Assembly: GCA_031835245.2 (NCBI GenBank)
Contig: JAVKOQ020000011.1
Coordinates: 1 to 64,000, forward strand
Source of the DNA: Balamuthia mandrillaris
Lineage: Eukaryota
DNA: 64,000 nucleotides
Reading direction: 5' to 3'
This document shows, in pieces, positions 1-64,000 of this stretch. Position 1 is the first letter of the stretch. Every line of letters begins with the position of its first letter. The translations under genes and the position numbers were made by a program. A model generated the notes under the pieces. It was not told the DNA's origin. It saw nothing but the letters and a program-made list of their open reading frames with translations, and searched no databases.

Positions 1-2045
1 ATCTCCAAGACAAACTCCAGCGGTTGATGTTGTTGATGCAGCAGCGATGGTGATGGTAGAGGTGGTAGTAGTGGTGCTAAGTGGCGATGAGGATAACGGT
101 GATGATGATGATGAAGATATTCCTCGTGGTGGTGGTGGTGGTGGTGGTGGTGTTAAATAACCTTCAAAAGTAACGACATGATTCCAATGATTTGGTATTC
201 CTTTGGTGACTTGTTGGCGCAAAGAAAGGAAATAAAGAGGAGGAGAAAAGGCATCCTCTTGGTGGTGACAGCTGATGTTGCTGCTGCTGCTGCTGCTGCT
301 GCTGTTGTTGTTGTTGTTGTTGTTGTTGTTGGAAAAGGAGGATGAAAGTTTAGGTCGAAATGCCACAATATCACCCAAATGAATGTTTGCTGCTGTAATG
401 GCTCTGGTACCAGTACAAACACTGTGTAACCAACAACTGGCTTCACCAGCTTTGCTCACCAGTCCATCTGGAGTGGATGCGATGATATGCAAGACATCAT
501 CCAGCAAACAAGCATCTTTGCACAATTGTTTGCTAGAACAGGAGGGTTTGGCTCTTTTGCAATGCTGAATGGCCTGTTTGACTTGATCTTTGATGGCATC
601 CATTTGGTTCTTTAGCAACAACAAGTAGGCATGATCTGTTGCCATCATTACTGTCGTGCGTCCTGTTGCTGCTGCTGCTGCTGCTCTAGTGACACCATCA
701 CCAAGAAGGGTTTTGGATAGAGGAGAAGCATTCCTGCTGGTTGTGGTGATAATAGAAGTAGGTGATGATGCTGGGGATGAAGAGATGGAAGAAACAGAGG
801 AAGTGGAGGAGGAGGAGGAGGAGGAGGAGGCAGCAAGGGTATCAAGCTGTTGTTGGATACTTTCATCATGCAAATGATAAAGACTGGCAATCATGACATC
901 ATGTACAGAGCTCAAGGCATACCCCACATCCAAAATCAACCATTGAACAAAGGCTTCTACGTTATGGCGTTGGAGATTCAAAGGAAGAGCTGGCAAACAT
1001 TGATGATGTGCACAATGTGCTTCCCAGATGGCCAAAGTCCAAGCATGTTTACGTTGGGTCGAAGGGCTCCATCAACTCGTCACTGCTGTCAACTCTGTCC
1101 AGCACTCTTCTGACAAATGGTTCATCAATGTGATAGCACGAGAAAGATGTCTGCCGGCACCATCACCACCGTTACGACTACTGCTGCCATGTGTGGTATC
1201 ATTATTATCATTTGCTGTTCTAGCTCCAATATGTTGGTTATCTCTTTTCTTCTTTTCTTGTTTTTCTTCTTTGTGTTTTTCTTTATCTTCTTCTTCTTCT
1301 TCTTCTTTGTCGTTGGTCAACAACAACAAATCTATCAACGTTGGTGTGGCTGTTGTTTTGCTTGTTGCATCTATATCTGTTTCTGCTCCTCCTCCTCTTC
1401 TGTCTAATGAGGATGATGATAATGACAATAAATTACAATTGCTACCGCTATCCATAACATCTTCATTGTTCTCAAAGACAAAGGACTCTGAATTTGTTGA
1501 AGAAGAAGAAGAAGAAGAAGAAGAAGAAGAAGAAGAAAAAGAAGAAGCAAATGAAGAAGAAGAACCAGAAGAAGAAATCATCCTTTTTGGTTGTTGTTGT
1601 CATGGTTGTGATTGGGTTGTTGATGCTGTGGTGGTAATAGTGGCGGTGGTGGTGGTGGTGGTGGTGGTGGTGGTAGATGAAAAGGGTGATGCAGAAAAAG
1701 GAGGTGAACAGAGTTCTGCAGGGTTATCAACAGTAGCAATAACTGGAGCAGAATCAAGGGTGGTAGCTGATGGTGGTGTTTTTAACCAATAATGATCCAA
1801 AAACTGCTTGCGAATGAAAGAGCGAGAGTCCAGAGCCTGATAGGGAGGCAAGTGATGATAGAGAGATGTTGTGGATAAGGATGATGATGATGATATTGAG
1901 ACAATCGTTATTTCATCATCCTCTTCTTTTGCTGCTGTTGCTACTATTGTTTTTGCTACTGCTACTTCTTTGTTGTTGTTGTTGTTGTTATTGTTGTTTA
2001 TTGGTGGAGGTTGGTCAAAGGCAGCAGGAATAGATAGATTATCTT
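1..2045 (-). pseudogene. Tyrosine recombinase (Crypton/DIRS-YR-like), 3' end beyond the window, two in-frame TGA stops
   Basis: Manual translation of the minus frame from a CAG acceptor (~2046) to position 1 is open except for TGA at 1602-1600 and 1074-1072. It contains a core-binding-like segment VEAFVQWLILDVGYALSSVHDV (~960-895), box I WLHSVCTGTRAITAANIHLGDI (~430-367) and a catalytic-Lys-like VTKG..WNHVVTFEG (~210-160). HxxR and Tyr motifs would lie outside the window. Confidence 0.72.
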
Positions 2046-2056
2046 CTGTTTGTTAA

Positions 2057-2092
<36 letters not shown>

Positions 2093-2534
2093 ATAGTAGA
2101 CACAAACACAAACAACAAATTGTGAAACAAAAGAAACGAGAAGTTAGTAATTGAGGATGAATGAATAAAGAGATGATAAAACTAAATGAGAACTATGTGG
2201 TTACTCGTTTTGTTTTTCCTTTTCTTTCCTAAAATCATTTTCTTTCTTTCTCTTTTTTTTCCTTTTTCATTTTTATAATTGCCTTTTCATACTCAGTTGT
2301 CTTTTTTTGTTGCCTATCTATTATTTACAACAACAATCACTACTATTACTCACTTACTCTCACTCAGCACTCTTAACCATTATTACCATCACCACCATTA
2401 TTACTTTACTATTCATCTATCTATCCATTGTTTAACCAATATTATTACCATCAACCAACCAACCAACCAACCAACCAACCAACCAACCTCAAGCTATCAC
2501 TCAACTAACCAACAAATATAAAAAGAGAAAGAGA

Positions 2535-2998
2535 TCACCTGCCTGTGTTACGGCGTTGTGAACGAGTTGTGGCTCCTTTTCTGCTGCTGCTGCTGCTGCT
2601 CCTAGATGACGCAGCCACAGCAGCAGCAGCACTTTGCAAAGATGATTTGGCCGCAGCAGTAGCAATAGCCTTTTGGGCAGCAGCTGCAGCCTTGCGCGTA
2701 GATTTGTTGCTAAGGCTCTTGGATGCACTTGTGTTTTCCTCTCCTTTCTGTTTTTCTGCTTCTTTTTCTCCAGCTTTTGCTTCTTCTTCTTCTTCTTCTA
2801 CTTCTTCTTCTGCTTCCTCCTCTTCTTCTTTTTCTTCTTCTTCTTCCTTGTCTCTGCTAGCATCTTTGCTTCTCTGTTCCTCTTCTTTTTCTTTTTCTTT
2901 TTCTTTTTCTTTTTCTTCTTCTTCTTCTTCTTCTTCTTCTTCTTCTGCTGTTGCTGCTGCTTGTTTAGCTGGGTCACTAGCAGTTTGCTTTGATACTA

Positions 2999-3054
<56 letters not shown>

Positions 3055-5578
3055 TAAGACAACAACAACAACAATCAGTAAGTAATGGAATGAGAAATCA
3101 CAAAGGCATAACACTGCAAACAAACACCAAAAAGATAGCGCTCCGATGGAGCGCTAAACAATCAACACCAAAAGATAATCAAAAAACAACGAATAATAAA
3201 AACACAAAACTGGAGTTAAAAAGCTGCCGCTCCGACGGAGCGCTACTGCATAAGGATAGAATTGCAACCAAAACAGCCAAAAAGAAAAAAACACAAAGAG
3301 GAAAAGGACAAACAATCCAACAAACAAACTCCAACCAACAGACAAAATGAAATATAATACATACATCCCAACACGTCGATCAGAATGGAATCATCACTCT
3401 CTTCATCCACTGCAACTGCTGATGGAGCTGTCTTGGGGATATTTGTCTTGCTTTTGCTATTTCCACCACCACTACCACGTGGTGTATCTGTATGCATGCA
3501 TGCAAGTAAGATGCAATGCATTTGTGTGTTGTTATTGTGCAAAGAAAGGATGGATATAAGCAAGTAATAACAAAAAGAAAAAAAGAAAAAAAAAACGAGT
3601 AGGAGTAGTGGATGTTGTGATTGTTGTAACCACCAAACATGAGCACCTCTTACCTGTTGCAGGAGTGATATCAACACTCATGAGACTGGCAATCTCATCA
3701 TCATCATCATCATCATCATCAGCATCAGCATCATCATTCTCTGAGGAGCTGCTATTGCTACTGCTGCTAGTGCTGCTGTTGTTGATACTAGGAGCAGTAG
3801 ACTTAGTAGAAGCTGTAGGCTTCTTTTTCTTCTTGGATTTTTCTTCCTCCTGCTCTGACTCCTCCGACTTATCTGCCGCCTTTGACTCCTCTGACTCGGT
3901 GGTGGTCTTCTTTTTCTTCTTTTTCTGCTGTTGCTTCTGCTTCTGCTTCTGTTTCTGTTTCTGCTTCTGCTTTTGCTTTTGCTTCTGCTTTTGCTTCTTT
4001 TTCTTTTCTTTCAGCAGCAGATCATCATCTGCTTTCCGTGGCTTCTTGCTTGTTGCAGGAGAAGAAGAGGCAGCAGAGGATGACATAGCTCTTGGGCGCT
4101 TTGTTGAGCTTGGTTTTTGCTGCTTTCTTTTTGCTGCTATTGCTGCTGCTGCTGCTGCTGCTGCTATGTCCATTTTGTCTACAAACTCACCAACTGATGT
4201 AGCATTTGCATCATTATCACCACCACCACCACCACCCAGACGACTGCCATCATCAAGACTAAACTCTGCATCATTCAAACTACTACTCTGGTCCACAGTA
4301 GCAAAAGAGCGAAGGTCAGGCCCAAAAAACTCTGTCAAGTCAATGCAGGGGCTGGCATCAACAGATATATCTTGCTGTAGCTCACTGCTCTTCTGAGCCA
4401 GCTTGTCCATGGCTTTTTGGTGCCTAACTGAATGGCGTTTGGCGCGATGCTTCTCCCTCTTCATTTCTGTAGTGCCGACTTTGGTAGAGGCTGTATGGAT
4501 GGGCTGCCACGTTTTGTCTTCCAATTGATCCACATATTGTAAATCCCTGGAGAGTAACAGAAAGAGAAAAAGAGAGAGAGAAAGAGAGAAAGAGAGAGAG
4601 AGAAATAAAGAGGAAAAGAGAAAAAGAAAAGTGAAAAAGTGGTGAGTTGTTGCTATGAAACAAACAAACAAACAAATAAACAAACAAATAAAAAAACGAC
4701 TTACCAATCAGCTGCGAGTGGTGATATAGCATCCAGCTCAGGCAAATCTTTGACATGCACAATAGCAGCTGCATCGGATAACTGGCCTGCTGGCATGTTA
4801 GCTGTAGCAGAGCTGCTAGCTGTACTCTTGTTCTTGCTTTTGGTGCTGCTGCTGCTGCTGCTTTTGCTTCGTCTTCGCTCAGGTTTTTTGGATTTTTCCA
4901 CTGCGATGTGCGGCCACACTCGCTCCAGCTGAGAACGAACCGGATGATGAATGCGTGTCTTCCAGACCTTTCTGTCCAAAGGATCCAACTCCAGCAGAGT
5001 ATTTTGTTGTTGCACTTCCTTCACCAAGCAGCGATGAACAGCAAGCACCAACCGCCTAACATCCTCCAAAGGTCCAGAAAGGTTGATGCTGGTAGAAATG
5101 TGCATGCCTTTCAAGGATTTCAGACTGGCAGAGTTCAACGTGTTCTCTGCCAAGGCTTTTTGCACTGTAAAGGGAGGACAATAATGGGTCAGCTTTATAC
5201 AGTAGAGGAACAACTTTTCCTTGGCGGAATGCTGCTTATCTACTATCGCTTCCTTTTGGGCTGCTTGCTCTAATTGCTGGTGATCCAGTGGGGGATGTAA
5301 GAAGGCCTCTGGATCTTCCTCCATCATCGCTTCTTCTTCTTCTTCTTCTTCTTCTTCTTCTTCTTCTTCTTCTTGTTGCTCTTCGTCTTCATCTTCCTCT
5401 TCCTCTTCTTCTGACATCCTCTCTTGTTGTCCTTTCATTCGATGACAGCTTGTTGTTGCCTTTGGGGGAGTAGCTGACATAAGGGCATCTGCCAAAGACG
5501 ACTCATGTAACCATTCTTGGCTCAACAGAGGCAAGCGAGTATTTTCCTCGTGTGTTGGGCTATCACTATGAGTAAGCA

Positions 5579-5610
<32 letters not shown>

Positions 5611-6226
5611 TGAGTGGACAAGCAAAGGGAATTTAAAGCAGAAAGGATAACAAGTCCCACTCGCAGCAAGCAAGTAAGGAAAGGAGGGAAGTAGGCACAA
5701 CATACTGGATAGTTTTAGCACGTAATATCATAAATAGTTTCTGCAGGCCTAGAGGGAGTTGTTGATATACTAACAACAGTTCTTCATGGGTGAAGGGACC
5801 CTGAAAAACACGTCCTTTTCGCTTGCGCCGTTCATCAGTGGAGGGCATTTCCTTCAGAATGCTATACACTGTAGCATTAATGAGATTATGGATCCAAATC
5901 CCGGTGGGCATCTCATAAAATCTGGACTGAGAGGGAGTAGCATCCAACAGTTGTTGTGGTGGCAGTGGTGAAGATTGGGGTGGATCCATAGGCAAGACCT
6001 CGTTGCCACGATCAAGACCAAGCGCGGCTTGATGCAGCATGTCCCAATGACCCTTGTGAATGGATTGCGTTAGCCACTTCCACCGCGGATTTTGCAGACC
6101 GTTGATGATCCATGGTCCTTCAACGATGCTACTATGGCAGCATAGGCCATTGGCCACGATATCACCCAATTCCTGGATGATTCCTTCGTTTTGGGCCTGT
6201 AGCCATCCATAATGACAAGTTCCCAA
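2535..6226 (-). other. Unknown multi-exon, low-complexity-rich ORFs inside the mobile block (probable cargo/accessory genes)
   Basis: Long minus-strand ORFs (2535-3074, 3532-4707, 4701-5669, 5633-6226) with GT-AG boundaries and microsatellite introns; no domain recognised. Confidence 0.35.
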
Positions 6227-6433
6227 CGGGAAGGGGGAGACGGGCAGGGGAAAACATCCAAAAAACCAAAGCAGGGCAGACCCCTCATATTTTGTCTACA
6301 AAAAAAAGAAAATAAAAAAAAGAAAAACGAACCAAAAGATTCGACCACCGTTACTTCATTCTGCGCCACTTTTGCACCTCATCCCCCACGATGCCTTCTT
6401 CTGAAAGGAAGTCGCTGACTAGAACCCGTTGCA

Positions 6434-8904
6434 ATGGGCCTGGAAGACCAAGAGGAAGCCAATCATTTGGACAACAAAAAGGCGGACAAAGACAGGCTGG
6501 TCTGTGTGCTGTCAAAAAGCTCATCAACCAAGTCAGTGGAGGTATTGTTGCTCCTCTGCTCTCCTCTGCTCTCGCTCTCGCTCTCACTCTCGCTCTCTTT
6601 GCTCTCGCTCTCCTCTCACTCCCGCTCTCCTCACTCTCCTCTTGCTTTCCTCTCACTCTCCTCTTTCTCTCGCTCTCCTCTTGCTCTCCCCTCACTCTTC
6701 CCTTGCTCTCCCCTCGCTCTTCTCTCACTCTCCTCTCGCTCTCCCCTCACTTTTCCCTTGCTCTCCTCTTGCTCTCCTCTTGCTCTCCTCTTGCTCCTCT
6801 CACCTCCCCTCACTCTTGCTCTCCTCTTGCTCTCCTTTCCTCTTGCTCCTCTCTTCTTCTACTCTCCTCCTTGCTTTTCTTTTTTTCTTGTTTATTCACT
6901 CTCATTACCTATAGGAGATCAAGTTGCCTTTCTTAAAGCATTACTTGCCACTCGCTGGGGACAGCCGTTGAAGGCAGAGCTCTTCCAAGCAACACTCCAG
7001 CCTTTGGCTAAGGGCCTAAAAGCTGCTTATGATGCAGCACCACAACGACAAAGGTCTCAACTGTTGTCAATTTGTGTAAATAAGGACTTGAAGCCAGCTC
7101 TATGGACAAAACTTGCTGCTTTGTCAAACCAGCAAGCATTTGCTACAAGCAAGGCTTGGTAAGATAACTTTTTTATTTGTCAAAATGAAAAAAAACAAAA
7201 CAAAAAGGTAACAAATACTTGCTTACTATACAATAGGGAAAGTGCTTGTGCTTACAAATGAAAGTATGGAGCTGGTGTTCCTTTACCTGCTCCTGTTCAG
7301 CCTCAGTCCAAACAAAAAAAAGGAGAAGAGTATGCAGAAGCCGTCCGCCAGTTTTGTATGAGCCACTCACACCCTGCAGACAATCAAACTGTGACCCTTC
7401 AACGAAAGTCAAAGACAAAACCTGCAGTGGTTTGTTTATTTTAATTTTATTTTATTTATCTCTAAATCATATTTATCAATAGGTTGTCCCAAAGTGATAT
7501 TGGAATAAACCAAAGAGTGCCATTTATGCATCCTTTCGGGAGGCCCATCCAGAGAAAAAGATTAGTCGTACTACCTTTGATCGACTTTGCCCAAAGAACA
7601 TTGCCCAATGTCATCGACAAACAGCTATGTGTAGCATTTGTCTTTCTGGCCCTAAGTTCTTAACTAAGCTCCAACAGTGCCTTACTGAGGTTGGCCACCC
7701 GAGCTCTTTGCTTCTTGAAGGAGAAGAAAAGAGGAAGGGGCAAACCTATCCAACAGCTTGCCTTCTTGGTAAGTGCAAGCATCAAACCAGCACCTTTGAC
7801 AAACTCCAAACATTACAAGAGGAGTATCAATACTTTTTAACTCATCTGGAGCATGTTGAACAACAAAAAAAAAGCTTTAAAGAGCAAAAGAACAAATTAA
7901 AGGGCATTGACCAAGAAGCCATTTTAGTAATGGACTTCAAAGAAAACATTAAACTGGGCATTAGTCGTGATGAGGAAGGACGAAACTTCTACTCTCAGCC
8001 CCAAAGGACCATTTTTGGAGCTACACTCTTGTATTGAGAAGCAGAGGGACAGCCATTAAGGGTACATTACTTTGATGTGGTGTCAGCTGTGCTAACCCAT
8101 GATTCTTGGACCACAGTTTGTTGTTTACAAGAGGTATTTGGCTCTCAAGATTGGAAGAGACTTGGTAATCATCTCCAAAACCTTTATCTTTGGATGGATA
8201 ATGGCCCTGGACACTTTCGAACAGGCAAGACCTTTTGTTATTTTGTTACCCAACTTGCTCAGGATGCTGGTGTTGCACAGCAAGTCCATGTAAATTATTT
8301 CTCTGAACAGCATGGAAAAAATATTTGCGATAGCCACTTTTCCATGATTAGCAAGGCCTTAAAGGACTGGACAAAAGAGTCCAATGCAGATGGAACAGGA
8401 ACTAATGAGGTTTGGACTTCTTATGATGTGAAAAGATGTCTAACAGAAAAGTTCTCTTTTTGGAGAAGAGAACGATTGTTATTCAACCACAAATATGCAG
8501 CAATGCCAGAAAAGCAAAAACGAGAATGGGATTTTACTATTTTAGTTCGAGATGATCTTCCTTCTTATCCAACTAAAGAAGAATTAGAAGAAAGAAGAAG
8601 TTATAATTATGCTCTGCCTAAGAATTTCCATGATTATAGTCATTTTAAAATTATAGTAAGTGATCCTTCTCCTGAACCTGCTAATGATTTGTTTTCTTCC
8701 AAAGGCAAAAGGCAGATTCAAGCATCTTTGTGGTCTTTAAACAGTCCACTTCATTTTGTTACTGTGACTTTTTCAACACAGCTTTTTAAAGAAGCTAGTT
8801 TGAAAAAAAGTGTACCAAAACCAGAAGAATATTCTGTTGGAAAGAATTTACGAAAAAGAAAAGAACGTCAAGAACAATTAAAAGGTTTGTTTATATTTAT
8901 TTAA
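6434..8904 (+). pseudogene. DDE-type DNA transposase (Sola/CACTA-Chapaev-like motif set), spliced, inactivated
   Basis: Motifs IYASFREAHPEKKISRTTFDRLCPKNI..TAMCSIC, VMDFKEN, YLWMDNGPGHF, YFSEQHGKNICDSHFS. Introns ~6542-6914, ~7159-7236, ~7430-7482. In-frame TGA at 7259, 7495 and 8035. Superfamily assignment is uncertain. Confidence 0.7.
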
Positions 8905-9559
8905 TTCTTTTATTTTTTCATTTTCTTATATATATTATATTTTTCAATAGAGGAACAATCAACTTCAAAGCGCCAAAGAATAACCTCATCAACATCATTA
9001 GAAACCTTTGTACAGTCTTCTCCTTCTCCTTTTCCTTTTCCTTCTCCTTCTCCTTCTCCTTCTCCTTCTCCTTCTCCTTCTTCTTCTCCTTCCCTTTCTT
9101 CTTCTTCTTTTCCTTCTTCTTCTCCTTCTCCTTCTTCTTCTCCTTCTCTTTCTTTTTCTCTTGCTTCTTCTCCTTTTCCTTCTACTTCTCCTTCTTCTTC
9201 TCTTTTTCCCTTTCCTTCTTGTTCTCCTTCTGTTTTTCCTTCTTATTCTTCTTCTCTTTTTTCTTCATCTTGTCCTTCATCTTGTCCTTCATTATGTCTT
9301 TCTTCATCTTTTGTTATACCTCATTTAGCACCAATGGAATTAGATTGCTCTTCAGTAGAGACTTGTTTGGATGTGAATGAAAACATGCAACTTGATATAC
9401 ATTCTGTAGAAACAAGAATGGAAATTGGGTACTGAAGCTTTCACTCTAACTTTTAAAAGCTTGCATTATTTATTTAGGTAAATTTAATGGAGGAGATTCT
9501 GTTGCTTTGAAGCATATGTGTGATATGGAGGTTGGAGGACCATATGTTTCTTTGCATAA

Positions 9560-9999
9560 CTAGGCAAAGCCTAGAACAGAATCAAGAAAGTGGAAGGATG
9601 GGCCACTTTCTTTTAAAAAGCCCTTTCAAAGAGAAGGGCATGGTTTGTGGTAAGCCCTCTCTAATGAGAGGGCAAGTGCCCTCCAAGAAGAGGGCTGTAG
9701 TCCTTCTAGTGAGAAGGACTACTCCAAGTCCTCCCTTTTGGGAGGACAAATCCCAAGTCCTCCTCTTTTGAGGAGGACAAACCCCACGTCCTCCTCTTTT
9801 GAGGAGGACAAACCCCACGTCCTCCTCTTTTGAGGAGGACAAACCCCACATCCTCCTCTTTTGAGGAGGACACTATTTTAATGGAGGACATCCCATTACA
9901 TAGCTGATGTAATAATATGGAGGTTGGAGGATTACATCACTTTGTCAAGCCAGTTTTTTGGAGCGGGATGGAAAAAGTGGATGGATGGGCCACTTTTTC
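9560..9999. repeat. Array of ~12 short hairpins including 31-bp tandem units GTCCTCCTC-TTTT-GAGGAGGAC-AAACCCCAC
   Basis: Inverted repeats seen at 9560, 9584, 9620, 9654, 9678, 9699, 9728, 9757, 9788, 9819, 9851 and 9971. Confidence 0.85.
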
Positions 10000-10789
10000 A
10001 AATAAGTATTAAGGAAAGTATTTCTTTTTTTCTTTTTATTGGAATAGCATTCTCATTTTTTTTTTTTGTGTTAAGTTTTGCTTGGCAAAAAGTTTAAAAT
10101 TTGCTTGTTATTAAGGAATGTAACTCTCTCTTTGTTTTTTTATTTTTTTCCTATTTAACCATTGTTTTTGCCTTAAAACAAATAGCCACAATCTAATCAA
10201 CATACACAAAAAACCACCTAAACTAACAAAAAATAACCAAAACTGCTACTCCTGAAGAAGAAAGAACTGCTCAGGTACTAATAATGTCAACGCTGTTCAA
10301 AAATAAGTTCAGAGCTACTGCTGCGAAGCCAGCAAGAAAAGAAGAATACCAAAATGGGAAAGCGTGAAGCAAAGCAAGCTCATGATGCTGCTCAAGTTGC
10401 TACATGTGAGGTGAATGGCTAGCCGCACAATGAGGGCTAATCAGGTGAAGGAGGTTAGCGGAAGACGTGCTGCTCGTGTGCACAAATAGTGCTGTGTTTG
10501 GTCGACACAAATCAAATAAGGAAAGAGTAATACATAGGGCACTTGATAATAGGGTGGGGTTATGCTGCGGTTTGGAAAAAAATTTTTGGATAATTTTTCG
10601 ATACTTCCATTGAAAAGTTGTCATTGTACATTAAGGGATAACCAACAAAAAAAAAAAAAAATGAAAGTTAGCACTTTCCTTCCACCAGGCGCATATAACA
10701 ATCTCCTAACCCACCCTAACAACCAACTAAACAAACAAACAGAAAAAAAAAAAATAAACAGATGATGATGGACCTTGTGTCTACAAAAC

Positions 10790-11150
10790 CTCAGAAAGAT
10801 TTTGCTTTGCTCTGTGTTAATATGGGAATGTAATAATAAAACACCAACTGCTTCTGGATGGCTGGAGCCAAGGGGTGCAGCAGACGAAAGTCAGTTTTCG
10901 AAATGAGGCCCCGGTTCTCTGCTGCCAGTTGGGAAATAACATCGATGGACATATGCTCCACTAGGGACAGATCTTGTCAAAAAGCATTGAGCATAAAGGA
11001 TTTCACATGGGCCGCTGGCAAATCCTGTTTTGTGAGCACAAAATACAGTAGCATCTCCCGTGGAGGTAAGCTTTTCTTTGATTTGGCATCATCAAAAATA
11101 TGTTCCGCAGCAGCAAGCGCCACTTTCAAGACCCTGTTGTTTTGAATCTG
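10790..11150 (-). pseudogene. Unknown gene remnant downstream of the Harbinger-like transposase
   Basis: Protein-like frame RVLKVALAAAEHIFDD...MLNAF*QDLSLVEHMSIDVISQLAAENRGLISK continues through a TGA at 10979-10977. Confidence 0.35.
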
Positions 11151-11357
11151 ATTCATTGCCCTGACACAACATAACACATAGAAGTAAGTAGGTTGGTAGT
11201 AGGTAGGTAGGTAAGTAGGTAGGTCAGAAAACAAACAAACAAACAAACAAACAAACAAACAAACAACAAGAAGCACATACTCAGTCTTGGAGAGTTAAAC
11301 TGCATTGGAGAGCTTCAACAAAGTGTCAGCAAATCCAATTGGGGGAAATTGAATGAT

Positions 11358-11903
11358 TTATTTGTTTTTCCTTAAAGGAGTAAATAAAAGCTCAACATTT
11401 GTCATTTTGGCAATAACATAAAAGGCTTGATGGTGTTGAGTATGTCTATGACGCCAACTCACTTTTAAGCAACACCAGATCTTTAAACGATGATTTAAAC
11501 GTTCAACATTAGCCCAGTGGGTTTTGGTATGCAGCTTATTCCATATTTTTTGCTCTTCTGTTAAAGTATCCCATGGACCTTTATAAGGAGTGAGAAAAGC
11601 AGGGTGTCCAATATATCCTTTGTCAGCTGTCACCTGTTCTTTTGTTTCCAGTTCATGAACAAGCTTAAGCTTTGCAATTGTCAAATCATGCATAGAACCC
11701 ATTATTCCTCCATAAACCCACACAATTTGGCCAGTATGTAGGTGAACACCAACTTCATACTTGAGTGTATGCTGCTTACATTTTCCACAATAAAAGTCCT
11801 TCTCATCTACAATAGTTGGCTTGGCTATTGGGCAACAAGTACAGTCAACACAACAAGATGGAAATAATATATCTTGGTCAACTCATCTATTTTCCCAATG
11901 GAT
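11358..11903 (-). pseudogene. PIF/Harbinger-ISL2EU-like DDE_Tnp_4 transposase, 5'-truncated
   Basis: IHWENR*...VDCTCCPIAKP, FYCGK..HTLKYEVGVHLHTGQIVWVYGG..GSMHDL, ADKGYIG, ANVERLNHRLKIW. In-frame TGA at 11885-11883. The exon starts after a branch-point-like TTACTAA and CAG acceptor abutting the TTAGGG tract. Confidence 0.8.
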
Positions 11904-11922
11904 CTGTTTGTTTTTAGTAAGA

Positions 11923-12068
11923 GGTTAGGGTTAGGGTTAGGGTTAGGGTTAGGGTTAGGGTTAGGGTTAGGGTTAGGGTTAGGGTTAGGGTTAGGGGGTT
12001 ATGTAGGTAGGGTTAGTTAGGGTTAGGGTTAGGGTTAGGGTTAGGGTTAGGGTTAGGGTTAGGGTTAG
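11923..12068 (+). repeat. Interstitial telomeric-type repeat (TTAGGG)n
   Basis: About 145 bp of TTAGGG with a degenerate stretch at ~11991-12020. Confidence 0.95.
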
Positions 12069-12081
12069 AGCAATACGTAAC

Positions 12082-12388
12082 TCAGAGGCGAGTAGCAATC
12101 GACTTTCGTCGGGAGGATGGGTGCACCCATATCCGGCTTATGCCGCATAGCGCTGCACACGGAGTGGTGCTACAGGAGCGCCACCTATCCTCTTCCTGCC
12201 CACACCCGTCTTCCTCTTCCTCTGCCTCCAAGGACCCTTTGGTTGATTCTATAGTAGTTGGTGCAGCCACAACCGGATAGGCTTTTTCAATCTCCTCCGC
12301 TACAGCACAACCGAGCACCTTATGCTGCGAATCCAAGTAGATAAATGTCTTAAAAGCCGTTGTGCCAGCATTAGCCTTTGCACGCGTG

Positions 12389-12429
<41 letters not shown>

Positions 12430-25458: not shown

Positions 25459-26919
25459 TTAAGTCTTGATTTTAACCTCGCTGGCTATCTCCACGAGAAT
25501 GCCATTGATATCACGAACGTAGGCCACGACCTGTCCCCAGGGCAATAGCTTGGGGGCAGAGACGGAGATAGCGCCAGCGTCCACGGCGCGCTTGTAGTCC
25601 CGCTGCACGTCATAGCTGGAAAAGGCAATCTCCATGCCAGGGGGAGGCTTGTCGGGGTTGTTGGTGCTGAATTCCATGGGAGAGAGGTTTGTCTTGGCTA
25701 GATCGTTGGAGGCGAAGGAGAGGGCAGTCATGCCCGTGTCCATCTCCGCATACTGTTTGCTTTCGTGCACGAAGCGTCGCTTCAGCCCAAACGCCTTTTC
25801 GTAAAACTCCACCGTTCGTTCTACCTCCTTCACGTACAGTATCGTATAACCAAACTTCAGTTGAGTGCTTTGACGAGAGGAGCTGCTGCCCGATTTGGAC
25901 TTGGAGGCAGCCGAGGAGGAAGAAGATGGCGAAGAGGAAGAGGAGGAGGAACTGCCACCACCACTTCCAAGAGCAGCTAGCATGTGTCTGCTGCCAACAG
26001 GAAGAGGCTCCGCTGCCATCAACTTCTTCCTCTTGTGGGTGAGGGCCTTGTCCCCAATAGCTGGAAGCAAAGGTATCGGCACTGGTGGAAGCTGACCCCC
26101 GCCTGCAAGCGATGAGGAAGAAGCTGATGAGGAACTGCTAGTTGTGGTTGAAGAAGAGGAGGGTGGAGCAGAGGAAGAGGATGCTTTTTGAGAGGAAGCT
26201 GGCAGGATTGGTACAACAGGCGCCTGTGGGCGTGGTCGCAGAGGTAAGTTGAGAGGGCTGGAGGAGGAGGCCGAAGTGGAGGAAGAGGAAGTGTCTGCCT
26301 TTTGCCCTGTAGCGGCAGGGACCTGTACATTGGCGACTTCAGAGGAAGAGGAGGAGGGAGAAGAAGAAGAGGAAGGCGGAGAGCTAGTTGGAGCGGAAGG
26401 ATCCAAAGATTTGCGTTTTCTGCCGGCTCCCTTTCGGCGTCCTCCTCTGCCCTTTTTCACAGGCTTCTCTTGCCCTGTTGCTGCTGAGTTAGTAGTGGTA
26501 GCGGCGGTGGAAGTAGCTGGCGTTTTGCTCAAAGAAGAAGCAGAAGTGGAAGGGGTAGCAGTGGTTGTTGTGGATGAAGAGGGGGAGTCTGTTGAAGAGT
26601 TGTCGGTGGTTCGCTTGCGCTTTGCGGCTCTGTCGGTTGTGTCCTCCGACTCTTGCGAGGAGGGCGTCTTGCCCTTGCTTGTGGCTGTGGTGGCGGGGGA
26701 CATCCCTCTTGGTGTCGCCCCGGTGTGCTTGTCATTCGCAGGGAGTCCTTTCTCCTCCCCTTCTTCTCCTTCCTCTGTAGTCATTTTTCTTTTCTTCGTC
26801 TCAGCGGAGGAGGAGTTGCCGTCCGAAGAAGAAGTTCGGAGAGGGCTTCCTCCACTTTCTTCCCGTTGGTCTCTGGCGGTACCAACCGCAGTCGGCTCTT
26901 TCCGCTGCTCAACACTCAT
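25459..26919 (-). CDS. VOC/glyoxalase-domain protein with long Ser/Thr-rich basic N-terminus
   Basis: Single 486-aa ORF; C-terminal FGYTILYVKEVERTVEFYEKAFGL...PWGQVVAYVRDINGILVEI; N-terminal KKGRGGRRKGAGRKRK. Confidence 0.85.
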   Translation of the reverse strand: MSVEQRKEPTAVGTARDQREESGGSPLRTSSSDGNSSSAETKKRKMTTEEGEEGEEKGLPANDKHTGATPRGMSPATTATSKGKTPSSQESEDTTDRAAKRKRTTDNSSTDSPSSSTTTTATPSTSASSLSKTPATSTAATTTNSAATGQEKPVKKGRGGRRKGAGRKRKSLDPSAPTSSPPSSSSSPSSSSSEVANVQVPAATGQKADTSSSSTSASSSSPLNLPLRPRPQAPVVPILPASSQKASSSSAPPSSSSTTTSSSSSASSSSLAGGGQLPPVPIPLLPAIGDKALTHKRKKLMAAEPLPVGSRHMLAALGSGGGSSSSSSSSPSSSSSAASKSKSGSSSSRQSTQLKFGYTILYVKEVERTVEFYEKAFGLKRRFVHESKQYAEMDTGMTALSFASNDLAKTNLSPMEFSTNNPDKPPPGMEIAFSSYDVQRDYKRAVDAGAISVSAPKLLPWGQVVAYVRDINGILVEIASEVKIKT

Positions 26920-27076
26920 CGATCTCTTCTCTATCAGTCAGAGGAAATCCTCTTCACTCCACCAAAATAGGGGACAAAAAAATAATCTGGTAAAACGGGA
27001 GTAGCTGCAACGGTCAACTATCGCCAAGCGCAAGCAGCCCAACGGTAGCAGTCTTGCCGTTCTCCTCTTTTCCTGC

Positions 27077-27131
27077 TTGTTTTCCTTTTACTAATTTTGC
27101 TTTATTTTCGTTGTCCCATTGATCGGCTTGA
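27077..27131 (+). repeat. 55-bp direct repeat, left copy (identical to 29849-29903), upstream of the Fanzor gene
   Basis: TTGTTTTCCTTTTACTAATTTTGCTTTATTTTCGTTGTCCCATTGATCGGCTTGA is present at both sites. Confidence 0.92.
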
Positions 27132-27988
27132 TCTTGGCGCCGCCTTAGTCTTGCCGTTCTCCTCTTTTCCTGCTTGCTTGTGTTTTTGATTTTCTACCCC
27201 CCAATTTTTTTTTTGATTTTTTATTCGTCAGTGAAAATTGGTGGACACCGGAAGGCTGAATTTCCCGTTCTGGTTGTCCGGAGTGATGGGCTGAACTGGG
27301 ACATCAACGGGCACCGCAGTTTGCCAGCGAAAAATAGCCGTTACGGCGCGGCGCACTTGCTTCCTTTAAAAAAAAATCAGCTAAACAATTATGACCCCAT
27401 TGTTATTAAGGCGGCGGAAAGATCATAAGATCTAAGGACAACGAAAAAAGAAATCACGACATTAGTCTTTTGGGCCAATGAGCATGTTTCCCGCCAAAAC
27501 AACCCTTCCTTCTCCCACGCCTTTGAAGGCAAAGTGGTAGGGTGGGGTGTACGGAATGGATGCTCATGCTGCTGCTGCCGCCAATAAACTTTTGGTACTC
27601 GTCAGTCGCCTTGACATTTTTCTGCTACTCGTTTTCTTTTCTTCTCTTCTCTTCTTTTCATTTCTTTCTTTTCAAAAGTAAACACACAGACACACACACC
27701 ACGAAGCTCCACGCACCACCGTATTTCTCATTGCTACGCTTCTACTACACAAGGAGGAAACCAGCGGAAGGAGGCAGAGGTGGAAACCGAAGCGGTTCAG
27801 CCGCAGGCAGGGGCACTGCTCCGATTGAAAAGGTAGCGTTCTTTTTTCTCTGCTCGCTCACTACATTTTTTGATGATGGAAAAAAAATTTGTTACCAACC
27901 ACTCACTAATGATTTCTTTTGTTTAAAAAAGAACAGCATCACGAACCTCTGTGCGCCTCTTCCACAACGCTGCTGGAAGCTGGCCTGA

Positions 27989-29746
27989 ATGGCAAGTTGC
28001 CCACAGTGCGGAAAAAAGTTTGCTACCTCTCACGGGTTGGCCATCCACTTCGGTCGGGTCCACAAGGAAGGGGGTCGCGCCACTACTTCTGCTACTTCCA
28101 CTGCTACTCGGAAAAGAAGAGCGGAAAACGCCCCAGCGGCACCTCAGGCAAGGGCACAGAAGCGTGGAAGGCCGCAGGCTGCACCCGCCCAGCCCTTTTG
28201 GAACCAGTTTTCCAGCTTAATCGGGAGAAGATTAATACGCCCGGAAGCCTTGTGCTTGGAAGAACCCTTTGCCTGTGGTTCAGGATGGTTCACCGCCTGC
28301 AAGCACATTCCTAACGGAGAAAAGGTGTTGGAGGAGGAGGAGGAGAAGAAGGAGAAGGAGAAGAAGGAGGAAGAGGAAGAGGAGAAGGAGAAGGAGAAGG
28401 AGAAGGAGAAGGAGAAGGAAGAAGAGGAGAAAAACCAGAAAGGCTTGTTAGGCCTCATCGAGGGACTCGTTCCGTCTCGCCCAGCCGTACAGCTCACCAA
28501 AAAAGGCAAGAACGGAGAGGAGAAACCGGTAGTGGGGCGAGTGGAGAAGATCCGCCTTTATCCGCGCCCGGAACAAAAGAAGACGTTGGCCAAGTGGTTC
28601 GGCACAGTACGATGGACCTACAACAAGGCCGTGGAGTTCCATCGTGAACATCAAGGAATGCCTCGTGATGAGATGAAGGAACAAGTCAGGAAGAAATTCC
28701 TAAATAACAGCAATTTCAAGGGAGAGGACAAGAGCCTTGCGTGGGTGTTGGAAACTCCTCGATTCATTCGGAGTGACGCTGTCGATGATTTCTTCAACGG
28801 CGTGAAAAGCAGCTTGGCGGCGGGCAGAGGCACGACTGGATTCCAGATGAAGTTCCGTGGTAGGAAGGACAAGAGCCAGTCTCTCAGCATCCAAGCCAGG
28901 GAGTGGAACCACAACAGCTCTATCCGCCAACTCTTCTTCGGGGAGGCGCGAATCAAAGCGAGGGACAAGAACTACAAAGTTCCGTCAGAGGTGCTCTATG
29001 CCGTTCGTCTGGTGAAGGACACTCGACTGGGCCATTACTACCTCTGCGTGCCTCAGCCTTTGAAGCTCATGGGCGAGAGCCAAGCCCGTGAGCACCGAAG
29101 GAGAGAGGCAGGCATCATCGCCTTGGATCCAGGAGTGCGCACATTCATGACCACCTACAACGGCTGCGGGGAGGTCACCGAGTGGGGCAAAGCGGACATC
29201 AACGAGATAGGCAAGCTGTGCCACCGCCTGGATCGCATGCAGAGTAAGGGCACCAAGGTCAACCACAGACAACGGCGCCGTCTCCGAAGGGCCGCTGCTC
29301 GGCTTCGCCAGAGGATCCGCAACCTGGTGGATGACCTCCACAAGAAGCTCGTGTCTTGGTTGGTCAGGAACTTCTCCCTCATCCTTCTGCCAGAGTTCAG
29401 GAGCCAGCAGATGGTGCGGCGAGGCCACCGCCGCATTGGCTCGCGAACGGCCAGAGCCATGCTCACCTGGTCCCACTATCGCTTCAGGCAGAGGCTCCTC
29501 AACAAGGCCCAGCAATTTCCGTCCTGTACGGTCTGCCTCTGCGATGAGGAATACACCTCCAAAACCTGCGGCAAGTGCGGCCAAGTCCACCACCAGTTGG
29601 GGGGAAACAAGACCTTTCGGTGCCCTCAACCCGAGTGTGGCTACCAGGCGGATCGAGATGCCAACGCCGCCCGAAACATCTTGATCCGCTTTTTTACGTT
29701 GCAAGCACTTACCACCTCCTCCTCCTCCTCTGTGAGGGGGCGGTAG
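27989..29746 (+). CDS. Fanzor2 / TnpB-like (IS607-related) RNA-guided endonuclease with N-terminal C2H2 zinc finger
   Basis: 585-aa intronless ORF: HTH/WED KIRLYPRPEQKKTLAKWFGTVRWTYN; RuvC-I IIALDPGVRTF; RuvC-II ILLPEFRSQQM; MLTWSHYRFRQRL; EEYTSKTCGKCG..FRCPQPECG zinc ribbon; RuvC-III DRDANAARNI. Confidence 0.93.
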   Translation: MASCPQCGKKFATSHGLAIHFGRVHKEGGRATTSATSTATRKRRAENAPAAPQARAQKRGRPQAAPAQPFWNQFSSLIGRRLIRPEALCLEEPFACGSGWFTACKHIPNGEKVLEEEEEKKEKEKKEEEEEEKEKEKEKEKEKEEEEKNQKGLLGLIEGLVPSRPAVQLTKKGKNGEEKPVVGRVEKIRLYPRPEQKKTLAKWFGTVRWTYNKAVEFHREHQGMPRDEMKEQVRKKFLNNSNFKGEDKSLAWVLETPRFIRSDAVDDFFNGVKSSLAAGRGTTGFQMKFRGRKDKSQSLSIQAREWNHNSSIRQLFFGEARIKARDKNYKVPSEVLYAVRLVKDTRLGHYYLCVPQPLKLMGESQAREHRRREAGIIALDPGVRTFMTTYNGCGEVTEWGKADINEIGKLCHRLDRMQSKGTKVNHRQRRRLRRAAARLRQRIRNLVDDLHKKLVSWLVRNFSLILLPEFRSQQMVRRGHRRIGSRTARAMLTWSHYRFRQRLLNKAQQFPSCTVCLCDEEYTSKTCGKCGQVHHQLGGNKTFRCPQPECGYQADRDANAARNILIRFFTLQALTTSSSSSVRGR

Positions 29747-29848
29747 GCGGTAAGGTTGCTTTGGTGCCGGCACCGTTGCTTATAGCGAGTCGTAAGATAA
29801 GCCGTGATTAGGCACGCCGGAGGTGGGTTATTTTTTGTGTCTGTTTTT
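29700..29848 (+). ncRNA. Putative Fanzor omegaRNA scaffold and guide (boundaries inferred)
   Basis: GC-rich segment right after the stop with pairing potential (GTGCC 29764-68/GGCAC 29811-15, GCTTAT 29778-83/ATAAGC 29797-802, palindrome GGTGCCGGCACC 29763-74), then an abrupt switch to T-rich sequence at 29828. The position matches known TnpB/Fanzor omegaRNAs. Confidence 0.55.
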
Positions 29849-29903
29849 TTGTTTTCCTTTTACTAATTTTGCTTTATTTTCGTTGTCCCATTGATCGGCT
29901 TGA
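29849..29903 (+). repeat. 55-bp direct repeat, right copy
   Basis: Identical to 27077-27131; followed by AGCTAAACAATTAT (29906-29919), which is also found at 27379-27392. Confidence 0.92.
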
Positions 29904-29978
29904 CAAGCTAAACAATTATTAATAATGATGGGGAGGAGGAGGGGTTAATGAGAATAGAAGAAGGGGGCCGCGGCGGGG

Positions 29979-31026
29979 ATGGAAGGGAAGGCAGCAGGAG
30001 AGAAGAGCGATCTTAGCGTGCAACTTCGCTACTTTGCATGTAGGGGCAGAGGTCAGGGCTTGCGCTACATCTTGGTTGATGCTGGTCACCCCTTTGAGGA
30101 AGCGGTAGTGTCCGCCCTAGGTGAGACATGGAAAGCCAAGAAGGAGGCCCAGAGTTTCAGTGGTTCGTTAGATGTTTTTTTTTTCCCCCTTGTGCTATTT
30201 GCCTTTGTTAAAAACTATTTCCCTTTTTTAAAAACCCACAGCTCACCTCATCGTTGTCCATGAGAACAGGCCCCTTTGGTTCCCTTCCTGTACTTCAGTG
30301 GGGCGACTACACTGTGGCCCAAACGGAGGCCATAGCCCACTACCTCGGCCAAAAGCTGAACTACTACGGCAGTGACACCTCCCCCGAACAAACATGTAAA
30401 GCGGGCATGCTCGTATCAGCGGCCTACCAAGACCTCATCCAACCTTTTCTCGTACGTCATGCGCACACATTTTGTGCGTGGCTGTCCCCTCCCTCACCTT
30501 TGAGTTGTTAATGGCAAATGTAGGCCCTCTTTTGGAGCCCAATTCGAGCCAAGGGCAGCGATACGAAGGACTTGTTGTCCCAGTTTTATAACGTCAAAGT
30601 GAAGGACTTGTTGCCACGGTTCCAGGCATTGCTGGGCGACAAGCCGTTCTTCATCGATGAGGAGAGACCCACCATCGCCGACTTTTTTGTGTTTGAAGGT
30701 TTTTGTTCTGCATTATCATGACACCATACTCCTAGTACTTAACTCTACCTCCACGCCACTCATCACCATCAACAACAGCACTGGATCTGTTGGGAACATG
30801 CCTTGGCCATGACAACCTTTTCCACAGCGACAAAGAGGAAGGATTGCAAAAGTTGAGGGAGTTTCATGGGAGGATGTTGAAGCGGCCCAATATTGCCCTC
30901 TACTTTGGCGGAAAGGGACCTTGCCCTCCCTTCTTCCGTCCCATAACGTTGTCCCCAGCGGAGGAAGAAGTGCAACACGTCATGGACGCCTTTGCTCTTG
31001 AGCTTGAAGCTGCTCGATCCTCTTAA
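29979..31026 (+). CDS. Glutathione S-transferase, multi-exon
   Basis: LRYFACRGRGQGLRYIL, PFGSLPVLQWGDYTVAQTEAIAHYLG, LLGDKPFF..PTIADFFVFE, RPNIALY. Confidence 0.88.
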
Positions 31027-31236
31027 GCATCTTCTTCATGAGCACTCTCTGCGGCTCTCTATCCAACAAACAGGAGTTCTATCATAAATAAAGCCGTACA
31101 AAAAAAATAAAAAAAAAAAGAGGAAAAGAGAGAGAAGATAGGAGAGAGCCTCAGTCAAAGTGCTGGCCTCCCTCGTCCTCGCTGTCGGAAGCCTTGTCCT
31201 TGAGCTTACCGTCCTTCGGGAGGATGGGATAGGACC

Positions 31237-32314
31237 CTATAAAATATCCACATGGATCAGTTGGTTGCTCACGCAGAGATGGAGAAGAGCGGAGGGAAGA
31301 AGAACAAGAGAGAGAATCACAATACCTGCTCGAACCATTTGAGGAGAAGGTGGGAACATGGTGCGAGTCATTTCCACAAACCAGTAAAGACTGAGGGCAT
31401 AGTGCACAATACAGGCGGAGAAGTAGGAAGCAATAAGGAAGAGAGGAGCTTGAGTGCGAGCAACAGGGATCTTCATCCACATCTGGGAGCTGAACCAGGG
31501 AATGCCAAACAGGCGGAATACCACATAGCCCACCCACCAAACCCACTTGTTGAACTTGTAGAGAGGCGTGTCTCTGTGGCCCGTGTGTGCCATGAAGCTG
31601 CGGATGTGAGCCGGCACATTGGTGAGGTACACCAGACCGGTCATCAACACGCCAAGGCTGGACATAGCCGTCACTGACCAGATGAGAGGGAACACCACCA
31701 AAAGCACCAAGTGGTGGATCACTCCCGACATCATCTTAATGTCGAGGCAGTTCTTGAGGTCGTAGAGCTCGTACCCTTGCAAGAAGGCAAAGTAGTGGAA
31801 CATGAGGAACAAGGTCTTGTCGGAAAGCTCCTTAGAGAGCTTCCAGTCGGTTGCGTCCCAATCTTTGTAGTAGTGTCGCAAGCTGTCTCCCTCTAGCGAA
31901 GTAGGGATGGCGATGAGCTCATGAGCGTCACCCTCCAGCGCGATCCTTACAGTCATAATCACGGTCCAGCCGATGAGGAACATAGCTACCACCCTGGAAG
32001 AGGTGGAAGGTCAGCGCCCTCGTTCAGCAAAACGGGGTTCAGAAGACAGAGAATAAGAAAGATTCAAAAGGAACCAACCGAGAGCTCCAGTCGACTCGTT
32101 GCATCTTGTTAAGGAGCTTGTAGCGCCCAAAGAAACGGAAAGAGAGAGCATCCACCACCAGGTAGAGAAGCTTGAAGCCCGCAAACCAGAACAAGGAGGC
32201 GATCCAGAGGGCCACCGTTCGCAGCAAATAGAGCTCGTTAAAGCTGGGGTTCTGGCCAACCCACGGAGTGCCTCGCACCACATTCTCTTCCACCCACTCT
32301 CTCCCGAAATCCAT
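31237..32314 (-). CDS. TLC (TRAM/LAG1/CLN8) domain membrane protein
   Basis: RVDWSSR, GYELYDL, VIHHLV, FRLFGIPW, ALSLYWF; several hydrophobic helices. Confidence 0.75.
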
Positions 32315-32644
32315 CTCTCTCTCTCTCTCTCTCTCCTCTCCGCGCTCGCTCCTCTCGACACCTCTTTGGGTTTTGCCTTTGCCTGTTGCTGTTGGGACAA
32401 GCTTGGCAAGGGGGAGGCGTTTTGCTTTTTTTAAATGAAAAAATAAATAAATAAATAAAACATAAATAAATAAATGGGAGGAGGAGGAGGAGGAGGAGGA
32501 GTGTCAAAAATGAGGGTGTTTTCTTTTTTTTTTTCGCGGCAGCTTCTCTCTCTCTCTCTCTCTCTTTTTTCCTCGGCGCCTTTCCCACCTATCAGCAGCA
32601 CACCAGCCAGCCGTTATTATGAATTCATTGGATGAGGAGGATGA

Positions 32645-33668
32645 TTAATGAAGTTTCCGCCTTATTGGTCGTTCTCTTTTTTCTTGTAGGCGCACCGCTG
32701 CGATAGAAACAAAGAGAGGATCTCTCGCGAGAGGATCCCCCGCACATCCTTCCAATCTCTTGCGTGCTTCTCCACAGGGTGCTTCGCTGTGGCGCTTATT
32801 ACTCCTGCCGCAGGCAGAGAGCGCGTTCCTCTTGGGTGTAGGCCCGCATGCCCAAGCCCAGGCAATCCACCAAGAGTTCCAGCTTCTCCGGTGCCTCCGA
32901 GAGCTGCTCTTGCTCTCGTAACTGGTCCAACTCGTCGCCAAAGGTGGCTGTCATGGCTCTCATGAAATACTGCCGAAAGGCCTCTTTTGCTGCCGGAGTC
33001 TCTTCCTTCTGTATTACAGGATATAGCGTGCAAGCACATTTTCGTTACTGTCCATGTTTCAGCGTGTGCTTGTTGTCTCTGTTTTTGTGGAATGGAGGGA
33101 CAAACCTGAGCGGCAGAAGAGGTCGTGGATTGTGGTGTGGTATCATCAGCAGGTAGGGAATGCATCTCACTCCATGCAGCACATGCAATCAGTTCCTTGT
33201 TCAGAGATAAAGTGCGAGCGCCAGTCGAATGACTGCGTGGTGGCGCCGCTTTCCAGTCCTTTCCACGTTTCAACAAAAAAAGTTAACTTTGTGATGAGAC
33301 CACCACTTCTTATTTCCGGGAGGAGAGCAGCGTTCAGATTATACCTTTTGCAACAACCGCAACAGTGCAGAGTTGGAGTGCATCAAGTGGTCGTCAAGAA
33401 GGGAACGCTCCCGCTCTGAAGTGGATTGCTCCTCCGCCAACATGCGGTATATGCCGTCCAACGTCAACCGCTCGTTCGTTTGTTGCTGCTTGTGTTGGGT
33501 GGGCTCTGCACTCTTTTTCTGCTGTGGACGCTGCTGCTCCGTGATACCCACGGGGCCACGTTTCCGGTCCTTCTGCTTGGTCTGGTCCGTGAGCCGCCCG
33601 CCCCCACGAGGAAGAGAGCGCCGTTTCCGCGGAAACCCCGCCGCGTTCTCCTCCTCGAGCTTGTTCAT
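32645..33668 (-). CDS. Hypothetical protein, multi-exon
   Basis: ORF segments MNKLEEEN...ALLRLLQKV and SRRHRRSWNSWW..CSACGR with plausible splice sites; no domain recognised. Confidence 0.4.
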
Positions 33669-33854
33669 GGTGCCGCTACCCACTTTCTTTTCTTCTTCTT
33701 CTTCGTTCTTATTTCGTGTCGTCACGAATAAAATTCTTCTGAGAAAAATCCACCACCAAAATACATTTTTCTTTGCCCACCACCGCCATACCACACCTCC
33801 AGACATACAGCCCGCGCAGCAGCCGCAGTAGAGGCAAACCACAACAGGCCGGTC

Positions 33855-36800
33855 ATGAGCACGAACTCTTCCGCTTCTCCCTCTTCTGCCTCTTCTTCTT
33901 CGTCGAGTACCACGAGCGCTAGCTCCGCTCTCTCGTCCTCGCCAACCTCTTTTTCTTTTGGGTCCGCTCCTGGTGCTCCTTCTGCGCTCTCGGCGAGTGG
34001 AACTACCGCCACCTCTTTTACTTTTACGTTTGGCCCAACCCCAACCCCTACCCTAGTGGCCACTTCACCTGATCCCTCTTCTGGTTCCGCCTCCACCACT
34101 TCTCCCTCTTCTTCTTCGTCAAGTACGACGAGCGCTAGCTCCTCTCTTTTCTCCTTTGGCTCAACGACAACTACTACTACTCCCGCAGCCACCTCTTTCA
34201 GTTTTGGACAGTCAACCAGCGCCGCCTCCACTACTCCACAAAGTGGTCCGTTATTCTCCTTTGGCCCCACCGCTCCTTCTTCTTCTTCTCCTTCGACAAC
34301 GAGCAGCAGCCTGTCGTTTACTTTTGGGTCAACGGGCGGCGCCGCTGCTACTACTCCTTCTGCCTCTTCTGCCTTCAGCGGCGGCCCCACTTCCTTCGCT
34401 TTTGGCTCCACAACAACTCCCTCTGTTTGGTCAAGCTCCTCCTCTTCCGCTTCGTCTTCTCTCTTTGGTTCTTCTGCTCCTTCGCCCTTCACCGTCACTC
34501 CCTCCTCAAATGATGAATGGAGTTGTTCGGCGTGCACCTATCTCAATCCCAACAGCAGCAGGTTTTGTGCTATGTGCAGCACAGCAAAGCCTACGTTCCT
34601 CATCTCCAACCCTTCCGCGGCGACAGCGTCACGTCGTGCCTCCGTTGCTTACGTAAGACCGCCGTTCGTGCCGCCGAGGTGCAGTGTGGGACCGCCGCCC
34701 TTCCTCAACATGCAAAACATAACCGCCATGGACGAGTATCAGAGCCTAAGTGCTGAAGAGCTTCGTATGGCTGACTATGCACGATTGGGTGTATGTTACT
34801 TTTGCTCTGCTCTCTGCTCTCTTCTCTGTTTCTCTCTCTGCTCTCTCCTCATCAGCAACAATGCCAACAATGTCTTTTTCTTTTTTTCCTTTTGTTTTAA
34901 TCTGGTTTTTACGAACAGTTGGCAGACTACGCAACAGGACCTCAGGTGGGCGATCTGCGAGGTAGGTATACGCTTTTTTTTTTTTGGTGCTATGTGTTTC
35001 CTCAGTTCACACCGACATTTTATGATGACTACAAGCATTACTCATTTTTTTCCTTTACCATTTTTGCAGGTTTGTCATCCGCTATTGCTGGCAATGCGGT
35101 GGAGACGGACAGCGTCAGCCAGGTTCGTTTTCTGTGTTTTACTTAACAGGGTTCTTAACCCCTGTAATGGCCACCGCAACGTTTGACGCTGTGTTAAATG
35201 TATTGCCTCTGCTAACACATATTACTTTTCAATGCAGAGCCTGGCGAAAGTATTTGAAGAGCAGGACACACGCTTCTCTGATGTTACCATCAATGTGGAT
35301 GGAAGAACAATTCATGCTCATAGAGCCATTCTGGCTTCTCGCTCTTCAGCCTTCAGAGAAATGTTTGCAACCAAGGCGAACGACAGGCAACAAAGAAAGG
35401 GAAAGGAGAAAAACGAAGAAGAAGAAGAGGAGGAGGAAGACCGCAATGAAGCAGCGAAGACTTGTATAACTATTAAGGATCATACTTATGATGTGCTAAT
35501 GATCCTTCTCCGTTTTTGCTATAGCGGAAAGTTGACAGCGCTGCTGGAACGGCTTCCACAGCAAGTCTCTGAAGGTGCGTCTGTGGAGAGCGCTTCAACG
35601 CCATCCGACGATACAGAGCAAACAAAGGAGGAAAACGGTAAGAACCTTCCCTTGCTCTGTAGTCTTTATTGTTGAAATTCTGCTCATCGTATTTCATATT
35701 ACACTCAAAAGCAGCGGAAGTGAGCCAAGACTTGGAAAAAGAAGATGAGGTCTTGCAGCTTCTCAAAGCTGTTGGCAAGGCGGCCAACGACTTTAAATTA
35801 ACCCACTTGAAGTCATCTTGCGAAGAGTTATTGGCAAAGCGCTACGTCAACAACTTGAGTGTTGTCCCTTTGCTTTGTTTCACACAAGAGATTGATGCGC
35901 CACTGCTGAAGGTTTGTACTTTAGTACCCTAAACCTATCTTTTTTGATAACGATTTTTAATGGTGTAGAGGACGTGCTTGGACCACATAATTAACTTTGA
36001 CAAAGCTGGCTTATCCTCACCCGACTCTTCTTCCACTTCCTCCTCTCCCCCTTCCTTATCATCATCACTGGACAAGCCGCTAAAGCTTCAACTGCTGGCC
36101 AGGTTGTCTACTCGTCTTCAAGAGAAAACATATGTAAGTGTGAGAGGCATGAATCTTGGTAATCCATTTGCAACTGCCGTTGATAGCGAGTCTTCTTCAG
36201 CAAACGGCAACACCCCTTCAACTGCTGCCTCTCAATCAACAACTACTCTGCTTTCAGGAGGTGGGTTTGGTGCATTTGGAGGAGGTACGACCACACTTGG
36301 AGGAACCGGAGGAGGTGGCTTTGGAGGCTTTGGAACTGGTGGAGGTTTTGGAACAGCGGCAGCAGGGGGTGGCTTTGGAAATCGAGGTGCTTATGGTAGT
36401 GGCTTTGGCGGATTTGGCAACGCGGGAGGGTTTGGTGGCGGCTTTGGCAACGGTGCTATGGCGACAGGTGGCAGAGGCTTCGGTACTGGAGGCACTGGTG
36501 CTTGGCGTGGTTTCGGCGGCTTTGGCAACGCTGGAGGGTTTAGCGGCGGCTTCGGCAACGGTGCTTTGGCGACAGGTGGCGGAGGCTTCGGCACTGGCGG
36601 CTTTGGCGGCGGTGGCTTCGGGGCTGGAAGCGGTTTTGGCGGGAATACTGGCTTTGGAACGAGAGGGAGATATAACTTCAATTCTTTTGGAAGAGCGTTA
36701 GGACCGAGAGGAGCTTTTGGAAATGCCGCCACTGCGACCACTCTTGGGGGCTTCGGAAACAGCGGCAATACCTTTGGAGGAACTGGCTTTGGGACGACAA

Positions 36801-38186
36801 GCACCACGTTTGGGACCAGTGGAACAGGTTTTGGAACGGGAGCTTTTGGAAATGCCGCCACTGCAACCACTCTTGGGGGCTTCGGAAACAGCGGTAATAC
36901 CCTTGGAGGAACCTCTACCGGAGGGGCTGGCTTTGGTGCAGGTGGCTTTGGACGTGGCGGTACGTTTGGTGGGGGAGGAGGATTTGGGAGTAGTACTTTA
37001 GGAACGGGAGGGTTCGGCACCGGTGGAGGCGTTGGAAGCACAAGCAGCACACTTGGTAGTGGTACTGCCTTTGGAACAGGAGGAAGCTTTGGAAGCCTAA
37101 GCAGCACGTTTGGTGGAGGAAGCACAAGCAGCACACTTGGTAGTGGTACTGCCTTTGGAACAGGAGGAGGTTTTGGGAGCACAAGCAGCACACTTGGTAG
37201 TGGTGCTACCTTAGGAACAGGAGGAAGCTTTGGAAGTAGTGGTAATGCCTTTGGAGGGACCTCTATCGGAGGAACTGGCTTTGGTGCAGGTGGCTTTGGA
37301 CGTGGCGGTGCGTTTGGTGGGGGAGGAGGATTTGGGAGTAGCACTTTAGGAGTGGGTGGCGGTTTTGGTAGTGGTACTGCCTTTGGAACAGGAGGAGGTT
37401 TTGGGAGCACAAGCAGCACACTTGGTAGTGGTACTGCCTTTGGAACAGGAGGAGGCTTTGGAAGTACCCTATCTGGAGGAGCGACGAGCACCAGCGGTTT
37501 TGGAAGTACAACACAATCAACAATTTCTACACCATCAACTTCGGGTGGCCTCTTTGGATATGCCACCAGCGGAAGCGCGAATAGCACAAGCGGGGGTTCG
37601 CTGTTTGGTGGCATTTCATCAGCATCTACACCACCTCCGGGGACCAGCGGGTTTGGTAGTACCAGCAGCGGCAGCGGGAATAGCGCAAGTGGAGGTTCGC
37701 TGTTTGGCACCACAGTTTCGTCAACTTCATCAGCGTCATCCACGTCATCAAGCGGCCTGTTTGGAAGTAGTACCTCCAGTGGAAATGGCGGTAATCCAAG
37801 TGGAAATTCGCTTTTTGGAGGTACTCCAACATCTTCGGGTGGCCTCTTTGGAACTGCCACAGGTGGAAGTAGCACAACTTCGCTGTTTGGTACCACTTCC
37901 ACACCCTCGACAACATCTTCTTCAGTTTTTGGAAGCGCCGCTACTCCTTCGTTTGGTGCACCAAGCAACAGCAGCACTGGCAGCAACACCGGCAGCGGAA
38001 GCGGGAATGGCACAAGTGGAGGTTCGCTGTTTGGCACTGTTTCATCAACATCATCAACATCATCAAGCGGCCTGTTTGGAAGTAGTACCCCCAGTGGAAA
38101 ATGGCAGTAATCCAAGTGGAACACCTTCCAAACCGACAATGTCATACACTTTCGGTCTTTGGTGGCGGAGGTTCGGGGTCGACTGA
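33855..38186 (+). CDS. Nucleoporin-like protein: FxFG repeats + RanBP2 zinc finger + GLEBS + BTB/POZ + GFG/GLFG/SLFG repeats
   Basis: FSFG/FTFG repeats; WSCSACTYLNPNSSRFCAMCSTAKP; QNITAMDEYQSLSAEELRMADY; FSDVTINVDGRTIHAHRAILASRSSAFREMF; ~650-aa Gly/Phe-rich tail. Single-gene linkage is inferred from GT-AG introns. Confidence 0.75.
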
Positions 38187-38335
38187 TGGTGGCAGCAACA
38201 GGAGTGATAGCTAAAGTGAAAACTTTCCCTTCCTCCAAACTAAAACAAAAGGGACTTGTTGTTTATGCTGTATATTCTATGAATTCTATTCTTGTACACT
38301 CTCTCCCTTGTTGGTACCAATAAACTTTTTCGTCT

Positions 38336-39722
38336 TCAACCAGAAGTGTGGGGCAAGCCCCAACCCAATAGCTCGCAGAACCGCTTCACCAAGGTTTGAC
38401 AATCACCCAGGCATATGACGTCCCTTTTGGTGCTGTGGTTGGGCCTTCTCTCACCAAACACCAAATCATCAACGCTGCGCACTCCGCTTTCTGCTGATGA
38501 GGATGGCTCCATGTGCACCTGAAAGAAAGATGAGCACAGTTGAACGAGAAATAGTCTAACGGTTAGTGAGAGGCGGAGGAGCAAAGATGGATACCCGTGT
38601 TTGGTTGAGCAGGAGGCGAGGGGTGCTCTCTGATACCATTCCCACCAGCTGTGAAAAGGGTTGTACTTGCAGAGAAGTGCCTATGATGATAAGCAAGTCA
38701 CACCGCGACAGGTCTGCCTTGCTCTGAGTGAACACATGCGCAGGCAATGGCTCCCCGAAGAATCTGCTAGCAACGCAGGCAGATGGATAAGCAGACAATA
38801 CCACAAGGAAACACAAACATCGTGGAGAGGTGAACATACACAACATCTGGCTTTACAAATCCACCGCAAGCCTCACAGGTGGGTATCATCAACTCTTGGC
38901 AAGCTGTTGTGCCTTTATCTGCTGCAGCAGCAGCAGCAGAAGAAGAACAAGAACTGGGTTGCAGGTTCACCTGCCACCGCCGTTGTTGCTGTTGAATGAG
39001 CTGCAGCACTCGTTCGGGCTGAGGATAGGGCTTTCGACAAGCGACACAGCTGGCCGTTCGGAAGGAGCCATGGGCCTGCACCACTGCATAGCGAGGAAGA
39101 CCAGCCGCCTCTTCCAGCCCATCTATGTTTTGAGTGTAGACCCGCAGCAGCACTCCCTTATCGTGCAGCAGCCGCAGAAAGCGGTGTACCGTGGTTGGTT
39201 CGTAGCCATAGCTGTTCCCTCTCTCATCGGAAGAAGAGGGAAAGAAGAGCTCTCCCACCAATCTGTAGAACGGTTCTGGATCTTCTTTGAAGCAGCTCAG
39301 CGTGAACAAGTCCCTTGGGTCGGAGAGATTATGCTTTTTCCGAAGTGTAGCGTACGCCCCTGTTCGCAAACAGGAGAGGAAGTTGAGGGGGAAGAAAGAG
39401 GGATGTATGTTACATTTGTTGAAGCGCTAAGTTCCACGAAATGTACATACCACTGTTGGGGCTACGGAAATCAGGTATACCTGCTCAACAACATGGTTAC
39501 AAGAACGTCGAGGGAGAAATGTGTGCGTAGGTGTGATTGTGAGAACGTGCCTGCTGCCACGCTGATGCCAGCGCCTACCATCACAACCACATTTTTGCAC
39601 TTGCCCTCTCGCAGACAGCTGGCCACTTTCTCGAGGCTCAAGTCGCCTTCCAACACAACATCGTGGCAGCGGCTGCACTCTTCTTCCTCTTCCTCCGCCA
39701 AGCTGAACTGGTAGTTCCCCAT
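38336..39722 (-). CDS. NAD-dependent deacetylase, class I sirtuin (SIRT2-like)
   Basis: VGAGISVAAG, YTQNIDGLE, QAHGSF, CVAC..CEAC, KPDVV/FFGE, GTSLQVQPF, PRLLLN, GDCQ. Confidence 0.92.
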
Positions 39723-40078
39723 TGCTCCTCCGCGTTGCAGGGAGCAAAGCCGTGGTGAAATGACGTCACCTCAATAAAAGTTCTCAGTGGGGCTGTTTTA
39801 CTAATTGATTTGTCTAAGAGATCTTATAAACAATGTAGTCCTGGATAATGGATGGAAAACAGGGGTTTCCAAAGCTGGTCCTTGGATACAAGGACAACCA
39901 CTACTACAAGCTTTTTAATGAGTCATGAAGTTTTAAACTTACTTTCTATAAGATAGTCTTAATGAATTTTTCCTCATTTTATAAGCCTTACAAGGAAGGT
40001 CAACACCAAGGTAGAAGAAACCATTAATACTAACTAAAAATGAAAGAAAGCAGGGCAACAAAATAAAAGGCAATCAGT

Positions 40079-42068
40079 CTATGTCACAAATATTAATAAA
40101 AAGAAAAGGAGAAGAAAGGGGGGCAATAACCAACGCATTTGCAATTGAGCAGTAGGGAGTAAGTAAGGCAAAGCAGCTCTTGTGTTCCCCAAAATATCAT
40201 TGTCAATACTTCGGTGAGGAACAAGAGGAGGAATGGAGGTGAAGTGATCAGGAAAGCCTTCCATCAAATCCAAAGGCTCACTGAGTAGTGAATCCAAGTT
40301 GAGTTGATAGCGAATGAGGAAAGAGGATGGCTGTTGTGGATCTTTGTTAAACATAAAAAATAAAGGTTGAGAATGGCCCACAATATTTCACATAAAAGGT
40401 TGAAGCCAAGATTTGAAATCCCAAATTAATTCCGTTGGTTGAAGATCTGGCCGGAACTCTGTGGTTACATAATAGGCGTTATGCACAAAGGTGGAAAAAT
40501 CTTGTAAGCTTTCGATATTGTGTTTTAGAAGTGCTCTATGCATTGTTGAAAACATCTGGTCAATGTCTTCATGCATGTGGCCAGAAGGAAGGTAAGAAAG
40601 CTTAATATGCTTAAACAGATCCATATGTAATAGCCATCCACAAAAAGCAAAAAGGAATCTGTTTTTGTTTTCTCAATAGCAATTATCTGCTTGAAGATAA
40701 AGGGTAGAAGGACGGTACGGAAGTTGAGGAAGTAAGGTGGTAAGATAATGAAAAAGATGGGATATAATCACGTTGGCATCATCAGAAAATGTGTTGAAGT
40801 GGTGCTGTAAATATCATTTGCATGTTGAATGGTTGATGATTCCAAAACACTTCAGTCCAAGTTGCTTTCGGTTGTTCCAAGCCTTGGGGAGTATATGAAG
40901 ATGAGGAAGTGGGATGGCCTCTGTGTAATCAAGAATTAGGGACATAATTGATGCTGGGGAGGCTTTGGCTTCTGCACGATGAGTGTAGTAGTCTTCTTTG
41001 TGACATCAAACAAATTGTAAATGTTGAGTCTGTTGCTAGGATTGCTGCCTTCAATCTGTATCCATTTTGCATGCTTTGAATAGGAGACCAGTTTACAACA
41101 GGTATCACACTTGCCAAGGCAGGTAATCTATTTGGTGATGAATGGCCAACGAAGGATTTAACTTATATTCACAATAGAAGAGAAAAAGAGATGATACCTA
41201 CCTTAGGAAAATGAACATTAACAAAATGGGTCTTAAGAAGTAGACAAAAACCAAAGTATGATATCAAATGTCCTGTTTCTAACACTGCAGTCATATGTTT
41301 ATAAATGGCCTCTCAAGTAAGAAAAACAGGCATGTAGATAGTGTTATCATTGGGCATGTGCTCTTCAATAGAATTAAAAAAGCTAGTAAGCCATGCTTTT
41401 GACAGGAGATGTGCTCTGCTATTTCGATGTTGTCCTGTATTACTGTGAATAACTACTTGATAACCACCTCTCCAAAGTAAAATACATTATTGAAGCTTGT
41501 TTTTGCTAATCCCATGCAATATTCGAAAAGCCATACAGCAGAGCAAATGACCATCTGCCACAAATTTGGGAAGGGTTACTGATGAGGAACAAGTGCCTGA
41601 GCTTGTAAATAAACAGGCCAAAATATGTTGACTTCTTGCTGTTTCTGTTGGCAGATTCCAAAAGTATTGACGAAATCCTTGAAAAGTACTCCATGGTAAT
41701 ATCCCCAAGCACTCTCGTTTACAACAATAACATCCCCAGGCACTCTTCATTCGAGTTGTAGAAGTTATATAATTCGCCTTCACCATAAGAATGTTGGAGT
41801 GGATGGATGTGCTCACGTGTGCACAATTTGAAGTTGATGGGCTGTTGGGAGTGAAAGATGCCTGAGGAGGAGTAGAAGAAGTGCAGGAAGTGCACATGCA
41901 TGTGCAATTTGAAGTTGATGAACTAATGGGGGCAAAAGAAGAAGACGCCTGAGGGGAAGTAGAAGGAGTTCTGGAAGTGCACATATGTGCATAATTCGAA
42001 GTTGATGGACTAGTGGGGTAAAAAAAGAAAGAGTTTAAGATGTTCTTGAAGTGCATGCATGTGCGCAT
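40079..42068 (-). pseudogene. Sola-like / DUF7869-type DDE transposase pseudogene
   Basis: LYLQADNCY*ENKNRFLFAF, LSYLPSGHMHEDIDQMFS, IWDFKSWLQP, N-terminal CCKRECL and LCCMAFRILHGISKNKL. In-frame TGA at 40816-14, 40675-73 and 40390-88. Confidence 0.78.
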
Positions 42069-42930
42069 TGTACAGAAGATGAATTAGTGTGATACATGAA
42101 GGAGATTGAAAAATAATAAAGAAAATATGGTTCAAAAAACGACAAAAGTAGTGAAAAATAGTGAAAAAGCATGTGAATGGTATCTAACAAAATAGAAAAA
42201 CTAAACTGAACTGAAATAGTTCTAAACAGTATTTATTGTTGGTTCAGGACAAGCTATTTCAGTGTACAATATCTGATCAGTTTATGTACAACTCAGATAC
42301 CAACAATTCATGTCATTATGACTTCCTGTCGACACTCTCCCTGGATACCTCCAAATTTTCTCACCCTTTTTATTTTCCCCTTTTTCTTGCGACACATTCA
42401 AAGCACACACTTTGATCCACACCTTTTTTATGTGAATAAACCCAGAGTCGCTTATGTGCCATCCCTTTCTTGATCCGCAGGGTTATTCCCCATCAAAGGA
42501 ATTTCTTTTTCATTGCTTTAAAAGTACATCAAGGAAAAGGAAAAAGGGAAAAGGAAAACAAGAAAAACTTGAGAGTTGGCATTCTATGAGGAGTCTTGAG
42601 GTAAGTGTTGATGATTTTACTAACATATTATCTCAATAAATATAAGAACTAAGACAACAACATACTTACAAACACACTAATTCTCTACCTTTTCATGAAA
42701 TAAATAAATGTTTGGCTTCCATCTTTCTCTTTGTTTCTTTCTTAGTTCAGAACTAATGTACACATCTCCACAAATGAGCAGAGAGGATGAGTGGGTAGGA
42801 AGAACCACACCCACAAGTTGAGTCAAATGCTAACTACATCTGTCTAAACTTTATAGTATATTAAGAATAAACTTCTTAGAGTACCTAAGAAACCACCTTC
42901 TTCGAAAATTGTGACTAGAACTCCGAAGGA

Positions 42931-43308
42931 GTTCCTCCAATCCATTATCACAACACAACAACTTTGTACTCACCCTCAAACCACCAACCAGCAGAGAGAG
43001 GGCACAGGGCTCGAGCTCCGTTAGTGGAACCAACCTTCCGCAAGCAGAAGGCAAGAGACAGCAAAATCCGCTGTGGTGTAGTCGGTAACACTGTTGGCTT
43101 TCACCCAGCTACCCCGGGTTCCTCCAATCCATTATCACAACACAACAACTTTGTACTCACCCTCAAACCACCAACCAGCAGAGAGAGGGCACAGGGCTCG
43201 AGCTCCGTTAGTGGAACCAACCTTCCGCAAGCAGAAGGCAAGAGACAGCAAAATCCGCTGTGGTGTAGTCGGTAACACTGTTGGCTTTCACCCAGCTACC
43301 CCGGGTTC
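42931..43308 (+). repeat. 187-bp tandem duplication containing a 3'-truncated tRNA-Glu copy (43067-43121)
   Basis: Period 187; GTTC microhomology at 42931, 43118 and 43305. Confidence 0.92.
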
Positions 43309-43325
43309 GATTCCCGGCAGCGGAG
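43254..43325 (+). tRNA. tRNA-Glu(TTC)
   Basis: Acceptor TCCGCTG/CAGCGGA, D-arm TGGTGTAGTCGGTAACAC, anticodon arm GTTGG-CTTTCAC-CCAGC, T-arm CCGGG-TTCGATT-CCCGG, downstream T-run. Confidence 0.95.
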
Positions 43326-45354
43326 ATTTATTTTTACTTTTTTTTGTAAATAATCAAAGCAGGTCTTTCTAATAAGAGCAAACCAAGAACCACTCCAATC
43401 TTATCTTCCCTTTATGAGTATTGTGAGAGAGAGAGAGGGATTGGCATGACCCAAGGCCAGGTTGTGTTATTGGTACAAGAGGTGGGGTTGCTTAAGAAAG
43501 ATTGTGGCAAAGTGAATCTCTTTGATTCAATTTTCCCACTTTGGTTGGAACACACCCTGACCCCTTTATTCCCCCTGATGATGAGTGATGATGAACACCT
43601 TGAAGTCAATGGAGCCAATGCTGATGTTGATGCTAATGTCAACACTGACTTTGATGCTGATGATTACTAGGAAAGAATGGCAGTGCAAATAGAACAAATC
43701 AACACCCGGATAGTAAAGTCCAAGGATATGAACTCCCATTTCATTAGCTTTGCGAGTCAATGCCTCAAGTCACCACAATTTGGTGTTCCCCCTCTTTCTA
43801 CTAGTGCCTCATCATCATCTATGGAAGCTTCACTTCCTCTTGCTGCTGTTAGCAGTTCCTTGTCCTCTTCCATAGATTCCCTCCCTGTAGCTGGTTCTTC
43901 CTCATTCTCCCCCATGTTTACTACTGCCAAGACCTCCACAAGCGATTTGGCTGAACAGGAGCTTGTTGTCCTTATAATAAATACCAACAGTACCTTGTTA
44001 CCTTCTGCTCTGGCACCTACCCTGGTGGACTTCAAGGCTGTTTGAGGAAAGATTAAGTACCTTTGGTTTCCTACATTTGATGACCAAAATGTTGTCCTAT
44101 TTCTAGAGCAGCTAACCATGATAATCATACTCTCCAACTATGAAGATCATATGAAAAACTTCATGATAGCTGTCTATTAATTATTTTTGAAAAATAATTA
44201 ATAAATATCTTTCAATTAAATATAAAACATTTGAAATTAATTTGTTAATCATTTTTGTGTTCATACTTATTGAATATCAAATATTTATAATGTTAATAAA
44301 AAATAAAAAAAGAGTTATTTAATGACGTTCATTTTGTTTGAAAAAAGAGAAAAAAGAAACTTTTTACTAGTAAATTTAAAAAATGTTTGTGAAGTTGATT
44401 TAACAAAAGAAACAAAAAAGGGAACAAAAGAAAGTGTATTTTAAATGAAAATATGAAAACAATAAAGAATCTTTAGTATTGCTTTCAAGATAACAAAAAA
44501 ACACTTTACATATTTATAAAGTTGGTGACAGGTTAAGTAGTATCCCTTTTGATGACATTTGTGTATAAAACAATGGTCAAGGCTTTTTATGTATAACACT
44601 GAGCTGGGCCAAAATACCAGTTTTTATAACATTGCCTAGGATACAAATTGTAAAACCTTCAAAGATTATACTACCAGTGTAGTTCCTTCAAAAAAGCAGT
44701 TTTTCACTGGGATGTTGGCCAGAATCAGAAGTCCTGGTCTGCATTGTACTAGTTAATAGGGTCACTGCACTTTAAAAAAATGTAGGTCACTGCTTTTCTT
44801 CTGGTGGAACCACTTTGCTATCAACAAGGCCTTGACCAGCCTTCCCCTACCCTTCTCTTCCTGGTAGCAAAGCCCTTGGAGACTCTACAGCAGGCCCTTT
44901 GCTCCCTCAGGGCAGGTCCTTGTATTAGAGTGTGCTCATGCTCTCTTACCACCGCTGAGCTCCTCCTGGTCATGGACTGGGAAAACATAGTAAATGCTTG
45001 AGATATGGGAGAGAATGTGGCAAGAGCAAGAAAACAAGAGAGAAAGAGAAAAAAAAATGAGAAAGAGAAACAAAGAAGAAAGAGAAAAGAACACAAACTA
45101 TGAGAAGAATGAGGAGTGCTGGTACTACCATCAGTGTCATAACTATGAAGCTCACTGATGAATGCCATCATAAATTCTACCTGCTTCCATTGGTGTCCAG
45201 TTGGATTTTTGTTGACATAAGCAAAAGAAAAAAAGGAAGAAAGGAAAGCAAAGAAAGGAAAGAAGAAAACAGGAAACATGCTTCAGTTGTCTACTGCCTG
45301 CTACAAACTTCAAGTTGGTGAGGTAATCTTTTTCTGTAAGCTATATTGTACACT

Positions 45355-45670
45355 TTTGTTTTTCTTCAATCTGTGCACCCATATGCGCACCTATAAATCA
45401 TTTTCTCTCCACCATCTTTTTGTTTTTCTTCAATCTGTGCACCCATATGCGCTTCCTTAAATCATTTTCTCTCCACCATCTTTTTGTTTTTCTTCAATCT
45501 ACACACATACACACTTCCTATAAATCTTTTTTTCCTTATTGCTTCAGTCTATACACTTGTTATAAATCATTTTCTCTCCTTATCTTCACTTTGCACATGT
45601 GTGCACACTTCTAACAAATCATTTTCTCTTTCCCATCTGTAATCTGTACATGTGTGCACACTTCTAATAA
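45355..45670. repeat. Degenerate ~63-bp minisatellite
   Basis: TTTGTTTTTCTTCAATCTGTGCACCCATATGCGC..TAAATCATTTTCTCTCCACCATCT repeated, then decaying. Confidence 0.75.
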
Positions 45671-46242
45671 ATCATGGGATGAAAACCAGACTAGTCATTG
45701 GTTCTAACCTTTTTTTCAACTGCTCTATTGCCCTTTCCTCTTTTCTTTCACAGGTGTCACAACTACTCATTCATGGCACTTAGTGCCTGTGCTTACATTT
45801 TCCTTTCTTTCCTTTTCATCTTTTCCCTTTCTCTTGGTGTACTTTCAAGCAATGACAGAGATTCCTTCTTGTTTTCTTCATTCTTTCTAGAATAAGTTAC
45901 ACTTCACAAACACGTTAACTGCAAGTCAAGAATGAGAGAGTACTTAGAAAAGAAATGTGTTGATGGAAGAAAGAAGCATACATTTAATGCTGCTTCCTAC
46001 AATGCAACAAAAGATTCAGAAGTAACATAGAGAACTAAAGGAAAAGGTTAGCAACTTGGTACTCATTCACTCCAAGATGATGTCAATTAGTGAGTCTAAG
46101 AAACTTTGATGTAGTTGAAAAGGAGGACCATATAAGATATTTAAAATCTGTTTTCCACAAACAATCAACACACAGAAAAGCAGTCAGGCTGATAATCATG
46201 AAAGTATTTTGATTATTAATAGAGATCCCCTTTTTTTTATGC

Positions 46243-46522
46243 TTTCTTTCATTCTATTAAAGGTCTTTTGCTACATTCTTCAAGTTGGTGTCAGTAAGGT
46301 TGTTTCCTTATCAGCCCAGCCTTATTATAGTCATTTTAAATACATGCTTTTATTGTTTTTTTTTGAAATCATTTTTTGGTTTAATTGTTTATTTTAATTT
46401 GTTAAGTAGTTTCATTTATTTAATAAAATGTAAATAATTGGGATAAGGCTGGTAGAGGAACAACCTAACAGACACCAACTCGATGGGTATAGGGAAAAGA
46501 CCTTTAATAAAATGAAAGAAAA
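46243..46522. mobile_element. Degenerate MITE-like element with ~80-bp imperfect inverted repeats
   Basis: TTTCTTTCATT.TATTAAAGGTCTTTT...AGTTGGTGTC.GT.AGGTTGTT...CCAGCCTTAT (46243-46325) is reverse-complementary to 46443-46522. Confidence 0.6.
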
Positions 46523-46759
46523 AGAGATATATATAAAGAGAGATAGGAATAGGTATTATGGGAGAGTGATATAACATAATTAAAAATAAAGTTGTATTGT
46601 TTAAATTATGAGATTTTGTTTTAAAATAGTATTATTATTCTAAAAATTTTTTTGTTAATTGAATAGTTGTTTATTATAATAAAATCCATTGTTTTATTGT
46701 TTATGTAAATTATTTATTTATCTTTGAAAAAGAATTTAAGAATAGTGTATTTATTTTTA

Positions 46760-48015
46760 TTACCCTGCACAACCAAGTTTTTCTGAATTTCTTCAATACT
46801 TTTTTATTGTAGACAACCTTAAAAAAAACAAAAAAATAAAAAACACACCAACACCATCCAGAGTCGAACCAAGGTCATCCACAAGTGCAAAGCCTGTCCT
46901 CATGTTGGCCATGAAGGGAGCAGCTGCGTGCCACAGCCGAAGGAGCTGGACGAAAAGGGCACTGTCCATACAGCGTTCTATGCAGGTGGTGTGCACCAGC
47001 CTCGGTCCACTTTGCAGTGTCACATAACTGAATCCCGTGACCAGGGCTGATAATCTCGTTCAAGTAGCACATGCAAAGAAGGGTTACATCTTCTCTCTTC
47101 AGCACAATACTTCCATAAATCGGGGTTCTGTATCAACAAAAATCAGAATCTGTTGGTAAAAAAAGACGAAAGGAAGAGACAGGAAGGGTTTTGGGCAAAG
47201 TGTTTCAGAAGGAGAAGAAGCGTACCTTTTAAATTTTGTGAGAAGGTCCTTGCTCTCGCACCATCACGTTTTCTCTCACAACGGGTGAACGTATTTTTGC
47301 CATGCAACTCTGTGGCTGCTTCTGCTTCAGTAACAGAAAAGAAAAATTATTATTTTCAACTGCCATATTTGAACATTTTTAATAACTCAACCAATCCAAT
47401 TTTTTTGCAGACATCAAATTTTGACACGCAATTGTGGACACTCAAACCGAAGAAAAAACTTGGTGCCGCACGCTACTGAGTGAAGTCCTTGCCCCACTTT
47501 TGTACTTAGGCAAAAATTGCTCCGAGATGATACCCTTATCCTGGTTTGTCCCTCCCCTCCTGCCCTCTTCCCCCTCTCCCCTTCACCTCCCTCTTTGCCT
47601 GGCATAACTTGCTCCCTTCCCCCTTTTATTTTTTTTTTGCTACCCCTTCTTTTTTCTAATCTCTGATTCGCACTCTTTCCAGAACCATTTGTTGTATGTG
47701 ACGTCTCCTCTTGGTGAACCAACCAAGGACCCACCAACGACATCTTGCTTGTGAGCATCACCGTGTTGATTGAATGGAACTGAAGCTTGTGCCTGAATCT
47801 CTCTGACCGGAGGCATGTAAGCCAGCAGCAACAGGACGAGCCCTCATCTTTGGATCTGGTTGTGGCCAACATGAGGACCGGCTTTACACTTGCGGATGAC
47901 CTCGGTTCGACTCTGGATGGTGTTGGTGTGTTTTTTATTTTTTTTGTTTTTTTTAAGGTTGTCTACAATAAAAAAGTATTGAAGAAATTCAGAAAAACTT
48001 GGTTGTGCAGGGTAA
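46760..48015. mobile_element. Non-autonomous DNA transposon with ~150-bp terminal inverted repeats and TA flanks
   Basis: 46758-46911 is a near-perfect reverse complement of 47863-48017 (TATTACCCTGCACAACC.../...GGTTGTGCAGGGTAATA); no intact transposase inside. Confidence 0.85.
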
Positions 48016-48564
48016 TATATCCTTTGAAATTATTTTAAATATAATAATTTTCTTTTGAAAAATAATTTTTCTTGACTTTAAAAATAAGTAAAAATTATTT
48101 TTTGTAAATATTTTGATTTGAGAAAAAATAATCTCCAAAAAGAGGCACCCTTTTTGTTTAGCACATGTTAATTTTTCTTATACTAAAAACTTACATAACC
48201 AAGCTAATTATGTATAAACAAACATAAAAAACGATAACAACATTATGATTTCCTCATTTTAGGTATAATAGCTTGTTTTTGATTGGAATTGGTGGTTTAA
48301 AATATATTGAAGTCTTCCTTAAGAGATTCAGTTCAGTAATGTATATAGATATAAGTATATTATTATTATATATAATATGTTTATATTAAGTAAAAAGGAA
48401 AACATTTTCAACTTGAAAAGAAAACTGGAAAAAGAATGAACTAATTGAATAACCAGAAACAAAACCAGTGAAAAGACAAAATAGCATTTAATGAAAAACA
48501 AAAACTAAAATATTATGAATTAATAAAAAAGTAAAAGCCTGTTGGTTAAGTCTAACTTAAAGGC

Positions 48565-49810
48565 CTATCTCTTAAACTGTACATAATTGCTTGGTATATA
48601 ACCCTCTACACCATTCCTTGTAACCAACCACCATACACTATCACTGTTATTCACAACATCCACTGTTTCTCCAGTTTTCATTTCTGGCAACTCCCCTTCA
48701 TTCTCAGCAATCCAATCATACAACACTACTGCAGTTGGTCTTCCAGCAGCCGCCCTTGGTGGTAATGGTGGCAATGATTTGGACTGCTGGGATTGTTGTG
48801 GTGGATATTGGTGATATTGTTGTTGCTGTTGAAGCGGATGGAATGATTGTTGAAATGGTTGTGAATAAGGAACATCATTGGATTCGCCTCCTCCAGAACC
48901 ATGAGGAGGAAAGGAAACTGGTTGTGAATGAGCAGCAGGAAATTGAGGGGTAGCATTTATTTGTGTTGCTTGCTGAGGAGTGGCAGGTGTGCTTGGTCCA
49001 GGTGGAAGTGCTGCAACCGGGGCTGGCCCAGTTGGTGAGGTATGTAATCCTCCCTGAAAAAATGAAAAACAGAAATGAAAACTTCAAATCATGAAGAAAG
49101 AGGAACAAGAACAAATACCAAAGAAAAGATGGAACAAATAAGCATACAAACCTGGCCTTGAGCCAACTTTCTAAGTTCCTCAGCAGACATGTTGGTTGCT
49201 TGTTTGTCAGGAGAGGCTAGAAAACGAACGCGCAGATGCAACTCCCCAGAGACTTTATCTGACGGCTTTTTCTTTTGAAGGGGATACCATTTCTTTACCT
49301 CTCCCATAACCGATACTTCTGATAATGGAATAGTCACCAAGCCCATAAAGTCGTTTCTGAAGAAAAATGGGTTGGAAAAAAAAAAGAAATGAAAAAAACG
49401 CTGTGGAGAGAGAAGAACGTGCTTTGAAAAACGATCCCAATCGTAGAGTTGGACTTTGAGAGTTTGAGCAACGAGATTGGGTTCATTGAAGTAGATCGTC
49501 TCGTTCCATTGTGGACTGAGGGTTTGCTTGATCTTTAGTTTTAATACACGATGGCAGAGGTGAACATAAGAAAATACTAGCGGGACAAATAAACTTGGTG
49601 ATAGCAACCTTTTTCGTTTTTTTCTTTTCCTTCCCAACTTTCAGCACAACATAAGGATCGCTTTTTCCTTCGTGGTCATGACAAGCCACAATGTGAGCGG
49701 TTGCATCAAAAAAAAAAACACACACACATATGTGCACCAGGCTTACCTGTATTGTCGTGTGCTGCCAAATCTTTTCCTTCAATCACCGTTACGGCAAGTC
49801 CTTGTTGCAT
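48565..49810 (-). CDS. C2-domain + Pro-rich + SH3 protein, multi-exon
   Basis: VTVIEGKDLAAHD, GKSDPYVVLKVG, TLSPQWNE, VQLYDWDRFS, AVVLYDW..WWLVTRNGVEGYIPSNYV. Confidence 0.9.
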
Positions 49811-50040
49811 TCTTCTGTTATATGTTCTGTTCCCCTTTTCTTTTTTTTTTCGGTTAATTTAAGGCGGGTGGGGGTTACGCTAGAAACAGGTTGCCTTCCT
49901 CCGATAGTAAAGGTTAAGTTCTTTTTTTAATCCCAACTTCAAGCCCGTGTTGTTGAAACAAACAACAGAGAACAAAGATCGATGAAGAAGAAAAAAAGAG
50001 TCTATGTTGAACGTTGAACTTGGAAGAAGTGATGCATAGC

Positions 50041-51497
50041 TTAGATGCCAGCGCCACCAGTAGCTTCCAGACAATGACCGGTAATGTAGTCCGCATAAGG
50101 CAGCGCAAGGAGCAAAATAGCACCAGCGCCATCTGCAGGAGAGCCAATCCTGCGCAAAGGGTTGGAGTCGGCTACAGATTCGCGGCTGCGCAACGTTCCA
50201 GGAATGCCCAACGACACTTTCTTTCCGTCGACTTCTATGAAATTGTCTTTGGCTTTGTCGCCCGTCAACCGAGTTGCAATGAACCCTTCATTTTGTTGAA
50301 TGCAAGAAAACAACATGTGTGAGTGGGAAAATGAGAGAAAGAGATGAAGTATTTAGAGAGGAAAAAAGTACCAAAGGCAACAGCATTGCAACGAATGTTG
50401 AAGGGACCCCATTCTTTGGCGACAGTCTTGGTAAGGCCAAGAATGCCCATCTTGGCTGTAGCATAGTTGATTTGTCCGGCATTGCCATGAAGCCCTGACG
50501 TTGAAGAGATCTGCATGTTTCACAGTTAGAAAAAAACCGCAAAGCAAGAACGAGAATGGACAAGAGCAGAGCGAATATTGATAGAAAAGTAGAGAAGCAG
50601 AGAGGAGAAAAGAGAAATACGTTGATGATGCAACGAGGTTTGGCAGCTCCATTCTTTTCTATTTCTTGCTTGGCAACGTCTCGCATGTAAGGCGCTGCAG
50701 CGCGGATGAGACGGAAGGGGGCCGTGTTGTGGACGAGCAGCATGGCATCCCACTGCTTGTCCGTCATCCTGTGAATAACGCCGTCCCACGTGTAGCCCGC
50801 ATTGTTAACGAGTATGTCCAAGGCTCCAAACTTTCTGTCAACAACAATAATAAGCAGAACGAACAGAAGCATAAAGCACAAAGAACGATGAAGAAAGCAC
50901 GGAAAATATAGCAAGCAAAAAAAGAGAGGGAGCAAAAGGAGGAACTCACTCAATGGTGGTTTTCATGAGGTGGTCGGGGTAGGCGGGGTCAGTGACATCG
51001 CCTGGCACGGAGATGGCCTCCCCTCCGGCTGCTTTGATCTTTTGCACCACAGCTTCAGCCTTCTCTGATCATTTCATATCAGAAGAAGAGAAGAGGAAGA
51101 AGAGAGCACAGAGCACAGCGCAGAAGAAGAAGAAGAAGAAGAAGAACAAGGACAGAAATAAGCAGAACAAGAAGATGAAAGGAGTAAAAAAAAAGTTAAT
51201 CTTCAAATCACAAAAGTAGCGAAAACTCAAAACCTTTTTAAAAAACTTACGTGCATCAAGATCAGTTACGACTACTTGGGCACCGTGTTGAGCGAACAAT
51301 ACGGCGGCCTCCGCTCCGATGCCCTGTCCGCTGCCAGTGATGATGGCTACCTGGCCCTCCAACAACAATCGAGACGGAGAAGACGAGGATGTAGGCGCTG
51401 ACCTTATTCTCGCAAACGACGAGGAGGAGGAAGCAGAAGCAAGGTGATCCGCCAACACGGACAATCGACGAGCTGAAGCGCGGTTGCTGCTTTGCAT
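50041..51497 (-). CDS. Short-chain dehydrogenase/reductase (3-oxoacyl-reductase-like) with PTS2-like signal
   Basis: TGSGQGIG, LVNNAG, SSTSG..GNAGQINYATAK, NIRCNAVAFG; N-terminal RLSVLADHL. Confidence 0.92.
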
Positions 51498-51695
51498 CGT
51501 GTTCCTTCGATCCAATCAAATAAATCACTTTTGTTTTTTCTCTCCCTGAAAAAAAATCCAAAATATTCGAAAAATACCAAAAGATTTGAAACTTTCCTGA
51601 TATATTGAGATATATTGATTATGTATCGTCCTTGTTGCAATAATTGCTGGAATAAAAAAGGAGAGAAAAGAAAGAGCGAAGAAGAAAGCAATCAG

Positions 51696-53824
51696 ATGGC
51701 GCTGTGTCACTTCTTCGTGCTTTCTCCTCGAGGAGAGCCCATCATCTTTAGAGACTGTACGTTTTTTTTTTTGGATGTTTCTCTTCTCTCCCTCTCTCTT
51801 TCTTCTTCTTCACCTTCTTCCGAATGAATGTTGTTTGGTAGTAACATAGTTTGTTTTTTTTAAAAAAAAAAAAATCCGTTCGTCACAGACAGAGGAGAGT
51901 CCTCCCACAAAGACACCGCCGAGGTTTTCTTCTCCGAGTTCAAAAAACACAAAGGCGCTAAACCGATCTTTGTAATCGATCTCTCCTTTTTTATTATTAT
52001 TATTATTATTTTATTCGGATAGATAACCAACAAACAATAAAAAAGTAGAACGTGGAGGGGTTAAACTACTGTTGCACAAAACAATACGGCCTCTACTTTG
52101 TGTGCACCACGAAGCACAACCTCTCGCCCTCGTTCGTGTTGGAGCTGTTGTGTCGCATCGGCGGCGTCTTCAAGGACTATTGCGGCGTGCTCAACGAGGA
52201 GGCCGTTCGTAAGAACTTTGTGTTGCTTTACGAGCTTCTCGATGAAATGCTGGTTTGTTTTTTTGTTCTTTGGCTTCTCTATCTTTGTCCTTTTGCTTCT
52301 TGCTTCTTGCTTCTTGCTTCTTGCTTCTTGCTTCTTGCTTCTTGCTTCTTGCTTCTTGCTTCTTGCTTCTTGCTTCTTGCTTCTTGCTTCTTGCTTCTTA
52401 CTTTCCTTGCAAATTAAATGATGCGGTGATGATAGGACTACGGTTATCCACAAGTATTATCAACGGAGGCACTTAAGGCGTTTGTTTTCAACGAAGCAGT
52501 CCTGGTTGATGATGCACCTCCTCCTTCGAGCAAAGACGTTGGTGCTCTCGGCATCTATGCTTTGAACAAACTCGTCGATGTACGCAACTGTTCTTGTTCT
52601 TGTTCTCCTTCTTCCTCATCCTCTTCATTCTCTCTCATGCCTTTACTCCTGTTGTGTAGAACTTGTCGTTATCATCCCCAGGACCTGCAGCAAAGGACAA
52701 ACCGTTAGCCCTCACTATGAAAGATGAGCGCAACCACAAGAACGAGCTCTTTGTGGACCTCATCGAGCGGCTGACCGTCCTCTTTAGCCCGCAAGGCACC
52801 AAGCTCAAGGCAGAAATCAACGGCTTCATTCGAATGACCAGTTTCTTGAAGGGCACTCCCGAAGTGAGGTTAGCTTTAAACGAGGATTTGGTGGTTGGGA
52901 GAAGAGATGATCGGTCCGCTCGATATGGCCTTGTCACTTTGGACGACATCACCTTTCATGAATGTGCTCGTTTAGACTTGTTCGAGATGGATCGTTCGCT
53001 GTCGTTGCATCCACCGGATGGAGAGTTTGTGCTGCTGAATTACCGTATTTCAGAGGATTTTGCTTTGCCATTCTACATCACGCCCATTGTGGAGCAACCT
53101 CAAACTGGAGGACCCTACCGGGTTGACCTCATGATCAAGGTATGTTTCATGTTCCTGTTTTGATCTCTCTCTTCTCTTCTTGACTTTCCTGTGCTGCTGC
53201 TCATGAACAACAGATAAGGTTAGACATTCCTGATGACCAACAAGCCGTTAACGTGATTATCAAATGTCCATTGCCAAAGTGCGTCGAAAGGTTTGAAATA
53301 CTCCCATTTTCTTTCTTTCTTTTTGTGTTGTTAACTGATGAGACGTATTCAATCTGTCTTCAAAGTGCAAACTGTGAATTACATTTGAAAGGAGTATCCT
53401 ACCAGGTGAACAAGAACGTTGCAGAGTGGAGTATTCAAGAGTTCGCCGGTGGTTCTGATCTCTTTTTGCGGTGCCGGGTAGACCTTTCATCTTCTCTCTC
53501 TCTCTCTCTCTCTCAACTTTGCTGAAATCTGACTTTTATTCAGATAACATTAAAAGAAGTATACGACGCTACCATCCGTAAGGAATTTGGTCCTATCAGG
53601 TTTGTCTTTCTTCTTCTCCTCCTCCTGCCTCTCCTTCCTTCTCCTTCTTCCCCTAACCGTTACCTCTGCACTCTTTGCAAAGTTTGGACTTTGAGCTTCC
53701 CATGTACAATTGCTCGAACGTGCAGATAAGATATTTGCGGGTGGTTGAGCGCGACAAGTCCTACAATCCATTGCGGTGGGTTCGAAACATCACACAGGCT
53801 CATTCTTACATCTGTCGCGTGTAG
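51696..53824 (+). CDS. AP4M1: AP-4 adaptor complex mu subunit, multi-exon
   Basis: FFVLSPRGEPIIFRD, KDYCGVLNEEAVRKNFVLLYELLDEM, KNELFVDLIERLTVLF, LALNEDL, PPDGEFVLLNYR, RWVRNITQAHSYICRV. Confidence 0.88.
52293..52396. repeat. (TTCTTGC)n intronic heptamer repeat
   Basis: Direct inspection; inside an AP-4 mu intron. Confidence 0.9.
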
Positions 53825-53963
53825 TTGTAGTAGTAAACTAAAGATGCCATTTTGCTTTCTTCTTTCATCTTTTTTTTTTAAAACAATGCTCTTCTTTTTT
53901 ATTTGTTTTTATTAATAATTTTAAATTTTATAAAAAAATCGTTAACTAAAAAGGCGCGTTCAG

Positions 53964-55805
53964 ATGAAAGAAGGCGAAGCGAAAAGATGTGAAGAACGAT
54001 GGGAAGACGAGAGAGGGTTCGCGTTGCTAGAGCTGTTGGACCTTCCAAACGAACTGCTACTTGCCGTCTTTCAAGTTTGTTTTTTTCTTTTTGGAATGAG
54101 ATTAGATAGATATTTTTTAGTCCTGTTTGCTTGATCTTTTTACGAACTGATCGCAACCACTTTCTTTGAGCAGCAACTGGACTTTCGGACAGTAGTTCGT
54201 AGTTGTCGAAGGACATGCCGTCGTTTCATGGCATTAGCTGATGCGGAGCAGCTCTGGCGCCACTATTGGGAACGCTACTTCGACGCGACAACATCATCAA
54301 GATCTCGTAGCAGCAACTCCTACGACAACAAAAGTTGGCGTGATCGTGTGCTGGTGGTTCTACAATGTCCTCTCCTACATGCGCTGAAGCAAAGACGAGC
54401 CTCCAGAAGAGGAAGAACAACGCTAACTGCTCTTTGTCCGATGGATGAAGGATTTCTTAGCTTGGATGACAGGGACAAAGTTTGTCTGGCGCGGCACAGT
54501 CTCAGCGAAAAGCACATCAGCCTAGCTACACTTTGCAAAGTTGGTTGCTTTCTTCTGCTGGAGTCCTTGTTGGAGGCCGTTCTCTTTGGCCTTCTCCACG
54601 ACCCAACAACAGGCACGAGCAGCAAAGGTATGTCTGCTGCCAGCAGGCAAGCCGTAGAGATGATGGAGACATGCCTTGGCGCAGCAGCGGAGCTCGGTTG
54701 GGAGCCAAGGAGGGAATTGATCTCTTTGTTGGAACAAAGGGGAAGGTTGCTACTCATGGAGTCTCTCTTTCTCAAGCATCGTCTCAACCCGTTCAAGAAG
54801 AGGCTAGCTCTCCACATGACCTCGGCCTGTGCTTCTGTAGATCTGGTGGAAGGCTGCATGTTTTGGTTGTTGACATTATCTTCATCCTCTGCTGTCTTCC
54901 CTTATGTTAGAGGAGAGGGAAGACCTGTCTCCCCAAGAGGACAAGTATGGCAAGCTGCTCTGAGAGAAGCAGCCATCCATGCCTCCGAGCACGTATTAGA
55001 GGCAATGTTGGCCAACTTGCACAACGACGGAGGTGAAGGAGAGGCCATGGCGCTACCGCCACTTGTTGGCGAAGAAACGGTCAGCACTGAAGCTTTGTTG
55101 GAGGCATTGATGTTCGTGATACCGGCGTCCACCACAGAAGAGGCGGACCTAGCAAAGAGAACAAGAATGGCGAGGTGCTTGTTGGCAGCCATCGAAGCCA
55201 CAGAACAGCAAAGACGCTCAACAACAACAGTTGAGGAAGAAACAGGACGGTCTTGTATCCAAGAACTTCATGAAGGCAAAGCCAACGAGGTCCTGCTACG
55301 GATCCTCCAGCAACGGGCGAAGCAGAACAAACCTCCATTTTCTGCTAATGTGATGCGGCTCGTGTTGGACAAGGCCGCTCAACAGCACCAGAAGAACGTG
55401 TTGGCTCTTACCAGCATGGCAACGAATGAGCACTCTAGCTCTTCGTCGACAGCTACAGTCACTGAACCTGTAGTAGAAAACAGAACGTCGATTATATCAC
55501 CCTCTATTGTGTCTACCACCTCGACTACTCAATGCAAGCCAACGCCAAGCATTGGAAGGAGAAAGACGTTGTTCCCGAGCTCAGCGGCGATGATGGTGAT
55601 AATGACGGTGGTGGCAATAGTTGCTGCCTTTGTCTTGTCACTGGCTACACCCTTCAGCTCTCTTCTTTTTGGCAGCAACGGCAGTAGCGGTGAAATAGTG
55701 GCGATGGTGACAGTGATAGTAGTGGCTGTGATGATAATGGTTGTTAATATGCATATGTCTCCTCCTGCGCTTCAGCAGGATGAACAAGCCAGAATGCCAA
55801 CGTGA
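53964..55805 (+). CDS. F-box protein with two C-terminal hydrophobic segments
   Basis: LLDLPNELLLAVFQ|QLDFRTVVRSCRRTCRRFMALADAEQLWR F-box across one intron; hydrophobic segments near the C-terminus. Confidence 0.75.
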
Positions 55806-55839
55806 GGAACGAAAATGAAAGAAAGAAATAAGTAGGGTG

Positions 55840-58800
55840 TTATTTTGTAGCGTGTTGATGGTGATGGTGATGATGGTGATGGTGAGGACAAGATGGATTG
55901 GGAGAAGAGGAAGAGGAGAAAGGTGCTGAAGGAGAGTATGGCAATGATGGCAGGGCGTAGAGAGCGCACAGTTGCTTGTGGCGTGGCCAATCCTCTTCTT
56001 GACAATGCTACATTTGTTTAAAAATGGTAAGGAGAACGAAAAAACAGGAAGAAAGAAAGGGAAAGCACGTACTCGACTACAATAGACCACAAGTTTACAT
56101 CGCCCGCATTGCAGTGGTTTCAACAGGGTTCTGCGACAAGACCAACAACGATAGAGGTGCATCCCAAAAAAGGCATCAATATTGCCGCTGCTGCCTCCTT
56201 GTAGAGATCCATAGCTCTTGCTGTCTCCACTCTTCTTCCCAACTCCATTCATGTTGCTACTTCCTCTGCCGCCTTTTCCTCTTGTATCTTTGGCATAGAT
56301 TTTTTCCAAACAGGTTGTATCCACTGTTTGGATTGAATTGCGAAGGAAGAGAGAGAGAAATGAGCCCATTCGCAATTAAAAAAAGAAGAGACTAGAGAAA
56401 AAGAATGTACACTCTCTTATGTCGGTGACGTGGTAACCAATGCGCCGGCCTAGATGCCGCATGTTAAGGAATTGTTGTTGCATCAAAGGAGAGGTCTTGT
56501 CAAAAAGCTCAGCCCATTCGGGATGACATGACGGTATTTGTGGGGTTACCTGTTAAATATATCACCATAAGTAAAGAGACGATAAACGAGAGAGAATATA
56601 GAGCATAACGAACCACCATGACGTTGAGCTTTCCATCAATGTCCGTCCAAAAACGGTGATACCTGCCCACTTGAATGAAGTTGCAGGCTTTGCGTACAAA
56701 GTCATCATAAAGAGTTTGAAAGGACGAAGCAAAGTGGTAGTCCACCAACTCGAACATTCCTTTGCCCTTTTTGACGTAAAAGTTGAGAGAGAAACAGAGA
56801 GAGAAAGAAAAAGAGAAAGAGAGAGAAGAGAATAAAGAAGAGAGGAGACGCGGAGAACAGAACACGAAGAAGGGTTACCTTAATAATGATAGCAGCAGAA
56901 CAATTAGTGCCCAATAAGAGGGTGCTTGTCCACTTGAGGGCCAAAATATCATCGCTTTCAAGAGATTCAGTGCATTGAAACCAGTAGGACCGACCACCAT
57001 CGTTGTTACTACTACCACTTCCAGGTTTTGTGTCTGCTCCGCCACCATTGATGGCATTATCAGAGGCTTCGTTGGTCAGCTTCACCATTTGTAGACCTAT
57101 TCCGTTTTTGTTGTTCGCTCCAAAATTTTCTCTTCGAACGAGCAACATCAGTTTGCCTCCTTCTTTCGCTGAGAATTGAATGTCAAGTATGTGATTCTTT
57201 GGTGTGCTCTCTTCCTACGAGTTTAAGCAAAAACACAAAGTTGAGAGAACAAGAGAGAGAGGTGAGAGAGGGAGTGAAGAGTACCTCAAGCCAATTCCGA
57301 TCCACAATCTTTGGAAATAAGAGACGAGGATACCACTCAAACTGAATGGTCTCCTTTTCTCTCCGATTGGCAATAATGGTCCACAGACAATACTCCCCAT
57401 TTCCAGCGTCATTCCACGTGACGAAATGAAACGGTTTGACGTTGTTACTTCCATTGCTGCCACCAGTATTACTAGCTTTGTGCTTCCCACCAGAGCCACT
57501 CCTAGTGGTCCCCGGAGAGGAAGCAGTAGCTGAACTACCAATGTTGGAGCCGCCAGTTGACGTGCTGCGAACGTTGTTGGAAGAGGCGATGTGCGTCATT
57601 TCAAGAGGTTGTCCGAACGCCCCTGTAGCAGGCCCAATGATAGCCAAAGGCCCAACCTAATAATAATGGTCTCATTATTACAGGATACTGATGGGAGAAG
57701 GAAAGGAAGAGGGAGTTGGAGAGGGAGAGGAATACGAAACCACACGAGGGTCAAAACTGATGCGTTGCTGTTCAAACTGTTCTTCGATCTCTTCTTCTTC
57801 GTCTACATCGAAAAAGTGAAAAGGAGAGGGATAGTAGGGAGACGATTGGGAAAAGGATGGTGACGTAGAGGTGTCAGAGACACTTTGCTTAAAAGTGGGG
57901 GCAGAAAATGGGGAAGGAGAGATAGGGGAAGAAGAGGTGGAAGAGGCAGACGAGGAGGAAGAGCTGCTATTGTTTAAAAATCCGTAGGGAGGAGCTGTGC
58001 TATCAACCGAAGGCGAAGGTGATGACGACGGTGATGGTGATGGAGTAGAAAAGGGAGACGATGTCGAAAATGAAGAGGAATAAGGTTGTGGCTCTCTTTC
58101 GCGAATGGCAGGTGGAGAAGTCCGTCCGCGTGTTCTTCCTCTAATTCGTCTGCTTCGAGCACCTCGCGTTGCTTTGCTTATACCACTTTTCGTTCCGGCT
58201 GTGCCCTCCGCGAAGGTCGGAATCTGTCCTGTTGTGGTAGTTGATGAAGCAGCCGTAAAAGGAGAAGGCGGAAGCGGTGATGGTGATAATGAAGAACCAG
58301 GAGAAGGAGAAGGAAAGCCATTCATGGCGGTCTCCATTCCGCCTCCCATGAATGGTGATGAAGAAGGAGAAGGAGAGAAGGGTGGAGCAGAGGCACGAGT
58401 GGCAGCTGCAGCTGCGGCAGCAAGCCCGAATGTGGGAAGGCCTGACTTGCCCACTCTTGACAGCACAAAATTGAGGTTGAGAAGAAAGATGAAGCAAGGG
58501 TAGCGGCTAGGTATTGTCACTAGGCTTTTGGAATCCGGAGAGAAACATGCATCCAGGAATGTCAGGCCTTGATCGTAGAATATAAGGCGAAAGAAAGGTG
58601 GAGATTCTTCCATTATTTGATAGCTAGTGCAGTTTGTTATGTGTAATAGTTTTCATTAGCGGGAGAATGAACAAGGAAAACAGAAAGAGAAGAGAATGTA
58701 CACTAAGAGACAGCTTTGTCCTTTGTGAAGAGCGCCATGAACAAGCAAAAGGCGCTTATTGGGACTGAGTAGTAGTTTCTTAGGAGCACGATAATAACAT

Positions 58801-59004
58801 CCACTGTTACTGTGGTTGTGATGGTGGCCACCGCCGGTTGTTGTCTTTGGCACAAACGGGAAGGTGAAGACCTTGAACTCTGGACAGAGGCTCAACGCCA
58901 CATCATACACAAAGTACTTGTCGTTGGGTCGGTTTTGTTGGCTGACTTGAGGCGGAGGGGCCATCGACGCTGCCCCACCTCCTGCATAGTTGTCTTTTTG
59001 TCAG

Positions 59005-59051
<47 letters not shown>

Positions 59052-59357
59052 GGTGAGAAAAACGGGAAAGAGAAGAGAAAAGATCATGTGAACAACGTCA
59101 ACCAAAGGCCAGGGAAAAAAATAACTGCGAAGGAAAGAGAGCAAGTCCAAACCTGCAGAGCGAACAAACTTGCGGGAGGAAGAAGGTTCCAGAGTGATCA
59201 TGCGAGCAGCGGAAGGAGCGTCGCCTTTCGTCTTTTCGTTGAGTGGATAGAAGTAGGCCTCCCCGTTGGCAAACACGAGGAACAGAACCCCTTGCATGCT
59301 TCCTCCGAAGCGTATGTATGGCAGGTGCTCAAAGAGCAGAGTACGGCCTTTGCTCAT
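55840..59357 (-). CDS. Large multi-exon protein with C-terminal MYND zinc finger (start uncertain)
   Basis: CWSCRRTLLKPLQCGRCKLVVYCSR|CQEEDWPRHKQLC; N-terminal propeller-like segments (LSPNKRLL, FSPDSKSL). Confidence 0.7.
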
Positions 59358-59859
59358 GTTTTTTGTCGGGTGGCAGTAGTCCTAGTCGTCGTCGATTGAG
59401 GAGAGGTCCAACCGACCGCTGTGTGTTGTTGCTTCAAGTAGCAGTCGGACACAAAGATTCTCTTCTTCTTCTCGCTGGTCCGCGTCGCAAAACAAGGCAA
59501 GCTATTTCGTTTCTGCGATAATGCTGACGGAAGCGAAGCGTCTTTTTTTAAAAGGTATGGTAGCAGCAGCAAGTAGCAGCAAAAGAATCAGTCAGCAGTG
59601 CCCGCCCACAAGAGGAGGAAGGAGGAAGGCAAAAAAATCCCCACAGCACCACCCGTGGCTGCCACTACTCTTTTTTTTTTTTTTTAGAAAGGATTTTTTT
59701 TTTTTGGGCAGCATTCTTGGCATACCAAACATTTTTTCTAAGGGACGGTGGGGATTTGTTGTTTTTTTTTTGTCCAACGTGTCTCCTCTCTTTTTTGCAG
59801 CGATCGCTTGGACACATTTCGCAGGAGAGAGAGAGATGGGAGGAGCACGAGAGAGGTGT

Positions 59860-59936
<77 letters not shown>

Positions 59937-60009
59937 CGAAGTAGTTATTGAAGTGGTGGCGTGAAACTGAAAAACAAGAGCAAAAAAAAAAAATAAACAG
60001 CAAAAAAAA

Positions 60010-60531
60010 TTATCCTTTGAGAAGAGTGCGCTGGATGTGTTCTCGTGCGGTGGCGAGGGCCTGAGAGATGGACTGCTCGGCAAGGGGAATGTCTCCTTCC
60101 GCTCCCTTCATGGCGACCCTGCTCACTATGGCCTGGGAGTCAGCCTCCAGGATGATGCCCTCGTCCACCAACTCGTCAATGGCGAGCAGCACGTAGTCGA
60201 GGTTCTCCAGCACGGTCCTCTTGTCCACCACCTGGTGCAGCAGGGCGTAGATGGCCTCGTAGAGGGCGCTGAGCACGCTACCAAGGATGAGCTCGTTCTC
60301 GTCCACGCTGCCAATGACGTAAAAGTGCACGTCGGCAGAGCTCTTGTAGACAGCAATGACGCCGTCGAACATGACGATCTCGGCGTGTAGCTGAGTCTTG
60401 CTCCAGAGGCTCTTCTCGAATTGCTTCTGCTTCTCAGAGGTTTCCCATTCTTTGGAGTAGTACTTGGCACAGATGCGCTTGCCGTCCGAGTCCAAGACCA
60501 CGATTGCCTTGACTGTGTACAAAGAGGACAT
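60010..60531 (-). CDS. COPZ1: Coatomer subunit zeta
   Basis: YTVKAIVVLDSDGKRICAKYY, ENELIL, VDKRTVLENLDYVLLAIDELVDEGIILE; single exon. Confidence 0.95.
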   Translation of the reverse strand: MSSLYTVKAIVVLDSDGKRICAKYYSKEWETSEKQKQFEKSLWSKTQLHAEIVMFDGVIAVYKSSADVHFYVIGSVDENELILGSVLSALYEAIYALLHQVVDKRTVLENLDYVLLAIDELVDEGIILEADSQAIVSRVAMKGAEGDIPLAEQSISQALATAREHIQRTLLKG

Positions 60532-60698
60532 TTTCTTTCTTTCTTTCTTTCTTTTTTGTTCTTTTTCTGGTTTTACTTTTTTTCTTCACTACTTTCTTTT
60601 TTTTTTGCTTTTGAATGACGTGTTTCATACAGTATTAGGTATGTGCATACGTGGCAGCGAGGATAGCTAACACCGCTTGAAAATTTCCAGGAAAAAAT

Positions 60699-61378
60699 AT
60701 GCCACATGATGTCGACAGAAGAAACAAGAAGAAAGGAAAAGAGATGAGGCGCTCCTCCTTGTCGGCTTCCACACAGGGCTTGCAGCAGGCGCATGTAACG
60801 CAGCTCAAAAAGATCTTTGCCACAGCATGGAACAGGCGGTCAAGCCCTCAGGTCTGGGCCCTGGCGACCCAGCAATATCTAAAAGGCGTCGGACATGCTT
60901 CCTCCCAACGCTCCTTATCTCACTCTCTTTGTGGTACTTGTGATCCCCTCACGCTCTTTTTTTAATGTCTCCACCTCAACTATTTTTTTCAGACTTTATA
61001 CTGCAACAATGTTCGGTTGGACCAGTGCCCTCGCCTTTGCTCCTTTCGTACCTCGAACAAGCGCTCCAGATGTCTCTCATCCCTGTCTACCGATTTTTTC
61101 ACACTCTCTGTGACGTCGCCTCGCCCTCTCGCCCTCTTCAATATGCCGCGTTCCTCACTCTCATCAGACGCTATTTGCCACACGTCCGTCTCTCTTCTTC
61201 CTCCTCGAAACGAGAGGCATTGACCATGTCGAAAGAGGCAAGCGAGGCCGAGGGGAGTACTCTGGAGGTGGTCCTGCGGGTTGCTCACACGTTGCTTCGT
61301 GCCGTTGCTGACCTGTTTCATGACCTTCAACAACAACATCCGAAGCGTGAAGAACCGTTCGTTTTTCTTCTTTTCTGT

Positions 61379-61447
<69 letters not shown>

Positions 61448-64000
61448 GCCGCTTCGCTACTTCTCTCATTGCATCGTCCTCCTCTCTCACACTATTTCCT
61501 CTTGCTTATGTGGTAATAGTGACGGGACCCACCATATGGAAGGCGAAGAAAGCGACGAGGAAGAGGGCTCACAAAGAGCACAGGCCACCAACAACCTTAT
61601 CACTAGCATCCGCACTTTAACCGACCTATTCACCAATCCCCGTTCCTTAGCTTTCCTCCTTGCCGCCAAAGCTCGCTCTCCTGATCAATGGCAGCCCTTC
61701 TTTCAACTATGTCAGAGCCTTTATTCCTCTTTCTCCTCCTCCTGCTCTTCCTCTTGCTCCTCCTCCTTTTCCACAGAGAGGAAGAGAGAACTTCGACACA
61801 TGTTACAGCCGTTGTGGAAGGGCCTTCAACTTGTGTTGAACCCAAACGTATGGGTCGGTCGTACAATTCGAGCTCCCTTATGCAAGAGCCTCTACGCCAC
61901 TCTTGCTCCCTACAACTCCAATGCCTACAACCGGTCGTGGCTGGCCCTCACTTTCCTTCTTCACGAGGAGATTCACTCCGCTAAGGTCTTTCGCGGCGCA
62001 CAGAGAACGGTGGTACGGTTGAAGAAGCTAAAGGAGCTGCGTGGCCTCAATTGGTATCCCTTTCTGTGCGAGCTGTGGGCTGCCAGCCTTCGCCTTCACC
62101 GCTTTGCTTCATATCCATCACGCGAGTATGATCTCACGAGAAACTTCTTGTTGGTGAAGGTACAGTTTTCGCTCGTCTATGAACATTCCCATTTTATTTC
62201 TTGTGTTTCGTTCACTCGTTGATTCTTCGTTCCTGTTCTTCTGCCCCTCTCGGCATGCAGCTGCCTTTATTGCTTAAACATTGGAAGGAAGAGATGGAAG
62301 CCGAGAGAACCTTCCTGGACAAGAAACTACTACGTCATCATAACGCAATAGAACTCAGCCTCGTCCATTTGACCCAATTTCCATTGTTATTTTCTCAACG
62401 ACAGCAACACTCCGCTTCAGATGAAAAAGGAGAACAAACCGAATGGAGGCCCCCCCTTTCCAACTCCTCGGCGGATCTTTGGCAAGAGATGGTGGAGGCT
62501 TGCTCCAATCAGGAACTCGTCTCTAAAGCCTCTATTTATGCCCTGTTGGATGGTCGCCATCCGCCCAAGAGCTTGGATTCGGTGCCTGAAGAAAACGTTC
62601 AGGAAGAAGCAGAAGCGAAGATAGTGGCAGACATAACATTTGAAACCGATCGAGTGGACTCATCAACAAACAAACTGATGGTTCAAGAAGAAATGGAGAA
62701 TCTTATCGAAGGACTTTATGTTTCTCAGCATCAAGAAGATGAAGAACAACGGCTAAGTTCTGTTGTGGCACTCGTAACAGACTTAACGGGTGGAGCCCTG
62801 TTCCTACAAGAATGGCTGGTGGATCGCCTTCTTAAGATGACAACTCCCAATCCCACACTCTATCAACTTTCTGAAGAAGTGCAGAACGAAAGGGACAAGC
62901 AAGCAGCTTCAATTCCCTCAGCAACGGCTGTTTCTCTCATCTTTTCTGCCCTGACCCAGGAGACAGCTCTTGGAGTCTTTCATCAGCACGGAAAACTCCC
63001 AGCCCTTGCCTCCAATGCGTTCCTGTACTGCGACATTTGGGGTTTGTTCCTTTCTTCATCATCTTGTTATTTTCCTTGGTTGGTTTGCTTACGACTCGCT
63101 TACCATGGTTTTCGTGTTTGTAGGAAGCAAGACTGTGGACATGGAACCTCGCAAGCAACATCGGTTGTTTTCTAGGGCTTTCCTTCTACTAGTGTCTATC
63201 TTGGAGAATTTTGAAGTCCGCTCTATCTCCGAAAATCAATCGAAAGTACATCGAACTGACGGCTTTCGCTTCTTAATCAGCAAGTACCATACTTCAAAAC
63301 AAATGAAAACAGGATCTCATGTAGTCAAAGAAGAGAAAATGGAAGAGGAGGAGGTAGAAACAGAAACGGAGGAGGGAGGAGAATCCAAGACCCCCAACAT
63401 ATTGTCTTGGTACAGAGGATATCTCTTTGAGGTGTTACCGTGGCACAACAGCCTTTGTCAGGAGCCCACCTCAACCATCCCCGTCGTTGGAGACAAAATT
63501 CTTCTCTCTCTTCTCTCCTCAGCAGCTTCAACAGATACTTCTGAGCAAGACGCAAGTTTAGGAGGAGACAACCTACCCTCAGCCACACAATCGCCCCTTG
63601 CCTTCACCGACAACAGTAATAATGCCGAGGACACGCTGAATCAACACAACCCGTTGGAACTCATAGAGAGCCTTCCATATGTGTTGCACCAACTGGCCAT
63701 AGCCTCTGTACACAGCGTTATTCCATTGTCTCGCACTACGAGGGTGTTAACGCAACTGGTGGATGCGTTGCCCTATGCCTATGCGCTTTTTATTCTTTGG
63801 TTCAACCGTCAATTCTTTATGGGCAGTGGCAGGATTGGAACTTCTCCTCATTCTCGGTATTCTTCTCCTTCTCTCGTTCATGGAATCTTGTCTATGTTAA
63901 CTTTCGGTTTTAAAAATTTGTCAACATTGTCGGTAGCCTTGAAACGCCTCCTCCTTCACCAGCCAGCACGCTAACCATTCTGAGCACATTCCTGCAAGCT
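60699..64000 (+). CDS. Mediator tail subunit Med5/Med24/Med33-like, multi-exon, continues beyond the window
   Basis: AWNRRSSPQVW, LQQCSVGPVPSPLLLSYLEQAL (cf. PNPLxLSYL), ELWAASL, FLLVKLPLLL, LFSRAFLLL. Confidence 0.65.

Follow-up and report, generated by a model that had tools for sequence, protein, structure and literature searches.

A Fanzor2 gene carried by a multi-copy, transposase-less element with inverted ends in the amoeba Balamuthia mandrillaris

The locus that we analyzed lies in a 64,000-nt stretch of the Balamuthia mandrillaris genome (assembly GCA_031835245.2, contig JAVKOQ020000011.1, forward strand, positions 1-64,000), hereafter the window. As a first-pass annotation made from the sequence alone had stated, it contains an uninterrupted ORF of 585 codons on the + strand (27989-29746), which sits among eukaryotic genes encoding a Nup98/RanBP finger protein, a TLC protein, a presenilin, and a Dictyostelium-type STAT. 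Two other marks by which the ORF had been singled out, its CpG richness and its lack of introns, are not distinctive. Its observed/expected CpG ratio is 0.72 vs. 0.66, 0.58, and 0.95 in the three adjacent host ORFs (0.61 in the window), and an adjacent 486-aa host ORF (25459-26919, - strand) is also a single open frame. In the product of this intronless host gene, a long region rich in Ser and Thr precedes a C-terminal glyoxalase/VOC domain, to which it is fused.

The Balamuthia genome is described as rich in unannotated transposons (bioRxiv 10.1101/2025.02.25.640156), and the window holds several other features of note. An interstitial TTAGGG telomere-type array (11920-12070) marks the edge of an AT-rich, CpG-poor block with decayed mobile-element-like genes; TTAGGG-like repeats also border a related Fanzor2 locus (L201) on both sides, in inverted orientation (3822-3854 and 5899-5931). 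A DDE-transposase-like remnant (~7900-8901), which may be Sola-like, matches Pfam DUF7869 just below the cut-off (E 1.7e-5) and has an in-frame stop before 8038, and it is the one gene on which the first-pass statement that all other mobile genes of the window carry stops was checked; we found nothing that ties this remnant (~7900-8900) to the ends of the element described below. Finally, a MITE-like element of ~1.26 kb (46758-48017) lies in very AT-rich DNA and is bounded by ~155-bp terminal inverted repeats (46758-46911 and 47863-48017, 93-98% complementary), with ends unlike those of the Fanzor element.

Table 1. Features of the Fanzor2 locus, in window positions
Feature	Position	Strand	Evidence or remark
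First copy of 30-nt direct duplication beside solo right end	27050..27079	+	exact
Orphan (solo) right end, full terminus	27077..27148	+	X1 depth 3,206 in bin; beyond 27148, the loose ends of 7 contigs differ
Second copy of 30-nt duplication	27147..27176	+	exact; would be read as the guide of the solo end
Non-autonomous Fanzor2 element, window copy, right end truncated	27407..29903	+	X1 depth step; loose ends with differing flanks
Left end, left arm of imperfect terminal inverted repeat; opens with TA, then AGGCGGCG	27407..27466	+	aligns with reverse complement of 27090-27147
86-nt GT-AG intron of antisense transcript from 5' region of element, no long ORF	27861..27946	-	joint 27860>27947
Fanzor2 ORF, 585 aa	27989..29746	+	profile matches, AlphaFold2 model, Foldseek
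C2H2-like zinc finger, residues 3-25	27995..28063	+	PF00096 E 0.016, 16.1 bits vs. cut-off 25.2; low pLDDT
Fanzor2 N-terminal domain remnant (PFWN...WF)	28187..28303	+	weak profile match, E 0.002
RuvC-I D380 (DPG)	29126..29128	+	D in 144/144 relatives; aligns with ApmFz2 D324
RuvC-II alternative glutamate E520, six residues before C527	29546..29548	+	E in 144/144 relatives; aligns with ApmFz2 E467
RuvC-III D557	29657..29659	+	D in 142/144 relatives; aligns with ApmFz2 D501
Putative omegaRNA region, 3' end cut short	29747..29903	+	placed by analogy with Fanzor2 (as described in PMC10530073, PMC11832414)
Right end, truncated; its 55 nt match 27077-27131 exactly	29849..29903	+	~16 nt short of terminus of other copies
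Repair-type filler: 2 nt + exact 14-nt copy of left flank 27379-27392 + TA	29904..29921	+	letters compared

The 585-aa ORF is a real, intact Fanzor2, an identity that had been proposed from its motifs and is borne out by profile searches, by the triad, and by matches in both sequence and fold to the Fanzor2 of a mimivirus. The HMM search suggested as a check gave 126 bits to the NCBIfam model NF040570 (guided_TnpB; cut-off 100) and scores above the cut-off to Pfam HTH_OrfB_IS605 and Cas12f1-like_TNB, while OrfB_IS605 fell marginally below it (28.7 vs. 30.5 bits). Among solved structures, the top match by sequence is mimivirus Fanzor2 (9B0L, E 3.1e-27). The suggested structural check was also run: the AlphaFold2 model of the protein has a mean pLDDT of 75.9, and its first Foldseek match is again 9b0l (E 2.4e-20), with Fanzor1 structures far behind (SpuFz1, E 1.6e-5). 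The Foldseek matches and the TnpA linkage of the relatives thus describe a compact TnpB-like fold, nearer to ApmFz2 than to Fanzor1 and akin, with weak tree support, to the pro-Fanzors of IS607 elements. At E<=1e-30 the protein has 1,749 representative relatives. Giant viruses and cyanobacteria are among the sources of its relatives, the nearest prokaryotic ones being mostly cyanobacterial. In the best 150 of these 1,749 representatives, those from outside Balamuthia are at most 50% identical to it. Lipomyces yeasts have annotated Fanzor2 proteins that are close to this one (40%; P0022 cluster). Taken alone, the protein is one further candidate compact editor among thousands of Fanzor2 relatives.

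PMC10711439 defines Fanzors by two marks, DPG at RuvC-I and, six residues ahead of the first CxxC, a glutamate. The protein displays both, the DPG being formed by D380-P381-G382. Conservation was counted in 144 representative relatives, with which a smaller set of 28 sequences agrees, and the predicted catalytic triad is D380/E520/D557, whose residues align with the D324/E467/D501 triad that PMC11832414 gives for ApmFz2. The two aspartates named by the first-pass annotation, in ALDPG and DRDANAA, thus stand, while its glutamate, E469 in LPEF, does not. Glutamate occupies the E520 position in 27 of 28 and all 144 relatives, and the E469 position in only 10 of 28 and 21 of 144; the neighboring P468 is nearly invariant (143/144). 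Because E469 is variable and E520 is conserved and aligned with E467 of the mimivirus Fanzor2, we take E469 to be noncatalytic and E520 to be the likely catalytic glutamate. The four cysteines of the expected C4 zinc ribbon were found (C527, C530, C545, and C550, followed by D557), as was the MLTWSHY motif. The second zinc knuckle is CxxxxC, a spacing common to 17 of the 144 relatives, and consequently the strict published C4 pattern fails, while a relaxed one matches.

At the N-terminus of the protein, the C2H2-like finger is followed by a basic, NLS-like RKRR stretch (residues 41-44, by motif scan) and by the N-terminal domain remnant, in which a predicted helix (residues 73-81) lies in a block with a pLDDT of 89. 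Of the 191 related loci that match both this PFWN-type motif and TnpA, 190 have the motif inside the TnpA span, in the +1 frame. A TnpA profile made from 27 viral loci matches 65 of 79 loci from viruses, 79 of 80 from prokaryotes, and 58 of 80 from metagenomes (202/239 overall) and has no match within the window at E<=10, which agrees with the earlier statement that there is no TnpA beside the ORF. In the window copy, tnpA is thus gone and the remnant of the overprinted motif persists. In ApmFz2 the N-terminal domain is structured and touches the omegaRNA pseudoknot, according to PMC11832414, and by analogy it would be because of this contact that the motif was kept without tnpA. We considered as a vestige of tnpA an open frame of 131 aa (27919-28314) with look-alike words, in the same frame as the TnpA of relatives, and rejected it: it scores -0.5 and -1.6 bits against TnpA profiles, values equaled by 7 and 23 of 300 shuffles, and its alignments to TnpA skip the catalytic motif.

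Reads mapped to 26700-30700 from four runs, one obtained as contigs and guessed to be DNA (X1) and three of RNA (X22, X23, and X24), reveal that the gene is part of a repeated element. Across 27370-29915 the X1 depth, which as a sum over contigs does not equal copy number, is 5,574-16,096 in 18 of 19 bins (540 in the other, a low-complexity bin) and 11-95 in nine flank bins, a step up of at least ~60-fold at the element. All four runs contain loose ends with differing flanks before 27405-27407, the left end, and further loose ends with differing flanks lie behind 27147-27148, which is the right-end boundary of other copies. The Fanzor2 gene is therefore carried, as its one coding cargo, by a multi-copy element of ~2.5 kb with defined ends and without a transposase of its own. 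The joints in X1 reveal that many copies bear deletions or rearrangements. One of them (27148>27407) connects a right end to a left end via an 18-nt spacer and corresponds to tandem copies at another locus. The noncoding ends have no significant match in 239 related loci, and the left-end pattern has none among viral contigs. Chance is the probable source of a 33-nt stretch at 6448-6480 that matches the right end at 82% (E 0.014).

The two ends form an imperfect terminal inverted repeat, perfect over the first 10 nt including the TA, similar over ~60 nt, and at zero distance from both junctions. Its alignment score of 56 compares with a mean of 24.9 and a maximum of 43 for shuffles (0 of 1000 as good), and by eye a comparable repeat was seen in 0 of 29 related loci. 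By the accounts in PMC6188088 and PMC10690162, the ends of IS607 elements have offset imperfect inverted repeats, and crossover takes place at a 2-nt core with preferred 5' bases. The left junction and the solo right end both have a TA, as does position 29920, and the flanks of the window copy (27395-27406 and 29922-29933) are reverse-complementary at 10 of 12 positions around TA. Such a palindrome is present at 1 of the 2,682 TA sites of the window, namely the insertion TA of the element. Both TA and AG are present at both junctions, the left one reading TAAG and the right one mostly TAG: seven X1 contigs, the solo copy, and two X1 joints have G directly behind the right-hand TA, where one RNA flank has T and another has A. 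Such an asymmetry agrees better with an "AG" core of the IS607 type than with a TA duplication, which would be symmetric. GG is not the only core of IS607 elements, since pro-Fanzor and Fanzor2 IS607 relatives (L087/L088/L098, the L099 and L141 groups, the L016 and L018 groups, and L172/L173) also have junctions with AG, GC, or TG, with AG in L087/L088/L098 and L172/L173.

At its right end, the window copy is damaged. The 14-mer in the filler occurs only twice in the window, in the left flank and in the filler itself, and the filler looks like the product of templated end-joining repair, although zero listed read pieces cross the window copy's own junctions, so that the right one is read from the assembly, where a local error is possible. 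Folding of the putative omegaRNA region does not surpass that of shuffled sequences (z -1.21 and +1.43), and Rfam returned no match near a gathering score for it. As a candidate pseudoknot partner of the right-end terminus, a single 5-nt complement of it is present, at 29751, looped in one fold and paired in another, and the energy of its duplex with the terminus is equaled by 40 of 300 shuffles. As described for ApmFz2 in PMC11832414, the last five nucleotides of the scaffold make a pseudoknot, and PMC10711439 reports that activity falls by more than 10,000-fold when the pseudoknot of an IS607 TnpB is disrupted. Because the right end, which would form the 3' end of the omegaRNA, is truncated, the window copy is likely without a working guide, and its protein could use the guides of other copies. 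The earlier assessment of the locus as "probably active" may hold at most for the predicted protein, with its intact triad, and probably fails for the guide end. For the same reason, the construct that had been proposed for expression, the ORF plus ~250 bp downstream, would likely carry no working guide scaffold.

Upstream of the element lies an orphan right end of 72 nt, ~160 nt upstream of the start of the 486-aa host ORF and flanked by a direct duplication of 30 nt that has exactly two copies in the window. The second copy begins at the junction of the solo end, which meets the first copy via a 3-nt overlap. That upstream copy opens with AG after C, not T, a poor fit to a TA target. The solo end and the duplication may represent a repair scar of Fanzor cutting, a lead offered by one case: an empty allele would have suffered a break 25-28 nt beyond the point of insertion, and a filled allele would have served as the template for its repair, with copying from inside the right end. 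Since PMC10432273 reports Fanzor cuts up to ~21 nt from the TAM, the fit is approximate. A loose end in one RNA run corresponds to a tandem right-end fragment at another locus.

As for the rest of the family, the nearest proteins are 97%, 84%, and 72% identical to the one in the window and are all named Balamuthia mandrillaris transposases. The family has 14 Balamuthia gene models, under separate accessions, and 0 of 13 annotated models retain all four C-terminal motifs tested. One-base deletions in the G-run at 29599 are present in X1 contigs and in none of the RNA reads (0/12, 0/18, and 0/7, i.e., 0/37). Because such deletions lie behind several of the annotated frameshifts, intact copies may be more frequent than the annotation suggests. 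Members of the family are transcribed: the element has low coverage in RNA reads, and since many of these reads are only 90-99% alike, several diverged copies contribute to them. The strand of these reads is unusable because the first-mate direction disagreed with the strand of two flanking host genes. The spliced joint in the 5' region is covered by 8, 2, and 4 reads in X22, X23, and X24, respectively, and the antisense transcript could regulate Fanzor expression.

In a second Balamuthia family, represented by the gene models P0050, P0052, and P0179-P0181, a TnpA with the catalytic motif YCRVSS adjoins a Fanzor2. The Fanzor2 part of these models displays the DPG, the alternative glutamate, and RuvC-III; they are annotated as fused and look like an autonomous eukaryotic IS607. 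This TnpA-linked Fanzor2 is 39% identical to the window protein, and the two are not sisters in a quick tree of 62 rows, whose support is weak, from which 18 of 56 picked loci had been dropped for want of an intact ORF, and which comprises no mollusc, Chloropicon, or mimivirus reference.

How could a nuclease gene be maintained in so many copies without a transposase? The explanation that we favor, with a confidence only a little better than even, is that the intact Fanzor2 is the sole coding cargo of a multi-copy, inverted-end element whose movement likely depends on a TA-targeting cut-and-paste transposase acting in trans, and that Fanzor2 likely serves this element as an RNA-guided homing nuclease, restoring it at sites that have been emptied. 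By analogy with known systems, a transcript through the right end would yield an omegaRNA with the flanking DNA as its guide, the Fanzor2 protein would cut the empty allele beside a TA-ending TAM, and repair from the filled allele would copy the element back. The window copy would give protein and likely no guide, its right end having been damaged and patched with flank DNA, and other copies would give the guides. Under this explanation, a TA-ending TAM is predicted for the 585-aa protein. The TA-symmetric repeat, the two RNA flanks without G, and the flank palindrome centered on TA argue for a terminal-inverted-repeat transposon; the G after the right-hand TA, the AG junctions of related IS607 elements, the C before the upstream AG, an omegaRNA fold no better than shuffles, and the loss of at least one of the four motifs in each of the 13 models argue against this reading.

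The main alternative, which we regard as possible and less probable, is that the element is a nonautonomous derivative of an IS607 (IS607EU) that lost tnpA by deletion, ends in serine-recombinase sites whose core is AG or TA, and depends for its movement on a TnpA supplied in trans by another locus of the genome. Most related loci have an IS607 TnpA, Balamuthia itself encodes one beside a Fanzor2, the TAG and TAAG junctions suit an AG core, and a 2-nt core exchange is indistinguishable from a 2-nt duplication. However, the long inverted repeat reaches the junction symmetrically if it is read with TA, two RNA flanks lack the G, the palindrome is centered on TA, and the endogenous TnpA-linked family has a Fanzor2 only 39% identical to this one. 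The role of Fanzor2, retention by homing, would be unchanged if the element were an IS607 derivative.

Less likely still is that the family is no longer nucleolytically useful and that the ORF, a passive cargo, is open merely because this copy is young. Most annotated copies are broken, many copies in X1 are deleted or rearranged, and the right end of the window copy is damaged. Yet the triad and zinc cysteines are intact here, and the absence of the G-run deletions from RNA reads suggests that some annotated frameshifts may be sequencing errors. The first-pass annotation had left open whether the gene is nonautonomous or domesticated. The former is right, and the latter, a domesticated single-copy host gene, is very improbable and largely refuted: an intact ORF amid ordinary host genes, with RNA reads over it, might suggest it, and it is not supported because the gene belongs to an element of high multiplicity with sharp ends, many differing flanks, and 14 gene models. 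Least credible is a bacterial or viral contaminant joined by misassembly, which relatives in giant viruses and cyanobacteria might evoke, as the neighbors are eukaryotic, a Balamuthia assembly encodes a 97%-identical protein, GC3 is host-like (0.70 vs. 0.56-0.68 in host genes), and the element contains a spliced GT-AG intron.

A bolder version of the favored explanation can be put together, which in its entirety we hold to be doubtful. In it, a TA-targeting terminal-inverted-repeat transposon would have captured a Fanzor2 independently in Amoebozoa and been amplified beside an ancestral IS607 Fanzor2 family, and the solo end, set between the two copies of a 30-nt duplication of its own guide, would be a native scar of Fanzor-guided cutting and aborted homing. 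If this were true, such scars would make Fanzor homing in a eukaryotic nucleus readable directly from the genome. Restorative homing is listed as shown for prokaryotic TnpB/IscB, and not for Fanzor, in the part of the 2026 review PMC13565253 that concerns us here. With its many copies, orphan ends, and putative repair scars, a TnpA-linked family alongside, and a near-complete public assembly, this culturable amoeba is a practical setting in which to test the native role of Fanzor.

Our search found no report of Fanzor in Balamuthia in the openly accessible literature that it covered, and the word "Balamuthia" is absent from the searchable supplements of PMC10711439, PMC10530073, and PMC10432273. 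Within that literature, a high-copy, transposase-less Fanzor2 family with inverted ends in Balamuthia appears to be unreported. The element resembles several known systems in part. ApmFz2 of Acanthamoeba polyphaga mimivirus (PDB 9B0L; PMC11832414, PMC10530073) shares the aligned triad and an N-terminal extension with the window protein, but is described as belonging to an autonomous IS607 with TnpA and a GGG TAM; the window protein is 22% identical to it over the structural alignment and has its own C2H2-like finger, long E/K tract, and CxxxxC knuckle. IS607EU and cyanobacterial pro-Fanzor IS607 elements share the PFWN N-terminal motif, but, unlike the window element, have kept the tnpA that this motif overprints. 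Spu-1 of Spizellomyces (SpuFz1), as portrayed in PMC3627910 and PMC10432273, is similarly a single-ORF, multi-copy element of ~2 kb with inverted repeats, a putative TA duplication, and no transposase, but it carries a Fanzor1, and its protein-less "ghost" loci, to which the orphan here may be likened, are two-ended where the orphan is only a 72-nt right end. PMC3627910 also places Fanzor1 in Sola2 elements of other Amoebozoa. The closest parallel is Fanzor2*, the name given to Fanzor2 in non-IS607 transposons with terminal inverted repeats and target site duplications in Chloropicon primus and molluscs such as Mercenaria (PMC10711439; also mentioned in PMC13565253). As described there, Fanzor2* has, like the window element, a Fanzor2 fingerprint, no TnpA, degenerate terminal inverted repeats, and an apparent short duplication at the junctions. 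The host here is an amoebozoan, the target site duplication is deduced, and the likeness to the algal and mollusc elements is one of description; with these differences, the Balamuthia element is probably of the Fanzor2* type, present at high copy.
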